A stretch of 64,000 nt of DNA from Treponemataceae bacterium (GCA_963667725.2 CAXXHO010000003.1:1536001-1600000); one strand, 5' to 3'; counted from the first letter of the stretch, positions 1-64,000 are shown. The notes: generated by a model from the letters alone, not told the origin. Program-made: numbers and translations.

Positions 1-878
1 GCGCCCATGTCGAGTATGGAAGCCATGCTGAAGAGCTTGAAAACCGAACCGGGTTCATAGGAATAAAGAGAGAGAAGATCCCTTCTTTTCTCGACATCGT
101 AGGAAGCGTACTTATTGAGATCGAAGCCCTGCCCTCCGACATAGGCGAGAATCTCGCCCGTTCGCACATCCATGGCGAGAGCCAATGCGGATGAGGCGCC
201 ATTGGCCTTGACCGCGCCCTCCATGATCTCCTCGATCATGTATTGAAGATTCGCGTCTATGCTCAGCGTCACCGTATCGCCGCGCGGAACCTTGCGGCCG
301 GGATCCAGATCGCGCCCCGTTCCGTCAGTGGCCTTTCTGGGTTTGGGCTTCAGTTCGCTTTCATATTTGGTCTCTATGCCATCGAGGCCGATATTCCCTT
401 CCCCCGTGAACCCGATCAGGTGCGAGGCCAGCTTGCCTTCCGGATAAAGACGTCCTGATACCTCGTCGGCCTGGACGCCCTTAAATTTGCCCGTTTTCTT
501 GGCTTCGATGATCGGGCGAGCCGTTTCCGAGGAAACGCGCCTGGCGATATAGAAATAATTCTGGCTCCCGTCGTCGTAGCGGGAGGCGATGCTCTCCGCC
601 GGAACGCCCAGAATCTTCGCGAGTTCGGGAATTTCCCGCTTGAACGATTCAGGTTTCGTGGACGGGCGCCAAATCGAAATATTGTACTTGGGCACATCCA
701 TGGCCAGGACTCGGCCGTTCCTGTCCTGGATCGTGCCCCGCTCACCCGAGTCATCCAAACCTGCCTCCCCGCTTTTTTCGGCGGTGAGGGCAAGCTGGGC
801 ATATCTGGCCATAACCAGCGAGGCAAATATCCCGAGAACAGCCATGGCCGTAACCAGGCGTATCTTTCTTGTTTTCAT
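1..878 (-). CDS. Penicillin-binding protein, class B (FtsI/PBP2 family); 3' end truncated by the window edge
   Basis: Not in the ORF track. Manual translation from ATG 878 gives MKTRKIRLVTAMAVLGIF (TM anchor), RGTIQDRNG, RLYPEG, GLDGIE, GEILA and the active-site EPGSVFK (SxxK). Confidence 0.9.
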   Translation of the reverse strand, partial: MKTRKIRLVTAMAVLGIFASLVMARYAQLALTAEKSGEAGLDDSGERGTIQDRNGRVLAMDVPKYNISIWRPSTKPESFKREIPELAKILGVPAESIASRYDDGSQNYFYIARRVSSETARPIIEAKKTGKFKGVQADEVSGRLYPEGKLASHLIGFTGEGNIGLDGIETKYESELKPKPRKATDGTGRDLDPGRKVPRGDTVTLSIDANLQYMIEEIMEGAVKANGASSALALAMDVRTGEILAYVGGQGFDLNKYASYDVEKRRDLLSLYSYEPGSVFKLFSMASILDMG

Positions 879-902
879 CGTTTATCCATGGAAACCAAAA
901 AC

Positions 903-1352
903 CTAGAAGCGGGGGAATGGAAACGCTTTCCCCAGTATATTGTTCATCGGCACCAGGCCGAATTCCCTTGAGTCGATGGACTCGTATTTGTTGTCGCCCA
1001 GGAGGAAGTACGCGGCGCGACTCCCAGGCTTCCCGGAATTTTCCATGCCCTCCTCGATCCAGACCCTCTTGATGATCAGGTTCCGGGTATCGGGATTGAA
1101 TGCGGCGACGATGTCGCGATTCTCAGGCTCTCCCCAAAGGAATAAATAGCCGCCCAAAGGATTCCTGAGCCCATACGCCGCCTTGAGAATAATGACAATA
1201 TCATTCGATCCAAAACTGGGGAGCATGGACCTCCCCTGGACCAGGGCTGCGTCTATGATAAAAGTCCTTCCCAAGATCAACGCCGCCACGACGCAGGCCA
1301 GAATCCTGCCCACGCTTACGGAGCCGGGCTTTGGTCCGTTGAATCTTTTCAA
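903..1352 (-). CDS. lepB: Signal peptidase I (S26)
   Basis: GRSMLPS (catalytic Ser), IIKRV (catalytic Lys), GDNKYESIDSREFG. Start placed at TTG 1352 after a GGAGG/AAGGA RBS; the ORF extends to 1550. Confidence 0.88.
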   Translation of the reverse strand: MKRFNGPKPGSVSVGRILACVVAALILGRTFIIDAALVQGRSMLPSFGSNDIVIILKAAYGLRNPLGGYLFLWGEPENRDIVAAFNPDTRNLIIKRVWIEEGMENSGKPGSRAAYFLLGDNKYESIDSREFGLVPMNNILGKAFPFPRF

Positions 1353-1446
1353 TCCTTTGCCTCCGGACACCGCTTCCCAAAACAGCATGATGAAGAAAAA
1401 TCTTCGATAATATATCGGCGAAACTCTTCCGATACTCAAAAAACCT

Positions 1447-2850
1447 ATGGATACTGAAACTAACCGGATAAAAAGCAGAAGAGACAGTGTTTCTTCATCG
1501 CAATATCGCCCTAAACCCTTCCTTACCATTCTCGACGGCAAGCCCACCACGGCAGGCAGGGAGCGCCGCTCCGGTCATCATCCTTCCAAATCCATATTCC
1601 AGAAAAGCGGTATAAGATTCCAGTCCTATGCGAATGAGGGGCTGAAAAATGTCACCGCCAAGGGGAAAGTCGGTTTTAAAGCGACAGCCAGGACCCTGAT
1701 CGACCTTCCTAAGTCCATATTCTCGCCCAAGGCAATAAAAGAGCCAGCCTCCGCCGATGAGTGGACGGAAGCTCAGGCCGAGGCCGGCGGACAGATAGCC
1801 GGTGGGCAGAAAACCGGTGAACCGAAAGCCGGCCGGATGGAAGTCATCGCCCTTCTTCACAACATTCAGGCATTCACGGCGCAACTGGGAAAGTTCCGTC
1901 CGGATACCAGCCATGCGCGCAAGATAGTCCTCGCTGTTCTCATCGCCGCGATCGTCATCTCGGCCGGAGCCGCCGCGATCATCGGCGCCACGAGATTCCC
2001 CGTTTCGCCGGGGAATCTCATTCTTCCCGACGAGGAATCGGCGCAGGCTGCCTTGATGGCCTATCTCGAACCGGATTCAGCAGACCAGGAAGCCCTCCAA
2101 TCGGGAGCCCTTCCCCCCATCCCCGTCTCCGTGAACATAAAATCCTACACGGTCAGAAGCGGCGATACCGTCGAAAGAATCGCGAAAAAGTTCGGCCTCA
2201 GGCAGGATACCGTCATTTCGGCCAACAATCTCCAAAGCGCCAGCTCGATCCGTCCGGGGCTGCAGCTCAGGATACCGAACATGGATGGCGTAAGCCATAA
2301 GGTGCGTAGCGGGGAAAGCCTTCTCTATCTCGCTAAAACTTATTCCATAGACATGACCCGCATCGTGGACGCCAACGACCTGGCAAGCGGCACGATAAAT
2401 ACCGGTCAGAGTCTTTTCATTCCCAACGCGAGGCTATCGTCGGCCACCCTGCGCAATTTCTATGGGGAGCGCTTCATTTGGCCGGCCAGAGGCCGCATCT
2501 CTTCCCCCTTCGGGTACAGGGCCAATCCTTTCACCGGCCTGAGAACCTATCATTCGGCCATCGATATCGTCGTCTCGCTGGGGACGAGGATAAAAGCTAC
2601 CAACGACGGAACCGTCGCCGACACCGGCTACAACTCCGTATTCGGCAACTACGTCATCCTGAAACACGCGAGCGGATATCAGTCGCTTTACGCGCACCTG
2701 AGCCAAATTTCCGTCAAGGAAGGGTCCTCCGTCGCCCAGGGGGCCACTATCGGGTTATCGGGCAACACGGGTCAGAGCACCGGTCCTCACCTGCACTTCA
2801 GCATATTCAAGAACGGCCAGGCTCTCGATCCCACGAAATACGTGAAATGA
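1447..2850 (+). CDS. Membrane-anchored LysM-repeat M23 metallopeptidase
   Basis: TM segment, two LysM repeats (YTVRSGDT, HKVRSGES), M23 motifs HSAID, YAHL, STGPHLHF. True start may be downstream. Confidence 0.9.
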   Translation: MDTETNRIKSRRDSVSSSQYRPKPFLTILDGKPTTAGRERRSGHHPSKSIFQKSGIRFQSYANEGLKNVTAKGKVGFKATARTLIDLPKSIFSPKAIKEPASADEWTEAQAEAGGQIAGGQKTGEPKAGRMEVIALLHNIQAFTAQLGKFRPDTSHARKIVLAVLIAAIVISAGAAAIIGATRFPVSPGNLILPDEESAQAALMAYLEPDSADQEALQSGALPPIPVSVNIKSYTVRSGDTVERIAKKFGLRQDTVISANNLQSASSIRPGLQLRIPNMDGVSHKVRSGESLLYLAKTYSIDMTRIVDANDLASGTINTGQSLFIPNARLSSATLRNFYGERFIWPARGRISSPFGYRANPFTGLRTYHSAIDIVVSLGTRIKATNDGTVADTGYNSVFGNYVILKHASGYQSLYAHLSQISVKEGSSVAQGATIGLSGNTGQSTGPHLHFSIFKNGQALDPTKYVK

Positions 2851-2856
2851 TTCCAT

Positions 2857-2910
2857 GGAGACTCTGGAAGCTCTAGAAGCTCCGGAGCCTCCGGAACTTC
2901 CGGAGACCCA
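2857..2910. repeat. Degenerate 9-bp tandem repeat, 6 units
   Basis: ggagactct ggaagctct agaagctcc ggagcctcc ggaacttcc ggagaccca. Confidence 0.75.
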
Positions 2911-2927
2911 AAATATCACCGTCTAAT

Positions 2928-2965
2928 AAAAGATACAGAAGGCCAAAGGGTTCTGTATCTTTTTT
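2928..2965 (+). terminator. Intrinsic terminator after the M23 gene
   Basis: aaaagatacagaa-10 nt loop-ttctgtatctttt followed by Ts. Confidence 0.75.
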
Positions 2966-3074
2966 AATATCTTTTCATAGTTTTTAGCGCGACAGCATCC
3001 TCAAGAAATCTAAACTTCGAATCTATTTCTTTATGCTGATGAATAATAAAAAATATAAAATTATATATGCTATA

Positions 3075-3090
3075 TGGCACGGCGTTTGCA
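3075..3090 (+). promoter_or_regulatory. Sigma-54 (RpoN) -24/-12 promoter
   Basis: TGGCACGGCGTTTGCA matches TGGCAC-N5-TTGCW. It ends 24 nt before the ATG and follows an AT-rich tract. Confidence 0.85.
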
Positions 3091-3114
3091 TTTAAGGAGC
3101 CAGGAGGAAGTGCC

Positions 3115-3948
3115 ATGCCCAACCTTTCCACAAAAGATGAATGCCTCACAAGTTATTTCAAGTCGATACGAGGGATACGGCTTCTTACGAGGGAAGAAGA
3201 AGAATCCTTGTCCTTGAAAATAGCGCATGGTGACCAAGCCGCCCGCAAACGACTTATCGAAGCTAATCTCAGGCTTGTCGTGCGCATTGCGAGATCGATG
3301 TGGAATCCCTCCCTCACCCTCATCGACCTTATCCAGGAAGGCAATATCGGCCTCATGAAGGCCGCCGAGAAATTCGACGGCGCCCGGAAGGTCAAATTCT
3401 CGACCTACGCCGCGTGGTGGATCCGTCAGTCGATAAGCCGCTCCCTCGTCAATACGGGAAGGACGATTCGGCTGCCCCACCGCAAGGAAGAACTAATAAG
3501 GAAAGTTCAGGCCGAGAAGAGCATCATGAGCCAGACGCTGAACAGACAGCCCACCTCCAGGGAAATTTCCGACAAGCTGGGCATCCCCGAAAAAAAGCTG
3601 AACGACGTGCTCATGTTTGCGGAAAAGGTCGGCAGCTTCGAGTCCCAAGTGGACGAAGACACGGTTGACCTGCTCGATATGCACGAGGACTTCACCTATT
3701 CGCCCGAAAGGCTTTTTGGCGAGCACATCGCGCGCGAGCAGACGGTTCATCTTCTTTCCGTCCTCCAGGAGAGGGAAAGGAACGTCATCAGCCAACGCTT
3801 CGAGATAGGCGGGCGCAGCCGACGATCGCTCAAGCAGATGGGCCTCGAGATGAAGCTTTCGCCGGAAACGGTGCGCCATATCGAGAAAAGGGCGCTCAAG
3901 AAGCTGCAGACCGAGGCGGCCAAAGGCTATCTCTGCATGACTGCCTAG
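3115..3948 (+). CDS. Alternative sigma-70 family factor, RpoS-like (no region 1.1)
   Basis: Region 1.2 LLTREEE; region 2 ANLRLVV, DLIQEGNIGLMKA, KFSTYAAWWIRQ; TIRLPH; region 4 HTH SPETVRHIE. AGGAGG RBS precedes ATG 3115. Confidence 0.92.
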   Translation: MPNLSTKDECLTSYFKSIRGIRLLTREEEESLSLKIAHGDQAARKRLIEANLRLVVRIARSMWNPSLTLIDLIQEGNIGLMKAAEKFDGARKVKFSTYAAWWIRQSISRSLVNTGRTIRLPHRKEELIRKVQAEKSIMSQTLNRQPTSREISDKLGIPEKKLNDVLMFAEKVGSFESQVDEDTVDLLDMHEDFTYSPERLFGEHIAREQTVHLLSVLQERERNVISQRFEIGGRSRRSLKQMGLEMKLSPETVRHIEKRALKKLQTEAAKGYLCMTA

Positions 3949-4041
3949 GACAGGGCAGAAATTAGGGCTCTGGGCGGGGTCGCCTGCCGGCGGCCCCGCC
4001 CACGTCTTGTCCAAGGTTCACCGCGTGGATACTATGGCAGC

Positions 4042-5169
4042 GTGGCTTCGAAAAAACACGGCGGACGCAGGACAAAGGCTTCAGGAAGCCGAGGGCACGG
4101 CGCATCTTTCCTTATCGCGGCACTTGCAATCCTGGCGCTCGCGGTTTGCGTAGCTTTTGTTTCCTACCTGAACAGACCTTCGGAAACGAGGACGACCACA
4201 ACCACCGCACCCTTCTCGCCGACGACGCTTTGGCCCTACGGACAGCCCGAGTACTCCATAGAAGTGCCCGAGGGCTATGAGGCCCTCCTGCCGGACAGCC
4301 AAGCCCCGCCGGTACCCGAAGCTGATGTCGCGACTGTACCCGCGCAGAAGCCCCACATAGAGCCAGCAAAAAAAGCCGTGGCAAGCGATAATCGCCCCAC
4401 CTTGCCGCCGAAGGAAAAGGCGAAGCCGTACATTCTCACGGTGCGGGAAGAAAGGCTGAAAGAAGGTCGCAAGCCTACCCTCATCATCGTCATCGATGAC
4501 GCGGGGTACAACTTGAGACAGCTGCAGCCCTTTTTGGCCCTGCCCTTCCCCATTTCGATAGCGGTGCTGCCGCAGGTGGACCACAGCGCCGAAGCAGCGA
4601 GACTCGCCGCGGAAGCAGGAAAGGAAGTCCTCCTGCATCAGCCCATGCAGGCGCTGGGCGGCAACAATCCCGGGCCGGGAGCCATTCTCCTCGGCATGAA
4701 GCCCGAGGAAGCCGCTTCCCTCGTGGCCCGAAACCTGGAGCGCCTTCCCCAGGCTGTCGGCGTGAATAATCATATGGGTTCTGCGGTCACAAGGGACGAA
4801 GCGCTCATGGCGGCCACCCTCGACCTTGTCAAAAAGCGTGGCATCTATTATCTTGATTCTCTCACGGCACCGGGAACTGCGACGGCAGCCCTCTGCCTTG
4901 AACTAGCCATACCATATTGGGAGCGTGACGTGTTTCTGGACAACTCTGGCGATAAGCAATCGGTACTCCACGCTCTCGATGAGGGCAAGAAGGTCGCCTC
5001 GACCAGGGGCGCCGCTGTGCTGATCGGCCATGTCTGGTCGGCCGAACTCGCGCAGACGCTCATGGATATATACCCTCAGCTCGTCGAAGAAGGTTATTCT
5101 TTATCGACCATATCCAAGTACATGATCAGGAGCGCGACGGGAGACGACGATGCTCGTCCTGGGGATTGA
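4042..5169 (+). CDS. Divergent polysaccharide deacetylase family protein (YibQ-like), membrane anchored
   Basis: IVIDDAG, LLHQPM, GVNNHMGS, YLDSLT, RDVFLD, IGH. Confidence 0.9.
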   Translation: MASKKHGGRRTKASGSRGHGASFLIAALAILALAVCVAFVSYLNRPSETRTTTTTAPFSPTTLWPYGQPEYSIEVPEGYEALLPDSQAPPVPEADVATVPAQKPHIEPAKKAVASDNRPTLPPKEKAKPYILTVREERLKEGRKPTLIIVIDDAGYNLRQLQPFLALPFPISIAVLPQVDHSAEAARLAAEAGKEVLLHQPMQALGGNNPGPGAILLGMKPEEAASLVARNLERLPQAVGVNNHMGSAVTRDEALMAATLDLVKKRGIYYLDSLTAPGTATAALCLELAIPYWERDVFLDNSGDKQSVLHALDEGKKVASTRGAAVLIGHVWSAELAQTLMDIYPQLVEEGYSLSTISKYMIRSATGDDDARPGD

Positions 5170-6178
5170 GTCCTCCTGCGACGAATGCTCGGCGGCCATT
5201 GTCGAAGACGGCAGGAAAATTCATTCGAACATAGTCGCGACGCAGATTCCCCTCCATGCGCAATACCAGGGGGTCGTTCCGGAAATCGCCAGCAGGGCTC
5301 ATACGCAGTGGATAGAAGGTGTCGTAAGGCAGGCTCTTCGCGAAGCGTCCATCGCGCCATCGGGAATCGACGGCGTGGCCGCCACCTTCCAGCCCGGGCT
5401 TATAGGCTCTCTTGCCGTGGGCCTTTCTTTCGCCAAAGCCATGTCATTCGCCCTCGGAAAGCCTTTCAAGGGCATCAATCACATGCTAGCCCACCTCTAT
5501 GCCCCTCGCCTTGTCGACGACATCGAATATCCCTTCATCGGGCTTCTGGTATCGGGCGGTCATTCGATCATCTGCCTGGCCGAGGATTTCGACAGGTTCA
5601 GCGTCCTGGGGACAACGATAGACGACGCCGCGGGCGAGGCTTTTGATAAAGTCTCCAAGCACTACGGTTTCGGCTATCCAGGCGGCCAGATCATAGACGA
5701 ACTCGCCGAGAAGGGAGATGCCGAAGCCTTCAAGTTCCCGACGCCCTCCCTCCACAAGGGCGACCATCGCTACGACCTTTCCTATTCCGGATTGAAAACC
5801 GCCGTCATCCACCATCTCGACAGCTACCGGCGGAACGGCGCCGAGACTACTCCCGAGAATATCGCCGCTTCGTTCAGGAAAACCGCCATCGACATGCTGC
5901 TGTCCAAGCTCCTCCTCGCGGCTGAGGATACGGGGATTCGACGCATCGTCGCGGGGGGCGGAGTCGCCGCCAACGCCTACCTGCGCCGCCAGCTCGATGC
6001 CCGGAAGGACCTCGAGATACATTTCCCGCCCCTTGCCCTCTGTGGCGACAACGGCGCCATGGTGGCGGGCATCGCCTATCACTATTTCGCGCGCGGGGAA
6101 AAGGATGGCCTGGATCTTGCGCCGCAATCGCGCGTACCTATTTACAAACGCGGGGCGAACGGAGGCAAAACGTCATGA
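5150..6178 (+). CDS. tsaD: tRNA t6A37 threonylcarbamoyltransferase TsaD
   Basis: LGIESSCDE, GVVPEIASRAH, LVSGGHS, DDAAGEAFDK, SYSGLKTAV, GGVAAN, DNGAM. Confidence 0.97.
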   Translation: MLVLGIESSCDECSAAIVEDGRKIHSNIVATQIPLHAQYQGVVPEIASRAHTQWIEGVVRQALREASIAPSGIDGVAATFQPGLIGSLAVGLSFAKAMSFALGKPFKGINHMLAHLYAPRLVDDIEYPFIGLLVSGGHSIICLAEDFDRFSVLGTTIDDAAGEAFDKVSKHYGFGYPGGQIIDELAEKGDAEAFKFPTPSLHKGDHRYDLSYSGLKTAVIHHLDSYRRNGAETTPENIAASFRKTAIDMLLSKLLLAAEDTGIRRIVAGGGVAANAYLRRQLDARKDLEIHFPPLALCGDNGAMVAGIAYHYFARGEKDGLDLAPQSRVPIYKRGANGGKTS

Positions 6179-7281
6179 TCGCGCTTGAAAAGGCGGCCCA
6201 GACCGCCATAGAACAGTGTCTGGCCATGAAGGCTGGCGAAAAGCTCCTCATCGTGTCCAATCCCGGCACCGAACAGGCCATGATCGCCGAAGCCCTGAAG
6301 GCCGCCGCGGGAAAAGCTGGCGTTCTGACGACGCTTCTCTACCAGCCTATCAAGACCCAAGGCGACTATGCCGAGGATTTCATCCTCGAGGCGATAGCGT
6401 CCAAACCCGATGTCCTCGCCTCCATTTCCACGGAGAAGCTCGGCAAGGACAAATACCGCATCGCGGCGCCCCTGACCGCTCCCGACGGAAAGAAATACGA
6501 CCATATTTTCCATTATCTGCTCCATGGGACCAAGGAAATGCGCGCCTTCTGGTCGCCGGGCATGACGGTGGACATGTTCACGCGCACCGTGGCCATCGAT
6601 TATTCCCAGATGCGCTCGAGGGCGCTCGCCCTCAAGAAGGTTCTCGACGAGGCGGTCGCGCTCCAGATATCGGCGCCGTCCGGCACCGATATTTTCATCG
6701 GCATCGAGGGCAGGAAGACTTTCATCGACGATGGCGATTTCGGGGAGCCCGGCGCGGGCGGCAACCTTCCTGCCGGGGAAGTCTTCATTTCGCCCGTCGT
6801 CCAATCCGCGGAAGGAACCATCGTGTTCGATGGCTCCATCGCCGATATCGCGGGCGACATCATCATTGAGACACCCATATCCTGCGCCGTATCGGGCGGC
6901 TACGTGATAAGCTGCGAGGGCGCCTTAGAGGCCGAACGTCTGGAAAAAGCCCTGCGCACCGGCATGGACATGGCTTCATCCCTCGTGAAAAAAGGAGGGA
7001 TGAGCCCCGAGGAAGCCCTTCGCTACGCCACGAATGCGAGGCATATAGGGGAATTGGGCATAGGACTCAATGTCGAAGCCACGATAACCGGGAACATGCT
7101 GGAAGACGAGAAGGTCTACGGCACCTGTCATTTCGCCATAGGCTCCAACTATGACGAGGACGCCCCCGCCATGATCCATCTCGATGGTCTCGTGAAACGG
7201 CCGACGATTACCGCGCTCCTGCCGGGCGGAAGAGAAATTACCCTCATGAGGAATGGCGACCTATTTTCATGCGGTGAATGA
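6175..7281 (+). CDS. Aminopeptidase, M29 (thermophilic metalloprotease-like)
   Basis: NLPAGEVF, IGELGIGLN, EDEKVYGTCHFAIG, IHLD. Confidence 0.85.
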   Translation: MIALEKAAQTAIEQCLAMKAGEKLLIVSNPGTEQAMIAEALKAAAGKAGVLTTLLYQPIKTQGDYAEDFILEAIASKPDVLASISTEKLGKDKYRIAAPLTAPDGKKYDHIFHYLLHGTKEMRAFWSPGMTVDMFTRTVAIDYSQMRSRALALKKVLDEAVALQISAPSGTDIFIGIEGRKTFIDDGDFGEPGAGGNLPAGEVFISPVVQSAEGTIVFDGSIADIAGDIIIETPISCAVSGGYVISCEGALEAERLEKALRTGMDMASSLVKKGGMSPEEALRYATNARHIGELGIGLNVEATITGNMLEDEKVYGTCHFAIGSNYDEDAPAMIHLDGLVKRPTITALLPGGREITLMRNGDLFSCGE

Positions 7282-7300
7282 ATAAGCTATACTCTCCGTC

Positions 7301-8884
7301 ATGGAAAACAAGAAAGCTATGCATTGGGCGGATCAGACCGCCGAAAAGATAATCGCCGAGTGGGGCGATAAGGAAAGCTACACCTGCGCGTCGGGCATCA
7401 CGCCGTCCGGTACCGTGCACGTCGGCAATTTCAGGGAGATGATCTCCGTGGAGCTCGTCGTGAGAGCCCTCCGCGACAGAGGCAAGAAAGTCCGTTTCAT
7501 CTACAGCTGGGACGATTACGATGTGTTCAGGAAAGTGCCCCTCAACATGCCCCAGCCCGAAATGCTCGAAAAATATCTCCGCTTCCCCATCACCATGGTT
7601 CCCGATCCCTGGGGCAGGAACGAATCCTACGCCCGCCACCATGAGGTGGACGTGGAATCCGTGCTCCCAGCCGTCGGCATCTATCCGGAATTCCTCTATC
7701 AGGCCGAGCGCTACCGCTCGGGACTCTACGCCGAGGGCATGAAGCGCGCGCTCGAGATGCGCGAACATCTCAAGACTATTCTCGACAAATACCGCGACGA
7801 CGACCACAAGATCCAAGGCGAATGGTGGCCGGTATCCGTCTTCTGCTCGGCATGCGAAAAGGACACGACGGAGATCGACGGCTGGGACGGCGACTGGGGT
7901 CTCACCTACCACTGCGAGTGCGGCCACAAGGAAACGGGCGATCTCCGGACGCTGAAGGGAGCCAAGCTTGTATGGCGCGTGGACTGGCCCATGCGCTGGA
8001 ACCAGGAACATGTGGATTTCGAGCCCGCCGGCAAGGATCATCATTCCCAGGGCGGTTCCTTCGACACATCGAAGCATGTCGTCGAGGATGTCTACGGCCG
8101 CAGGCCTCCCGTCACCTTCCGCTACGACTTCATCGGCATCAAGGGTTCACCGGGGAAGATGTCCTCATCGAAGGGCAAGGTGGTCGATCTGCCCGATCTG
8201 CTCAGGGTCTATCAGCCCGAGCTCGTGCGCTATCTCTTCGCCGGAACCCGTCCCAACACCGAATTCGTCATCAGCTTCGATCTGGACGTGATCAAGATTT
8301 ACGAGGACTACGACAAGACCGAACGCATTTACTGGGGCGCGGAAAAAGCGAAGGACGAGGATTCCGAAGCCAGGGAGAGGCGAATCTACGAACTGTCCCA
8401 GGTAGGCGCCTTACCCGCCGAGGCTCCCTACCAGGTGCCCTTCAGGCATCTGACCAGCCTGCTTCTCATCCATCAGGGCGACGTAGACCAGGTCCTCGCT
8501 TCCCTTCCCGGCATCAAGCCTTCCCAGGAGGAAGGAATCCGCCGCAGAGCGGCCTGCGCCTGGTATTGGGTCAACGAATGCTCCCCGGAGGATTTCCGCT
8601 TCAGCGTGAAGAAACCCGGCGAGAAGGTCGAGCTCTCCGAAGTCGAACTCGCCGCTGTTAGGCATCTTCGCGACGATGTCGTCTCCAGGCTGGAAAGCTT
8701 CGCCGACGAGAAGGCGGTGGCCGCGGCCATCTACGATGCGGCGACGGCGGCGGGCACCGACGGCAAGACCTTGTTCAAGGCAGCCTACCAGGCTCTCGTC
8801 GGCAAGGACCAGGGTCCCCGGCTCGCCGGATTCCTCGGCACGCTGGGCAAGGAAAAGGTCATGTCAATTCTGGCGCTTTACTGA
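7301..8884 (+). CDS. lysS: Lysyl-tRNA synthetase, class I
   Basis: HWAD, SGITPSGTVHVGN (HIGH-like), WRVDWPMRW, GKDH, KMSSSKG (KMSKS-like). Confidence 0.97.
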   Translation: MENKKAMHWADQTAEKIIAEWGDKESYTCASGITPSGTVHVGNFREMISVELVVRALRDRGKKVRFIYSWDDYDVFRKVPLNMPQPEMLEKYLRFPITMVPDPWGRNESYARHHEVDVESVLPAVGIYPEFLYQAERYRSGLYAEGMKRALEMREHLKTILDKYRDDDHKIQGEWWPVSVFCSACEKDTTEIDGWDGDWGLTYHCECGHKETGDLRTLKGAKLVWRVDWPMRWNQEHVDFEPAGKDHHSQGGSFDTSKHVVEDVYGRRPPVTFRYDFIGIKGSPGKMSSSKGKVVDLPDLLRVYQPELVRYLFAGTRPNTEFVISFDLDVIKIYEDYDKTERIYWGAEKAKDEDSEARERRIYELSQVGALPAEAPYQVPFRHLTSLLLIHQGDVDQVLASLPGIKPSQEEGIRRRAACAWYWVNECSPEDFRFSVKKPGEKVELSEVELAAVRHLRDDVVSRLESFADEKAVAAAIYDAATAAGTDGKTLFKAAYQALVGKDQGPRLAGFLGTLGKEKVMSILALY

Positions 8885-8905
8885 ACACCGAGCTGTACAA
8901 AATAG

Positions 8906-8936
8906 AAAAGACGGCCATCACGGCCGTCTTTTTTTT
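8906..8936. terminator. Probably bidirectional intrinsic terminator
   Basis: aaaagacggcc-atcac-ggccgtctttt plus T tract, between convergent genes. Confidence 0.85.
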
Positions 8937-8963
8937 GCTTACGATGGTATGGACGCCGGGAAT

Positions 8964-9746
8964 TCAGCGCCAGTCCTTCAGCATGGAAGCGACGCTCCTG
9001 CGCATTTCGACGCTGTAATCGGCCGCGAATTTGCGGGCATACAGGGACTGGCCTACGTTTTCGGCGCCGTTTTGGGGGAGGAAGTTCCCGTAGCCCGGGC
9101 CTGTATACAAGGACATCAACGCTTCGTCCGAAGGCAAGGCGTAACGGTTTTTCCGGACCACCAGTTCCCGGGGAAGACGGGCCGGCTGAGGTCTGCGGGT
9201 CTGCTGCTCCGTCGGGTACCCGAGGCAGAGCATCGTAACCGGAAAAGTGTATCGCGGAAGACTAAGCAGGTCGCGGTGTATTTCCCAGTTCTCCATGACA
9301 TCGCCTATGTAGCAGGAGCCGAGGCCGAGGCTTTCGGCCGCGCAGACCGTAGTCTGCGCGGCGATGAGGGCGTCGCAGCAGGCGAGAAACAGGTCGGACT
9401 CCTGGGGCGAGAGAAGGGGTTTCCCCTCGCGCATGCATGTATCGCCCACGCCGCTCTTTTCGAAAAAGGCCATCATCCTCGCGTAGTCCGCAAGGAAAAC
9501 CAGAACCCAGGGCGCTCGGGCGATGAAAGGCTGGTCGTCGCAGGTCACCGCGAGCCTCTCCTTCAGGGCTTGATCTTCGATGTCCAGGACCGTGTACAGC
9601 ATCAAGTTGCCCGCCGTGGGAGCCCTCAGCGTGGCCGCCAGGATCTTGTCCTTGATTTCCCCGGGAATAGGCCTGTCGTCGTAGGCTCTCACGGAGCGTC
9701 TCTCCAAGAACACTTTCGAAAAATCCATATTGATCTCCACGGTCAT
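8964..9746 (-). CDS. Nitroreductase (NfsA/FRP-like flavin reductase)
   Basis: RRSVRAY, APTAGN, AESLGLGSCYIG, LGYP, ARLP. Confidence 0.9.
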   Translation of the reverse strand: MTVEINMDFSKVFLERRSVRAYDDRPIPGEIKDKILAATLRAPTAGNLMLYTVLDIEDQALKERLAVTCDDQPFIARAPWVLVFLADYARMMAFFEKSGVGDTCMREGKPLLSPQESDLFLACCDALIAAQTTVCAAESLGLGSCYIGDVMENWEIHRDLLSLPRYTFPVTMLCLGYPTEQQTRRPQPARLPRELVVRKNRYALPSDEALMSLYTGPGYGNFLPQNGAENVGQSLYARKFAADYSVEMRRSVASMLKDWR

Positions 9747-11551
9747 AGTAATTCAGCCACCAGGCTCTCGAATTCTTCGGTCTGGCGCGTAAAGACAGAA
9801 AGCGCCGAAAGCCAGAATTCGGGTTTCTCGATATCGAATCCGGCCTTTTTCGTCACGTCCACCGCCGACGCCGTCCCCGTTTCGGCAAGGAGTTCCCTGT
9901 AGGAGCGCGCGAAGTCCGGGCCTTCCGCCTTGTAGCGCTCGTAGAGTCCCAGTCCGAAGAGCTGCCCGAAGGCATAGGGGAAGTTATAGAAGGAAAGCGA
10001 GGGAATGTAGTAATGCCCCTTCACCGCCCACATGTAGGGATGGAGCTTTTCAGGGTCCAGACCGTCGCCGTAGGTTCTGTTCTGGGCGTCCAGCATCATC
10101 GAACAGTATTGTTCCGAACTCAATTCGCCGGTCTTCCGCTGGGCGAAGATCGCTTTCTCGAAATAGAAACGCGAGAGGATATCGACGATGACCTGGCAGC
10201 CGTCCTGGAGATGCATCTCGACGAGGGGCAGGCGCTCGGCGGGGCTTGCGGAGGCGAGCGCGGCTTCCGACACGATGGTCTCGGCGAAGATGGAAGCGGT
10301 CTCGGCCAGGGTCATTGGGTATTGGGTGAGCGCGTAGGGTTTGTCGATGATGCACTCATGGTGCCAGGCGTGGCCAAGCTCGTGCGCCACCGTGCTCACC
10401 GAAGAAAAGCTTCCGTCGAAGTTACACAGCACGCGGGCCGCCTTGGCGCTGGGAAAATCGGTGCAGTATGCTCCCCCCACCTTTCCTTCCCTGGGCTGGG
10501 CGTCGATCCAGTTCGAGTCGAAGGCCCTGGCCGCGAAGGCGCCCATGGCCGGATCGAAGGAGGAGAATTTGTCGCGGACGAAATTTCGCGTCGCTTCCCA
10601 GCCGAAAGTTGGCAGCGGAACGCCTTTCTTCTCCACGGGCGCGAACAGGTCGAAGAAGGCGAGCCGGGGCTGGCCGAGGGCCTTGGCCTTGGCCTTGAGA
10701 TAGCGCCTCCAAGTAGGCAGCGAGGATTCCATCGCCGAGATCAGGGCGTCGAGGGTCGCCGCGCTGATGCGCGCTTGGGCCATGGATTTTTCCAGGGCAT
10801 CTTTCCAGCCGCGCCGGGCGTTGAGTGAATTCGTGGCGCCCTTAACGCCGTTGAGGGCGGCCGCCATGGGAATTTCGACCGATTTCCATGCCGCGAGCTC
10901 GAGGTTGTAGGCCTTTTCGCGCATGGTCCTGTCGGGATTGAAAGCCAAGTTCCGCAGCTCGATGACCGTCTTCTTCTCAGCCTTCGCTTCATCCCATACG
11001 ACGGAGGTATTCGAGCTCACCGATTCCTGGAGCCTGGACCAGGCGTCAGCGCCGCAGCGGCCTAGATCCTCGGCAAGGTCTTCAAGCTCGGGGGCCATCT
11101 GCCTGGACTGGAAAAACAGCTCTTCGCGGACATGGAAGGCATAGGGAGCCAGTTCAGGATCGTGAGCGAGCGCCGTTTCGAGGGCGTCTTTCCTAGCGGC
11201 GAGGGCGTTTTTGTATAGGACATCGGCTTTCTTGGCCGGAAGCATGAGTTCTTCGACGGCATTGAGTTCGGAAAGAGCGGCCTGATCGCGGGTCGCCGTG
11301 CTGAAACGCGCGTAGGCGTAGGCTGAAAGCGTTTCAAAGAGGGAACCCATCTCATCGTTGAGGGCCAGCGCTTTCCTGAGCCAAGCGGCGACGTCTTCGC
11401 CTGGAGCGACACTGGCGCTCACCTCGTAGAATCCGACGGCTTCCGCCGCGAGGGCCGAGGCCTTCGTCTTCGCGGCGCGATATTCGTCCGAATCGAAGCC
11501 CGGGAAAATCGGGGTCAAATCCCATGTGGGAAGTCTTTCAGATCCAGCCAT
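9743..11551 (-). CDS. pepF: Oligoendopeptidase F (M3B)
   Basis: WDL start, GKVGGAYC, HELGH (HExxH), LAETAS, FYNFPYAFG. Confidence 0.93.
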   Translation of the reverse strand: MAGSERLPTWDLTPIFPGFDSDEYRAAKTKASALAAEAVGFYEVSASVAPGEDVAAWLRKALALNDEMGSLFETLSAYAYARFSTATRDQAALSELNAVEELMLPAKKADVLYKNALAARKDALETALAHDPELAPYAFHVREELFFQSRQMAPELEDLAEDLGRCGADAWSRLQESVSSNTSVVWDEAKAEKKTVIELRNLAFNPDRTMREKAYNLELAAWKSVEIPMAAALNGVKGATNSLNARRGWKDALEKSMAQARISAATLDALISAMESSLPTWRRYLKAKAKALGQPRLAFFDLFAPVEKKGVPLPTFGWEATRNFVRDKFSSFDPAMGAFAARAFDSNWIDAQPREGKVGGAYCTDFPSAKAARVLCNFDGSFSSVSTVAHELGHAWHHECIIDKPYALTQYPMTLAETASIFAETIVSEAALASASPAERLPLVEMHLQDGCQVIVDILSRFYFEKAIFAQRKTGELSSEQYCSMMLDAQNRTYGDGLDPEKLHPYMWAVKGHYYIPSLSFYNFPYAFGQLFGLGLYERYKAEGPDFARSYRELLAETGTASAVDVTKKAGFDIEKPEFWLSALSVFTRQTEEFESLVAELL

Positions 11552-11987
11552 TGTTTCCGTCCTTCCAGCCGATGAGTTCCTCCGGCTTGAAAAATAATTT
11601 TATTTCCCGCCTCGCCGATTCGGGCGAATCAGAGGCATGGATGATATTGAGGTTCGTGTGCATGGCGAAGTCTCCCCTGATCGTGCCGGGAGCGGCTTCC
11701 TCGGGTTTGGTCGAACCGCAGAGTTTCCGCAGCAGGGCGATGGCATTGTCGCCCTCCAGGACCATGGCGACCACCGGTCCGGAACAGATGTAGTCCACGA
11801 GTTCGCCGAAGAAGGCTTTCGCTTTATGCTCGGCATAGTGTTCCTCGGCGAGCGTCCGGGGGATGCTCATGAGTTTCATGCCCACGATATCGAGGCCTTT
11901 GCGCTCGATCCGCGAGATTATCTCGCCCGCGATGCGACGCGAGAGGATTCCGGGCTTCAGCATGGTGAAAGTTCTTTCGATGGCCAT
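11538..11987 (-). CDS. ndk: Nucleoside diphosphate kinase
   Basis: ERTFTMLKP, HYAEH, SGPVVAM, PGTIRGDF, NIIHASDS. Confidence 0.97.
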   Translation of the reverse strand: MAIERTFTMLKPGILSRRIAGEIISRIERKGLDIVGMKLMSIPRTLAEEHYAEHKAKAFFGELVDYICSGPVVAMVLEGDNAIALLRKLCGSTKPEEAAPGTIRGDFAMHTNLNIIHASDSPESARREIKLFFKPEELIGWKDGNNGWI

Positions 11988-12099
11988 TGTCTCTCCTCCT
12001 CATCATCCTAGCATCCCCGGCCGAAAGATTCCAGAAAGAAAGGATTGGCTTCCCAAATAGTTGCCGCGCGGCCTCCGGCGCGGCATACTTAATCTATCG

Positions 12100-13176
12100 A
12101 TGAATATTGAATTCCATTACTATGCCCTGCACTATCTTTCCCGATGCGCGGGTTTCAACGAAAATGACGCCTCCACCATCGCCATCTCGAGCCAGATGGT
12201 CGACGAGTGCATCGCGCCCTGGGAGGTTTCTGGAAGGAACCCAGGCTCGAGTCCGGGAGGCAGCGCGGGATCGATTGCCGGGAGTGGCGCGAGATCGGCC
12301 GCAGGAAGCGGCGCCAGAGGCAGGCGGCTTACACAGGTTACGCAGAATTATGTGTTCTGGGACGAAACCGTGGCCAGGGATATTTACAGGCCTTTTCACT
12401 TCATACCCGGCGACGCGCGGCTGGCGTCGGCCAGACGAGTCGACGGCCGCGCGGGACGTTTCGTGGTGACGGAGGATTCGCCCCTATCGAGGGAGATTCT
12501 CATCGCGGCGCTGAAGACGAAGGATCTGTTCAGGATCGGCATCGCCCTGCATGCTTACGCCGACACATGGGCGCACCAGAATTTCTCGGGCGATTCGGAA
12601 GCGCAGAATGCCCTGGACCCCTCGTCGCCCATCCCGGCCGCCGGCCATCTGCACGCCCTGAAGAGTCCCGACGTGCCGCGGCTAGTCTGGCAGGATCAGC
12701 GCCTGAGAGAGGATTTTCGCGGCGTCAGCAACGCGGCGAGGTTCGCGAAGGCCGCGTCGATGATCTACCGCTTTCTGTGCACCTACAACCGGCGGAAATT
12801 CGACGACGAAGTTTTCGTGGTGGGCAGGCTTGAGGAATTGTGGAACGGCAGGGGGGCGGCAGGAGATAGCGCCGCCCGCGCGTCGGACTACATCGTGGAC
12901 TTCGACGTGCCGCCCTATGAGGGCGAAGCCTGGGCGAAGCGCGCGGGCGGCGCGGCCAACGGCATCCTCCAGGCGCCGGATCCCTACAGGTCAGGCTATG
13001 ACCGACTCGCCTGGCTGAAGAACGCGGCCACGAAAGCCTCCTCCGCCTTCGGATCGACGAGGGGACGCGTCCCGGAATCCGGCTTCGAGGATTCGGCATT
13101 CGCGTTTTGGAACAGGGCAGCGCGGGATCACCGGCGACTCTGCCGATCATTATTCGAGCAACGAGGTATCGCATGA
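12100..13176 (+). CDS. Conserved hypothetical protein (DUF6765-like, putative metal-dependent hydrolase)
   Basis: MNIEFHYY, SQMVD, FHFIPG, HAYADTWAHQNF, GH. Start placed at ATG 12100. Confidence 0.65.
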   Translation: MNIEFHYYALHYLSRCAGFNENDASTIAISSQMVDECIAPWEVSGRNPGSSPGGSAGSIAGSGARSAAGSGARGRRLTQVTQNYVFWDETVARDIYRPFHFIPGDARLASARRVDGRAGRFVVTEDSPLSREILIAALKTKDLFRIGIALHAYADTWAHQNFSGDSEAQNALDPSSPIPAAGHLHALKSPDVPRLVWQDQRLREDFRGVSNAARFAKAASMIYRFLCTYNRRKFDDEVFVVGRLEELWNGRGAAGDSAARASDYIVDFDVPPYEGEAWAKRAGGAANGILQAPDPYRSGYDRLAWLKNAATKASSAFGSTRGRVPESGFEDSAFAFWNRAARDHRRLCRSLFEQRGIA

Positions 13177-14207
13177 TTTTTTTCCACCGCCGACGTCTAA
13201 ATTCCATCTTTCCGCTAACGATCGCGCTAGCCATCGCCCTTCTCGCCGGCTGCGCGACGATTCCCGAGGAAGTGTACAAAACGGAACCCTCGACCCACCT
13301 GGAAGTCACCCCCCAAGTTTATATCCGGCTTTCGGGGAGAGCGCTGCGCGACATCACCCAAGGCATTGAAGACGAAGAAATGAACGCTATAGCCACCGCC
13401 ATTGCCAGGAATGGCGCGAATGGGGTTGGAGGAGCGGCTGACAGCCGATCTTCGGGCAAGAATTCCGCGACTAAGGTTGACACGTCCATGCTCGAGAATT
13501 TCGTCTATAGGACAAGAACCTTCGGAGCGGGCATCAGGGGAATCGGAACCGCTGCTCCAACCATGGAAGCGGTCTTCATCGGGGATTTCCCGGTCATCTC
13601 GGTAAGGCTGGCCATGGCCATGGATTCCAACTGGCGAAGAATGGATGATGGCGGCTACAAATCCGTCAACAATCCGATCTACATCAGACCCCTGCAGCCC
13701 GGCCTCATCCACGCGGCTACATCCGAAATCCCACCCTACGTGGGATACGTGGATATCGAAGCCTACCCGAAGAACTTCGCCGAACTCTCCCGATCGGACA
13801 TATTCATAGCCGCCAATTACCCATCGGCCTTTTTCGCCGGCTCCCTTCCCATGGAAGCGGCTTCCATTCCCATAGGCGCGATCGTCGTAACCGGACGCTT
13901 TTCGGACAAGACAGGCATGGCGGCCTATCAAGCTTCCCAAAAGGAAACCGGCGGCGCCCCCAAAGGCCCAGAACCCCGATACATCCTCGATATCCATATG
14001 CTGATGAAAGATGAGGCCACGGCGAAGGCCTATAAACCTGTTGTAAAGTTCCTTTGGACGGCGGCCGCCGGAAAACTGTTCCAGGGAAACGTGGATTTGA
14101 GCGCTTCGCCACTCACGCTGGAAAACGACAGTTATGTGGTGAGGAATATCGAGATGGACGCTACCGCGCTTCGATCGGTGCTCGTCACATCGCTTCTGGC
14201 TCCATGA
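13173..14207 (+). CDS. Hypothetical lipoprotein
   Basis: Signal peptide with lipobox LAGC; ATGA overlap with the upstream stop. Confidence 0.75.
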   Translation: MIFFHRRRLNSIFPLTIALAIALLAGCATIPEEVYKTEPSTHLEVTPQVYIRLSGRALRDITQGIEDEEMNAIATAIARNGANGVGGAADSRSSGKNSATKVDTSMLENFVYRTRTFGAGIRGIGTAAPTMEAVFIGDFPVISVRLAMAMDSNWRRMDDGGYKSVNNPIYIRPLQPGLIHAATSEIPPYVGYVDIEAYPKNFAELSRSDIFIAANYPSAFFAGSLPMEAASIPIGAIVVTGRFSDKTGMAAYQASQKETGGAPKGPEPRYILDIHMLMKDEATAKAYKPVVKFLWTAAAGKLFQGNVDLSASPLTLENDSYVVRNIEMDATALRSVLVTSLLAP

Positions 14208-14220
14208 GCGGTCAGGTGAA

Positions 14221-15642
14221 TCAATTGCCCTGGCTTCTCTCGTAAGGCAGCGATCCGGCGGGAGCCGGTTTTGCCTTGGCAAAAGCCGCCATGAGATCGA
14301 CAAGAGCCTGAGGCAGCGGATAGTCGGGATTCGTGAAGGAATCGTAGTTTTCCTTCTCCGTGTTCACCTGCTTGAGGGCGTAATTCATCGAAGGGATGAC
14401 GCGGGCGGCGGCCCCGGGCCTAGCGTCGAGGAGCCTCTCGAAGGCCGCCCGCGGCACCTGTAGATCGGCCGAACCGTAAATAAAGAGAACGGGCGCCCTC
14501 ACCTTGGCCAGTTCCGCCGCCGGGCTGAATCTCAGCCAGGAGGCCAGCCATCCGAGGCGGGGGCTCGCGAAAAAATCCGAAAGCGCGCCCGAGGGCGCTG
14601 GAAAGGACTTCCCGGCCAGCAGCGCCTCCACGATCGCCTCGGCCTCGGCCCTCGTCGCTTCATCGAGTTCGCCGAGGGAAGTCCTGAGATCTTCCAGCGG
14701 CTCCCGGCCCGAACTGTCCAAAACCAGAAGCCCGTCAATGACGAATCCTTCTTTCGACAGCAGGTTGGCCGCGGCCGCTCCCACCCATGCTCCCTCGTTC
14801 ATCCCCGCGACGACGATCCTGGAGAACCCATCCATGCCGCCGAGCAGCTTCAAAGCCTGGACGGCATCGAGGACATGTTCCGTCAGGCTTGCCGTCACGC
14901 CATGGCGCTCGAGCATGTACGACTCCCCAGAGCCCCGCTTGTCGTACCGGTAGGAAGCGACGCCCTTCGCCGCCAAGGCCCCTGCCAGCTTGGCCAGACT
15001 GTCCGATTTCCCGGGAACGTTGTAATTATTGCCGTTTCTGTCGGTCGTTCCGGCTCCCGCGAGGAGGAGGACGAGTGGCTCTTGCGGCTGACTGGATTCC
15101 GGCAGGAGCAGCGTGCCAGGAAGAAGGCCGTCCTCGGTGGGGATGGATAGGGCTGTCTCGTCCCGATCAGGCGCCGGGGCAGTCTTGGTAAGTTTGAAGG
15201 AACCTTTCCATGACGCGGATTTGGCCGTGCCGATGATAGCGCCGCCCGTGGCCGAGGCGTAGAATCCCTCGAAGACTAGCTCCTCATCGGGGCCGAGGGC
15301 ATCGAGGGAGAAATGAATTCTTCCTTCGCTCCAGCTCACATCGTCGAGAGGGTAGCCGAACATCGACTGTTCGGGAATGTCCATCAGGGCTCCCTGACCT
15401 TTCGCCAGGATTTTCAGCCTGAGGCTCGAGGCAAGAGAGCCCTGCCCTTCCTCTCCCCCCTGCCCCCCGATCCCCGCCGCGCCGGCTAGGGCGGCCTTGC
15501 GTATCGCAAGGCCGCCTTCCCATACTCCTTCTGAGATGCTTTTTTTCTGAGTGTCGGGCTCGGGGCTCAAGGCATGGGATGTCGGACCGCCCAAGGCGAA
15601 TGCCAGGAAGAAGACTATGGCTGTGGCAAAAATACGCTTCAT
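14221..15642 (-). CDS. Exported alpha/beta-hydrolase-fold protein with degenerate catalytic triad
   Basis: Signal peptide, LPGTLLLP, GAGTTDRNGN, RYDKRGSGES; nucleophile elbow reads GMNEG. Confidence 0.8.
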   Translation of the reverse strand: MKRIFATAIVFFLAFALGGPTSHALSPEPDTQKKSISEGVWEGGLAIRKAALAGAAGIGGQGGEEGQGSLASSLRLKILAKGQGALMDIPEQSMFGYPLDDVSWSEGRIHFSLDALGPDEELVFEGFYASATGGAIIGTAKSASWKGSFKLTKTAPAPDRDETALSIPTEDGLLPGTLLLPESSQPQEPLVLLLAGAGTTDRNGNNYNVPGKSDSLAKLAGALAAKGVASYRYDKRGSGESYMLERHGVTASLTEHVLDAVQALKLLGGMDGFSRIVVAGMNEGAWVGAAAANLLSKEGFVIDGLLVLDSSGREPLEDLRTSLGELDEATRAEAEAIVEALLAGKSFPAPSGALSDFFASPRLGWLASWLRFSPAAELAKVRAPVLFIYGSADLQVPRAAFERLLDARPGAAARVIPSMNYALKQVNTEKENYDSFTNPDYPLPQALVDLMAAFAKAKPAPAGSLPYERSQGN

Positions 15643-15653
15643 GATGACTCCGC

Positions 15654-16283
15654 CTAAGCTCTCAGGGCCTCCGAGAACCTTTCGTAGACGGAATCAGGAG
15701 ACCCCGAGCCGTCGATGGTCACAAGACGATCCAGGCTGCCGTACCATCGAATGAGCGGCTCGGTCTGGTCCCTGTAGGCCGCCAGTCTGGTCTTGATCGA
15801 CTCGTCGCGGTCGTCCGATCTGGTATACAGCAGGCCGCCGCACGCGTCACAGACGCCTTCTTTCACCGGAGGCAAATTGGAAATATGGTAGATCTTTCCG
15901 CAGTCCCTGCAGACTCTTCGTCCGGTGAGGCGAAACAGAATCATCTCGTCTTGGACATCGAAATTGACGACGAGATCCACCTTGTCGATCGATTGGAGCG
16001 CCTCGGCCTGTACGACAGTCCGGGGGAATCCGTCCAGAATCCAGCCATTCTTCGCGTCGGCCAGAGAAAGCCTCTCTTTCACGAGCGAGATCGTCAAGTC
16101 GTCCGGCACGAGACTGCCTTCCGCCAGTATGCTTTTCACTTTCTTGCCAAGCTCGGTCTCGTTCTTGATGGCCGCCCGGAAGAGATCGCCGGTGGATATA
16201 TGGGGAACACCCAGTTTTTTGGAAGCCATTGCCGCGAGTGTGCCCTTACCAGCCCCCGGAGGGCCCAAGAATACCATTTTCAT
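15654..16283 (-). CDS. adk: Adenylate kinase (Zn-LID type)
   Basis: GPPGAGKGT, HISTGDLFR, LDGFPRT, CRDC...CDAC, RSDD. Confidence 0.97.
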   Translation of the reverse strand: MKMVFLGPPGAGKGTLAAMASKKLGVPHISTGDLFRAAIKNETELGKKVKSILAEGSLVPDDLTISLVKERLSLADAKNGWILDGFPRTVVQAEALQSIDKVDLVVNFDVQDEMILFRLTGRRVCRDCGKIYHISNLPPVKEGVCDACGGLLYTRSDDRDESIKTRLAAYRDQTEPLIRWYGSLDRLVTIDGSGSPDSVYERFSEALRA

Positions 16284-16401
16284 GCCGAATACGCTCCAAT
16301 ATTGATTTCTATCGAACAAGAATATCCCTTGGAAAGGTTTAAGTAAACTGGCCTCGATCCGGCCGGAACGCGCGCTCCAGCAAGTTCGCGCTCCAGCGAG
16401 C

Positions 16402-17364
16402 TCAAGTTCTATCGAGCTTATGTTCCGGCCGGATGGACCAGGGCTGGTTCATGTTATAGCGGAATATTATCTCCAGTTTGTCCCGAATGCTCTCCGTCGG
16501 GAGAAAGAGCGTGATGGCGCGATTCCGGCGAAAATCGGTGCTTGAGGGCGTTCCGACCACGCTTCGGTCGAAATGGACCTCTATCCCCTGGTCCCTTATC
16601 TGCTTGAGATACGGCGCGGATTTTCCCTTTGCGTTTCTTCTCGCCACGTAGACGGAATGGCTGAACTCGACGCCCGAGAGCGAAGCCTGTTTTCGCCATA
16701 CGTTCAGGTCTTCCTCGATGAAGCGCGCCGCGATCGGGAGGACATCCGACCCTATGAGATGGGTCAGCTCCAGTTTCATGCCCGTGTGCATCGCTATGAA
16801 CCTGCGGATAATCTCTATCGTATCGGCGTCATTCCCGAGATCGAGGGGCAGAATGAAAGGTTCAAAAAGCCCGGCCAGCTGCATTTTAGCGATCTGGAAC
16901 CTGAAGGGGTAATCGGTTTTCTGGGGCTTGCCCGGATTGGACGAACCTTCGGGAACGACGATCATGATGTCGGAGCCGTTATGAGGGGAAGCGAGGAGTC
17001 TGAGCGCTATGGTGAGGTGCGTCAGCTGGAAGGGATCGAAGGAACCGATGTACATCGCCACCCGGGCGACGCCGTTGGGATAGCGCACGATTTTCGGATA
17101 ATCCCTCGTATCGAGGGGATGCATCTCACCCTTGCGCGCTTTTTCGTCTATATCGTAGAGCGCCTGGACGATGAGGTGTTCATAATATGAATAATCTTTG
17201 AGTTCGAGTGGTCCGATATAGCCCAGATGGGGAAGGGATTCGAATATCTTCTTCAGCCGCTTGGCGAGAAGATCAACTTTTTGGTTTGAAAATTTGGATG
17301 GCCACAGACAGGGAAAGCTGTAGGAAGAACCCGGCAAAGGCTCTTTTTTGTCTAGTTGATCCAT
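16402..17364 (-). CDS. Nucleotidyltransferase of the cytidylyltransferase superfamily (NadD-like), divergent motif
   Basis: MYIGSFDPFQLTH, VVP, LIGSD, PSST. Start at ATG 17364 is supported by AATACT 6 nt upstream. Confidence 0.7.
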   Translation of the reverse strand: MDQLDKKEPLPGSSYSFPCLWPSKFSNQKVDLLAKRLKKIFESLPHLGYIGPLELKDYSYYEHLIVQALYDIDEKARKGEMHPLDTRDYPKIVRYPNGVARVAMYIGSFDPFQLTHLTIALRLLASPHNGSDIMIVVPEGSSNPGKPQKTDYPFRFQIAKMQLAGLFEPFILPLDLGNDADTIEIIRRFIAMHTGMKLELTHLIGSDVLPIAARFIEEDLNVWRKQASLSGVEFSHSVYVARRNAKGKSAPYLKQIRDQGIEVHFDRSVVGTPSSTDFRRNRAITLFLPTESIRDKLEIIFRYNMNQPWSIRPEHKLDRT

Positions 17365-17505
17365 TGCTACAGTATTCAATGGAAAATACATTAATGCAAC
17401 AATTTTTGATTAAGATATTTAAATAATATTTTACCGATATAATTAACAATATATTACCTTCTCAAATATTTTTTATATTTATCTCTATTTATCTATATTT
17501 TTTTC

Positions 17506-17533
17506 TTGACAAACTGTTTAAGCGGCGCATACT
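17506..17533 (+). promoter_or_regulatory. Sigma-70 promoter of the hydrogenase operon
   Basis: TTGACA-16 nt-CATACT following an approximately 110-nt very AT-rich tract. Confidence 0.6.
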
Positions 17534-17598
17534 GCAATAATACAGGAACCAATGGTTGGCACAAGCTTGTACTTCGGTTCGATCGACAAGGAGGCTTT

Positions 17599-18114
17599 AT
17601 GCCATCGATCACCGTGAAACAGCCAAGTTCGGACATCGAGCGGATTGTTCACAACAACCTCGGAACTCCAGGGAGCCTGCTGAAAATTCTCGAGCAGGCC
17701 CAGGAAAACGATCCCAAACATTATCTGTCGGAAGAGACCCTCAAAAATGTCGCGCAACTCGTGGGAGCGCCGCTCTCGCAGGTTTACTCGATGGCGACAT
17801 TTTACTCTTTCTTCAACCTCAAGCCGCAGGGCAAGCACTCCATCGTCGTCTGCAGGGGAACGGCTTGCCATACCAGAGGCTCCCTCTCCCTTCTCAACGA
17901 AGCGCTGTCCCGCATGGGAATCCAAGGGTTCAAGGAAGAGGAGGAGAATTCGGCGACAAGCCCCGACAGCTTCGTCTCCATCAGGACGGTCGCCTGCTTT
18001 GGCCAGTGCGCCCTCGCCCCTGTCGTCATGATAGACGGGGTGGTGAAATCCAGGATGACCATCGGAAAACTGGTCTCCCTCCTCGATAAGCTCAAAAAAG
18101 GAGGCGACAAATGA
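17599..18114 (+). CDS. [FeFe]-hydrogenase NuoE-like [2Fe-2S] subunit (HydC/HndA)
   Basis: ATFYSFF, VCRGTACH, CFGQCALAP; AGGAGG RBS. Confidence 0.93.
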   Translation: MPSITVKQPSSDIERIVHNNLGTPGSLLKILEQAQENDPKHYLSEETLKNVAQLVGAPLSQVYSMATFYSFFNLKPQGKHSIVVCRGTACHTRGSLSLLNEALSRMGIQGFKEEEENSATSPDSFVSIRTVACFGQCALAPVVMIDGVVKSRMTIGKLVSLLDKLKKGGDK

Positions 18115-21100
18115 ACGCCGTCATCGACCTCGGAGACCTCCGGAAAAAAGGATTGTCCCATATCGTCAACGGAACGCCCTGGATATCGGTAGGATTGGGT
18201 ACCTGCGGCATCGGCAACGGAGCCGATGAAGTATTCGCCGCCATAGAAGAGTCCATCAAGAGCACGAAAATAGCCGCCAAGGCGAGGCGCGTGGGCTGTT
18301 TCGGTTTCTGCGCGGCCGAACCCGTCGTCATGGCATATCGCCCGGGCAACCCCCTTCTCATGTTCGCCGACGTAAAGGCCTCGAAGGCCCTTCTCCTCGT
18401 GAAAGGCCTGGCCGATGATGCCGCCTTCGAAAAGATCGCCAAGCTGGCCGAAGCCAAGATAGAGTCCTGGGATTTCAGGACTCATACCGTGACCTTCGGT
18501 CAAGGCTTTCCCTTCCTTCCTACTTGGAAAGAGCTGGCCTTTTTCAAGGGACAGGAAAAACTGGTTCTCAGGGACTGCGGTCTCATCGATCCCGAGCAGA
18601 TTGAGGAATATATCGGGGTAGGAGGCTACACAGGCCTTCTCAAGGCGCTCACCACCATGACGCCCGACTCGATAATCGAGGAAGTGAAAAAATCCGGCCT
18701 TCGCGGACGAGGCGGAGCGGGCTTCCCGACCTGGAAAAAATGGCGGATCATGCGGGACAACGTCCTGGCCAGTCCAGGGGAAACCTACGTCATCTGCAAC
18801 GCCGACGAAGGCGATCCGGGCGCTTACATGAACAGGAACGAGATAGAATCCGATCCCCATATGCTCCTCGAAGGGATCATCACCGGGGCATACGCCATGG
18901 GGGCGTCGCAGGGCATCGTTTACGTGCGCGCCGAATACCCACTGGCAGTGCAACGCCTCACCAAGGCGCTCGAACAGGCGAGAAAAGCCGGCTTGCTCGG
19001 CAAGAATATACTGGGAAGCAAGTTCAATTTCGACATCGATATCGTGACGGGCGCGGGCGCTTTTGTCTGCGGCGAGGAAACCGCTCTCATCGCTTCCATC
19101 GAGGGCAAGGCTGGACGTCCCGCCCCCAGACCGCCCTTCCCCGCCCAAAAAGGGCTTTACGGCAGGCCCACGACCATCGGCAACGTGGAATCCTGGTGCA
19201 ATGTGCCGGTCATCGTCGCCCGGGGCGGAGAGTATTTCGCCGCGATCGGAACGCCTTTGAGCACCGGCACCAAGGTCTTTTCCTTTGTCGGCAAAGTGCG
19301 CAACACCGGTCTCGTGGAGCTGCCCCTGGGCTCCACCCTCGAAAGCGCCGTGTACGGCATGTGCGAAGGCATGGGTCCGAAGAAGAAAATAAAGGGACTC
19401 CAGTCGGGCGGTCCCTCGGGCGGCTGCATTCCCGCCTCGCTTTTCAAGACGCCTATCGACTATGAGCACCTCACCGAACTGGGCGCCATCATGGGCTCGG
19501 GCGGCATGGTCGTCATGGACCAGGACAACTGTATGGTCGACGTGGCACGCTATTTCATCAGCTTCACCGCGAGCGAGTCCTGCGGCAAATGCACGCCCTG
19601 CCGTGAGGGTACGGCCCAGATGCTCAACATTCTGCAGGGCGTGGCTGACGGCGAGGCGAGCGAGCAGGATCTCAAGACGCTGGAGGCTCTGGCCCTCTCC
19701 GTGAAGGATTCCGCCCTCTGCGGACTCGGTCAGACAGCGGCCAATCCCGTGCTCACTACCCTGAAGTATTTCCGCGACGAATACATCCAGCACATCAAGG
19801 CCAAGCGATGCCCGGCCGGCATCTGCGAAAATCTCTATGTAGCCCTCTGCGAATCCTCCTGCCCGCTGCATATGAACATCCCAGGCTACCTGCAGCTCCT
19901 CAAGGAAAACAGGATAGAGGATGCCTTCGAGCTCACCCTCCGCGAGAATCCGCTGCCCGGTTCCCTCGGCCGCATCTGCCATTTCCACTGCAGGATGCGC
20001 TGCAGGCGCGACATGCTCGACGAGCCGGTGTCCCAGGGTGAAATCCATCGCTACCTCGCCGATTCCATGTACAAAATGGGAAGGGAAAAATCGATCTACA
20101 ACAGGCTCATCAAGGAAAAGCTGCCTCCCACCGGAAAAAAGATCGCCATCGTCGGCGCCGGTCCAGCGGGACTCGCGGCGGCCTTCTGGCTTTCGCGGCT
20201 CGGTCATGAGGTTACAGTCTACGACGCCGAAAGCGAGGCCGGCGGCGTGCTCAGATGGGGAATTCCCTCCTACCGTCTGCCCAAGGACGTACTGAAGAAG
20301 GAAATTTCCTTCATCCAGAAACTGGGCGCGCGCTTTATCTTCAATACCAGAATGGAGACGAAGGAACAATGGCAGAGGCTTCTCGATGCCTCCGACGCCG
20401 TCATCATCGCCGCGGGAGCCGGAAGCGAGATAAGCCTCAACATTCCCGGGGAGAACCTGAAAGGCGTCATCCCCGCGAGCGAACTGCTCAAGAATATCAG
20501 CGAAGGCCAGAAGCCCAAAATCGGCAGCGAAGTGATCGTTGTTGGCGGAGGGAACTCGGCGATCGACGCGGCCAGGTCAGCGCTGAGGCTCGGCGCCCAT
20601 GTCACGCTCGTGTACAGAAGGGCTCGCTCCGATATGCCTGCCAACGTCGAGGAACTAACCGGCGCGCTGGAAGAAGGCGTTTCACTCACCTGCATGACCC
20701 AACCCGTCGAGGTGCTGGGCAACGGAAACGCGCAGAATCCCAAGGCCAAGGCGCTCAGGGTCCAGAGAATGAAGGCCGGCCCAGTGGATTCCTCGGGCCG
20801 CCCCAGGCCTGTGCCCACCGACGATTTCTACGAGATTCCATGCGACTCGATCATCGTCGCCATCGGCGAGAAGGTGGGGATTCCGGGTCTGGATGCTATC
20901 GATGTTGGCGTGGAGCGGGACGGCCGCCTCAAGGCCGATCCCTATTCGCTGCGTTCCGCCAATCCCAAGGTGATTGTCTGCGGCGACGCGGCCATGGGGC
21001 CAGCGACAGCGGCCGAGGCCATGGGACAGGCGCGGATCGCCGCCGAATCGCTCGACGAGACGCTCACCGGCGAAAAACGCTTCCAGAAATTGTTCAGGTC

Positions 21101-21311
21101 CTTCGAATACAAGATGCAGGTGCCCAGCAAGCTCACCAAGGCCAAGATGACCAGGGCGGTATTCATACCGGTGGATGCCCGAAAGAGCAATTTCATGGAA
21201 ATTTCCCTCGGTTACACGGGCGAGCAGGCGCGGATCGAAGCCGAACGCTGCTTGCGCTGCGATGTTCGCGATCGGAAGCGCCAGACCTACAGCGCTCCGC
21301 TGGAAGAATAA
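18111..21311 (+). CDS. Hydrogenase flavin subunit: HndB-like domain + NuoF/HydB + GltD/NfnB-like FAD-NADPH domain fusion
   Basis: VGLGTCG/CFGFC; SGLRGRGGAGFP, NADEGDPG, CGEETAL, GGPSGG, ESCGKCTPCREG; then CESSCP, GRICHFHC, GAGPAG, GGGNSA, YRR, EAERCLRC. Confidence 0.93.
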   Translation: MNAVIDLGDLRKKGLSHIVNGTPWISVGLGTCGIGNGADEVFAAIEESIKSTKIAAKARRVGCFGFCAAEPVVMAYRPGNPLLMFADVKASKALLLVKGLADDAAFEKIAKLAEAKIESWDFRTHTVTFGQGFPFLPTWKELAFFKGQEKLVLRDCGLIDPEQIEEYIGVGGYTGLLKALTTMTPDSIIEEVKKSGLRGRGGAGFPTWKKWRIMRDNVLASPGETYVICNADEGDPGAYMNRNEIESDPHMLLEGIITGAYAMGASQGIVYVRAEYPLAVQRLTKALEQARKAGLLGKNILGSKFNFDIDIVTGAGAFVCGEETALIASIEGKAGRPAPRPPFPAQKGLYGRPTTIGNVESWCNVPVIVARGGEYFAAIGTPLSTGTKVFSFVGKVRNTGLVELPLGSTLESAVYGMCEGMGPKKKIKGLQSGGPSGGCIPASLFKTPIDYEHLTELGAIMGSGGMVVMDQDNCMVDVARYFISFTASESCGKCTPCREGTAQMLNILQGVADGEASEQDLKTLEALALSVKDSALCGLGQTAANPVLTTLKYFRDEYIQHIKAKRCPAGICENLYVALCESSCPLHMNIPGYLQLLKENRIEDAFELTLRENPLPGSLGRICHFHCRMRCRRDMLDEPVSQGEIHRYLADSMYKMGREKSIYNRLIKEKLPPTGKKIAIVGAGPAGLAAAFWLSRLGHEVTVYDAESEAGGVLRWGIPSYRLPKDVLKKEISFIQKLGARFIFNTRMETKEQWQRLLDASDAVIIAAGAGSEISLNIPGENLKGVIPASELLKNISEGQKPKIGSEVIVVGGGNSAIDAARSALRLGAHVTLVYRRARSDMPANVEELTGALEEGVSLTCMTQPVEVLGNGNAQNPKAKALRVQRMKAGPVDSSGRPRPVPTDDFYEIPCDSIIVAIGEKVGIPGLDAIDVGVERDGRLKADPYSLRSANPKVIVCGDAAMGPATAAEAMGQARIAAESLDETLTGEKRFQKLFRSFEYKMQVPSKLTKAKMTRAVFIPVDARKSNFMEISLGYTGEQARIEAERCLRCDVRDRKRQTYSAPLEE

Positions 21312-21323
21312 AGGGGGAATGCC

Positions 21324-23105
21324 ATGGAAACCAAAACTATAACGATTACCGTCGACGGACACAGCCTGGAAGTGGACCCCGAGCAGAACCTCATCGAGGC
21401 CTGCGCCAAAGCCGGAGTAAAGATTCCGACGCTCTGCTACATGAAGGATATATCGTCCAACGCGTCCTGCGGCGTATGTGTCGTCGAAGTCGAGGGCGCC
21501 AAGTCGCTCATCAGATCCTGTGTCCAGAAACCGATGCCGGGAATGAAGATCCACACGGCCAGCGCCAGGGTGATAAATGCCCGCAGGACGGCCATCGAGC
21601 TTCTCCTGGCCAATCATCCGACGGACTGTCTTTCCTGCATACGATCGGGAACCTGCGAGCTGCGGACGCTTTCGGAGTCCCTCGGCGTTCGCGCCTCCCA
21701 TTTTCCCAAGCTCAAGAAATACCCGCAGCCCGACAATTCCTCGGACGGCCTCGTGCGCGACGACTCCAAGTGCATACTCTGCGGGCGCTGCGTGGCCGTC
21801 TGCGCCGAAGTCCAGTCCGTTCACGCGATCGCCTTCGCGGGACGCGGCGCGAGGACGCGCGTCAGCACCTTCATGGACAGGGGACTGGCGCATAGTCCCT
21901 GCGTCCAGTGCGGCCAGTGTTCGGTCGTCTGCCCCACCGCCGCGATTTCGGAAAAAGACCAGTCCCAGGAGGTTCTCGGGGCGCTCGCCGCGCCAGGCCT
22001 CACTATGGTGGTCCAGACGGCTCCCGCTATCCGCGCCTCTCTCGGCGAAGCCTTGGGGATGCCGCCGGGAAGTCTCGTAACGGGCAAGATGGTCGCCGCT
22101 CTACGGCGCCTCGGATTCTCCAAGGTGTTCGACACCCAGTTCACGGCCGACCTCACCATCATGGAAGAGGGCACCGAGCTCATCAACAGGATCAAGGGCG
22201 GAGGCACCCTGCCGATGATCACCTCCTGTTCGCCCGGATGGATCAACTTCATCGAAACCTTCTATCCGAGCCTCCTGCCCCATTTATCCACATGCAAGAG
22301 TCCCCAGCAGATGTTCGGCGCGGTGGCCAAGACCTTCTATTCCGAAAAAGCCGGAATTGCTCCGGAGTCCATGCGCGTGGTCTCCATCATGCCCTGCACG
22401 GCCAAGAAGGGCGAGACGAAGCGGAACGGAATGGATTCGGCCTACACCTGGTGGAACGAAAAAGCCGGAATGAAACCCGGGCCGAAAAAGCCTGTCCATT
22501 ATCAGGATGTCGACTGGGCGCTCACGACCAGGGAATTGGCGAGAATGATACGCCTCGCCGGCATCGAGATAGCCTCCCTGCCCGAGGAAGAATTCGACAG
22601 CCCGCTCGGAACGTCGACGGGAGCGGCCACCATCTTCGGCACGACGGGCGGCGTCATGGAAGCGGCCCTGCGGACCGTCTACGAAATCCTCGAGGGCAAA
22701 CCCCTGCCCAGAACCGACTTCACACCCGTCAGAGGGCTGCAGGGCATCAAGACGGCCGAAGTGCCCGCGGCGGGGATGAAGATTCGCGTGGCCGTGGCCC
22801 ACGGCCTGAAGAACGCCCGCGTCATCCTTGACGAAATGGCCGCTGGGAAAAGTCCTTACCATTTCATCGAAGTGATGTCCTGCCCCGGCGGATGCATCGG
22901 CGGAGGCGGCCAGCCCGTCCTCCCCGACATGGAAAAAAAGCTTGCGCGCAATCTCTCGCTCTATGCCGAGGATCTCAGGCTTCCCGAACGAAAATCCCAC
23001 CAGAATCTGGAAGTGAGCGCACTCTACAAGGAATTCCTGGGAAATCCCGCGGGGCACTTGTCGCATGAGCTGCTTCATACAACCTATGCGGCCAGGAATT
23101 TCTAG
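21324..23105 (+). CDS. hydA: Group A [FeFe]-hydrogenase catalytic subunit
   Basis: N-terminal [2Fe-2S], His-ligated HPTDCLSC, two [4Fe-4S]; H-cluster motifs TSCSPGW, MPCTAKKGE, EVMSCPGGCIGGGGQP. Confidence 0.96.
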   Translation: METKTITITVDGHSLEVDPEQNLIEACAKAGVKIPTLCYMKDISSNASCGVCVVEVEGAKSLIRSCVQKPMPGMKIHTASARVINARRTAIELLLANHPTDCLSCIRSGTCELRTLSESLGVRASHFPKLKKYPQPDNSSDGLVRDDSKCILCGRCVAVCAEVQSVHAIAFAGRGARTRVSTFMDRGLAHSPCVQCGQCSVVCPTAAISEKDQSQEVLGALAAPGLTMVVQTAPAIRASLGEALGMPPGSLVTGKMVAALRRLGFSKVFDTQFTADLTIMEEGTELINRIKGGGTLPMITSCSPGWINFIETFYPSLLPHLSTCKSPQQMFGAVAKTFYSEKAGIAPESMRVVSIMPCTAKKGETKRNGMDSAYTWWNEKAGMKPGPKKPVHYQDVDWALTTRELARMIRLAGIEIASLPEEEFDSPLGTSTGAATIFGTTGGVMEAALRTVYEILEGKPLPRTDFTPVRGLQGIKTAEVPAAGMKIRVAVAHGLKNARVILDEMAAGKSPYHFIEVMSCPGGCIGGGGQPVLPDMEKKLARNLSLYAEDLRLPERKSHQNLEVSALYKEFLGNPAGHLSHELLHTTYAARNF

Positions 23106-23241
23106 GGCTTCTCGTCCATGTCGTTTTTTCGATGTTTCATGATTGTCGTGACGAGGGCGTCCCGCGAAAAGCGGGACGCCCTCGTTCCATAATCCAGAGC
23201 CTTCTCTGGACAAAAGCCCGCCGGCAAGGTACTACAGTAAC

Positions 23242-23937
23242 GTGCGAATAAAAGCGGTCGGCTTCGACCTGGACGGAACATTGTATCCCGCATGGCTTAT
23301 GTACGCGGCTTCCGCCGACATCGGGATGCTGCACCCCAGACTTCTCGGCGCCTATGGCGCGGCTCGCAGGGCTCTGCGGGCGCCGGATGCGTCGGCGCCT
23401 CAGGATACAACAGATCCGGAAAACGGGAAACTCATCTCCCAGGCCTTCAGAAAACGCCAGGCATCAATGATCGCCAGGAATCTCGGCGCCGATATGGATG
23501 AGGTGACCGCTTCCATCGATACGCTGATTTATTCAACCATAGAAAAGCGATTTAGGTTCATCAGGCCTTATAAGGGCGTCGCCGACTGTCTGCGGACGCT
23601 CCATCAATCCGGGCTTCGTCTCGGCATTCTGTCGGACCTGCCGCCGTCACAAAAAATCAGGCTGCTGGGTTTTTCGGGAATTTTCGATTCCATGCTCTGC
23701 TCCGAGGATTCCGGAGCGCTCAAGCCGGATCCGCGTCCTTTTTTTGCCCTCGCCGCCAGTTTGGGCGTCGAACCGGAATGCATTTTATATGTAGGCAACA
23801 AACATGACTACGATATCATGGGCGCCAGAGCCGCCGGCATGAAGACTGCCCTGATCGGGAAGGGAAAGGATGCCGATGCCGATTTCACCTTCAGACGCTG
23901 GGACGCCCTTACGCAATGGATTCTAGCCCGTATTTGA
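23242..23937 (+). CDS. HAD-family hydrolase
   Basis: FDLDGTL, KPDP, YVGN...DIMGA. Confidence 0.9.
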   Translation: MRIKAVGFDLDGTLYPAWLMYAASADIGMLHPRLLGAYGAARRALRAPDASAPQDTTDPENGKLISQAFRKRQASMIARNLGADMDEVTASIDTLIYSTIEKRFRFIRPYKGVADCLRTLHQSGLRLGILSDLPPSQKIRLLGFSGIFDSMLCSEDSGALKPDPRPFFALAASLGVEPECILYVGNKHDYDIMGARAAGMKTALIGKGKDADADFTFRRWDALTQWILARI

Positions 23938-23945
23938 GCCATCCG

Positions 23946-24764
23946 TCATATCCTGTATACGTCCCCGTTTCTGGCAAACCGCAACCTGCCGTTCTCCGGC
24001 GGCACCGCGCCGAAATGCGTGGCGACGAGCCGGGCGCCGGGGGACAATAAAGGCATTACGCGCGCTTCGATCTCCGCCGGGCTTAAATGCACTTCGCCCT
24101 CCCAAGGCCGTCTCTCGGCATCCGTTCCGGTAGCTCTCCCGGCATCCGTCCCGTCTTCCGCGTCCAGGGCACCCTTGCCACCGGAATCGCAGAGTACGAG
24201 ACGCCCGCCGTTGGACAGGAGGGCCTCGAGGCGGGGGCTCCATTTCGTGTCGGAGGTCGCGATGAAAAGCGGCGCCTCTTCCGCCTCCCTGCCTATACGT
24301 ATCGAATACGTGAGGGGAGAATGTTCGGCCTTGAAAAATTCGAGCCAAAGCCCGCCGGCCGCTTTCATCCTCTCGCCTTCTTTTATTTCGGCCGCTTCCA
24401 GGGCCGAGAGGCTCCATTCCACATAGGGGTGTTCGGGCGAAATGGCCAAGCCAAGAATCGTTCTCATCCACTCCCGCAATCCTGAAGGCGCGATGAGCTT
24501 CAGCGGAGCGGCTTCGCGCCCGCCCTGCCCCTTGTTTCGCGTCAGGTAAAGATTGAAAAGCAGAAAGGGCAGGCCAAAGCAATGGTCGCCATGAAAATGC
24601 GTGATGACGATAGTATCGATGTCGCATAAAGCGACATTTTCGCGCATGAGGGACTGGAGGATGTCGGGAGGGGCTTCTACGAGCAGGTGCCCATCGACCA
24701 GGCAGGAATTGAAGGGTAAGCCTTCGTTTTCAAATCCGCCCACGCCAAGAATCTTCACTTCCAT
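23946..24764 (-). CDS. Metallo-beta-lactamase-fold hydrolase (RNase Z-like)
   Basis: ILGVG, THFHGDH, AEH, SDT, VH, ATH. Confidence 0.85.
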   Translation of the reverse strand: MEVKILGVGGFENEGLPFNSCLVDGHLLVEAPPDILQSLMRENVALCDIDTIVITHFHGDHCFGLPFLLFNLYLTRNKGQGGREAAPLKLIAPSGLREWMRTILGLAISPEHPYVEWSLSALEAAEIKEGERMKAAGGLWLEFFKAEHSPLTYSIRIGREAEEAPLFIATSDTKWSPRLEALLSNGGRLVLCDSGGKGALDAEDGTDAGRATGTDAERRPWEGEVHLSPAEIEARVMPLLSPGARLVATHFGAVPPENGRLRFARNGDVYRI

Positions 24765-24775
24765 GTCAACTCCGT

Positions 24776-24820
24776 TAGCCTCGCCGGCGAGCTAGTCTCG
24801 CTGGCGAGCTAGTCTCGCCA
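24776..24820. repeat. 17-bp tandem repeat (about 2.6 units) of palindromic units at the dnaE stop
   Basis: tagcctcgccggcgagc tagtctcgctggcgagc tagtctcgcca. Confidence 0.8.
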
Positions 24821-27800
24821 AACCTCCGCGACGAATGGCTGGGTCTTCAGGTATTCCACATCCCTGTCGAGGGCGGAGCAGGAAATATGGGCACCCGCCC
24901 GCACGATGGCTTCCCCGCCCTTATCCTTGAGGGGGATATGGAAGGTCAGCGAACAAGACCCCGGAAGTGAATATATCGCATCGCGCAGCTCGATCATGGT
25001 TTCCTCATCGTACCTGCTTCCGTTCTCCACCGAAGCGAGGCGAATGTGCAGTTCCCGCCAGGACTTTTCCTTCAGGGAAGCCGGATCGAGAAGTTCCTTC
25101 ACCTGGAGAGAGGGCTTCCCCCGCGATCCGTCAAAGGTTCCCTTTATGCAGTAGACGCGGTCGGTAGCCAGCTGGGAGCGCAGCAGCTCCAGCGTATCGG
25201 GGAAAACCACTATCTCGATGGAGCCGGAATAATCTTCCAGGAGGCCGAAGGCCATTTTCCGTCCCGCCTTCGTTATTATCTCCCTGAACTCCATCATCAT
25301 GGCCACTACGATATATTCCTTGTCCTGGGTGGCGTGTTCGAGGTGGGAGAGATCGAGGGATGAGGAGCGTTCCCATATCTGCCTATATTCATCCATGGGA
25401 TGGCCGGTGAAATAGAAGCCGAGGAGAGCCTTCTCGAAATCCAGCATTTCCTGGCGGCCGTACTCCTCGCAGGGCTCCATGTTGAAGGGCGGGAACACCG
25501 TCTCGTCCCCTGAGTCGAAGAGGCTGCCCTGCCGCGAGGATTCGTGCTCCATCTTGGAAGAAACCCAGTCCAGGGCCCGTTCCAGGTTGAGCATCAGTTC
25601 CTTCCGCCTGCATCCCAGCGAATCGAAACAGCCCGCGTGAATAAGAGATTCCAGTATTTTCTTGTTAAGTCCAACGCTGGACATGCGCGACAGGAAATCG
25701 ACGAAATCGGAGAAGGGACCTTTGTCCTTCCTCTCGTTCATGATGGCGTTGGCGATGCCCGCTCCCACGCCCTTTATGCCCAGGAAACCATAGACGATTT
25801 CTCCCTTTTCCACGCTGAACATGGCTTCGGAGTAGTTGATGTCGGGCGGCAGCACCTTTCTGCCCATGGCCTTGGCTTCGCTTATGTACTGCGTCAGTTT
25901 TCCCGTGTCGTTTATCTCGTTGGTGAGGTTGGCGGCCATGAATTCGGCGGGATAGTTGGCCTTGAGATAGGCGGTGCGATAGGCGACGACGGAATAGGCC
26001 GCGGCGTGGGACTTGTTGAAGCCGTAGCCCGCGAAGGGGGTGAGGATGTCGAATATTTCCTCGGCTTCCTCTTTCTTGTAGCCCCTTTTCAGGGCTCCCT
26101 CGATGAAGGGCGCTCTTTCCTTGGCGAGGATTTCCGGTTTTTTCTTGCCCATGGCCCTGCGGAGGAGGTCGGCTCGCCCCAGGGAATAGCCCGCCACCTC
26201 CTGCGCCGCCTGCATTACCTGTTCCTGGTAGACGATGACGCCGTAAGTCGCCTTGAGGTATTTCTCGAGGGAGGGATGGGGATAGGTTATGGGGATCTTT
26301 CCGGTCTTGGAATCGATGTACTTGTCGATGAAGTCCATCGGGCCAGGCCGGTAGAGGGCGTTCAGGGCTATCAAGTCCTCGATCGTGTTCGGCTTGGCCC
26401 TTTTCAGGATGTTCTGCATGCCCGAGGATTCGAATTGGAATATCGAGGTGCTCTTGCCTTCGCCGAGGAGCTGGAAGGTCTTCCTGTCGTCCTCGGGGAT
26501 ATCGTCTTCCTTGAGCTCGATCCCCCGTTTCTTGATGAGGTTGAGCGTGTTCTTGATCAGGGTCAGGGTCTTGAGTCCGAGGAAGTCCATCTTGACCAGG
26601 CCGCAGTTCTCCAGATAGTCCATCGTGTACTGCGTCGAAATATTGCCGGTCTTGGGGTCCTTGTAGAGGGGGACGAAGTCCGTGAGGACGGATTTCCCGA
26701 TGACGATGCCCGCCGCGTGTATGGAACTGTGCCTGTGCAGGTTTTCCAGCCTCAATCCGATCTTGAAGAGTTCCTGGTAGCGCGGGTCGTTGGCCAGGGT
26801 CTGGAGTTTCGGCTCCATCTCGAAGGCAGTCTCCAGGGTCATGTGGGGATCTTCGGGGATGAGCTTGGCTATGTTGTTCGCGTCCTCGAAGGAAATATCG
26901 AGGGCGCGCGACACGTCCTTTATGACGGCCTTGGCCTTCAGGGTCCCGAAGGTGATGATCTGCCCCACCCTATCCACGCCATATTTCCGCGTGACGTACT
27001 CGATCACTTCCCCTCGTCTTTCATAGCAGAAATCGATGTCGAAGTCAGGCATTGAGATTCGTTCGGGATTGAGGAAGCGCTCGAAGAGGAGATCGAATTT
27101 CAGAGGATCGATATCGGTGATCCTTAGGGCGTAGGCCACGATCGAGCCCGCTCCCGATCCGCGGCCGGGGCCGACGGGAATGTCGTGCTGCTTGGCCCAG
27201 TCGATGAAGTCCCAGACAATGAGGTAGTAGCCGGTGAAGCCCATCTTGATGATGACCGAAAGCTCGTATTCGGCTCTGTCCCGGATCGTCTTGTCGGCGT
27301 TGGGATAGCGCCTGGAGAGGCCTTCATAGGTAAGATGGCGCAGGTAGGCTTCGGGAGACTCGAACTCGGGCGGAATCTCGTAGTCGGGAAGCATGGGTCC
27401 GGGAAAATCTATCTTGAGCTGGACCATCTCGTTGATCTTGAGGGTGTTTTCGAGAGCCTGAGGCACTTCGCCGAAGAGGGCCGCCATTTCGTAGGCGGTT
27501 TTTAGGTAGAACTGGTTGTTGGGAAAGCGCATGCGTCCTGGCTCATTCCGCTTGCGGTTCGTGCCCACGCAGAGAAGGATGTCCTGGGCTACGGAATCCT
27601 CCTGGTTTATGTAATGAAGATCGTTCGTGGCGACAAGCGGCAGCCCAGTCCGCCTGGACATGGATATAAGCTCGCGGTTGACGAGTTTCTGCTCCTCCAG
27701 TCCGTGATCCTGCAGTTCGAGATAGAATCTGTCCTTTCCGAAGAGTTCCTGGTAATAGAGGACTTTTTTTTCAGCCGCATCCCTCTTTCCGGAGAGAATG

Positions 27801-28240
27801 AGAGAGGGGATTTCGCCCGCTATACAGGCGGTGGAGGCGATAAGTCCCTTGGAATACATCGCGAGGATTTCGTCGTCGATTCGAGGTTTATAGTAGAAGC
27901 CCTCGGTGTAGGAAAGCGAGGTGAGCTTCATGAGGTTGCGGTAGCCTTCCTGGTTTTCGGCCAGGAGGATGAAGTGCCAGTACTTGTTGCCGTTCTCGGT
28001 TCCGGCTTTTTCCCGGCGGGATCCGCCGGCCATATAGAACTCGCAGCCGATGATGGGATTCACGCCCTCTTCCCTGCAGGCTTTGTTGAAAGTGAGGGCC
28101 CCGAACATATTGCCGTGATCCGTTATCGCCAAGCCGGGCATTCCGTAGCGCTTGGCCGTGGCGACAAGTTCCTTGATGGGAGCGGCTCCGTCGAGGAGGG
28201 AGAAATCTGTGTGGTTGTGAAGATGCACGAATTCCGACAT
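24809..28240 (-). CDS. dnaE: DNA polymerase III alpha subunit
   Basis: PHP FVHLHNHT..SLLDG, GPGRGSGAGS, SMPDFDIDF, KMDFLGL, FNKSHAAAY; no intein-sized insertion. Confidence 0.98.
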   Translation of the reverse strand: MSEFVHLHNHTDFSLLDGAAPIKELVATAKRYGMPGLAITDHGNMFGALTFNKACREEGVNPIIGCEFYMAGGSRREKAGTENGNKYWHFILLAENQEGYRNLMKLTSLSYTEGFYYKPRIDDEILAMYSKGLIASTACIAGEIPSLILSGKRDAAEKKVLYYQELFGKDRFYLELQDHGLEEQKLVNRELISMSRRTGLPLVATNDLHYINQEDSVAQDILLCVGTNRKRNEPGRMRFPNNQFYLKTAYEMAALFGEVPQALENTLKINEMVQLKIDFPGPMLPDYEIPPEFESPEAYLRHLTYEGLSRRYPNADKTIRDRAEYELSVIIKMGFTGYYLIVWDFIDWAKQHDIPVGPGRGSGAGSIVAYALRITDIDPLKFDLLFERFLNPERISMPDFDIDFCYERRGEVIEYVTRKYGVDRVGQIITFGTLKAKAVIKDVSRALDISFEDANNIAKLIPEDPHMTLETAFEMEPKLQTLANDPRYQELFKIGLRLENLHRHSSIHAAGIVIGKSVLTDFVPLYKDPKTGNISTQYTMDYLENCGLVKMDFLGLKTLTLIKNTLNLIKKRGIELKEDDIPEDDRKTFQLLGEGKSTSIFQFESSGMQNILKRAKPNTIEDLIALNALYRPGPMDFIDKYIDSKTGKIPITYPHPSLEKYLKATYGVIVYQEQVMQAAQEVAGYSLGRADLLRRAMGKKKPEILAKERAPFIEGALKRGYKKEEAEEIFDILTPFAGYGFNKSHAAAYSVVAYRTAYLKANYPAEFMAANLTNEINDTGKLTQYISEAKAMGRKVLPPDINYSEAMFSVEKGEIVYGFLGIKGVGAGIANAIMNERKDKGPFSDFVDFLSRMSSVGLNKKILESLIHAGCFDSLGCRRKELMLNLERALDWVSSKMEHESSRQGSLFDSGDETVFPPFNMEPCEEYGRQEMLDFEKALLGFYFTGHPMDEYRQIWERSSSLDLSHLEHATQDKEYIVVAMMMEFREIITKAGRKMAFGLLEDYSGSIEIVVFPDTLELLRSQLATDRVYCIKGTFDGSRGKPSLQVKELLDPASLKEKSWRELHIRLASVENGSRYDEETMIELRDAIYSLPGSCSLTFHIPLKDKGGEAIVRAGAHISCSALDRDVEYLKTQPFVAEVWRD

Positions 28241-28259
28241 GGCCGAAGTATAGCCTACT

Positions 28260-29681
28260 TTACGCGTAGCCCGCCAGAACCCCGATCATGAGAAGGCCCA
28301 TGGTGAGGATGAGAACGGCCGCCTGCAGGAGCCAGGTTTTTTTGAACCATTCGGGCCAGGAAAGCCCCGCCACGCCCAGTGCTATGAGGAGCACGGCATT
28401 GGTGGGGTAAATCATGTTGGAGAATCCGTCGCCGAAGGCGAAAGCCTGCACCGCCAGCTGGCGGGAGACGCCCGCAAGGTCGGCCAGGGGAGCGAGAAGG
28501 GGCATTAGCAGAAAAGCCTTGGCGGTGGCCGATCCGATGAAAAAATTCATTCCAAGGGTGAAAACATAGATGAGAGCCGCGGCTCCATAGCCGCTCGATT
28601 CCCCAATGACGGAGGAAGCCCCGTGGAGGATGGAATCCATGATTCCTCCGGAGACGATGATATGCTTGACCGCCATCGCCATGAGGATGAGGACGACGCC
28701 CGGGAGGATTCCGGCCACGCCCGATCCGAAAGCCTTGAGGCAATCCCGGAAGGAAAGACCGGCGACGAGGCCGGAGCCGAGGCCGGCGAGCAGGAATATG
28801 AGGGCGATGATGGGCATGGAATAGTCGGCGAAGGTTCTCGTCAGCGAGATCGTCATGATGACGGCGATGAGGATGAGGATGGAAAGGCCGAAAAATCTGG
28901 CGCCGCGGCCAGGCTTTAGTCCGGCCATCGCCTCCGGCACGACATCGACTGGGAGGCCAGCGGCGGCGGCGCCGGGTTTTCCGGATTCGCACTTTTTCGC
29001 CATGGCCGCGAGCCAAAGATAAAAGAGGGCGTAGACGCAGATGAAGACGATTATCCTGAATCCCGAACCAGAAAACATGGGCAGCCCGGCGAGGCGCTGG
29101 GCCGTGCCGATAGTGAAAGGATTCGCGATGGCCGCCGCGAAGCCGAATCCCGTCGCGAGAATGCTCATTCCCAGTCCTACGTAGATGTCCCAGCCCAGGG
29201 AAAGGGAGAGGGCTATCGCCACGGGCACGAGGGGTACCGTTTCCTCGAAGATGCCGAGGAGCGATCCGATCCCCATGAAAAAGAACACGACAATGGCGAG
29301 AAGGAGGTAGCGGCGCGCGGAAAACCTTCTGGCGATGAGAGTCACGGCCTCCTTGAGCACCGATGCCTTGTCCAGGACCGCGAAGGCGCCACCCACGATC
29401 ATGATGAACAGTATTATGACGATTGCCTGGAGACCGTCGCTGGAAGCGAGCACTTCGAGGGGGGCGGTAAACCAGCGCCAGACCGGATAGGCGGGCTTTT
29501 CCGTCATGATGTAGGTATCGGGCACCACCTGGAGGCCATATTCGCCCATGACGCGCTCATATCGGCCGGAAGGCAGGACGGCGGACAGGATGCCCGCTCC
29601 CAGCATCAGGGCGAGCAGCACGAGAAAGCTCGTGAGAAAGGCTTTTTTGGAAATGCGGAGCCCCGACTGTCGCTGAGCCAT
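28260..29681 (-). CDS. YfcC/DcuC-family membrane transporter
   Basis: About 12 hydrophobic helices, NPFTIG, AFGDGFSN, PT. Confidence 0.85.
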   Translation of the reverse strand: MAQRQSGLRISKKAFLTSFLVLLALMLGAGILSAVLPSGRYERVMGEYGLQVVPDTYIMTEKPAYPVWRWFTAPLEVLASSDGLQAIVIILFIMIVGGAFAVLDKASVLKEAVTLIARRFSARRYLLLAIVVFFFMGIGSLLGIFEETVPLVPVAIALSLSLGWDIYVGLGMSILATGFGFAAAIANPFTIGTAQRLAGLPMFSGSGFRIIVFICVYALFYLWLAAMAKKCESGKPGAAAAGLPVDVVPEAMAGLKPGRGARFFGLSILILIAVIMTISLTRTFADYSMPIIALIFLLAGLGSGLVAGLSFRDCLKAFGSGVAGILPGVVLILMAMAVKHIIVSGGIMDSILHGASSVIGESSGYGAAALIYVFTLGMNFFIGSATAKAFLLMPLLAPLADLAGVSRQLAVQAFAFGDGFSNMIYPTNAVLLIALGVAGLSWPEWFKKTWLLQAAVLILTMGLLMIGVLAGYA

Positions 29682-29783
29682 CGTCTTCCTCCATAAGGGC
29701 GGTAAAAAGCCGGCAGGTTATGCCGCATAATGTTGACCTTGCCGTCATACTACTTCATACTTTTGTCGAAAGGAAGATTTTGA

Positions 29784-31142
29784 ATGAATGACAATGCTAT
29801 ATCGGCGGCAATTTATCCCGATTTGCCCTCCAAACTATCGCGCCTCGTCAGCTTTCCCACGGTTTCGTCCTACAACCCAGGCGATGAGGACGACGCGGCC
29901 TTTCTGGCGCTGAAAGGCGAGCTTCCCCTTCTCTATCCACGGGTACACGCGATGCTGGAGAGGGAAGAACCTTCCGACAGAGCCCTTCTCTACACCTGGA
30001 AGGGAAAAAACCCCGCCCTCGCGCCGGCGCTGTTCTGCGCCCATTTCGATGTCGTGCCCGTTCCCGACTCAACTGGCTGGAAGCACGATCCCTTCGCGGG
30101 GGACATTATTGAAGGCGAACTCTGGGGCCGCGGCACCCAGGATATCAAGGTGCTCATGGCTTCCATTCTGGAGGCCGCCGAAAAGCTCCTGGAGCGCGGC
30201 TTCGAGCCTGAACGGACAATCTATTTCGCCTTTGGCGGCGACGAGGAGGTAGGCGGCCATAGGGGCGCCGCGGCCATCGCCGACCTTTTTGCCGCCAGGG
30301 GGATCAAGGCTTCTTTTCTCGTGGACGAAGGAGGCCCCATCTCGGTAGGCATGCTTTCCTTTGCCGCGCGCCCCCTTGCCCTCATCGGCGTGGCGGAGAA
30401 AGGCTATGCCGATCTTTGCGTGCGCGTGAAAGGTTCGGGAGGCCATGCCTCCATGCCGCCGCGGCACACAGCCCCCGGCGATCTCGCCAGGGCAATCGCC
30501 GCGATCGAGGCGCGGCCCTTCCCAACGAAACTCACGCGCACGGTGCGCTCATTTTTCTCTCGCCTCGCGCCTGAATCGAAACTGCCTTACCGTTTCCTCT
30601 TCAGCCAGCTCTGGCTTACTGCCCCGGTTCTCATGAGGGCATTCGCATCCGGACCGACCACGAACGCCCTGATCCGCACGACAGTGGCCTGCACCATGCT
30701 CAAGGGCAGCCCGAAGGAGAATGTCCTCGCGGACAATGCGGAGGCTACGCTGAACGTGCGCATTCTTCCCGGCGAAACTTCAGAAGAAGTCATAGCGAAG
30801 CTGAACCGCATTGTGGCGCCCTTTGGCGCTACGGTATCCCCCAAATATAAGGATCATGTCATCGAGCCTTCCAGCGAATCCGGAACGGACCATGAGGGAT
30901 GGAAGGCCATCGAGTCGGCATTGAGGACATCCCATCCCCAGGCGGGTTGCCTGCCCTTCCTCTTCAGCGCCGCCACCGATACGAAGCATTATAAGAATGT
31001 CGTCGGCGCGATCTACAGATTCACGCCCCTGATCCAGTCTCAGGAAGATCTTAAGGGGGTTCATGGCGACAACGAGCGGGTAAAGCTGAGCGATCTCGAT
31101 CGTTGCGCGCTTTTCTACGGCACGATGATGGCATCTCTCTAG
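29784..31142 (+). CDS. M20 family metallopeptidase
   Basis: AHFDVVP, WGRGTQDIK, GDEE, DEGG, GGHAS, ATD, HGDNE. Confidence 0.92.
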   Translation: MNDNAISAAIYPDLPSKLSRLVSFPTVSSYNPGDEDDAAFLALKGELPLLYPRVHAMLEREEPSDRALLYTWKGKNPALAPALFCAHFDVVPVPDSTGWKHDPFAGDIIEGELWGRGTQDIKVLMASILEAAEKLLERGFEPERTIYFAFGGDEEVGGHRGAAAIADLFAARGIKASFLVDEGGPISVGMLSFAARPLALIGVAEKGYADLCVRVKGSGGHASMPPRHTAPGDLARAIAAIEARPFPTKLTRTVRSFFSRLAPESKLPYRFLFSQLWLTAPVLMRAFASGPTTNALIRTTVACTMLKGSPKENVLADNAEATLNVRILPGETSEEVIAKLNRIVAPFGATVSPKYKDHVIEPSSESGTDHEGWKAIESALRTSHPQAGCLPFLFSAATDTKHYKNVVGAIYRFTPLIQSQEDLKGVHGDNERVKLSDLDRCALFYGTMMASL

Positions 31143-31259
31143 ACTGAAAATCGCATCGAATAAAGGAAGCGGGCATTCCGAAAACGGGCATTTCGGAAGC
31201 GCGCTTCCGATTTCTTATTTTTTCTTGCCTCGGATCATCTCCTGTATTAAGTTTTTGTA

Positions 31260-31817
31260 ATGAAAATCAAATTTTTATCGATTATGATCGCTTTCGCGAT
31301 GATCGGTTCCGCTGTTTACGCGGTGGATATAAACGGTTCGATAGCCCAGGGCGAGTACGCGAGGGAAACCTCGTTCGACAACGGAAATTTCAGACTCCAC
31401 TGGAAAATAGAGGGTGACGCGATATTCATGGCCATCGACGCGAAGGCAGCCGGATGGGTCTCTATAGGATTCGAGCCGACCAATATCATGGCGAATGCCG
31501 ATATGGTTTTCGGCATCGTGGACAAGTCGGGCATGTTGCAGCCGATAGATGCCTGGTCCACCGGTATGTTCGGACCGCATCCGCCTGACGTGAATCAGGG
31601 GGGCAAGGACAGCATTCTCGCCTCCGCGGCCGGAAGAACCCAGGATCGAGTCGTATTCGAATTCTCCCGAAAATTGAATACCGGCGACAAATTGGACAAG
31701 GTCATCCCCGCCAAAGGCTCTTTCAAGGTGATCTGGGCCTACAGCTCCAGTCTGCAGTTCACCGCGAAACACAGCAAGGCCGGCAAGGCCACGCTCGAGA
31801 TGGACGGCTCCGAATGA
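31260..31817 (+). CDS. Exported DOMON-domain protein, putatively heme binding
   Basis: Signal peptide; LHWKI, GWVSIGF, MANADMVFG, FEFSRKLNTGD, VIWAY, C-terminal KH. Confidence 0.85.
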   Translation: MKIKFLSIMIAFAMIGSAVYAVDINGSIAQGEYARETSFDNGNFRLHWKIEGDAIFMAIDAKAAGWVSIGFEPTNIMANADMVFGIVDKSGMLQPIDAWSTGMFGPHPPDVNQGGKDSILASAAGRTQDRVVFEFSRKLNTGDKLDKVIPAKGSFKVIWAYSSSLQFTAKHSKAGKATLEMDGSE

Positions 31818-32218
31818 GCCTCCTCCCCTTTCACCTGGGGCTCATGGCGACGGCAACCGCCGCCATGCTGGCAGCCATCATCGTCGCGAGGTTTTTCAGA
31901 AAGAAGAAGTGGTGGCTCAGGGCACATAAATCGCTCAACCTTGCCGCCGTCGGTCTGGCATTCTTGGGGTTTGTTCTCGCGTTTATTATGGTGCAGTCCT
32001 CGGGCGGCCCGCACTTCAGGGTAAGCCACGCGATTTTCGGCGGAGTCGCACTCCTCTTCATGATCGCGATGCCGAGTCTGGGATTGATGATATTCAAATC
32101 GAAAGACAAGAAAAAAACAGCCCGGCTCAGAATCGCGCATCGCTGGCTAGGAAGGTTGGCCGCCATCCTCTGCTGCTTTGCCGTCGTCGCCGGGCTAGTC
32201 CTTATCGGTGTCCTTTAA
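31814..32218 (+). CDS. Cytochrome b561-like four-helix membrane protein
   Basis: Four TM helices, each with a His: FHLGLM, WWLRAHK, SHAIFG, AHRWLGR; ATGA overlap with the DOMON gene. Confidence 0.8.
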   Translation: MSLLPFHLGLMATATAAMLAAIIVARFFRKKKWWLRAHKSLNLAAVGLAFLGFVLAFIMVQSSGGPHFRVSHAIFGGVALLFMIAMPSLGLMIFKSKDKKKTARLRIAHRWLGRLAAILCCFAVVAGLVLIGVL

Positions 32219-32943
32219 GGCTTTTTTTTCACGTTGCCCGATTTTGATCCCAGATAAGCCGCCCGCACGGCGGGGTCGCTCGCAATTTCCCTGGACGGGC
32301 CCGATTTCACGATGCGTCCCTGCTCGAGCACATAGGCCCTATCGGCCACCGTGAGCGCCTTGAAGGCGTTCTGTTCCACGAGCAGTATTGTCTTTCCCAT
32401 GTCGCGGATCTTGACTATGATTTCGAATACTGTCTGGACAAGCAGGGGCGCCAGCCCGAGCGAGGGTTCATCCATGAGCACGAGCTCGCCGTTGGTCATG
32501 AGCGCCCTGCCCATCGCGAGCATCTGCTGCTCCCCGCCCGACAGGGTACCGGCGACCTGATTTTCCCTCTCCTTGAGGCGAGGGAAAATGGAAAAAACCT
32601 TGTCCATATCCTCGCGGACGACCTTCTTGTCATTCCGCAGATAGGCGCCCAGAAGAAGATTGTCGGTGACGGTCAGATTGGCGAAAATCAGCCTTCCCTC
32701 CGGGACATGACAGATGCCCGACTTGACGACCAGATCGGGCCGTCTTGCCAGCTTGGCGTCTTTATAGAGAACCTCTCCCTGCGAAGGTTTGAGGAATCCA
32801 GAAATGGTGTTGAGGAGGGTGGATTTCCCGGCGCCGTTCGCGCCTATGATCGTGACGATCTCGCCCTGCTTTACTTCGAGTGATACACCTTTCAACGCCC
32901 TGATGCCACCGTAGGATACGTGGAGGTCGATAACTTTCAGCAT
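32215..32943 (-). CDS. livF: Branched-chain amino acid ABC ATPase
   Basis: GANGAGKS, VPEGR, LSGGEQQMLA, MDEPSLGLAP. Confidence 0.95.
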   Translation of the reverse strand: MLKVIDLHVSYGGIRALKGVSLEVKQGEIVTIIGANGAGKSTLLNTISGFLKPSQGEVLYKDAKLARRPDLVVKSGICHVPEGRLIFANLTVTDNLLLGAYLRNDKKVVREDMDKVFSIFPRLKERENQVAGTLSGGEQQMLAMGRALMTNGELVLMDEPSLGLAPLLVQTVFEIIVKIRDMGKTILLVEQNAFKALTVADRAYVLEQGRIVKSGPSREIASDPAVRAAYLGSKSGNVKKKP

Positions 32944-32945
32944 GG

Positions 32946-33719
32946 TCAGGCCTCCTCTGTGGTGCCGAGATAGGCTTCGATCACCTTGGGGTTGTTCGCG
33001 ACCTCGTCGGCCCCGCCTTCCGCGAGCTTCAAACCGAAATTGAGCACGACAATGTGTTCGCATACTCCCATGATGAGGTCCATATGATGTTCGATGACGA
33101 GGACCGAAAGCTTGAACTCATCCCGAATCCTCACGATGAGCTTCATGAGATGCTCGGTCTCGTCCGGGTTCATGCCGGCGGCTGGCTCGTCGAGCAGCAG
33201 TAGTTCTGGATCCAGGGCCAAGGCTCTGACGATTTCCAGCCTCCGCTGCATCCCGTAGGGGAGATTGTTGGCGACGAGATCCCTTCTGTCCGTGAGGCCC
33301 ATGATTTCGAGAAGCTTTTCGGCCTTCGCCACGAGTTCCTTCTCTTCCTTCCTGAAACGCGGAAGGCGGAAAATCGACTCGGCGATATTGTAGGTAGCGC
33401 TCAGGTGACATGCGGTCAGCACGTTCTCGAAAACGGTCAAATTCTTGAACAGCCTGATGTTCTGAAATGTTCTCGTGATGCCGAGATCGGCGATCTTGTA
33501 GGGGGGAAGCCCGACGACGCTCTGGCCCTTGAATTTCACGGCGCCCTCGGTGAGGGAATAGACGCCGGTAATCAGGTTGAAAATGGTGGTCTTACCGGCG
33601 CCGTTCGGACCTATGAGCCCCACGATCCCCCCCTCGGGAACCGAAAAGGACACATCGTTGACGGCGGCAAGTCCCCCAAAGCGTTTTGTGAGATGGGAGA
33701 TTTCAAGTATGTCAGCCAT
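32946..33719 (-). CDS. livG: Branched-chain amino acid ABC ATPase
   Basis: [32 protein letters not shown]. Confidence 0.95.
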
Positions 33720-34647
33720 TGCTGCCCTCCCCGTCCTGGCCGCTTTTCATTTCCTTCAGGGCTTCGAGCCGCGCCTTCCGTTCCATCCTCGCTTTCCGGA
33801 TTCCCGCGGGCGTCAGTTCCATGCCGCCCATGAGCCCCTTGGGACGGGAAATCATGATGAGTATGACCGCGGCTCCATAGAACACGAGTCGCCAGATCTC
33901 GAAAGCGCGCAGGATTTCGGGCAGGGCCGTAAGCAGAAGGGCGCCCAACACGGAACCGGAGATCGAACCAAGGCCTCCAAAGATGACGATGATGGTGAGT
34001 TCTGTGGATTTCGTCATCGAGAACATCTTCGGCTGGAGGAAGGTCATGTAGTGGGCGAAGAAAACGCCCGCCACGCCAGCATAGACGGCGCTTACGATGA
34101 GCGCGATCATTTTATACCTGAATACGTTGATGCCCGATATCTGGGCCGCCAGCTCTTCCTCGCGGACCGCTATCATGTTGCGGCCATGCCTGGACTTCAC
34201 GAGGTTGGCGAGGAAAATGACGGCCAACACGTCGACAAGGATTATGGCAGGCAACGTCGACTTATAGGGAATGCCGGGCCAGCCGCGGGCGCCGCCGAAT
34301 ACCTGCACGTTGTTGAGCACGAGCCTCGTGGCTTCCCCGAAACCGAGCGTCGCGATGCAGAAATAGTCGCCCTTCAGGTTGAGGGTTATGCGACCCAGGA
34401 AGTAACTGACTATGCCGGCGGCGGCTCCTCCGGCGATGACGCCGACGAAGAAAGGAAGCCCCAGGCCCGCGGGAGTCGTCGTCGGCGAAACGGTCATGAG
34501 AGCGCCGATGAAGGCGCCTATCGCCATGAATCCCGCGTGGCCGAACGAGAACAGCCCAGTGAAACCGGTGAGCAGGCTCAAGCCGAGAACGGCGATGAGG
34601 TTGATCCCGGCGAGCATCAGGATGCCCTGGATATATGTCCAATCCAT
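33712..34647 (-). CDS. livM: Branched-chain amino acid ABC permease
   Basis: [28 protein letters not shown]. Confidence 0.93.
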
Positions 34648-34664
34648 CTTATTTCCCCCGGGCC

Positions 34665-35543
34665 TCAGGCCTTGTCCACGGTGTTCTTACCCATGATGCC
34701 GGTCGGCCTGAATATGAGAACGCCTATAAGAATTACGAACGCGATGAGATCGCGGTATTGCGATGAGATATACCCCGCGACGAGGGTTTCGATGATGCCG
34801 AGGATCACGGAACCGATGACGGCTCCCGGCAGGCTCCCCAGTCCTCCGAATACGGCGGCCACGAAGGATTTTGTCGTGATATTCCCGATCTGAGGATACA
34901 CCGTGTACTTCATGCCGAAGAAGACGCCCGCGACCCCCGCGAGAAATCCGCCAAGGCCGAATACGATCAGGATGATCCTGTCCGTGTTTACGCCCATGAG
35001 GGCGCAGGCCTTTATATTATAGGCCGCGGCCTGGATGGCCTTGCCCATTTTCGTCTTTTCTATGAAGAGGATCAGTCCTCCGAGACAGATGGCGGAGATG
35101 AAGAACATTAGGAGATCCAGCCTGCCTATAGCCAATGGTCCGAGCTTTATGGGGATCCTTTCGATCACCTGCGGATAGGTCCTGAACGTGGGACCTATCG
35201 TCGCTATGACGATGTTCTCGAGGAGAATGGAAGCGCCCATCGCGGAAATGATGAAGTAGAGAAAGGGCGCGTTTCGTTCGCGCAATGGCTTGTAGGCTAC
35301 CCTCTCCACCAGTATCGCCAGCAGAGTGGTTCCTACGGTCGCGAGAAGGAAGGCCGCGATAAAGGGAAGTTTCAGCAGCGTGAGCGCGAAGAAACCGAAG
35401 TAAGCGCCCAGCATTATGACGCCGCCATGGGCGAAATTGGAAAAATTCATGATGGAGTAAACGAGGGAATAACCAACAGCCATCAAGGCGTACACGGAGC
35501 CGATCGAGAGCCCGTTTATCAACTGTTGAAGGAACTGAGTCAT
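34665..35543 (-). CDS. livH: Branched-chain amino acid ABC permease
   Basis: [27 protein letters not shown]. Confidence 0.93.
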
Positions 35544-35692
35544 GGCCTGTCCTCTTTCGGCGGGATGGGTGTCGGCGCGCTCGCTTGACCGGAAAGTCCA
35601 GCGGACGCGCCGCCCGATGAAAAAATCGGGCAGTCCCAAAGCGTCGGAGGCATTCCCCCGACGCTTCGTCGACTGCCCTTTAGCGGCCGCGC

Positions 35693-36847
35693 TTACTCAG
35701 CGGCGTACTTTTCCTGGAATACATACTGGCCATCGATGATCTTGAGGATGGCTGCGTCCTTGCCTTCGGGATTGTGGGTTTCCGGGCTGATATTGATTTT
35801 GCCCGTGATGCCCTGGACCTGGATGCCCTCAAGCGCCTTGGCCAAAGCCTCGCCGTTCACCTTGCCCGCTTTCTCGAGACCGGCGACCAGCAGAAGCACG
35901 GCGTCGTGGACGAGATAACCGTTGAGCTCGGTTTCCTTACCGTATTTGGCCAGGTAGCGCGCTTTATAGTCGGCGACTGACGGATCGGCGTAATCGAGAT
36001 GGTTGACGAAATAGGAACCCTCGACGGCTTTTCCGCCCATGGAGATAAGCTGCTCCGAAGGCCATCCGTCTCCGCCCATCATCACCTGCGTCATGCCAAG
36101 CTCTCTGGCCTGGTTGGCGGAGAGCGCCACTTCCTTGAAGAAGTAGGGCATGAAGATGATGTCGGGATTCGCTGCCTTGATCTTGGAGAGCTGGGGCCTG
36201 AAATCCACGTCGCCGGCGTTGAACGATTCATCGGCCACAATGGTGCCGCCCTTCTTCTCGAAATTCATCTTGAAGAACTCGCGCAAGCCCTGGGAATAGT
36301 CGTCGGACACATCGTAGAGGATGGCCGCTTTCTTGGCGCCCAGTCTGTCGAAGGCATAGCCCGCCGCAACGGCGCCCTGGTAGGGGTCGATGAAGCAGAC
36401 GCGGAAGTTGTAGGGTTTAACCTTTCCGTCAAGGACAGTGACCTTGGGATTGGTCGCTACGGTGGCGATATCGGGAACCTTGGCCTGCTCGAGGACAGGC
36501 GCTATGGGGATCGCGTTTCCGGAGGCGTTGGGACCGAGTATGGCGACGACTTTGTCCTGCCCCGTGAGTCTCTTTACGACATTTACTGCTTCCTGCGCAT
36601 CGCCTTTGTTATCGTAGCCGATGGCTTCGAGCTTGTATTTCTTGTTGCCGACCTGGATTCCGCCCGCGGCGTTATATTCCTCGAACAACATCTTTACGGT
36701 GTTGAACTCGTTTTCGCCCCATACAGCCTGGTCTCCGGTCAAAGCGCCGAACCAGCCCACCTTGATCGTGTCGCTTTTTCCGCTGCTGGCGCAGCCGGCA
36801 AAAGCCAGGGAGACGATGAGAACCAAAGCAAAAATCGCCCTCTTCAT
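35693..36847 (-). CDS. Branched-chain amino acid ABC substrate-binding lipoprotein (LivK/LivJ-like)
   Basis: Lipobox FAGC, LTG, FRVCFIDPYQG, DYSQGL, DF..QL, GGDGW. Confidence 0.92.
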   Translation of the reverse strand: MKRAIFALVLIVSLAFAGCASSGKSDTIKVGWFGALTGDQAVWGENEFNTVKMLFEEYNAAGGIQVGNKKYKLEAIGYDNKGDAQEAVNVVKRLTGQDKVVAILGPNASGNAIPIAPVLEQAKVPDIATVATNPKVTVLDGKVKPYNFRVCFIDPYQGAVAAGYAFDRLGAKKAAILYDVSDDYSQGLREFFKMNFEKKGGTIVADESFNAGDVDFRPQLSKIKAANPDIIFMPYFFKEVALSANQARELGMTQVMMGGDGWPSEQLISMGGKAVEGSYFVNHLDYADPSVADYKARYLAKYGKETELNGYLVHDAVLLLVAGLEKAGKVNGEALAKALEGIQVQGITGKINISPETHNPEGKDAAILKIIDGQYVFQEKYAAE

Positions 36848-36958
36848 AATTCCTCCTTGGAATTCAATGCAAACAGCCGACAGTATACTCCCGGAGAGGG
36901 AGATGAACAACCTTTTTTTTCGCCTTGAAAACGGACTTTGAGAAGGTTTTCCCCTTCA

Positions 36959-38794
36959 TCACTCGACGGTCACGCTTTTCGCGAGATTTCGCGGCTGATC
37001 GACGTCCCTCCCGAGTTCCAGCGCGCAGAAGTAGGCAAAAAGCTGGAGCGGCACGACCATGGAGAAGGGATAGAAGCGCGGATCGGCCTTGGGCACTGGT
37101 ATGAAATCGTCGACAAGGCTTCTCGTCTCCTCGTCGCCTTCCACGCCCACGGCGATGACGGGACCTCCCCGCGCCTTGATCTCCCTGATATTGGAGATCG
37201 TCTTTTCGCGAAGGTAGTCGTCCGACACGAGGAAGACGCTGGGAACCTCGGGCGTCACGAGGGCGATGGGGCCATGTTTCATCTCGCCGGCGCTGCAGCC
37301 CTCGGCGTGGATATAGCTGATTTCCTTGAGTTTGAGCGCGCCTTCCAGGGCGATGGGGTAAAGAATGCCGCGCCCGAGGAAGAGAAAGTCCTTCGCCTTG
37401 GAATATTTCCTGGCGATAGCCTGGATGTTGTCGCGCTGCTTCAGGACAGTCTCGACCATCTCGGGAACCTTCTGGAGGGAGACGAGGAATTTCGTCCCTT
37501 CCTCCCTGGACATGTCGCGCATCCTGGCCATGAGCAAGGTGAAGAGATAGAAAGCGGCCAGCTGGCTCGTGAAAGCCTTGGTCGAGGCCACGGCGATCTC
37601 GGGACCGGAATGAACGTAGATGCCGCCATCCGATTCCCTGGCGATCGTCGAGCCCACGACATTGCAGATTCCGAGGACCGATCCGCCTTTTCTCTGGATT
37701 TCGCGCATGGCGTAGAGGGAATCGGCGGTCTCTCCGGACTGGCTCACGGTGAACCAGAGACTGTCCTTTTCCACCACGGGATTCCTGTATCGCAGCTCGC
37801 TCGCCAGCTCCGCGCTGGCGGGAATGCGCGCCACGTGCTCGAGGAGATGGGAGCCGACCAGGCCGGCGTGCCAGCTCGTGCCCGCCGCGATAATTTTCAC
37901 TCTTCCTATTCCGGCGAATCTGCGTCTTTCCATATTGAGGCCGCCCAGCTTGGCCGTCGAATTTTCAGCGTCCAGGCGTCCGCTCAAGGCTCTCGCTATG
38001 GATTCGGGCTGCTCGAATATTTCCTTTTCCATATGGCAGGGATAGGCTCCCTTTTCGATGGAACCCAGCTCCCAGGTGATCTCGTCCACCTTTTTGTCTA
38101 CTTTGCGTTCTTCCTTGTCTATGATGGAGTAACTGTCTTTTCCGATATCGACGATTTCCCCGTCGTTGAGGTAGATGACCTTGTTGGTATAGGCCACCAT
38201 CGCGGTGATGTCGCTGGCGAGGAACATTTCGCCGGCGCCCACGCCCACCACGAGGGGGCTGCCGTTTCTCGCGCCCACGATGCGCCCCGGCTCGTCGGCG
38301 TGTATGACGGCGATGCCGTAGGTGCCCTGAAGGTTCTGGATAGCCGCCTTCACCGCCTCGAGGAGGTCGCCCTTGTAGTATTCGGCGATGAGATGGGGGA
38401 TGACTTCAGTATCGGTCTCGCTCGTAAAGACGCAGCCTTTTTTTTCTAGCATGGACTTCAGCGCGTGATGGTTTTCTATGATGCCGTTGTGGACGACGGC
38501 AATCTTGCCCGAATTGTCGGTGTGGGGATGGGCGTTGGCTACGGTGACGCCGCCATGCGTCGCCCATCGGGTATGGCCTATGCCCCATGTCCCATCCATG
38601 TCGGGAGGAATTGCCGCCTTGAGCGCGGCGATCTTCCCCACCGACTTCACGATGCCCAAAGGATGGTCGGCATAAGCCCTCCCCCCGACGGCGATGCCGG
38701 CGGAGTCGTAGCCTCTGTATTCCAGCCGCCTGAGTCCTTCGAGAAGTATGGATGATGTTTTCCTGGGTCCTGAATAGCCGATTATGCCGCACAT
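36959..38794 (-). CDS. glmS: Glutamine--fructose-6-phosphate aminotransferase
   Basis: MCGI, LEYRGYDSAG, GHTRWATHG, SQSGET, VASTKAF, PRNLAKSVTVE. Confidence 0.98.
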   Translation of the reverse strand: MCGIIGYSGPRKTSSILLEGLRRLEYRGYDSAGIAVGGRAYADHPLGIVKSVGKIAALKAAIPPDMDGTWGIGHTRWATHGGVTVANAHPHTDNSGKIAVVHNGIIENHHALKSMLEKKGCVFTSETDTEVIPHLIAEYYKGDLLEAVKAAIQNLQGTYGIAVIHADEPGRIVGARNGSPLVVGVGAGEMFLASDITAMVAYTNKVIYLNDGEIVDIGKDSYSIIDKEERKVDKKVDEITWELGSIEKGAYPCHMEKEIFEQPESIARALSGRLDAENSTAKLGGLNMERRRFAGIGRVKIIAAGTSWHAGLVGSHLLEHVARIPASAELASELRYRNPVVEKDSLWFTVSQSGETADSLYAMREIQRKGGSVLGICNVVGSTIARESDGGIYVHSGPEIAVASTKAFTSQLAAFYLFTLLMARMRDMSREEGTKFLVSLQKVPEMVETVLKQRDNIQAIARKYSKAKDFLFLGRGILYPIALEGALKLKEISYIHAEGCSAGEMKHGPIALVTPEVPSVFLVSDDYLREKTISNIREIKARGGPVIAVGVEGDEETRSLVDDFIPVPKADPRFYPFSMVVPLQLFAYFCALELGRDVDQPRNLAKSVTVE

Positions 38795-38966
38795 GAACAG
38801 CTCCTTCCGGTCGCGATAGTAGTATGATAGTCGATTATTGCTTTGTGGTTCGGTAAAAAGGAAACCGTAACCAAATTTGTTTCATAATACTGAATCCCGG
38901 CCAAATTACCAGCCATGCTACCGTCCGAAGATTGAAAAAACGCCAAAAAGCTTCTATCGTATCCCA

Positions 38967-39725
38967 ATGGAATTCCAATTGCGGCGTTTCGCGACGGTCG
39001 ATTCCACGATGGATGTCGCGAAAAGTCTCATCGCCCGCGAGGCAAACTCGAGGCTGATCGTCATGGCTGATGCGCAGACGGCGGGCAGGGGCAGGATCGA
39101 AGGCAGATTCTGGGAAGCCGGCCCCGGCACCTCGCTGCTCATGACCCTCTGCCTGAAAGGCGACTTTTCAGCCGCGGAAGCCCCCTCATTGAGGATCGGC
39201 CTTGCTGTCCATGATGTCCTGTCGAAGCATGCGCCCTCCCGCATCCTCATCAAATGGCCGAACGACATCCTGGGGCTGAGCCCCATCGAAGATGGCGCTC
39301 AGCCCCGCTTCAGGAAGCTGGGAGGCATCCTCTGCGAAACTACGGCTGGCTGGCTGCTGGCGGGCATAGGGATCAACCTGAGGAAGAAATCCTATCCCGA
39401 TGCGCTGAAGGAAAAGGCCACGAGCCTCGATGAAGTCGCCAGGACCATGCCGGAAACCGACAGGCTGGCCTCGGCCCTGGCGATAGCCATGGCGGAAGCG
39501 GCCGTGAGCCGGCTGGAGGACAAGGATTGGCGCGAGGATTACGAAAAGGCGCTGTGGGGTATCGGCGAGGAGATCGGTTTCATAGTCGGGCATCCCGAGC
39601 GCGGCGATCAGAAAAAAGGAATAATCCAGGGCATCGACAACTCGGGACGGCTTCTGCTTCTTGGGGAAAAAGGCGAAGCCGAGGCCTTCTGCTCTGGGGA
39701 GATTTCTAGCTTAAAGAGCGTTTAG
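38967..39725 (+). CDS. birA: Biotin--protein ligase (no HTH domain)
   Basis: DSTM, QTAGRGR, KWPND, KLGGIL, GIGIN. Confidence 0.92.
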   Translation: MEFQLRRFATVDSTMDVAKSLIAREANSRLIVMADAQTAGRGRIEGRFWEAGPGTSLLMTLCLKGDFSAAEAPSLRIGLAVHDVLSKHAPSRILIKWPNDILGLSPIEDGAQPRFRKLGGILCETTAGWLLAGIGINLRKKSYPDALKEKATSLDEVARTMPETDRLASALAIAMAEAAVSRLEDKDWREDYEKALWGIGEEIGFIVGHPERGDQKKGIIQGIDNSGRLLLLGEKGEAEAFCSGEISSLKSV

Positions 39726-39765
39726 CGGCCTAGAAAAAGGCCGCTTTGGAAAGGACCGCCCTAGA

Positions 39766-40692
39766 TCAGGCCACGAAACCGTCCTCCATCGCTTTGATCG
39801 CGAGAAGAAGGCTTTGGTTTATGGGCGCCGACAGTCCGCATTCGCGAGACTTTTCCACGACGACGCGGGCGAAGGCATCCACCTCCGTCTTCCGCCCCGC
39901 TTCCACATCCTGAAGCATGGACGTTTTGCCGCTTCCATTCAAATTGTCTATAGTCGCGAAGATTGTGTCGATATCCTCGGGGACGAGGCCTTTACCCAGG
40001 GCATCGGACAGCGCGATCACTTCCTTCATCGTCTCCGTCAGAAGCATCCTGGCAGGAAGGCTTTTCTGGAACAGGCCGTAAGAGCCGCGAATAAGGGCCG
40101 ACCATTGATTCAAGGCCACGTTTATCATGAATTTGTACCAGAGGACCCTTGCCATATCCGGAGGCGTTGTGTGCCGGATGTTGTGGGCATCGAAGAAGCG
40201 CGAAACCGACGTTATGCGATTTTTAGAAGCCTCCGGAAAGTCCTTTTCAAAGCCGAATCGAATTTCTCCCGGGGATTTGAATTCAATTCTGTTGCCCACC
40301 CTCAAGGCATCGATGGCGATTATTATGGCAAGAGGCACTTTTTCGCGGCCAAATTCGGCGCGAAGGATTTCTTCGCTCGATATGCCGTTGAGAAGCGAGA
40401 TGATTGTCGTGTCCGGACCTATGAAAGGGCGCATTTCCTCGATCGCCCCGGCCAGTCCGTCTGTCTTCACCGATACGATGGCGAGGTCGTAGGGGCCGTC
40501 GACGGTGGCGTCGGCGATCCGGAAAGAATAATGCTTTTGATTGACGATGAAGCCTTCGCGAAGATAGCGCTCCCTGCGTTCTCCCGCGGCGCAGAGGGCT
40601 ACCGCCTGGCTGTTCGCGTCGAACAGTATTGAGGCTACCGCTGCCCCGATGGCGCCGGCGCCGACGACCAGGGCTGATTTTATTTCCTTCAT
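39766..40692 (-). CDS. panE: Ketopantoate reductase family protein
   Basis: GAGAIG, VK, LNG, WYKF..N, TSMLQD, KTEVD. Confidence 0.88.
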   Translation of the reverse strand: MKEIKSALVVGAGAIGAAVASILFDANSQAVALCAAGERRERYLREGFIVNQKHYSFRIADATVDGPYDLAIVSVKTDGLAGAIEEMRPFIGPDTTIISLLNGISSEEILRAEFGREKVPLAIIIAIDALRVGNRIEFKSPGEIRFGFEKDFPEASKNRITSVSRFFDAHNIRHTTPPDMARVLWYKFMINVALNQWSALIRGSYGLFQKSLPARMLLTETMKEVIALSDALGKGLVPEDIDTIFATIDNLNGSGKTSMLQDVEAGRKTEVDAFARVVVEKSRECGLSAPINQSLLLAIKAMEDGFVA

Positions 40693-40706
40693 GCGTACTC
40701 CTGCGC

Positions 40707-41978
40707 TCAGATGCGGTATTTTCCCAGCCGGCCTTCGAGACGATTCGGGATTCTGCACCGGACGATCGTCCTGTCGTCCTCGGTCTTCTCATCGATGATG
40801 GAACCCTCTCGATGGATGAGGGGGATCAGGGAATATTCAGAATGCGGAATGGCGAGCAGGACTTCCTCCATATCGGAAGTAAGGCTTTTTTCTATGAGCA
40901 GCGCGAGACTGTCGAGTCCATGTCCCGTTTTGGCGGAGACGGCCAAGCCTTCGGGGTGCATTCGCTTCCACTGTTCCAGAGCCTCGGGTTCGGCTATATC
41001 GATCTTGTTGAGCACGAGAATCCTGGGCAGCTCGGCGGCGCCTATCTCGGAGAGGACTTTTTCGGTCGTCGCCATATGGATCTCCACTTCGGGATCGGAA
41101 GCGTCAGCGACGTGGATGAGGAGATCCGAAGCCGAGGCTTCCTCGAGCGTAGCCTTGAAGGCATCGACCAGGTTATGGGGGAGGTTGCGAACGAAGCCCA
41201 CGGTATCGGTGATGAGAAGCGTGGCTCCGGACTTGAGGATGAGCTTGCGCGTCGTCGGATCGAGGGTAGCGAAGAGCTTGTCCTCGGCGAGCACATTGGC
41301 CGTGGTCAGGGCGTTCAGAAGGCTGGACTTGCCCGCGTTCGTGTATCCGACGATGGCCGCCCTCGGCAGTTCGATGCGTTCCCGCCGCCTGCGCTGGACT
41401 TCGCGCGACTTTTTCACATCCTTCATTTCTTCCTTGATTTCATGAATTCTGTGTTCTATCGAGCGGCGGTCCAGCTCGATCTTCTGCTCGCCTGAACCCT
41501 TCGTGCCGTAGCGGCCGCCGCGCTGGCGGGAAAGGTCCTCGTAGGAATGAGCCAGCCGCGGCATGGCGAATTCCAGCTGAGCGAGTTCGACCTGGAGCCC
41601 GGCTTCCCTGGTCAGCGCCCTGGAGGAGAATATTTTAATGATGAGCTCAGCCCTGTCGTAGACTTTCTTGCCCGAAAGCTTCTCCCAGTTTCTCTGCTGG
41701 CTGGGGCTTATGGGGTGGTCGAAAACAATGGAATCCACGTTGTCCGATTTGGCGATGGCCACGATCTCGTCGGCCTTGCCGGTGCCTACGAGGAGGCTGG
41801 CCGTTTTTTCGCGGAGCTTGACGGAGATGGAGTCGACGACCTCGAGACCGAGAGTCTTGGCGAGGCTGCCGAGCTCATGAAGGAGGCTCAATGCCTCCTC
41901 TTTCTTGACCGCGTCGATTTCTATGCCGACGAGAAGCGCCCGCTCAGCCTTGGGGCGCGGATCGAAATATTCGTTCAT
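40707..41978 (-). CDS. hflX: Ribosome-splitting GTPase HflX
   Basis: [37 protein letters not shown]. Confidence 0.96.
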
Positions 41979-42976
41979 ACATCTCCGATTGTGGCTACCA
42001 TGACCGCCTTGATGGTATGGAGCCTGTTTTCCGCCTGATCAAAGACGACGGAATGGCGTGAACGGAAGAGTTCATCCGACACTTCCATCTCGCCGATGCC
42101 ATGCTTTTTCTCGATATCCTGGCCCACGGCGGTCTTCGTATCATGGAAGGCCGGCAGGCAATGCAGGAAGACGACATCGGGATTCCCGGTTTTCCTCGCG
42201 AAATCCATGGTGACGCGGTAGTCCTGGAGCTGGGCGATGCGTTCGGCGAACTTCGCTTCCTCGCCCATCGAAACCCATACATCGGTGTAGAGCACATCGG
42301 TTCCGGCCAAGGCCTTATCCACGTTCTCGATGCTGAAGAATTCGATGCTGCCGCCGGTCTTCTCGGCTACCTTGCGCATCTCGGCCGTAAGCGTCTCATT
42401 CGGCCAGAGTTCCTTCGGCGCGAGCGCCACGAAACGCATGCCCATCTTGGCGCTACCGATCATGAGCGCGTTGCCCATGTTGTTCCGCGCGTCGCCGCAG
42501 TAGACCATCTTCACCTTGTTCAGGGGTTTGTGGACATGTTCTTCGATCGTGAGAAGATCGGCGAGGATCTGGGTCGGGTGATCGTCGTCGGTGAGGCCGT
42601 TCCACACGGGCACGCCCGAATATTTCGCGAGATCCTCCACGAGTTTCTGCGAAAATCCCCTGTACTGGATTCCGTTGTACATGCGTCCCAGCACCTTGGC
42701 TGTGTCCTCGACGGATTCTTTTTTGCCCATCTGCGAATTTGTGAGGAAGGTGGCGTTGCCCCCTTCGTCCCAGCAGGCGGTTTCGAAGGCGCAGCGCGTC
42801 CTGGTCGAGGCCTTGTCGAAAATGAGCACTATATTCTTGCGGTATAAGGCGTTCCCGGGGATTCCGGCTCGCTTTTTAGCTTTCAGGTCATGGGACAGGT
42901 CGAGAAGATAGCGGATTTCCTCGGGACTGAAATCCTTGAGCGTGAGGAAGCTGCGACCCTTGAGATTGACGGGCAT
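41975..42976 (-). CDS. argF: Ornithine carbamoyltransferase
   Basis: [32 protein letters not shown]. Confidence 0.95.
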
Positions 42977-43141
42977 GTGGTCCTCCAGAATGCGAAGTGG
43001 TTGCCGCATTGCCATACGGCGGCAATGATCCTATATATACCATGCGAAGTCCCGGGTCAAGTACGCGGGCACCTATGAAATATCATAATTATTTACCCAG
43101 AAGCGAATAAAATTGCATCAACTCTCCAGACCTCATGGCGT

Positions 43142-43170
43142 TTGACTCATCAGCCCTCCTTGGCTATACT
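43142..43170 (+). promoter_or_regulatory. Sigma-70 promoter of the aminotransferase gene
   Basis: TTGACT-17 nt-TATACT. Confidence 0.75.
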
Positions 43171-43217
43171 AGCTTCTGCGTTCCATCGGTTCATGGAACA
43201 CTCCAAAAGGAGCTGTC

Positions 43218-44588
43218 ATGACGCTCACACTATCCAACCTGGCAAAGGCAGTCATTGATTCGCAGTACGCGGTGCGGGGGCCTATCGTCGCCCGGGCGCA
43301 GGAACTCGAACGGACAGGCCGGAAGATAATTTACTGCAATATCGGAAACCCCCAGGCCCTGGGACAGAAACCGCTGACCTACGTGCGTCAGGTTCTCGCT
43401 CTGACCGAATGGCCTGAGCTTGCGTCGAAGGCTTCCGAAGCCTTTCCCGAGGATATCCTGGCGACGGCGAAAACCATAATGACCGAATCCAAAAGCGGTC
43501 TGGGCGCGTACTCGGAATCCAAGGGGCTGAAGTTCGTCAGGAAAGCCATCGCGGAGTTCATACAAGAGCGGGATTCCGACGAGGCGCTCGCCGTCAAAGC
43601 CGACCCCGAGCATATTTATCTCACCGATGGCGCCTCCAAAGGCGTCCAGACCGCGCTGCGCTGCGTCATCGCTTCCGACCGCGACGGCGTCATGGTTCCC
43701 ACGCCCCAGTATCCTCTCTATTCGGCAGCGATCACTCTCTATGGCGGCGTGCAGGTGGGATATTATCTGGATGAGGCTTCCGGCTGGAGTCTTTCCCGCT
43801 GCATGCTCGACGAAGCTTATGCCAAGGCGCGAAAAGAGGGCACGAAGGTCAAGGCCATCTGCGTCATCAACCCCGGCAACCCCACCGGCTCGGTGCTTTC
43901 GCGAGACAATATCGCCATGGTCATCGGTTTCGCGAAGGAACACGGACTTTCCGTGCTCGCCGACGAAGTATACCAGAAAAACACCTATAGGGCTGAGGAC
44001 CGCTTTACCTCCTTCGCGAGAGTGCTTACCGAACTGGGCGAAAAGGAGGTGAGCCTTTTCAGCTTCCACTCATGTTCGAAGGGCTACCTCGGCGAATGCG
44101 GCCAGCGCGGCGGCTATATGGAAGTGAGGAACCTGGCCGAGGACGTCATCGCCCAGATCACGAAGCTCCAGTCCATCGCCCTCTGTTCCAATCTGCCGGG
44201 ACAGGTCCTCGTCTACCTGCTGGTGCGTCCGCCGCGCCCGGGCGATCAGTCCTACGAGCTTTTCATAAGCGAACGCGACGGCGTGATAGACGCGCTGAAG
44301 CGACGGGCGGCGCTTCTCGCGGAAGGCCTGGACAGCATTCCCGGCTATTCCTGCCAGCCCATCACGGGCGCCATGTACGCCTTCCCGACGATCACCCTGC
44401 CCGCCGGGCGGAACGACGACGAGTATTGCCTCGCCCTTCTCGAAAAGACAGGCATCTGCGTCATTCCGGGAAGCGGTTTCGGGCAGCTACCCGGTACGGC
44501 CCATTTCAGGACGACAATTCTACCCCCTCTCGAACAGATAGAGGAAGTGGTGAGCAAGATCAGGGAATTCCACCTTTCGTGGCGATAG
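43218..44588 (+). CDS. PLP-dependent aminotransferase class I/II, alanine aminotransferase-like
   Basis: YAVRG, CNIGNPQ, GAYS, TDGAS, PQYPLYS, INPGNPTG, ADEVY, FHSCSKG, GECGQRGGY. Confidence 0.9.
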   Translation: MTLTLSNLAKAVIDSQYAVRGPIVARAQELERTGRKIIYCNIGNPQALGQKPLTYVRQVLALTEWPELASKASEAFPEDILATAKTIMTESKSGLGAYSESKGLKFVRKAIAEFIQERDSDEALAVKADPEHIYLTDGASKGVQTALRCVIASDRDGVMVPTPQYPLYSAAITLYGGVQVGYYLDEASGWSLSRCMLDEAYAKARKEGTKVKAICVINPGNPTGSVLSRDNIAMVIGFAKEHGLSVLADEVYQKNTYRAEDRFTSFARVLTELGEKEVSLFSFHSCSKGYLGECGQRGGYMEVRNLAEDVIAQITKLQSIALCSNLPGQVLVYLLVRPPRPGDQSYELFISERDGVIDALKRRAALLAEGLDSIPGYSCQPITGAMYAFPTITLPAGRNDDEYCLALLEKTGICVIPGSGFGQLPGTAHFRTTILPPLEQIEEVVSKIREFHLSWR

Positions 44589-44598
44589 GAGACTAATC

Positions 44599-44874
44599 AT
44601 GGAAATGAAAGCCAGTCATATTCTCATCAAGGACAGGGCCTTGGCCCAGGAGCTTCTCAAGAGGATCAAGCAGGGCGCCAACTTCGAAAGCCTGGCGCGT
44701 GAACATTCGACCTGTCCCTCGAAGTCATCGGGGGGAGATCTCGGCTGGTTCGGGCCGGGGAAGATGGTCCCTCCCTTCGAATCGGCCTGCAAAGGCCTGG
44801 GCGTGGGCTCGATATCCGATGTCGTCCAGACCCAGTTCGGCTATCACATCATAAAGCTGACGGGACGCCGCTGA
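44599..44874 (+). CDS. ppiC: Parvulin-type peptidyl-prolyl isomerase
   Basis: ASHIL, HSTCPS, GGDLGWF, MVPPFE, TQFGYHII. Confidence 0.93.
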   Translation: MEMKASHILIKDRALAQELLKRIKQGANFESLAREHSTCPSKSSGGDLGWFGPGKMVPPFESACKGLGVGSISDVVQTQFGYHIIKLTGRR

Positions 44875-45591
44875 TCAGATTTTTTTCAGCTGCGCGATCA
44901 GGGCGCTCATATCCTTGGGCAGGGGAGCGCTCATGTCGATTTTCTTCCTGGTCACGGGATGGGTGAAAGCGAGCCTTTCGGCATGGAGGCCGGTGCGTTC
45001 CAGCAGAGGCCTCTCATCGAAAAGATCCCCTTTCCATTTGCGCTTGATCTGCGAAAGAAGGACGGGTTTACCGTCGCCGTAGAGCGGATCAGAGACTATC
45101 GGATAGCCGGTGGCCGCGCAGTGCACCCTGACCTGATGCGTTCTCCCCGTTTCCGGACGTACCTGCACGAGGGAAAAATCCCTGAACCTTTCGAGTGTCG
45201 TGAAGTGGCTGTATGCCGCCTTGCCCCGCTTCGAGTCCACGATGGTCCTGTGAAGCCTGTCGGCATCGGCCAGCAGCGGATCGTCGCAGTCCCATTCATC
45301 CTTTTCCGTCCTGCCTCTCACGATGGCGAGATACGATTTCTCCACGGTCCTCGAAAGAAACTGCGAGTTGAGAATCCTGTGGGATTCGACGTCTCTGGCA
45401 TAGAGAAGGACGCCGGAGGTGTCCTTGTCGATCCTGTGGACGACAAGGAGATGCCCGAAATCCTTCTCCAGGTAGGAAAGCGCGACCGGAGCGTCCGGGT
45501 CGTATCGATCGGGAATCGACAGGAGACCAGCGGGCTTGTTTATGATGACGATCGACTCGTCGGAAAATAAAATCTGTGGGCTGTTTATCAC
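44875..45591 (-). CDS. RluA-family pseudouridine synthase
   Basis: NKPAG, HRIDKDTSG, TGRTHQVRVH, DPLYG, LHA. Confidence 0.93.
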   Translation of the reverse strand: MINSPQILFSDESIVIINKPAGLLSIPDRYDPDAPVALSYLEKDFGHLLVVHRIDKDTSGVLLYARDVESHRILNSQFLSRTVEKSYLAIVRGRTEKDEWDCDDPLLADADRLHRTIVDSKRGKAAYSHFTTLERFRDFSLVQVRPETGRTHQVRVHCAATGYPIVSDPLYGDGKPVLLSQIKRKWKGDLFDERPLLERTGLHAERLAFTHPVTRKKIDMSAPLPKDMSALIAQLKKI

Positions 45592-45674
45592 GCCCTCACT
45601 TTAGCATATCGGGCGTTTTTTGGAAACCTGTGGTTTCCGCGGTTTTCGGTCCACGCGCGACGGGAACTCGATTT

Positions 45675-46103
45675 TCAGGCAAAAATATCCCTCGCACGCC
45701 GCGAAACCTTGTCCAGCATCCTGCGCAGCGCGGCCCTCTCCTCCGAATCCAGCACATCGAGCGCGTCGCCCATGGATTCGGGCGCGAAGAGCCTCGCGGC
45801 GTCTATCCTGTCCAGGAGTTCCTCCCCCTGTCCGGTCAAACCAAGGCGGGCGGAACGCCTGTCCCTGACCACGGAGATGCGGCGCAGCCAGCCTTTCTGA
45901 ACGCACTTGAGCGCCACCAGGCTGAGCGTAGGCTTGTCCATGCCGAGTTCCGAAGCGGCCGCCGACAGGTTCAGCGCCCCCATCCGCCACGCCAGTCTGA
46001 CCAGATAAAACTGATGAAAGGTTATGCCGAATGGCATGAGAGCCTGCCCCACCCTTCTCCGCCAAAGCGCAAAGGCCATGCCCATGAAAAGATACTCGTC
46101 CAT
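45675..46103 (-). CDS. MarR-family regulator
   Basis: GITFHQF, winged HTH, DRR..LGLTGQG. Confidence 0.85.
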   Translation of the reverse strand: MDEYLFMGMAFALWRRRVGQALMPFGITFHQFYLVRLAWRMGALNLSAAASELGMDKPTLSLVALKCVQKGWLRRISVVRDRRSARLGLTGQGEELLDRIDAARLFAPESMGDALDVLDSEERAALRRMLDKVSRRARDIFA

Positions 46104-46156
46104 ATAGTTAGTATACGAAACATTTTACATTTTTACTAGTTTATTCTTAAAAGATC

Positions 46157-46185
46157 TTGTCATTCGGCCCGATTATGGGTATCTT
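46157..46185 (+). promoter_or_regulatory. Sigma-70 promoter of groEL
   Basis: TTGTCA-17 nt-TATCTT; no CIRCE element seen. Confidence 0.6.
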
Positions 46186-46218
46186 CAAGGCGACCTCACA
46201 GGTCACCAATCCATTTAG

Positions 46219-47889
<1,671 letters not shown>

Positions 47890-47909
47890 GCCCAACTTAA
47901 CTTGAAATG

Positions 47910-47940
47910 AAGGCAGCGTCCGCAAGGGCGCTGCCTTTTT
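47910..47940 (+). terminator. Intrinsic terminator of groEL
   Basis: aaggcagcgtcc-GCAA-gggcgctgcctt plus Ts. Confidence 0.88.
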
Positions 47941-48067
47941 ATAGGCCGCGCCGCCCATACCGACCATGCCGCTACGGAAAAACGCGGAAGCCGAGGCGTG
48001 CGCGCCGCCAATCGCTTCGCGATTGGCGAGGAATGTGCGGAATGGATTGAATAGGATGTTTTAGATT

Positions 48068-48102
48068 AAAAAAACAGGAACTTCGGAGTTGCAGCTCCGA
48101 AG
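48068..48102 (-). terminator. Probable terminator for the DUF4256 gene
   Basis: cttcggag...ctccgaag hairpin with an A tract on its left (T tract on the minus strand). Confidence 0.55.
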
Positions 48103-48146
48103 CCCCTAGGATGATCGCCGTATTTATTATCGCTTTCTTGACAGCC

Positions 48147-48725
48147 TTACACCCTCAACAAGCCGCGAAAACCCCGAACGCCATAGTAGGATTCGGCGCC
48201 GTTGTGATACACGAAGACTCTGTCATAGCGGCGATCGCCAAAAATCGCTCCCCCGAGTTTTCTAATCTCGGAAGGAGTCTTAAGCCAGCTTGAAGTTTTC
48301 GTATCGAATTCTCCCAATTCCTGAAGCTTCCGGTACTGGTCTTCAGTCAACAGCTCAATTCCCAGGGCGGCTGCCATATCGACCGCGGTATTTTCCGGTT
48401 TATGCTCTTTTCTTGACTCGAGACCTTCGCGGTCATAACAGATACTTCTTCGCCCTTTGGGACTTTCATCCGAGCAGTCGCAAAAAATGTATTCATCCAA
48501 TGCTTTGTCGAATCCTATGACATCAGGCTCGCCGCCTGACTTTTCCATTTCGTTCAGCGACCAAAGCTTTTCAGGACTTGCGGCGATTTTCGCCAGGACT
48601 TCGATCCAATGCATATCCTTATGACGGTTCATGTATTTGTCGAATCGGGACTTCAACGAATTTAACAATATCTCCTGCTGCCCCGGAGTAATGCTTTTTA
48701 GGCCGCTTATCATCTCCTCCTTCAT
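48147..48725 (-). CDS. DUF4256-family protein
   Basis: EMEKSGGEPD, DCSDESPKGRRSICYD, KTSSWL, YHNGAESYY..RGFRG. Confidence 0.85.
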   Translation of the reverse strand: MKEEMISGLKSITPGQQEILLNSLKSRFDKYMNRHKDMHWIEVLAKIAASPEKLWSLNEMEKSGGEPDVIGFDKALDEYIFCDCSDESPKGRRSICYDREGLESRKEHKPENTAVDMAAALGIELLTEDQYRKLQELGEFDTKTSSWLKTPSEIRKLGGAIFGDRRYDRVFVYHNGAESYYGVRGFRGLLRV

Positions 48726-48849
48726 TCATCGTCTTCTGCGAATATAACACTTATATAATATATTCATAAAAGACTTGGAGATCGAGCCAAAAGCCGGCCG
48801 AATTCGGCAAGAACCGTCGCCATGAGCCTCTAGATAACTCTTTTGATCC

Positions 48850-50904
48850 CTAGCACTTTCTCTCCCCATCGATGTCCGCGAAATCGACCATGAGGCTTCT
48901 GCCGTCCCGCAGCTGGAGGCGGACGCCCAGAGCCGAATAGCTCGGAGTGATGTCCATTATCTCGATGGACTTGACAGGGTCCAGTTCCTCATCGGTCCAG
49001 GATCCATCGTCCGTTCTGTGCAATAGGACGCTTATCATGAGTTCCATGGCGGGGTTCTTGGTCAAACGCTTCTTATGGGCGTAGACGACGGTACTTTCGT
49101 CGGTTTCGGCATTGCGCCCTGAATGGACCAGCGTCGCGAGATCGTCCCAGCCTGAGTAAGCCACGATAGCGACGCGTCTGCCGGGAATGGCGGCGGTGAG
49201 AACCTTGCGTCGGGCATTGGCAAAGGTTCGCGTGAGCGCGGGCTTGCCGTTCAGATGGGGCAAGCCGTAGCATCCCAGGGTCAGTTCATGTTCGAAGGCC
49301 AGGCGCGATCTGTCCACGCGCAAGACCCCGCCGGGAATGCAGACCTCGGCCAAGTCGATGATGTAGCCCACGCCGTTGTTGGGCGGCTGGCGCATGATAG
49401 CCTGGCGGTACAGGACTTCTCCGCGGATACCGTTGTACACCATGCTTTTCGAGGTAGTGTAGTCGGCCTTCGCGGCCGCCTCATTCTTGATAGTCTTGCC
49501 CGTGAGGTAAAAATTGATGTCATCGCCCCGCAGATCCCGGGGATCCAGGCTTCGGAAGGCGTATTCCATGGCTGTACCGCCCTCAGGATCATGGTCCTCC
49601 CAGGGGAAATAGGTGTTGTAGGCCAACTTGGAATAGTTGGGATCGTCGTAGTAGGTCTTTCCAGGCACTATTTCGGAAGCTCCCGTCTTGCCGTGGTTCA
49701 CCAGGATGAGACCGGGCTTTTCTAGCACCGATACCTTGGAGGCCTCTCCGAGCTCAGGCCAGAATCCCTCGTTTTCGGTGGCCGTCCAGAAGGGCGAATC
49801 GTCGGGCAGGGCCAGGCAGATGAAGGGCAGGAACATGAGGAAGGGGCTGCCGGGGCAGGAGTAGTTCTGGACCATGTACTCCTTGTGCCCGTAGAAGCCC
49901 AGTGCGGGGATGTCGTTGAAGTAGAAATCCTCGCGGGATACGAACTGGAGTATGGAACCGGAGCAGAGGCGCCTCGCCCAGCCCGGATCCAGGGGCGAGC
50001 CGCCTTTGAGCATGAATGAGACGGGGAAACCGCCCGAAATCCAGGTGCGGTAGCAGATCGAGCGGGCCCACATGTTGATGTAGCCGTCCCGGGCAAAAAA
50101 GTTCGGATAGGTCTTCATCATCTCATGGGCCGAGCGCTCTATCGTGGCCGCGATTTCAGGATAGTGCTCGTCGCCGAAGGCCCGGTTCCAGATGGTGCCG
50201 TACACGATGAAGAGGCTGATCGTGTAGTAGTTGTAGGTCTGCTCCAGGTACCAGCCTTCGCCGGAATGATAGGACACCACCCATAAGAGATGGCTTTTGA
50301 GCAGCTCATCGTCGATCTCGTATCCCTGCTTTTTAAGGAAGGAGAGGGCCACCAGGTTGAATATGCGCCAGTTGTTCTGAGTCGTCCGGTGATGGGCCCA
50401 GGCCGATATGCATACGGCCATTTCGTCCTTCTGCGCTTTCGTGAAATATGGCCAGATCACGTCGGGCAGTAACAGGAGTGTTTTGAGGAGGCCACCGAAT
50501 TCGCAGGTGAACTGGTAGGTGGCATCGGGCATGTCGTCGGGCAGGGGCAAGGATTGGGGATTGCCGGGGGTGAACATCTTATAGAGCTGGTTGCAGTAAT
50601 AGTCCCGCAATTTGATGCCCCGTATCTCTACTTCGGGCTCCACGTGCATGAGGGGGGCGGCCAGGGTCAGGCTCCGCTCCAAAGACTCGAACTCGTGGGA
50701 GCGGAAGCGCCAGGGCGGGGAATCAGCCTGGGGATAAGTCTTGCCGGGGACGATAGGAAAGGCGAAGGGAGCATCTTTGTCCACCACATGGGTAAAGGCC
50801 CGTTCCAGAAGGTACTTGGCGCACTCGATATAGTGCTTCTTTGTCATACCTGTAAAAGGGCTTGCGCTGAAATCCGGGTTCTTCACGCTGAAGGCTGCAT
50901 CCAT
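48850..50904 (-). CDS. DUF2264-family protein (possible glycoside hydrolase)
   Basis: SPFTGMT, NNW..F, GEGWY, RSICYR, QNYS..GSPF, YSKLAYNT.FP; no signal peptide. Confidence 0.75.
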   Translation of the reverse strand: MDAAFSVKNPDFSASPFTGMTKKHYIECAKYLLERAFTHVVDKDAPFAFPIVPGKTYPQADSPPWRFRSHEFESLERSLTLAAPLMHVEPEVEIRGIKLRDYYCNQLYKMFTPGNPQSLPLPDDMPDATYQFTCEFGGLLKTLLLLPDVIWPYFTKAQKDEMAVCISAWAHHRTTQNNWRIFNLVALSFLKKQGYEIDDELLKSHLLWVVSYHSGEGWYLEQTYNYYTISLFIVYGTIWNRAFGDEHYPEIAATIERSAHEMMKTYPNFFARDGYINMWARSICYRTWISGGFPVSFMLKGGSPLDPGWARRLCSGSILQFVSREDFYFNDIPALGFYGHKEYMVQNYSCPGSPFLMFLPFICLALPDDSPFWTATENEGFWPELGEASKVSVLEKPGLILVNHGKTGASEIVPGKTYYDDPNYSKLAYNTYFPWEDHDPEGGTAMEYAFRSLDPRDLRGDDINFYLTGKTIKNEAAAKADYTTSKSMVYNGIRGEVLYRQAIMRQPPNNGVGYIIDLAEVCIPGGVLRVDRSRLAFEHELTLGCYGLPHLNGKPALTRTFANARRKVLTAAIPGRRVAIVAYSGWDDLATLVHSGRNAETDESTVVYAHKKRLTKNPAMELMISVLLHRTDDGSWTDEELDPVKSIEIMDITPSYSALGVRLQLRDGRSLMVDFADIDGERKC

Positions 50905-50971
50905 CGGTCCACTCTCCTTTAATCGCGCGGTATCACCGTAGTATATGACAGTCTTGTAGAGGACAGTCTTG

Positions 50972-52264
50972 CTAGAATTTCCCGAATATCATATTCGGAA
51001 TCCAGGTAACCAGTCCGGGGAAAAACACGAGGAGACAGAGCTCCAACATGATGGCGGCGAAGAATGGAAGCGCAGCCTTGGTGTAATCCTCCACCTTGCA
51101 GTCTATTATGCCGCAGACCGAGTACAGGGCTGCTCCGATGGGCGGTGTCATGACGCCCAGGGTGACCACGGTGGCCATGAGTACGCCGAAATGCACCGGG
51201 TCGACGCCCAGGCTCTTCACCATGGGCAGGAAAATTGGCGTTAAAAGAAGAAAATTCACGTTGCTGTCCACAAACATCCCTGTTATGAAGAGAAACACGA
51301 GCATGATAATCACCAGGAGCTGGGGATTGGAGGTTATGCCGAAAATGAGCTTACTCAAAGCCACGGGGAGTTGGACCCATGTGAGGGCCCACTGGAATGA
51401 TCCCGAGAGGGCGATGATGAGCATGATAGCCCCATTATCCTTAAAGCTGGTCACCAGGGCATTCTTGAATTTTTCCCAGCTTAGCTCCTTATACACGAAC
51501 TTGCCGATAACGATGGCGTAGATGACGGCGAAGGCGCCGGATTCCGATGGCGTGAACACGCCAAACCTTATGCCGACAATCAGGAGCACTGGGAAGAGTA
51601 ATGCCCAGATGGATTCTTTGAGGTTCTTGAAAAGTTCGGTCAGACTGAGCTTCGGCGCTTCGGGGCGAGGGGGATCATATTTATGATAGCGGCTGGTTAT
51701 GGAGGTAGTGGCCATCAGAAAGAACATCATCAGGATACCGGGGATGATCCCTCCGGCGAAGAGGCGGCCGATGGACACTTCACCGACAAAACCGAAGATG
51801 ATGAAGCCAAGGCTGGGAGGAATGGTGGCGGTGATCAGGGCTGTCGTACAGTTGACCGCCACGATATACCCCTTCTTGTAGCCAATTCGCTGCATTTCGG
51901 GGCCGAGAATCCTCGTCTCCATCATGGCGTCAGCCGTGGCCGAACCCGAGACGCCTCCCATCAACGTGCTCATCACGACGCTGATCTGAGCCGTACCCCC
52001 GTACATACGCCGAGTCAAGAGGCGGGCCAGGCTCAAGAGCCTGCTGGTGATGCCCGACACATTCATCAGGTTTCCGGCGAATATAAAGAAGGGGACAGCG
52101 AGGAAGGCGAAGGATTGGCTCTGTTGGACCGTCATCTGCACGGCAATTTCAAAAGGAAGCTGCGGTTGGGAAAGGAAATACGCGAAACCAGCTATTCCAA
52201 TAACAAAGGCTATGGGCATCCCCATGAGCATGAAAATGACAAAGCATAGCAATAGCAAGGTCAT
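50972..52264 (-). CDS. dctM: TRAP transporter large permease
   Basis: GMPIAF, LAVPFFIFAGNLM, SGSATAD, IPPS, TPSE, TPPIG. Confidence 0.95.
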   Translation of the reverse strand: MTLLLLCFVIFMLMGMPIAFVIGIAGFAYFLSQPQLPFEIAVQMTVQQSQSFAFLAVPFFIFAGNLMNVSGITSRLLSLARLLTRRMYGGTAQISVVMSTLMGGVSGSATADAMMETRILGPEMQRIGYKKGYIVAVNCTTALITATIPPSLGFIIFGFVGEVSIGRLFAGGIIPGILMMFFLMATTSITSRYHKYDPPRPEAPKLSLTELFKNLKESIWALLFPVLLIVGIRFGVFTPSESGAFAVIYAIVIGKFVYKELSWEKFKNALVTSFKDNGAIMLIIALSGSFQWALTWVQLPVALSKLIFGITSNPQLLVIIMLVFLFITGMFVDSNVNFLLLTPIFLPMVKSLGVDPVHFGVLMATVVTLGVMTPPIGAALYSVCGIIDCKVEDYTKAALPFFAAIMLELCLLVFFPGLVTWIPNMIFGKF

Positions 52265-52743
52265 TTCGACTCTCCTTTGCCCGCCATCTGCAGAATGAGC
52301 TTTCGAATCTTCTGGATCGTAGAGAAGAACATTGAGACTGAGGCCACGACTAGGCTAAGGGTAACCAAAGCCAGGGGGATGGGCATGGATTGATAGCGGC
52401 TTACGCGTTCTGTCCATGCAAGTCTTGTACCGAAGATAGCCATGACCACCAAGGTAGCCGCGATTATCAAGAGTACGATGAGCTCTACTATCCATCTGAT
52501 CTTTGCCGGCAGCTTGCGTGTCACTATATCGACGCCAATTATCTGGCCATGGCGCCAGGCTACATCAGCGCCCAGAAATGCTGTCCACGCCAGGCAGAGC
52601 ATTGCCAGGTCGATATACCAGGACATCGAAAGCTTAAAAAGGCGCAAAATGGCCGAGAGGAAGATGAAGAAAATCAGAAATCCGAAGCCCAGGCCACAGA
52701 CTATTTCTTCGACCCTGCAGAACCATAGGTAGATCTTTCTCAT
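52261..52743 (-). CDS. dctQ: TRAP transporter small permease
   Basis: Four TM helices, W..FLGA, IGVD; located between dctP and dctM. Confidence 0.9.
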   Translation of the reverse strand: MRKIYLWFCRVEEIVCGLGFGFLIFFIFLSAILRLFKLSMSWYIDLAMLCLAWTAFLGADVAWRHGQIIGVDIVTRKLPAKIRWIVELIVLLIIAATLVVMAIFGTRLAWTERVSRYQSMPIPLALVTLSLVVASVSMFFSTIQKIRKLILQMAGKGESK

Positions 52744-52835
52744 ACTGACTCCAAAAGAGATACATGAGATGCGAAGGCAGGGTAGGAGAAGCAGGTACAT
52801 TACCCTGCCCCTCCTCTATCCTGCCTATGGGTGAC

Positions 52836-53825
52836 TTACATGCCCAGCTGCTTGAAGAGTTTCTCCTTGAGTCCGGATGAGAACTTGAGGTCGTTATTGG
52901 TGTACAGGGGGGCGATGGCGTCCTGGAATTCCTTGATGTTGACCTCGTTGATAGTGACGCCGCGCTGCCTCATCTGGTCGTAATAGCCGGCTTCATCCTT
53001 CTCGGCGAGGGCTCCGTATTCCAGCGCCTTGTCTCGGATGGTTTTGAGGAAGAACGCTTTCGCGTCAGGAGGCATCGCGTTGAGGAGCCTGGTGGAACAG
53101 ACGAAGGAGGTCTGGAGCATGTAGTGCTTGGTCATGGCGATGTACTTGGTCACGTCCCAGAAGGCTGCGCCGGCGGCGGCCGACACCTGTACCTCGGTGC
53201 CGTCCAGAGTCTTCTGCTGGATGGCGGGGAAGACTTCGCCGAAGGAAATGGCGATGTTGGCAAAGCCGAAATACTTGGCCAGGGCGTTGCCGATGTCGTT
53301 GCCGAAGCCGCGGATCCTGAGGCCCGAAAGGTCTTTGACCGTCTTTACCGGCTTGGTCGTGTAGAAGTTGCGGAAGCCGTTGTACATGTTGGCGACAAAG
53401 ATAATGCCCTGGGCTTCGAGCTTTTTGGACCACTCCTTGAAGAGATCGGTGTCCGGCAGATTCTTGAGCACCGCCGGGTCGGTGAGAATGTAGGGGGCCA
53501 TCAGGATGTTGAGATCGGGAATGGCGAACTGGCTGGCCAGGCGGCCGGGATCCGAAGGCACCACGAGGGGAATCCCCAATTTGGCCTGGGTCACCAGGGC
53601 GTTGGTGTCGCCGGAGAGGGCTCCAGCCACAAAAACCTTGGCATCGAAGCGGCCGTCGGCGTTCAGGACATCGGCCACTGCCTGCATCATCTTGCTCTGG
53701 GTGGTGTTCGCGGCCTCGGTGCCCGCGAAGGTTACAGGAATTTTTGCCTGGCCGCTTACCATAGCCACGGCGAAAAAGGCTATGGCCAGCAACGCCACCA
53801 TCTTAAAAGACCGAATCCGTTTCAT
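52836..53825 (-). CDS. dctP: TRAP substrate-binding protein
   Basis: Signal peptide, APY, NGFR, DLSGLRIR, EVFPAIQQKTLDG, TKH. Confidence 0.92.
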   Translation of the reverse strand: MKRIRSFKMVALLAIAFFAVAMVSGQAKIPVTFAGTEAANTTQSKMMQAVADVLNADGRFDAKVFVAGALSGDTNALVTQAKLGIPLVVPSDPGRLASQFAIPDLNILMAPYILTDPAVLKNLPDTDLFKEWSKKLEAQGIIFVANMYNGFRNFYTTKPVKTVKDLSGLRIRGFGNDIGNALAKYFGFANIAISFGEVFPAIQQKTLDGTEVQVSAAAGAAFWDVTKYIAMTKHYMLQTSFVCSTRLLNAMPPDAKAFFLKTIRDKALEYGALAEKDEAGYYDQMRQRGVTINEVNIKEFQDAIAPLYTNNDLKFSSGLKEKLFKQLGM

Positions 53826-53970
53826 ATCTCCTCCTTGAAATAGAAAGGGTGATGGAAATCTCATGTCCATCCTTGAACGGGTTGGGTCTGCGGTCAATCA
53901 AATATATTATGAACTATCTACAGATAATTATGATCGGCGAGAATGGGCGCAAAAAATGTCCGTGGAGACA

Positions 53971-55872
53971 TTAAATCTTGGATCGGTATTCCTTGGCTGT
54001 CGTGCCGGTCAGTTTTTTGAAGGTGCTGCTGAAATAATTGGGATTGTTAAAGCCTACTTCGTAGGCGATCTCGGCGATGCCCTTTTCCGTGGAAGCCAGA
54101 AGCAACTTGGCCTTGTCGATCCTCAGTGAGGTGAGGTGATCCACAAAGGTAGAGCCTGTCTCCTGCTTGAAGAGACTCAGAAAATACGACGGGCTTACGA
54201 ACACCTCTTTCGCCACATCCTTATAGCTCAAGGGCTGTCCATAGTTTTCTTCTATATATTTGATCGCGCTTCTAATGAGGGATTTCGAACGTTTTTCATA
54301 GACATGGGCAACGAGATTCGCTATCTCATCGACGATCTTCGAGAGCCATCGTTCGGCGGTCTGCGCGTCTTTGACATGGGCGATGTCATCGAAACAGTTG
54401 CCGACCAAGGCGTTCAATTTAGTTTCGTCTCCCCCGCCCAGAATGGCAGCGTCTATCATGGAGCCGAGAAGCTCATAGAGCCGCAACGTCAGGGCATCGG
54501 GCTTTTCGGCGATACATCGCGTGAACTTTTCCATGAAGTCGGAAAAAGCCTGCCGGCTGCCCTCTGGATCGCCCACCTTGATCAGGGAAAGAAGCCTTTC
54601 CTTTTCCTTGACGGGATAGGCGTTGATTCTCGGATCGTGTTCGCTAATGTTGTCCACGTGGACGATGTCGGCATTATCGAAGTGTTCGGCGTATTCCTGG
54701 GCGTTCAAGGCTTCGTGATATGATTTTCGCAGATCCTCCACCCTATCGTAGCTTCTGCCAATCCCCATGACGACACCGCGTCCGAGAGTTCGGGTAATCT
54801 CGCTTTGCAACGCCTCGAGAATGTCCCACAAGGCGGTGCGTTTTCCTGACTCACCATCCGTCGGCAATCTCAGGGCTATTCCGATTCTGCCCTTCGTGAG
54901 GGGAAGCGGAAGGTAAGCGTCCTCGTCCAGGGCCCGGGACAGATGCCTGGTGGCGATCTTGATCACCTCATCCATCGAACCCAGCTCTTTGAAAGGCTGA
55001 TTTCCCTCCCCTCGCAGCTTGATCATGACGATGGTGTTGGGGCAGACCTTGCCCAGGCAGGAGAGCATGTCCGTCAGCTTGGCCTTGGAGAATTCGCTAA
55101 AGGCTACATTATCGATGATGTCCTCTTTTATGAAGGGAATGAGGTTTTCGTAGTTGCGGTAGACTTCCCTGACATCGATGAGGACACTCCATCCGAAGAG
55201 GGTTGCGCTGAGGATGGATACGGTGTAGTAGATTTCCCACTTCTTCGTGAGGGAGCCGACAATAAAGGCGACAGCGAAAATCGATACCCCGCCATTAAAA
55301 AGAAAGTGCTTGTTCTTGAGCAAATCTCGAAACGAGGAGCCAAGCTGAAGCCTAGCCAATTTGATGGATGAGGACAGGAACATCAGGGCACCGGTGACCA
55401 CCTGGACGCCGATTGTCACCTCTCTTCCGTAAAAAGGAGGGCTGCGTTCGGGGGTTAGGTTGTCGAAGGCAGTGATTCCGGCAAACTGGAACAGCACCTT
55501 GCTCGACTTGGTGCCCAGGGTGTTGAAAACGACATAGGTGAGGCCGAGCAGGACGCCAATCGATACGATAGCTCTTTCCAGCCCCTTCACCCTTCGCCGG
55601 TTGAATAGATTGGAGCCAAGGATGATGACAGGCGCGATGACCGCGCAGAGTATGAATACCCTGATATTGACGATGATAAGGGAGGCCGGGTAAGGGCCAA
55701 GCATTAGCTGCAGCGGCCTTCCCAGAGAAAAAATGCTCATGCCGACGAGGAAGACGATGAAATACCAGTATGAACTCGCTCTGGCTGGGTTGGCTATTAT
55801 GAAATACACGAAATAGAGGAGAAAGAAGAGCCCGGCGACGAGGGGCGCTATGATATTGGAAAATAATGACAT
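53971..55872 (-). CDS. Membrane-anchored AraC-family regulator
   Basis: About 7 N-terminal TM helices, central CdaR-like GIGR..SYHEA segment, C-terminal AraC HTH (SPSYFLSLFK, IAYEVGFNNPNYFSSTFKK). Confidence 0.88.
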   Translation of the reverse strand: MSLFSNIIAPLVAGLFFLLYFVYFIIANPARASSYWYFIVFLVGMSIFSLGRPLQLMLGPYPASLIIVNIRVFILCAVIAPVIILGSNLFNRRRVKGLERAIVSIGVLLGLTYVVFNTLGTKSSKVLFQFAGITAFDNLTPERSPPFYGREVTIGVQVVTGALMFLSSSIKLARLQLGSSFRDLLKNKHFLFNGGVSIFAVAFIVGSLTKKWEIYYTVSILSATLFGWSVLIDVREVYRNYENLIPFIKEDIIDNVAFSEFSKAKLTDMLSCLGKVCPNTIVMIKLRGEGNQPFKELGSMDEVIKIATRHLSRALDEDAYLPLPLTKGRIGIALRLPTDGESGKRTALWDILEALQSEITRTLGRGVVMGIGRSYDRVEDLRKSYHEALNAQEYAEHFDNADIVHVDNISEHDPRINAYPVKEKERLLSLIKVGDPEGSRQAFSDFMEKFTRCIAEKPDALTLRLYELLGSMIDAAILGGGDETKLNALVGNCFDDIAHVKDAQTAERWLSKIVDEIANLVAHVYEKRSKSLIRSAIKYIEENYGQPLSYKDVAKEVFVSPSYFLSLFKQETGSTFVDHLTSLRIDKAKLLLASTEKGIAEIAYEVGFNNPNYFSSTFKKLTGTTAKEYRSKI

Positions 55873-55953
55873 CGTCTCATATCCGGTTTTGTTTCATTAT
55901 TGTCTGATCATACTAGGCGGGAAATCCCCAGGCGTCAAGGAAGTATTATTTAT

Positions 55954-56604
55954 CTACGATGCCGCGAGCCGAGCGAATTCCGCCAGGATCATCGCCGTGA
56001 GCCCCCAGACTATACTTCCCCCGAAATCGTAACAGGGTACCGACCAGTCCTCGTCCGCGCGTCGCATGGCAAAGGTTGAAATGGAAGCAGGGTCTGTCAG
56101 CGCCGCCAGGGGAATCTCGAACAGATCGTCCACCTCCTCCCGCTGAAGGCGATAGACAGGCATATCCTCGGTAAAAGCGACGAAAGGGTGAACATGATAG
56201 CCGGACGGCAGGGCCGAGATTTCGCTCAAGGCACCAAGGACCGACGATTCCGGCAGCCTGACGCCGATCTCCTCCTCCGTCTCGCGCAGCGCCGCGTCGA
56301 GAGGACTCTCGCCCGGCTCGAGGGCGCCGCCGGGGAAGGCTATCTGTCCGGCATGGTGCCTCAGGCTGCCGGGCCGTTCGATCAGAGGGAATGTGAGCCC
56401 GTCGCGCGCCGGATGCAGGAGGATCAGAACGGAAGCTTCTCGGAAACCTTCCCGCTCGGGTCGCGGGAGAAGGCCCTCGTCCCCTCTGAATGGGGGCGAC
56501 ATAAGCCTCCACGCCTCGATGCCGGGCAGGGGTCCGAGAAGAGCCTGCCTTATGGCGCGACATTCGTCGCTCAGGCGCTTAGCGCTCACGCGCTTAGCGC
56601 TCAC
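55954..56604 (-). CDS. Nudix hydrolase, CoA pyrophosphatase family
   Basis: HAGQIAFPGG, ALRETEEEIG, VWGLTA. Confidence 0.92.
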   Translation of the reverse strand: MSAKRVSAKRLSDECRAIRQALLGPLPGIEAWRLMSPPFRGDEGLLPRPEREGFREASVLILLHPARDGLTFPLIERPGSLRHHAGQIAFPGGALEPGESPLDAALRETEEEIGVRLPESSVLGALSEISALPSGYHVHPFVAFTEDMPVYRLQREEVDDLFEIPLAALTDPASISTFAMRRADEDWSVPCYDFGGSIVWGLTAMILAEFARLAAS

Positions 56605-58502
56605 GCGCTCTCCAGTTTATCGAACTGGCTGTTGTAGAGATTCGCGTAGAACCCGCCGGCGGCGATGAGATTATCATGAGTGCCCTGCTCGACGATGTCG
56701 CCGTGGTCCATCACGAGGATCCAGTCGGCGTCCCGTATGGTCGACAGGCGGTGGGCTATGATGAAGCTCGTCCTGCCCTTCATGAGTACGCCCATCGCTT
56801 TCTGTATGAGGACCTCGGTGTGGGTATCCACCGAGCTCGTCGCCTCGTCGAGGATGAGCATGGGCGGATTGGCGAGTATGGCCCGCGCGATGGTGAGAAG
56901 CTGCTTCTGGCCTTGTGAGATGTTAGTCGTTTCCTCGTTGAGCTCGGTCTGGTAACCCTGTGGGAAAGCCCTGATGAAGTGGTCCACATGGGCCGCCCTG
57001 GCCGCTTCGACGGCCTCCTCCTCGGAAGCGCCGATTTTTCCGTAGCGGATGTTGTCGAGGATGCTGCCGTTAAAAAGCCATGTATCCTGCAGCACCATGC
57101 CGAACATGCGCCGCAGATCGGCCCTCGCGTACTCGCGGATATCCTTGCCGTCAATGAGAATAGCCCCTTCCTTCACGTCGTAGAAACGCATGAGGAGCTT
57201 GACAAGGGTCGTCTTGCCCGCGCCCGTCGGCCCCACGATGGCGACCCGCTTTCCGGGCTCCACCTTCGCCGAGAAATTATTGATGATGATCTTGTCGTCG
57301 AGATAGCCGAAATGGACATTCCTGAATTCAACCGCTCCCTCGACCTTCGCGGGTTTCAGGGCTTCATCGCTTTCCGGCGTTTCTTCGGTCTCTTCCAGAA
57401 ATTCGAAGACCCTCTCGGCCGAGGCCGCCGTCTGCTGCAGGACGTTGGATATGTTCGCGATCTGGCTTATCGGCTGGGTGAATGAGCGGACGTACTGGAT
57501 GAAGGCCTGGATATCGCCGAGACTTATCGCTTTCCTGGCCGCGAGATAGCCGCCCATGATGGTGACGCCCACGTAGCCGAGGTTCCCCACGAAGTTCATC
57601 ATGGGCATCATTATTCCTGAGAGAAACTGCGATTTCCACGCCGAGCTGTAGAGCGAGTCGTTGATGCCTTCGAACTTCTCAATGTTCTTCGCCTCGCCGC
57701 TAAAGGCCTTGACGACCGCGTGGCTTCCGAACATTTCCTCGATGTGGCCGTTGGCATGGCCGAGAAATTCCTGCTGCTGCTTGAAGTACTTCTGCGACTG
57801 GTTGACGATGAGTCGGATCAGGATCATCGACAGCGGAAGGATGAGAAGGGCGACGAGGGTCAGCTGCCAGCTGATGGTGAGCATCATCACGAGAACGCCC
57901 AGGACGGTGACGAGCGAGGTGATCATCTGGGTCAGGCTCTGGCTCAGGGTCTGGTTGACCGTGTCCACGTCGTTGGTCATGCGGGAAAGCACTTCGCCGT
58001 GGTTCGTGCCGTCGAAATACTTGAGCGGCATCCTGTTGATCTTGGCGAGGATATCCTTGCGGAATTGGTAGGTGATCTTGATCGAAACGCCTGACATGAT
58101 CCAGCCCTGGATGTAGCTAAAAAACGCCGACACGAGGTATAGCCCCAGGACGCCGAGCAGGATCTGGCCTATGGCCTGAAGGTCGATGCCGCCGGATTTC
58201 CCGGCCATCTGCGCCATCACGCCCTCGAAGAGTTTGGTTGTCGCCTTGCCCAGGATTTTGGGGCCGAGAATGGAAAACACCGTGGAACCGACCGCGAAAA
58301 CGAAGACGATTACGATCGGGAGCTTGAAGGGGCTGAGGTATCCGATGAGTTTTTTCATCGTACCCTTGAAATTGCGGGCCTTTTCGCCCTTCATCATGGC
58401 ACCGGGACCGCCGGGGCCTCCGGCGACGCCTCTTCCGAAAGCCGCTCCGGGACGCATTCCCGGTTTGCCCGTCTGTCCTGTCGGATTATGCATGTCACTC
58501 AT
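56601..58502 (-). CDS. Heterodimeric ABC exporter, consensus-site subunit (TM288-like)
   Basis: TMD plus GPTGAGKT, ISQGQ, ILDE, AHR. Confidence 0.93.
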   Translation of the reverse strand: MSDMHNPTGQTGKPGMRPGAAFGRGVAGGPGGPGAMMKGEKARNFKGTMKKLIGYLSPFKLPIVIVFVFAVGSTVFSILGPKILGKATTKLFEGVMAQMAGKSGGIDLQAIGQILLGVLGLYLVSAFFSYIQGWIMSGVSIKITYQFRKDILAKINRMPLKYFDGTNHGEVLSRMTNDVDTVNQTLSQSLTQMITSLVTVLGVLVMMLTISWQLTLVALLILPLSMILIRLIVNQSQKYFKQQQEFLGHANGHIEEMFGSHAVVKAFSGEAKNIEKFEGINDSLYSSAWKSQFLSGIMMPMMNFVGNLGYVGVTIMGGYLAARKAISLGDIQAFIQYVRSFTQPISQIANISNVLQQTAASAERVFEFLEETEETPESDEALKPAKVEGAVEFRNVHFGYLDDKIIINNFSAKVEPGKRVAIVGPTGAGKTTLVKLLMRFYDVKEGAILIDGKDIREYARADLRRMFGMVLQDTWLFNGSILDNIRYGKIGASEEEAVEAARAAHVDHFIRAFPQGYQTELNEETTNISQGQKQLLTIARAILANPPMLILDEATSSVDTHTEVLIQKAMGVLMKGRTSFIIAHRLSTIRDADWILVMDHGDIVEQGTHDNLIAAGGFYANLYNSQFDKLESA

Positions 58503-60574
58503 GCCAATTCCTCCTGCTTCAGCTGCGACATCGCGATATCGCGGTAGACTTCGCAGGTTTCCATGAGTTCATGGTGCGTGCCTCGCCCCACGAGCCGGCC
58601 CTCGTCGAGGACCAGTATCTGGTCGGCCTGTTTTATGGCGGCGACACGCTGAGTTACAAGAAGTATGGTGCTCTGGCTCAAGGATGCCTTGAGCGCCTGC
58701 CTCAGGAGCGTGTCGGTCCTGAAATCGAGGGCCGAAAAGCTGTCGTCGAAAATGTAGATGGGCGCCTTCTTTACGATGGCGCGCGCGATCGTCAGGCGCT
58801 GTCGCTGGCCGCCCGACACGTTGCCGCCGCCCTGGGAAATCTCGAGGCCCATTCCTTCCGGTTTCGCGTCGATGAATTCCTTTGCCTGGGAAATCTCGAG
58901 GGCGAGCGCCATGTCTTCTTTCGAGGCATTCTCGTCGGCATAGAGCAGATTGCTCTCGACCGTGCCCGAGAAAAGCGAAGCCTTCTGCGGCACGAAGCCG
59001 ATCTTCGAGCGCAGCGCCTCCTGTGAAACCGCCCTGATATCGATTCCTCCAACCATGATCGAGCCCTCGGTCGCGTCGTAGAAACGCGGGATGAGGCTCA
59101 CCAATGTGGATTTGCCCGATCCCGTCGTGCCGATGATGGCGGTCGTCTGCCCGGGCTTCGCCGTAAAGCTGATTTTGCTCAAGACATCATCGGTCGCTCC
59201 CGGATAACGGAAACTCACGTCCTTGAATTCGATGGTGCCTGCGAATTCAGCGCCATAAACGAGGGGAGTCTTCGGATCGACGATGCTTGGCTCGGTGGCG
59301 AGCACTTCCGCTATCCTGTCGGCCGAAACAGAGGCTCTCGGCAGGATGATGAACATCATCGAGAGCATTATGAAGGAGAAGAATATCTGCATGGCATACT
59401 GCATGAAGGCCATCATGTCGCCGACCCTTATCTGCGAAAGGGCGACTTCTTTCGCCCCCGTCCAGACGATAAGGAGGGATACGAGGTTCATGATGAGCAT
59501 CATGAGAGGCATTAGGACGACCATGACCCGCGTCACGAAGAGCATCGTTCCCGTCAAGTCTTTGTTCGCCTTGTCGAAACGCTTCTCCTCCTCGCCCTGC
59601 ATGGCGAAGGCGCGGATAACCATCATGCCCGACAGATTCTCCCTCACCACGAGGTTGAGCTTGTCGATGAGTTTCTGGATGCTTTTAAATTTGGGCAGGG
59701 CTATCGCGAAAACGACGGCGATGACGCCGAGGATGATGGACACCGCAAGCGCGATGATCCACCACATGGAGGAAGCCTTCCCCGTCGCCCTTATGACGCC
59801 GCCTATGCCGATGATCGGGGCGTAGAAGAACATCCGCAAGCCCATGACGGCCACCATCTGCATCTGGGTGATGTCGTTGGTCGAACGCGTGATGAGGGAG
59901 GCTGTGGAAAACTTGTCCAGTTCGGCGAAGGAGAAATTCTCGACCTTCCGGAAGAGGTTGACGCGCAGGTCCCGGGCGAAACCAGCCGCCGTGCGCGCCC
60001 CGAGGAAGCCGACGATGACGGTAGCGACGACGGAAAGAAGGGTCAAAAGAATCATAAGGCCGCCGACCGAAAGAATGTAGGAGGTCTGCAGGGCGACGGT
60101 ATCCATGCCCAGCCTTTCGTATTCGCCCTTGACGGCCTGGACGCCCATCTGGGTTACGATGGAAGGATCGATGCCCGTCAGCCTGGACGATATCGCGCCC
60201 ACCATCAGCGCGTTGAGGCGGCTCCTCGTCGTCGCGTCAATCTTTTTCAGGATGTAGAGAGGCTCGCTCTCCCCGTTGGGATATTTTTTTAGAAGTGCCT
60301 GATGGGCTTCGGAGCCCGGCTCGAAGCGATCGTAAGCCCCGAGGATGGCTGCGCCTTCCTCGGGGGAGACAGTCTGAAGGACCATGTTGAACTTGTTCCC
60401 GCCCATCGCCTGGGGCAGGGAATCTTCGATGCCGCCCTGCTGGATGCCCGTGTTCACGATCCTCGACATGTAGTCGGGCAGGGCCAGGTCGGCGTTGGCC
60501 TGCAGGAAGAGCAAGGCAACGATAAGGACGATGGAAGCCAGATATGGCTTCAGATAACGCATCAATCGGATCAT
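58499..60574 (-). CDS. Heterodimeric ABC exporter, degenerate-site subunit (TM287-like)
   Basis: GTTGSGKS, VSGGQ, IFDD (E to D), TQR (H to Q); start ATG 60574 overlaps the marR stop. Confidence 0.93.
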   Translation of the reverse strand: MIRLMRYLKPYLASIVLIVALLFLQANADLALPDYMSRIVNTGIQQGGIEDSLPQAMGGNKFNMVLQTVSPEEGAAILGAYDRFEPGSEAHQALLKKYPNGESEPLYILKKIDATTRSRLNALMVGAISSRLTGIDPSIVTQMGVQAVKGEYERLGMDTVALQTSYILSVGGLMILLTLLSVVATVIVGFLGARTAAGFARDLRVNLFRKVENFSFAELDKFSTASLITRSTNDITQMQMVAVMGLRMFFYAPIIGIGGVIRATGKASSMWWIIALAVSIILGVIAVVFAIALPKFKSIQKLIDKLNLVVRENLSGMMVIRAFAMQGEEEKRFDKANKDLTGTMLFVTRVMVVLMPLMMLIMNLVSLLIVWTGAKEVALSQIRVGDMMAFMQYAMQIFFSFIMLSMMFIILPRASVSADRIAEVLATEPSIVDPKTPLVYGAEFAGTIEFKDVSFRYPGATDDVLSKISFTAKPGQTTAIIGTTGSGKSTLVSLIPRFYDATEGSIMVGGIDIRAVSQEALRSKIGFVPQKASLFSGTVESNLLYADENASKEDMALALEISQAKEFIDAKPEGMGLEISQGGGNVSGGQRQRLTIARAIVKKAPIYIFDDSFSALDFRTDTLLRQALKASLSQSTILLVTQRVAAIKQADQILVLDEGRLVGRGTHHELMETCEVYRDIAMSQLKQEELA

Positions 60575-61056
60575 ATGGGATCCTCTCCCTCGCAGTGGGG
60601 GTTCTTCGCGCAGCCTTCGAGAGCCCTGGCCTTGGCGACGAGCATCGCGATGGTTTCGTTCGCGGCTTGCTTTTCCCCCAAAGACAGGGAATCGACGAGA
60701 TCCCTGATCCAGCGCTGGCGCACATGGATGCCCTTCTGGAGGAAGGCCTGCCCCTTCTCGGTCAGGGTCAGGCATTTGCCGCGCCTGTCTTCGGGATTTT
60801 CGCTGCGCTGTATGAAACCCTGCTGGACCAGCCGGTCCAACATCTGGCTCGCGGCGGCGCTCGACACCTGGAGGTCTTCGCCGACATCGGCGACGCCGCA
60901 GCGTCCATTTCTCTTTATCTTGAAAAGGGCGACTGTCTGCGACATCGACAGCCCGTTCTCTTTCGCGTAATGGACGAGGCCGTGCATCGAGTGGCGCATG
61001 ACCAACCTGGTCCACTCCCCCATCGTTTCCAGAAACTCAGTTTCGTTGGGCAACAT
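60571..61056 (-). CDS. MarR-family regulator
   Basis: LSMSQ, winged HTH, EDRR..LTLTEKG. Confidence 0.9.
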   Translation of the reverse strand: MLPNETEFLETMGEWTRLVMRHSMHGLVHYAKENGLSMSQTVALFKIKRNGRCGVADVGEDLQVSSAAASQMLDRLVQQGFIQRSENPEDRRGKCLTLTEKGQAFLQKGIHVRQRWIRDLVDSLSLGEKQAANETIAMLVAKARALEGCAKNPHCEGEDPI

Positions 61057-61067
61057 AAGATCCTTAA

Positions 61068-61089
61068 ATAATTAAGATTACTTAACTAT
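61068..61089. promoter_or_regulatory. Probable MarR operator
   Basis: Inverted repeat ataattaag-atta-cttaactat (1 mismatch), 11 nt upstream of the marR ATG. Confidence 0.65.
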
Positions 61090-61127
61090 AAAGAAATCTT
61101 TTATTTTAGTCAATTTGTCCGCGTCAA

Positions 61128-61736
61128 TTAGGCAGGGCGCTGGATGGCCTCGAAATAGTCCTCCACGAGGAGGGCGACGCATTCTTCCTCGCTCTTCCCC
61201 GTCGATGGCGCTGAAATGACACCAGGCGCGACGGCGGGACAGACCATGGCGGCAAAGAGCGCCTCGGTGCGCACCCGGAGCTCCCAGCCAGGATCGATGC
61301 CAAGGGCAGCGGCCACGCGGAGTTCGCACTCGGCGACGAATTCCCAGAAGTACGATCCCGCGCGCGATGACGACAGGGAAGCGTCCGCGCGGCCGCCGTC
61401 CAGCGCGCCCAAGAAGTGCAGCCGCGTCACGGTCGGATAGCGCAGGGCTCCGATACGGAGGTAGGTGGCGATTTCAAGGATTCTGGCCTTGGGATCCCAT
61501 GGCTGAACGTTCAGGAAGCCCTGAAGATCCTCGAGAGCGTTCTTCCATGAAGCGGCCATGGCCGCCGCCATGAGGGCGTCCTTCGTTCGGTAGTGATAGT
61601 TAATGGCCGCGAGATTGACCTTCGCCTCCGCCGAAATGGCTCTGGCTGTCGCGGCCTCGATCCCCTTCTTCTCTATGATGTCGATCGCGGCGGCAAGGAT
61701 TCTCTCCCTTGTGCCCTCTTCGCTCTTCTCAGGCAT
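61128..61736 (-). CDS. TetR-family regulator
   Basis: TRERILAAA, ATARAIS..AKVNLAAINYHY.TKD.L. Confidence 0.92.
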   Translation of the reverse strand: MPEKSEEGTRERILAAAIDIIEKKGIEAATARAISAEAKVNLAAINYHYRTKDALMAAAMAASWKNALEDLQGFLNVQPWDPKARILEIATYLRIGALRYPTVTRLHFLGALDGGRADASLSSSRAGSYFWEFVAECELRVAAALGIDPGWELRVRTEALFAAMVCPAVAPGVISAPSTGKSEEECVALLVEDYFEAIQRPA

Positions 61737-62646
61737 CGCTTCCCCCTTGGCCGCCGCCGAGCGCCTTCTCCACCATCGCTTCGCTCAATTCCCAGAGCCG
61801 GCGCGCGGCGGCCGCGTCATAGGAGCGGCGGGACGATCGCAGCGGAACCGCGTCGCGCCAGTACAGCCCCGTTCGTCCCGCCGCTTCCGGCGAAGAAAGG
61901 AGGGCGGCTATCCCCAAAGCCGGCCGAGCCGGACTCGTGCCGCCCCTCCTCCTCATGCTCCAGAAAAGCCCGGTGAGGCCTTGCGCGTGCTTCTGCCCCA
62001 TATCGGTGTTGACGAGCCCAGGGTCTATGGTGAAAACCATCGGTTTTCCTTCCCCCGATCCAGCCTTAAGCGCGCCAGCATCCAGCCTGCGAGCGAGTTC
62101 GCGGGAGAAGAGCACGTTGGCCAGTTTCGACTGCTCGTAAGCCCAGAGGCCCAAATATCGTCTCTCGAGGCTGGGATCATTCCAACGTATCCATCCATAG
62201 TAATGCGATCCCGAACTGACGGTCGCGATCCTGGAGTCGGCGCTCATCGCGGGCAGAAGTTTCGTCGTGAGGAGGAAGGGAGCAAGGTGATTGACAGCGA
62301 ACTGCATTTCCAGGCCTTCCGCCGTGAGCGTTCTTTTTGCGGTGTAGACGCCGGCGCAGTTCACGAGAGCGTCGATGGGCTTGCCGGAATCGGCGAGACG
62401 AGACGCGAGGTCGGCCACTTCGGCCATGCGGCTCAGATCAGCGAGCTCCTGCTGCGGGGGAGGCGCTCCCGCCTCCTCTGCCGCGCTCTTAAAAGCCTTA
62501 GCGACCGCGGACGTCCGCTCTGGATCGCGCCCGACGAAGACCAGTTCGGCCCCTAATCCCAGGAGCGCCTCAACCGTGGCATAGCCGATGCCCGATGTAG
62601 CCCCCGTGACGACACAGCGCTTTCCCTTCAACGAACAGGCATTCAT
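61729..62646 (-). CDS. Short-chain dehydrogenase (retinol dehydrogenase-like)
   Basis: TGATSGIG, NCAG, VNHL, SS, YEQSK, PG.V.T. Confidence 0.92.
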   Translation of the reverse strand: MNACSLKGKRCVVTGATSGIGYATVEALLGLGAELVFVGRDPERTSAVAKAFKSAAEEAGAPPPQQELADLSRMAEVADLASRLADSGKPIDALVNCAGVYTAKRTLTAEGLEMQFAVNHLAPFLLTTKLLPAMSADSRIATVSSGSHYYGWIRWNDPSLERRYLGLWAYEQSKLANVLFSRELARRLDAGALKAGSGEGKPMVFTIDPGLVNTDMGQKHAQGLTGLFWSMRRRGGTSPARPALGIAALLSSPEAAGRTGLYWRDAVPLRSSRRSYDAAAARRLWELSEAMVEKALGGGQGGSDA

Positions 62647-62708
62647 CCCGCACCTCCGCATGATGTCATAAAAAAATAGCAGAAATGCGGACAGAGGTCA
62701 AGTTCTGT

Positions 62709-62791
62709 TTTATACGATTGTTTTAAACTATGTTTGACATTTTATTCGAAGCGAGATATATTGAACCACACGTTTCAAACAGTTGTTTTAA
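62709..62791. promoter_or_regulatory. Repeated imperfect palindromes, probable TetR operators over divergent promoters
   Basis: tttatacgattgttttaa, ttgaaccacacgtttcaa, ttcaaacagttgttttaa; TTGACA at 62734-62739. Confidence 0.6.
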
Positions 62792-62806
62792 TTTGGAGTA
62801 AAGGCA

Positions 62807-63688
62807 ATGGAAAAAGCAGCAGAATTCGCCGTCGTCACCGGCGCGAGCCAAGGCTTGGGAAAGGCCTTCGCCGAAACATTATCGGCCAATGGCTGGAACC
62901 TCATACTGGTCGCTCTTCCGGGAACGGGCTTGTCGGTCTTCGCGGAGGAGCTGCGCCGCCTCCATGGCTCGATCGTCTTCGCTCTCGAGCTGGATCTCTC
63001 CACGGCAAGCGCCCAGCAGGAATTTCTCGCCTTCGCCCTCGCTAGCGAGAGATCCGTCGCCCTCCTCGTCAACAACATGGGCATAGGCGACAACGGCCTT
63101 TTCGATCTCATCCCCATAGAATTCCAGCGGAGAGTCGTCGACGTAAACATCCAAGCCACCATGGCCATCACCTACGGCCTCGTCGAAAGACTCGCCGCGA
63201 GCAAGGGTAGAATCCTCACCGTCGCGAGCCTGGCCGCCTTCTACCCCATGCCGCTTTTCGCGGTTTATGCCGCGAGCAAATCCTTCCTTCTCCACTGGAG
63301 CATAGCCCTCAGGCACGAACTCTCTCCACTCGGGATCTCGGTCACCGCCCTCACGCCGGGAGGAATCTACACGAGCGAGGCGATCAGGGAGAAGACGAAT
63401 TCGCAAGGCTTTTTCGGCCGCCTCTCATCGAAGGAACCTGCCCAAGTAGCGGAGATAGCCCTGCGGGGCGCTTTCGCGGGCAAAGCCCTCGTCGTTCCGG
63501 GATTTTTCAACAAGACCCTGATGGTGCTGGGAAGCAGATCGCCCAAGGACATGACGGCGAAGGCAATATTCAAGCGCTGGCGCGGCGCCCTGGGAAAGGT
63601 GAAGGAAAGCCATGACTGCGGCTGGTTCAATCGGCCCGCGCCGGCGCGCGAACATCGCTTAGCCGAACAGCGTCACCTCGTCGAATAA
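62807..63688 (+). CDS. Short-chain dehydrogenase
   Basis: TGASQGLG, NNMG, AS, YAASK. Confidence 0.92.
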   Translation: MEKAAEFAVVTGASQGLGKAFAETLSANGWNLILVALPGTGLSVFAEELRRLHGSIVFALELDLSTASAQQEFLAFALASERSVALLVNNMGIGDNGLFDLIPIEFQRRVVDVNIQATMAITYGLVERLAASKGRILTVASLAAFYPMPLFAVYAASKSFLLHWSIALRHELSPLGISVTALTPGGIYTSEAIREKTNSQGFFGRLSSKEPAQVAEIALRGAFAGKALVVPGFFNKTLMVLGSRSPKDMTAKAIFKRWRGALGKVKESHDCGWFNRPAPAREHRLAEQRHLVE

Positions 63689-64000
63689 CGGTACGCCAAG
63701 CCTCCGGCGAGGCTTGCCTGGGCCGAGTCGCCGAACCAGCATTCGCCCTTCCCCCAGACTTCGATCGCGGGACTCAAGGCCGCCTCGAGCCCGACGCCGA
63801 CGATCAGGTTCCTGGTCACCGGCTCCTGGAGGTCGAACCAGGTGGCGGCGCCGTTGGAAGGGGGATAGTCGCTTTCGATGCCGTAGGATCCCTTTCGCAG
63901 GTATTTGAGCGACAGATCGGCCTTGAGGCGGGGGGTTTCCCAGGAAAGCTTCAGCATGTCGAGGATGGTGTCGGGGCCGTAGGGAAAACCGAGGTAGAAG
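63673..64000 (-). CDS. C-terminal part of a hypothetical protein, possibly an outer-membrane beta-barrel; 5' end truncated by the window edge
   Basis: Open frame to the window edge: FYLGFPYGPD..., alternating hydrophobic strands, ends LAYRYSTR. Confidence 0.55.
   Translation of the reverse strand, partial: FYLGFPYGPDTILDMLKLSWETPRLKADLSLKYLRKGSYGIESDYPPSNGAATWFDLQEPVTRNLIVGVGLEAALSPAIEVWGKGECWFGDSAQASLAGGLAYRYSTR

Follow-up and report, generated by a model that had tools for sequence, protein, structure and literature searches.

A three-gene operon with a fused B subunit

Within the window, the 64,000-nucleotide stretch of Treponemataceae DNA analysed here, three co-oriented open reading frames on the plus strand form the intact operon hydC-hydB*-hydA of an anaerobic spirochaete. 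The NuoE-like hydC (17599..18114; PF01257, E 2.9e-36) encodes 171 residues counted from an ATG preceded by AGGAGG, and its stop is overlapped by the ATG of hydB* (18111..21311), whose 1066-residue product joins a HydB core to a GltD/StnC-like FeS-FAD module, as seen in domain profiles and alignments. The third gene, hydA (21324..23105), encodes a 593-residue catalytic subunit, of the M3 type by its domain profiles and motifs. A preliminary description of this DNA had reported the three genes and the HndB/NuoF-GltD fusion, and the domain profiles and alignments confirm both. A candidate sigma-70-like promoter (TTGACA-16-CATACT; 17506..17533, plus strand) lies in the AT-rich gap before hydC; it matches the consensus at 10 of 12 positions and ranks first among 8 matches there, against a mean of 2.2 in shuffled sequence. 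A Rex-like operator pattern matched 8 times against 8.9 expected and nowhere in the promoter gap. One sequencing run, taken as possible RNA, covered 28 of the 30 bins that span 20 kb, resembles amplified DNA and was set aside as uninformative on expression.

An assembly artefact or frameshift as the origin of the fusion was rejected, since the 80 best loci all carry the same fusion protein; hydA lies directly downstream in 74 of them and hydC directly upstream in 69, the remainder stopping at a contig edge. This three-gene [FeFe]-hydrogenase design is widespread. The conserved accessory neighbours of the 80 loci represent ordinary spirochaete synteny only (adenylate kinase, HAD hydrolase, dnaE), and no maturase or nfnA cluster occurs among the neighbour groups present in at least 4 of the 80. 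Besides this genome, the family has 44 with the full junction, of which four were left out, their match lying close to a contig end.

HydC retains the [2Fe-2S] C1 ligands C85, C90, C133 and C137 in 40 of 40 family sequences. HydA is assigned to the group A [FeFe]-hydrogenases by NF040763 (814.9 bits, cut-off 765) and TIGR02512 (also above its cut-off). It carries the H-cluster motifs ITSCSPGW, MPCTAKKGE and EVMSCPGGCIGGGGQP, TSCSPGW recurring unchanged in A. woodii HydA (7q4v_A), and is of the M3a type, with Ser at P1 position 5 and no C-terminal A5 domain. As the available text of PMC5037454 gives the HydDB scheme, group A3 is recognised by an adjacent gene with a NuoF domain; such a gene adjoins hydA here, although upstream, where the rule names the downstream gene. 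Group A2 is recognised by a GltD partner lacking a NuoF domain, and HydB* has that domain.

The FMN/NADH half of HydB*

HydB* matches Complex1_51K (192-366), NADH_4Fe-4S (477-561), Fer4_20 (563-656) and Pyr_redox_2 (677-974), and a Pfam profile search found no Fer4 ferredoxin family in it. The earlier view that a GltD/NfnB-like domain stands in place of the ferredoxin-like tail is borne out by these matches, and the 4Fe-4S ferredoxin domain that PMC9304861 places on BfuB (IPR017896; B3/B4) is missing. The N-terminal thioredoxin-like part, previously called HndB-like, has no Pfam match, yet it can be aligned with the start of Bfu B subunits, namely with 9n5u_B from residue 25 onwards and with 9bov_B and 8oh5_B in weak, separate stretches. 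By alignment it holds a putative B5 metal site (18183..18320, plus strand; C32, C63, C67 and E70, kept in 56 of 57 family rows with one gap), whose three-Cys, one-Glu pattern resembles the Zn site of Csac NfnB (PMC11829005). The FMN/NADH domain, the SLBB motif GGPSG (433-437, in 57/57 rows), B1 and the Zn/B2 hinge occupy 18684..19826 (plus strand; profiles and alignment), and the B1 [4Fe-4S] ligands C491, C494, C497 and C537 and the hinge ligands C474, H561, C567 and C572 are kept in 56 of the 57 rows. All four ligands of this CHCC hinge occur in every one of the 18 junction-spanning representatives with an FMN domain against at least 5 of 48 stand-alone ones, the latter count being a lower bound from pairwise alignments.

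Sites B2 and B5 are absent from non-bifurcating homologues. The features of Bfu enzymes in PMC9304861 include the FMN, B1, C1, B2 and B5 sites and A202/M204 of A. mobile, which are among the residues marking bifurcating beta subunits; all of these have counterparts here, A202/M204 aligning with A238 and M240 of HydB*, which are kept in 57/57 rows. The non-bifurcating NADH-dependent type of PMC7311640 has T/S232 and K/S/A234, has lost GGPSG and carries Tyr for Phe at T. maritima 367, and the first three of these traits are not found in HydB*. Position 367 falls on G373 by offset (-6 over 290-450), which is no clean mapping, and F318 and F376 are both Phe. F318, conserved in 57/57 rows, may fit that study's description of the third residue, judged by the Nqo1 motif. 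For A. mobile F182 (PMC9304861), the nearest Phe in the 7t2r alignment is at about 180, opposite I213 of HydB*, where Phe occurs in 1 of 57 rows; Csac NfnB and StnB likewise lack Phe at the equivalent position. The family also has an invariant YMNRNEIESD at the FMN site instead of FMDRSxLEGD, a change that may alter flavin chemistry and counts against the bifurcating reading proposed below.

A permuted FeS-FAD module in place of the ferredoxin domain

The circularly permuted GltD-like module (19839..21266, plus strand), delimited by alignment with Csac NfnA and NfnL, begins eight residues past the last hinge Cys, the usual start of the B3/B4 ferredoxin domain. By the same alignment C580, C631, C1047 and C1050 would ligate a distal [4Fe-4S] cluster and C584, C623, C627 and H646 a FAD-proximal one, with both sets present in 57/57 rows. 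The module carries the FAD motif GAGPAG and, as noted before, GGGNSA (812-817) and YRR (835-837); GxGxxA, cited as NADP-type in PMC7483475, and YRR occur in all 57 rows, and these fingerprints suggest specificity for NADP.

Among solved structures the module matches Bfu NfnA and StnC best (E 7.9e-96, 2.3e-90 and 1.6e-88), followed by NfnL/NfnB (5e-86 to 9e-81) and GltD (3e-45), the margin of StnC-type over NfnB-type scores being small, and a C-terminal RCLxC permutation is common to the module and Bfu NfnA/StnC. The FAD of StnC binds NADPH and is non-bifurcating (PMC10482914). H646 aligns with K170, the Lys ligand of the Stn/Nfn-Bfu module, where bifurcating NfnB has Glu. Because the solved modules nearest to it, those of StnC/NfnA, do not bifurcate and because His, not Glu, sits at the FAD-proximal cluster, the FAD of the module is probably not a bifurcating flavin. 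The preliminary description hinted that the FAD domain might itself bifurcate, a suggestion we do not retain: an NfnB-type enzyme has a Glu ligand and an NfnA partner, and here H646 is found in 57/57 rows, with no nfnA among the conserved neighbours and no NfnA-type partner in the operon.

Relation to known systems

This architecture is already in print, described from sequence by Zheng and Huang in 2024 as the sub-type I BfuABC group A3 [FeFe]-hydrogenase with Spirochaetota homologues named (PMC11406978), and HydB* fits that sub-type by its domain architecture; the novelty implied earlier was overstated. In the available text of that paper B3/B4 is replaced by DPD_II and a C-terminal FAD/NAD(P) domain, HydA is M3a without A5 and with Ser in P1, spirochaete homologues lack BfuD, and there is no difference in architecture from HydB*. 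The same text sees the FAD as a possible second bifurcation centre, does not name NADP in its main part and, on sub-type I, makes no mention of the His ligand, the permutation or stand-alone relatives. A HydB carrying a glutamate-synthase small-chain domain had also been modelled with AlphaFold2 in archaeal group F complexes, to judge from the accessible part of PMC11216029; it is likened here by description, not sequence, and sits in a five-subunit [FeFe]/[NiFe] complex, unlike the trimeric HydABC of this locus. The available passages of both papers on the fusion subunit report no assay of it, and a literature search, with most subscription papers outside its reach, found no biochemical study of the sub-type I architecture.

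Bifurcating HydABC (A. woodii 7q4v, T. kivui 8a6t, T. maritima 7p5h) has the same HydA, HydC and HydB region (about 25-576) with FMN, B1, hinge, B5 and C1, whereas HydB* lacks the B3/B4 ferredoxin domain and gains FAD and two [4Fe-4S] clusters. StnABC/NfnABC (S. ovata 8oh5, C. saccharolyticus 9bov, 9n5u) shares both the Bfu core and the permuted NADPH/FAD module, but there the module lies on the A subunit, the mid-potential arm, a Lys is the ligand, and the low-potential partner is ferredoxin; in HydB* it lies on the low-potential arm with a His ligand, and the A subunit is a hydrogenase. NfnAB (NfnL 5jca, NfnB 4ylf) has a homologous FeS-FAD-NADP fold that is unpermuted, with a Glu ligand and a bifurcating FAD that needs NfnA.

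A proposed model for ferredoxin-free coupling

We propose, at a probability of roughly 0.45, that the complex is a soluble, trimeric [FeFe]-hydrogenase of group A3 whose low-potential partner is NADP(H) instead of ferredoxin, catalysing NADH + NADPH + 2 H+ <-> 2 H2 + NAD+ + NADP+. The link of H2 to both NAD(H) and NADP(H) drawn in the preliminary description is kept in this model, on motifs and homology, and its hint of a bifurcating FAD is not. The FMN-B1-C1 site would be the point at which electrons part or meet, as it is in other Bfu enzymes; a swing of the hinge would bring the distal [4Fe-4S] cluster of the module to C1, from where the path would lead through the His-ligated cluster to the non-bifurcating FAD and hydride exchange with NADP(H). 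The sequence basis for such a route is present in the H-cluster motifs, the FeS wire of the A subunit, the FMN/B1/C1 core, B5, the Zn hinge and the FeS-FAD module, and the bifurcating-type A238, M240 and GGPSG together with the kept B2/B5 sites speak for it. Against it, T. kivui HydABC no longer bifurcated once B3/B4 was deleted (cited in the available part of PMC11829005), a 50-kDa module may be less mobile than a small ferredoxin domain, and no known maturase was found in the genome.

Using potentials from PMC9304861, the computed H2 balance is 145 Pa for the coupled reaction, 3 Pa for NADH alone and 7 kPa for NADPH alone. In this model a fermenter could oxidise NADH to H2 up to about 100-150 Pa instead of about 3 Pa, with NADPH paying, and in the reverse direction NADPH could be made from low H2. 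The genome encodes glucose-6-phosphate dehydrogenase, an ELFV-family dehydrogenase, NfnAB, Rnf and a separate canonical HydABCD, and the enzyme would work beside the last three. Throughout the Bfu descriptions found, the low-potential partner is ferredoxin. If NADP(H) does occupy that arm here, FMN-FeS bifurcation could be traced with two nucleotides and no ferredoxin, the complex would reveal if the mobile B3/B4 domain is itself a requirement, and the predicted H2 threshold would change for common anaerobic spirochaetes and Bacteroidota.

Alternative readings and the missing maturases

Electrons from HydA might instead pass through B1 either to FMN and NAD+ or straight to the GltD clusters, FAD and NADP+, giving an uncoupled, two-cofactor hydrogenase that would leak NADPH to NAD+, in effect groups A3 and A2 in one; we regard this, the main rival, as rather unlikely. 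Residues 474-1051 of HydB* are colinear with stand-alone proteins of about 610-660 residues (34% identity, E 9e-90) that consist of the B1 bundle and the permuted module with no FMN domain and make up 48 of the 101 junction-spanning representatives among 150 listed. At one treponemal locus a gene of this kind stands immediately before hydA (ORFs of 1 of 9 loci), an arrangement that fits HydDB group A2, the "glutamate synthase-linked" group, under the rule in the available text of PMC5037454; unlike the HydB* operon, that group has no FMN domain, no HydC and a Lys ligand. Because the stand-alone proteins lack FMN and HydC, a path bypassing C1 must exist in them, which also weighs against coupling. 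A quick tree unites, at support 92, the fused modules of the His type (8 rows, support 99), the clade of stand-alone proteins (9 rows, support 99) and three further fusions, but the tree is unrooted, 17 of its 44 inner branches are open, and one sequence, P0133, was dropped as too short. GGPSG, the A/M pair, B5, the hinge and C1 are near-invariant, which a simple fork would not need, and characterised non-bifurcating enzymes lose bifurcation-associated sites; group A2 enzymes are themselves uncharacterised as far as the available text goes. That ferredoxin remains the low-potential partner, docking at the distal cluster, or that the FAD is a second bifurcation centre, seems to us quite unlikely, even though such readings appear in the accessible parts of PMC11216029 (for archaeal group F HydB) and PMC11406978 (for sub-type I). 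The two clusters of the same fold in NfnB do lead to ferredoxin (PMC7483475), the equivalent of NfnL R201 is kept as R722 (YRLP in 57/57 rows), and Glu is the fourth ligand in 6 of the 101 distant representatives among 150 listed. R201 is, however, kept in non-bifurcating StnC as well, the clade has His throughout, the distal cluster is tethered to the hinge, and FAD bifurcation in NfnAB needs the high-potential branch of NfnA, for which there is no conserved neighbour gene, the nfnAB of this genome lying elsewhere.

The absence of hydEFG from the window, noted before, extends to the whole 97%-complete genome, in which neither HMM search nor tblastn, queried with the HydG, HydE and HydF proteins of a relative, found hydE, hydF or hydG. 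Among the 45 family genomes that carry the fusion, 29 show neither hydF nor hydG, as do 34 of 54 family genomes, all 54 of which have HydA. In genomes lacking hydEFG the A subunit could be left with an empty di-iron pocket, and the complex would then be no hydrogenase but would exchange electrons between NAD(H), NADP(H) and ferredoxin, which we hold to be very improbable: ferredoxin on the mid-potential arm conflicts with the redox order, and H2-producing organisms without maturases are reported in the available text of PMC11216029, the precedent in the literature, most subscription papers being outside the reach of the search, being archaeal and eukaryotic only. Unlikely, too, but less so, is the full claim that the ferredoxin-free bifurcating hydrogenase, taking NADH and NADPH 1:1 to H2 via the His-ligated cluster, would be active in free-living bacteria without HydE, HydF and HydG, with its H-cluster made or acquired by an unknown route. 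The motifs of the di-iron pocket, TAPAIR, ITSCSPGW, MPCTAKKxE and ExMxCPGGC, are preserved in all 22 covered sequences whose genomes have neither hydF nor hydG and in all 10 from hydG-positive genomes, and such intact motifs beside patchy loss of hydEFG in one family offer close genome pairs for studying maturase-free H-cluster acquisition. By its median dN/dS of 0.085 (12 pairs) against 0.147 (27 pairs), the pairs not being independent, the H-domain is under purifying selection, which, like the intact motifs, speaks against an A subunit without its di-iron site.

The fusion subunit and its operon

The hydrogenase is encoded by three co-oriented genes, hydC (17599-18114), the hydB fusion gene (18111-21311; 1066 aa) and hydA (21324-23105), in a source genome of 4.22 Mb on 8 contigs with 97% completeness and 6.3% contamination. 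The preliminary description of the fusion subunit proved accurate: a Pfam search of the protein detected Nuo51 (FMN), the 4Fe-4S region of NuoF, Fer4_20 and Pyr_redox_2, but none of the Fer4 families of ferredoxin type. HydA scores above the NF040763 cut-off and carries a TSCSPGW motif identical to that of A. woodii HydA. Divergent from hydC lies a 329-aa gene (16402-17391, reverse strand), which also flanks the operon at 38 of the 80 best loci (of 352); it has no Pfam match, and its IGSFDPF motif gives the impression of a nucleotidyltransferase-like protein.

In an alignment of 57 rows, comprising the fusion subunit and 56 of its 120 best protein matches, three sites are conserved in 56 rows each: the B1 ligands, the Cys-His-Cys-Cys hinge and the B5 pattern (C32, C63, C67, E70). 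All 57 rows keep A238, M240, E322 and GGPSG. The FMN-side motif is altered to YMNRNEIESD, which is invariant, and the CGEE Glu suggests NAD(H) as the nucleotide at the FMN, following a rule from complex I. Published marker residues F367 and F182 have no clean mapping onto the subunit. The B5, B1 and hinge sites and the A238/M240/E322/GGPSG set are typical of bifurcating beta subunits (PMC7311640, PMC9304861, PMC11829005).

The permuted FeS-FAD module begins eight residues past the last hinge Cys, and its best solved matches are StnC and the A subunits of transhydrogenases of the Bfu family, the electron-bifurcating enzymes that share the HydB/HydC core, with NfnL/NfnB slightly behind. Its RCLxC motif is C-terminal (C1047, C1050), a circular permutation likewise found in StnC, whereas NfnL has RCLxC at the start. 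The FAD-proximal cluster of Csac NfnA is held by C108, C147, C151 and K170 (PMC11829005), for which alignment gives C584, C623, C627 and H646 as counterparts. With H646 falling at K170, the fusion clade differs at this position from StnC, which has Lys, and from bifurcating NfnB, which has Glu (PMC10482914). The residue is His in 57/57 rows of the clade, and we infer that His646 binds the cluster. Among the 101 listed representatives that span the NuoF-GltD junction, taken from 150 listed after 50% clustering, Lys occupies this fourth-ligand site in 77, His is found there in 11 and Glu in 6. The GxGxxA and YRR motifs point to NADP(H) as the probable partner of the FAD.

A pattern search of the genome collection gave 363 matches, 352 of them encoding some relative, and in the best 80 of these 352 loci hydA lies downstream in 74 and hydC upstream in 69, the remainder ending at contig edges. 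The fusion is common, with Nuo51 and Fer4_20 both listed for 117 of the best 120 protein matches. Within the source's own family, a complete junction of at least 76% identity is present in 45 of 54 sampled genomes, each at least 85% complete. Close relatives carry the labels Treponemataceae, Rectinemataceae or other spirochaetes, and more distant ones belong to Bacteroidota and Ignavibacteria. At four loci (L026, L051, L076, L093) hydA or the fusion gene is broken into two frames, by either assembly error or decay. Four distant NuoF-GltD fusions (P0180, P0197, P0209, P0149) have weak FMN-domain scores and, in some, changed B1 ligands; P0180 carries an additional C-terminal ferredoxin domain.

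A model for coupling NADH and NADPH to hydrogen

The link of H2 with both NAD(H) and NADP(H) in the preliminary description remains the best reading, which we infer from the CGEE, GxGxxA and YRR motifs and Bfu homology. In Bfu enzymes, mid-potential electrons travel on the A subunit, a high-potential pair is passed to NAD+ at FMN, and a low-potential pair exits via C1 to a domain whose hinge is the Zn site (PMC11829005, PMC9499530). In the fusion subunit an NADP-type FAD module takes the place of this hinged domain, and on the simplest model the overall reaction would be NADH + NADPH <-> 2 H2, with no part for ferredoxin. We give this ferredoxin-free coupling by HydC, the fusion subunit and HydA, every step of which is modelled from sequence, a probability of about 45%. 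The subunit probably works like a Bfu enzyme, although the Bfu definition of PMC9304861 demands a ferredoxin domain and so leaves it out. Using potentials of -280 (NAD), -380 (NADP) and -414 mV (H2) (PMC9304861), the coupling is calculated to be in equilibrium at about 145 Pa H2; the corresponding pressures are 3 Pa if NADH is the only donor, 7 kPa if NADPH is, and 15 kPa if NADH is paired with ferredoxin.

The source genome further encodes NfnAB, Rnf, glucose-6-phosphate dehydrogenase, an ELFV-family dehydrogenase and a canonical four-subunit HydABCD (hydC-(kinase-like)-hydD-hydB-hydA, L101:8091-13156), and the enzyme would therefore add an NADPH outlet or source. It also encodes a group B hydrogenase (L102:7389-12461), adjoining a hydrogenase-phosphatase cluster of probable sensory role, and two other hydrogenase-family proteins, one of them behind small regulatory-looking genes (L103:4723-6925). 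Other GltD-like modules are fused to an XdhB-type FAD domain (L106:3840-6236), precede 2-oxoacid oxidoreductase-like genes (L107:4421-8252) or form part of a YgfK homologue (L108:5413-8556).

Residues 474-1051 of the fusion subunit are colinear with stand-alone proteins that consist of the B1 bundle and permuted module and lack the FMN domain, forms that make up 48 of the 101 junction-spanning representatives listed. A search of 251 genomes of the phylum found nine such loci; in the one whose ORFs were read, the stand-alone gene immediately precedes hydA (L154:1495-4826, in a treponemal genome), an arrangement that fits HydDB group A2 by the rule of PMC5037454. Sampling of nine genomes from that genus showed the gene in 8. 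This locus has neither FMN nor C1, so its electron path from HydA to FAD must bypass both, and it is a minimal test case for a B1-to-FAD path. Furthermore, a quick, unrooted tree of 47 modules places the His-type fusions and the stand-alone clade in a single group (support 92), with the fused forms not monophyletic. The strongest rival to the coupling model, though less probable than it, is thus that the fusion subunit forms an uncoupled fork at B1. Against this rival, the hinge is complete in 18/18 forms with the FMN domain but, as a lower bound from pairwise alignments, in 5/48 stand-alone forms among the representatives listed. Less probable still are readings already in print, with ferredoxin acting at the module or the FAD as a second bifurcating centre; the latter is suggested in PMC11406978, which calls for further studies.

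The coupled reaction is proposed for an enzyme that is real and conserved, of a kind previously described from its sequence. PMC11406978 assigns the identical domain swap to sub-type I BfuB, naming Spirochaetota homologues without BfuD, and in PMC11216029 a glutamate-synthase domain is part of a modelled archaeal HydB; passages of PMC10327494, PMC5736913, PMC4758237 and PMC6288185 do not describe the architecture. A literature search mostly outside subscription journals and supplements found no biochemical study of it. Points added here are His as the putative cluster ligand, a relationship with stand-alone subunits of group A2 type, an explicit coupled reaction whose H2 threshold can be tested, and patchy maturase loss inside one family.

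Patchy maturases

The absence of hydEFG, first noted for the window, extends to the whole source genome: HMM searches found neither HydG nor HydE, and of HydF they recovered just the GTPase part. With confirmed HydG, HydE and HydF from a relative, tblastn matched nothing for the first two and gave N-terminal GTPase matches only for HydF. Five [FeFe]-hydrogenase-family genes are present despite this. Across the 54 family genomes, mostly incomplete and mutually related, HydA is found in all, HydG in 16, HydF in 20 and neither HydG nor HydF in 34, a 63% absence that far exceeds what 85-99% completeness explains; the 45 with the fusion include 12 with HydG, 4 with HydF only and 29 with neither. 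Among ten genomes from named loci, HydG is present in four, including Rectinema subterraneum, and absent from six Bacteroidota/Ignavibacteria MAGs with long contigs, with HydF absent from all five of these that were checked. Where a genome has neither HydF nor HydG, the covered HydA sequences still show intact H-cluster motifs (22/22), and the HydA H-domain is under purifying selection. Hydrogen-producing archaea and eukaryotes are likewise reported to lack maturases (PMC11216029). Rectinema cohabitans is an H2 producer with two group A3 enzymes (PMC6052044).

Four genomes (G004, G005, G006, G049) have hydF without detected hydG, that of G006 (L151:4568-5932) being solitary, behind a pyrG/lpt-like gene cluster. 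In a hydG-positive relative (L150:3305-8350) hydG is followed by hydE, then by an aspartate ammonia-lyase-like gene and hydF.
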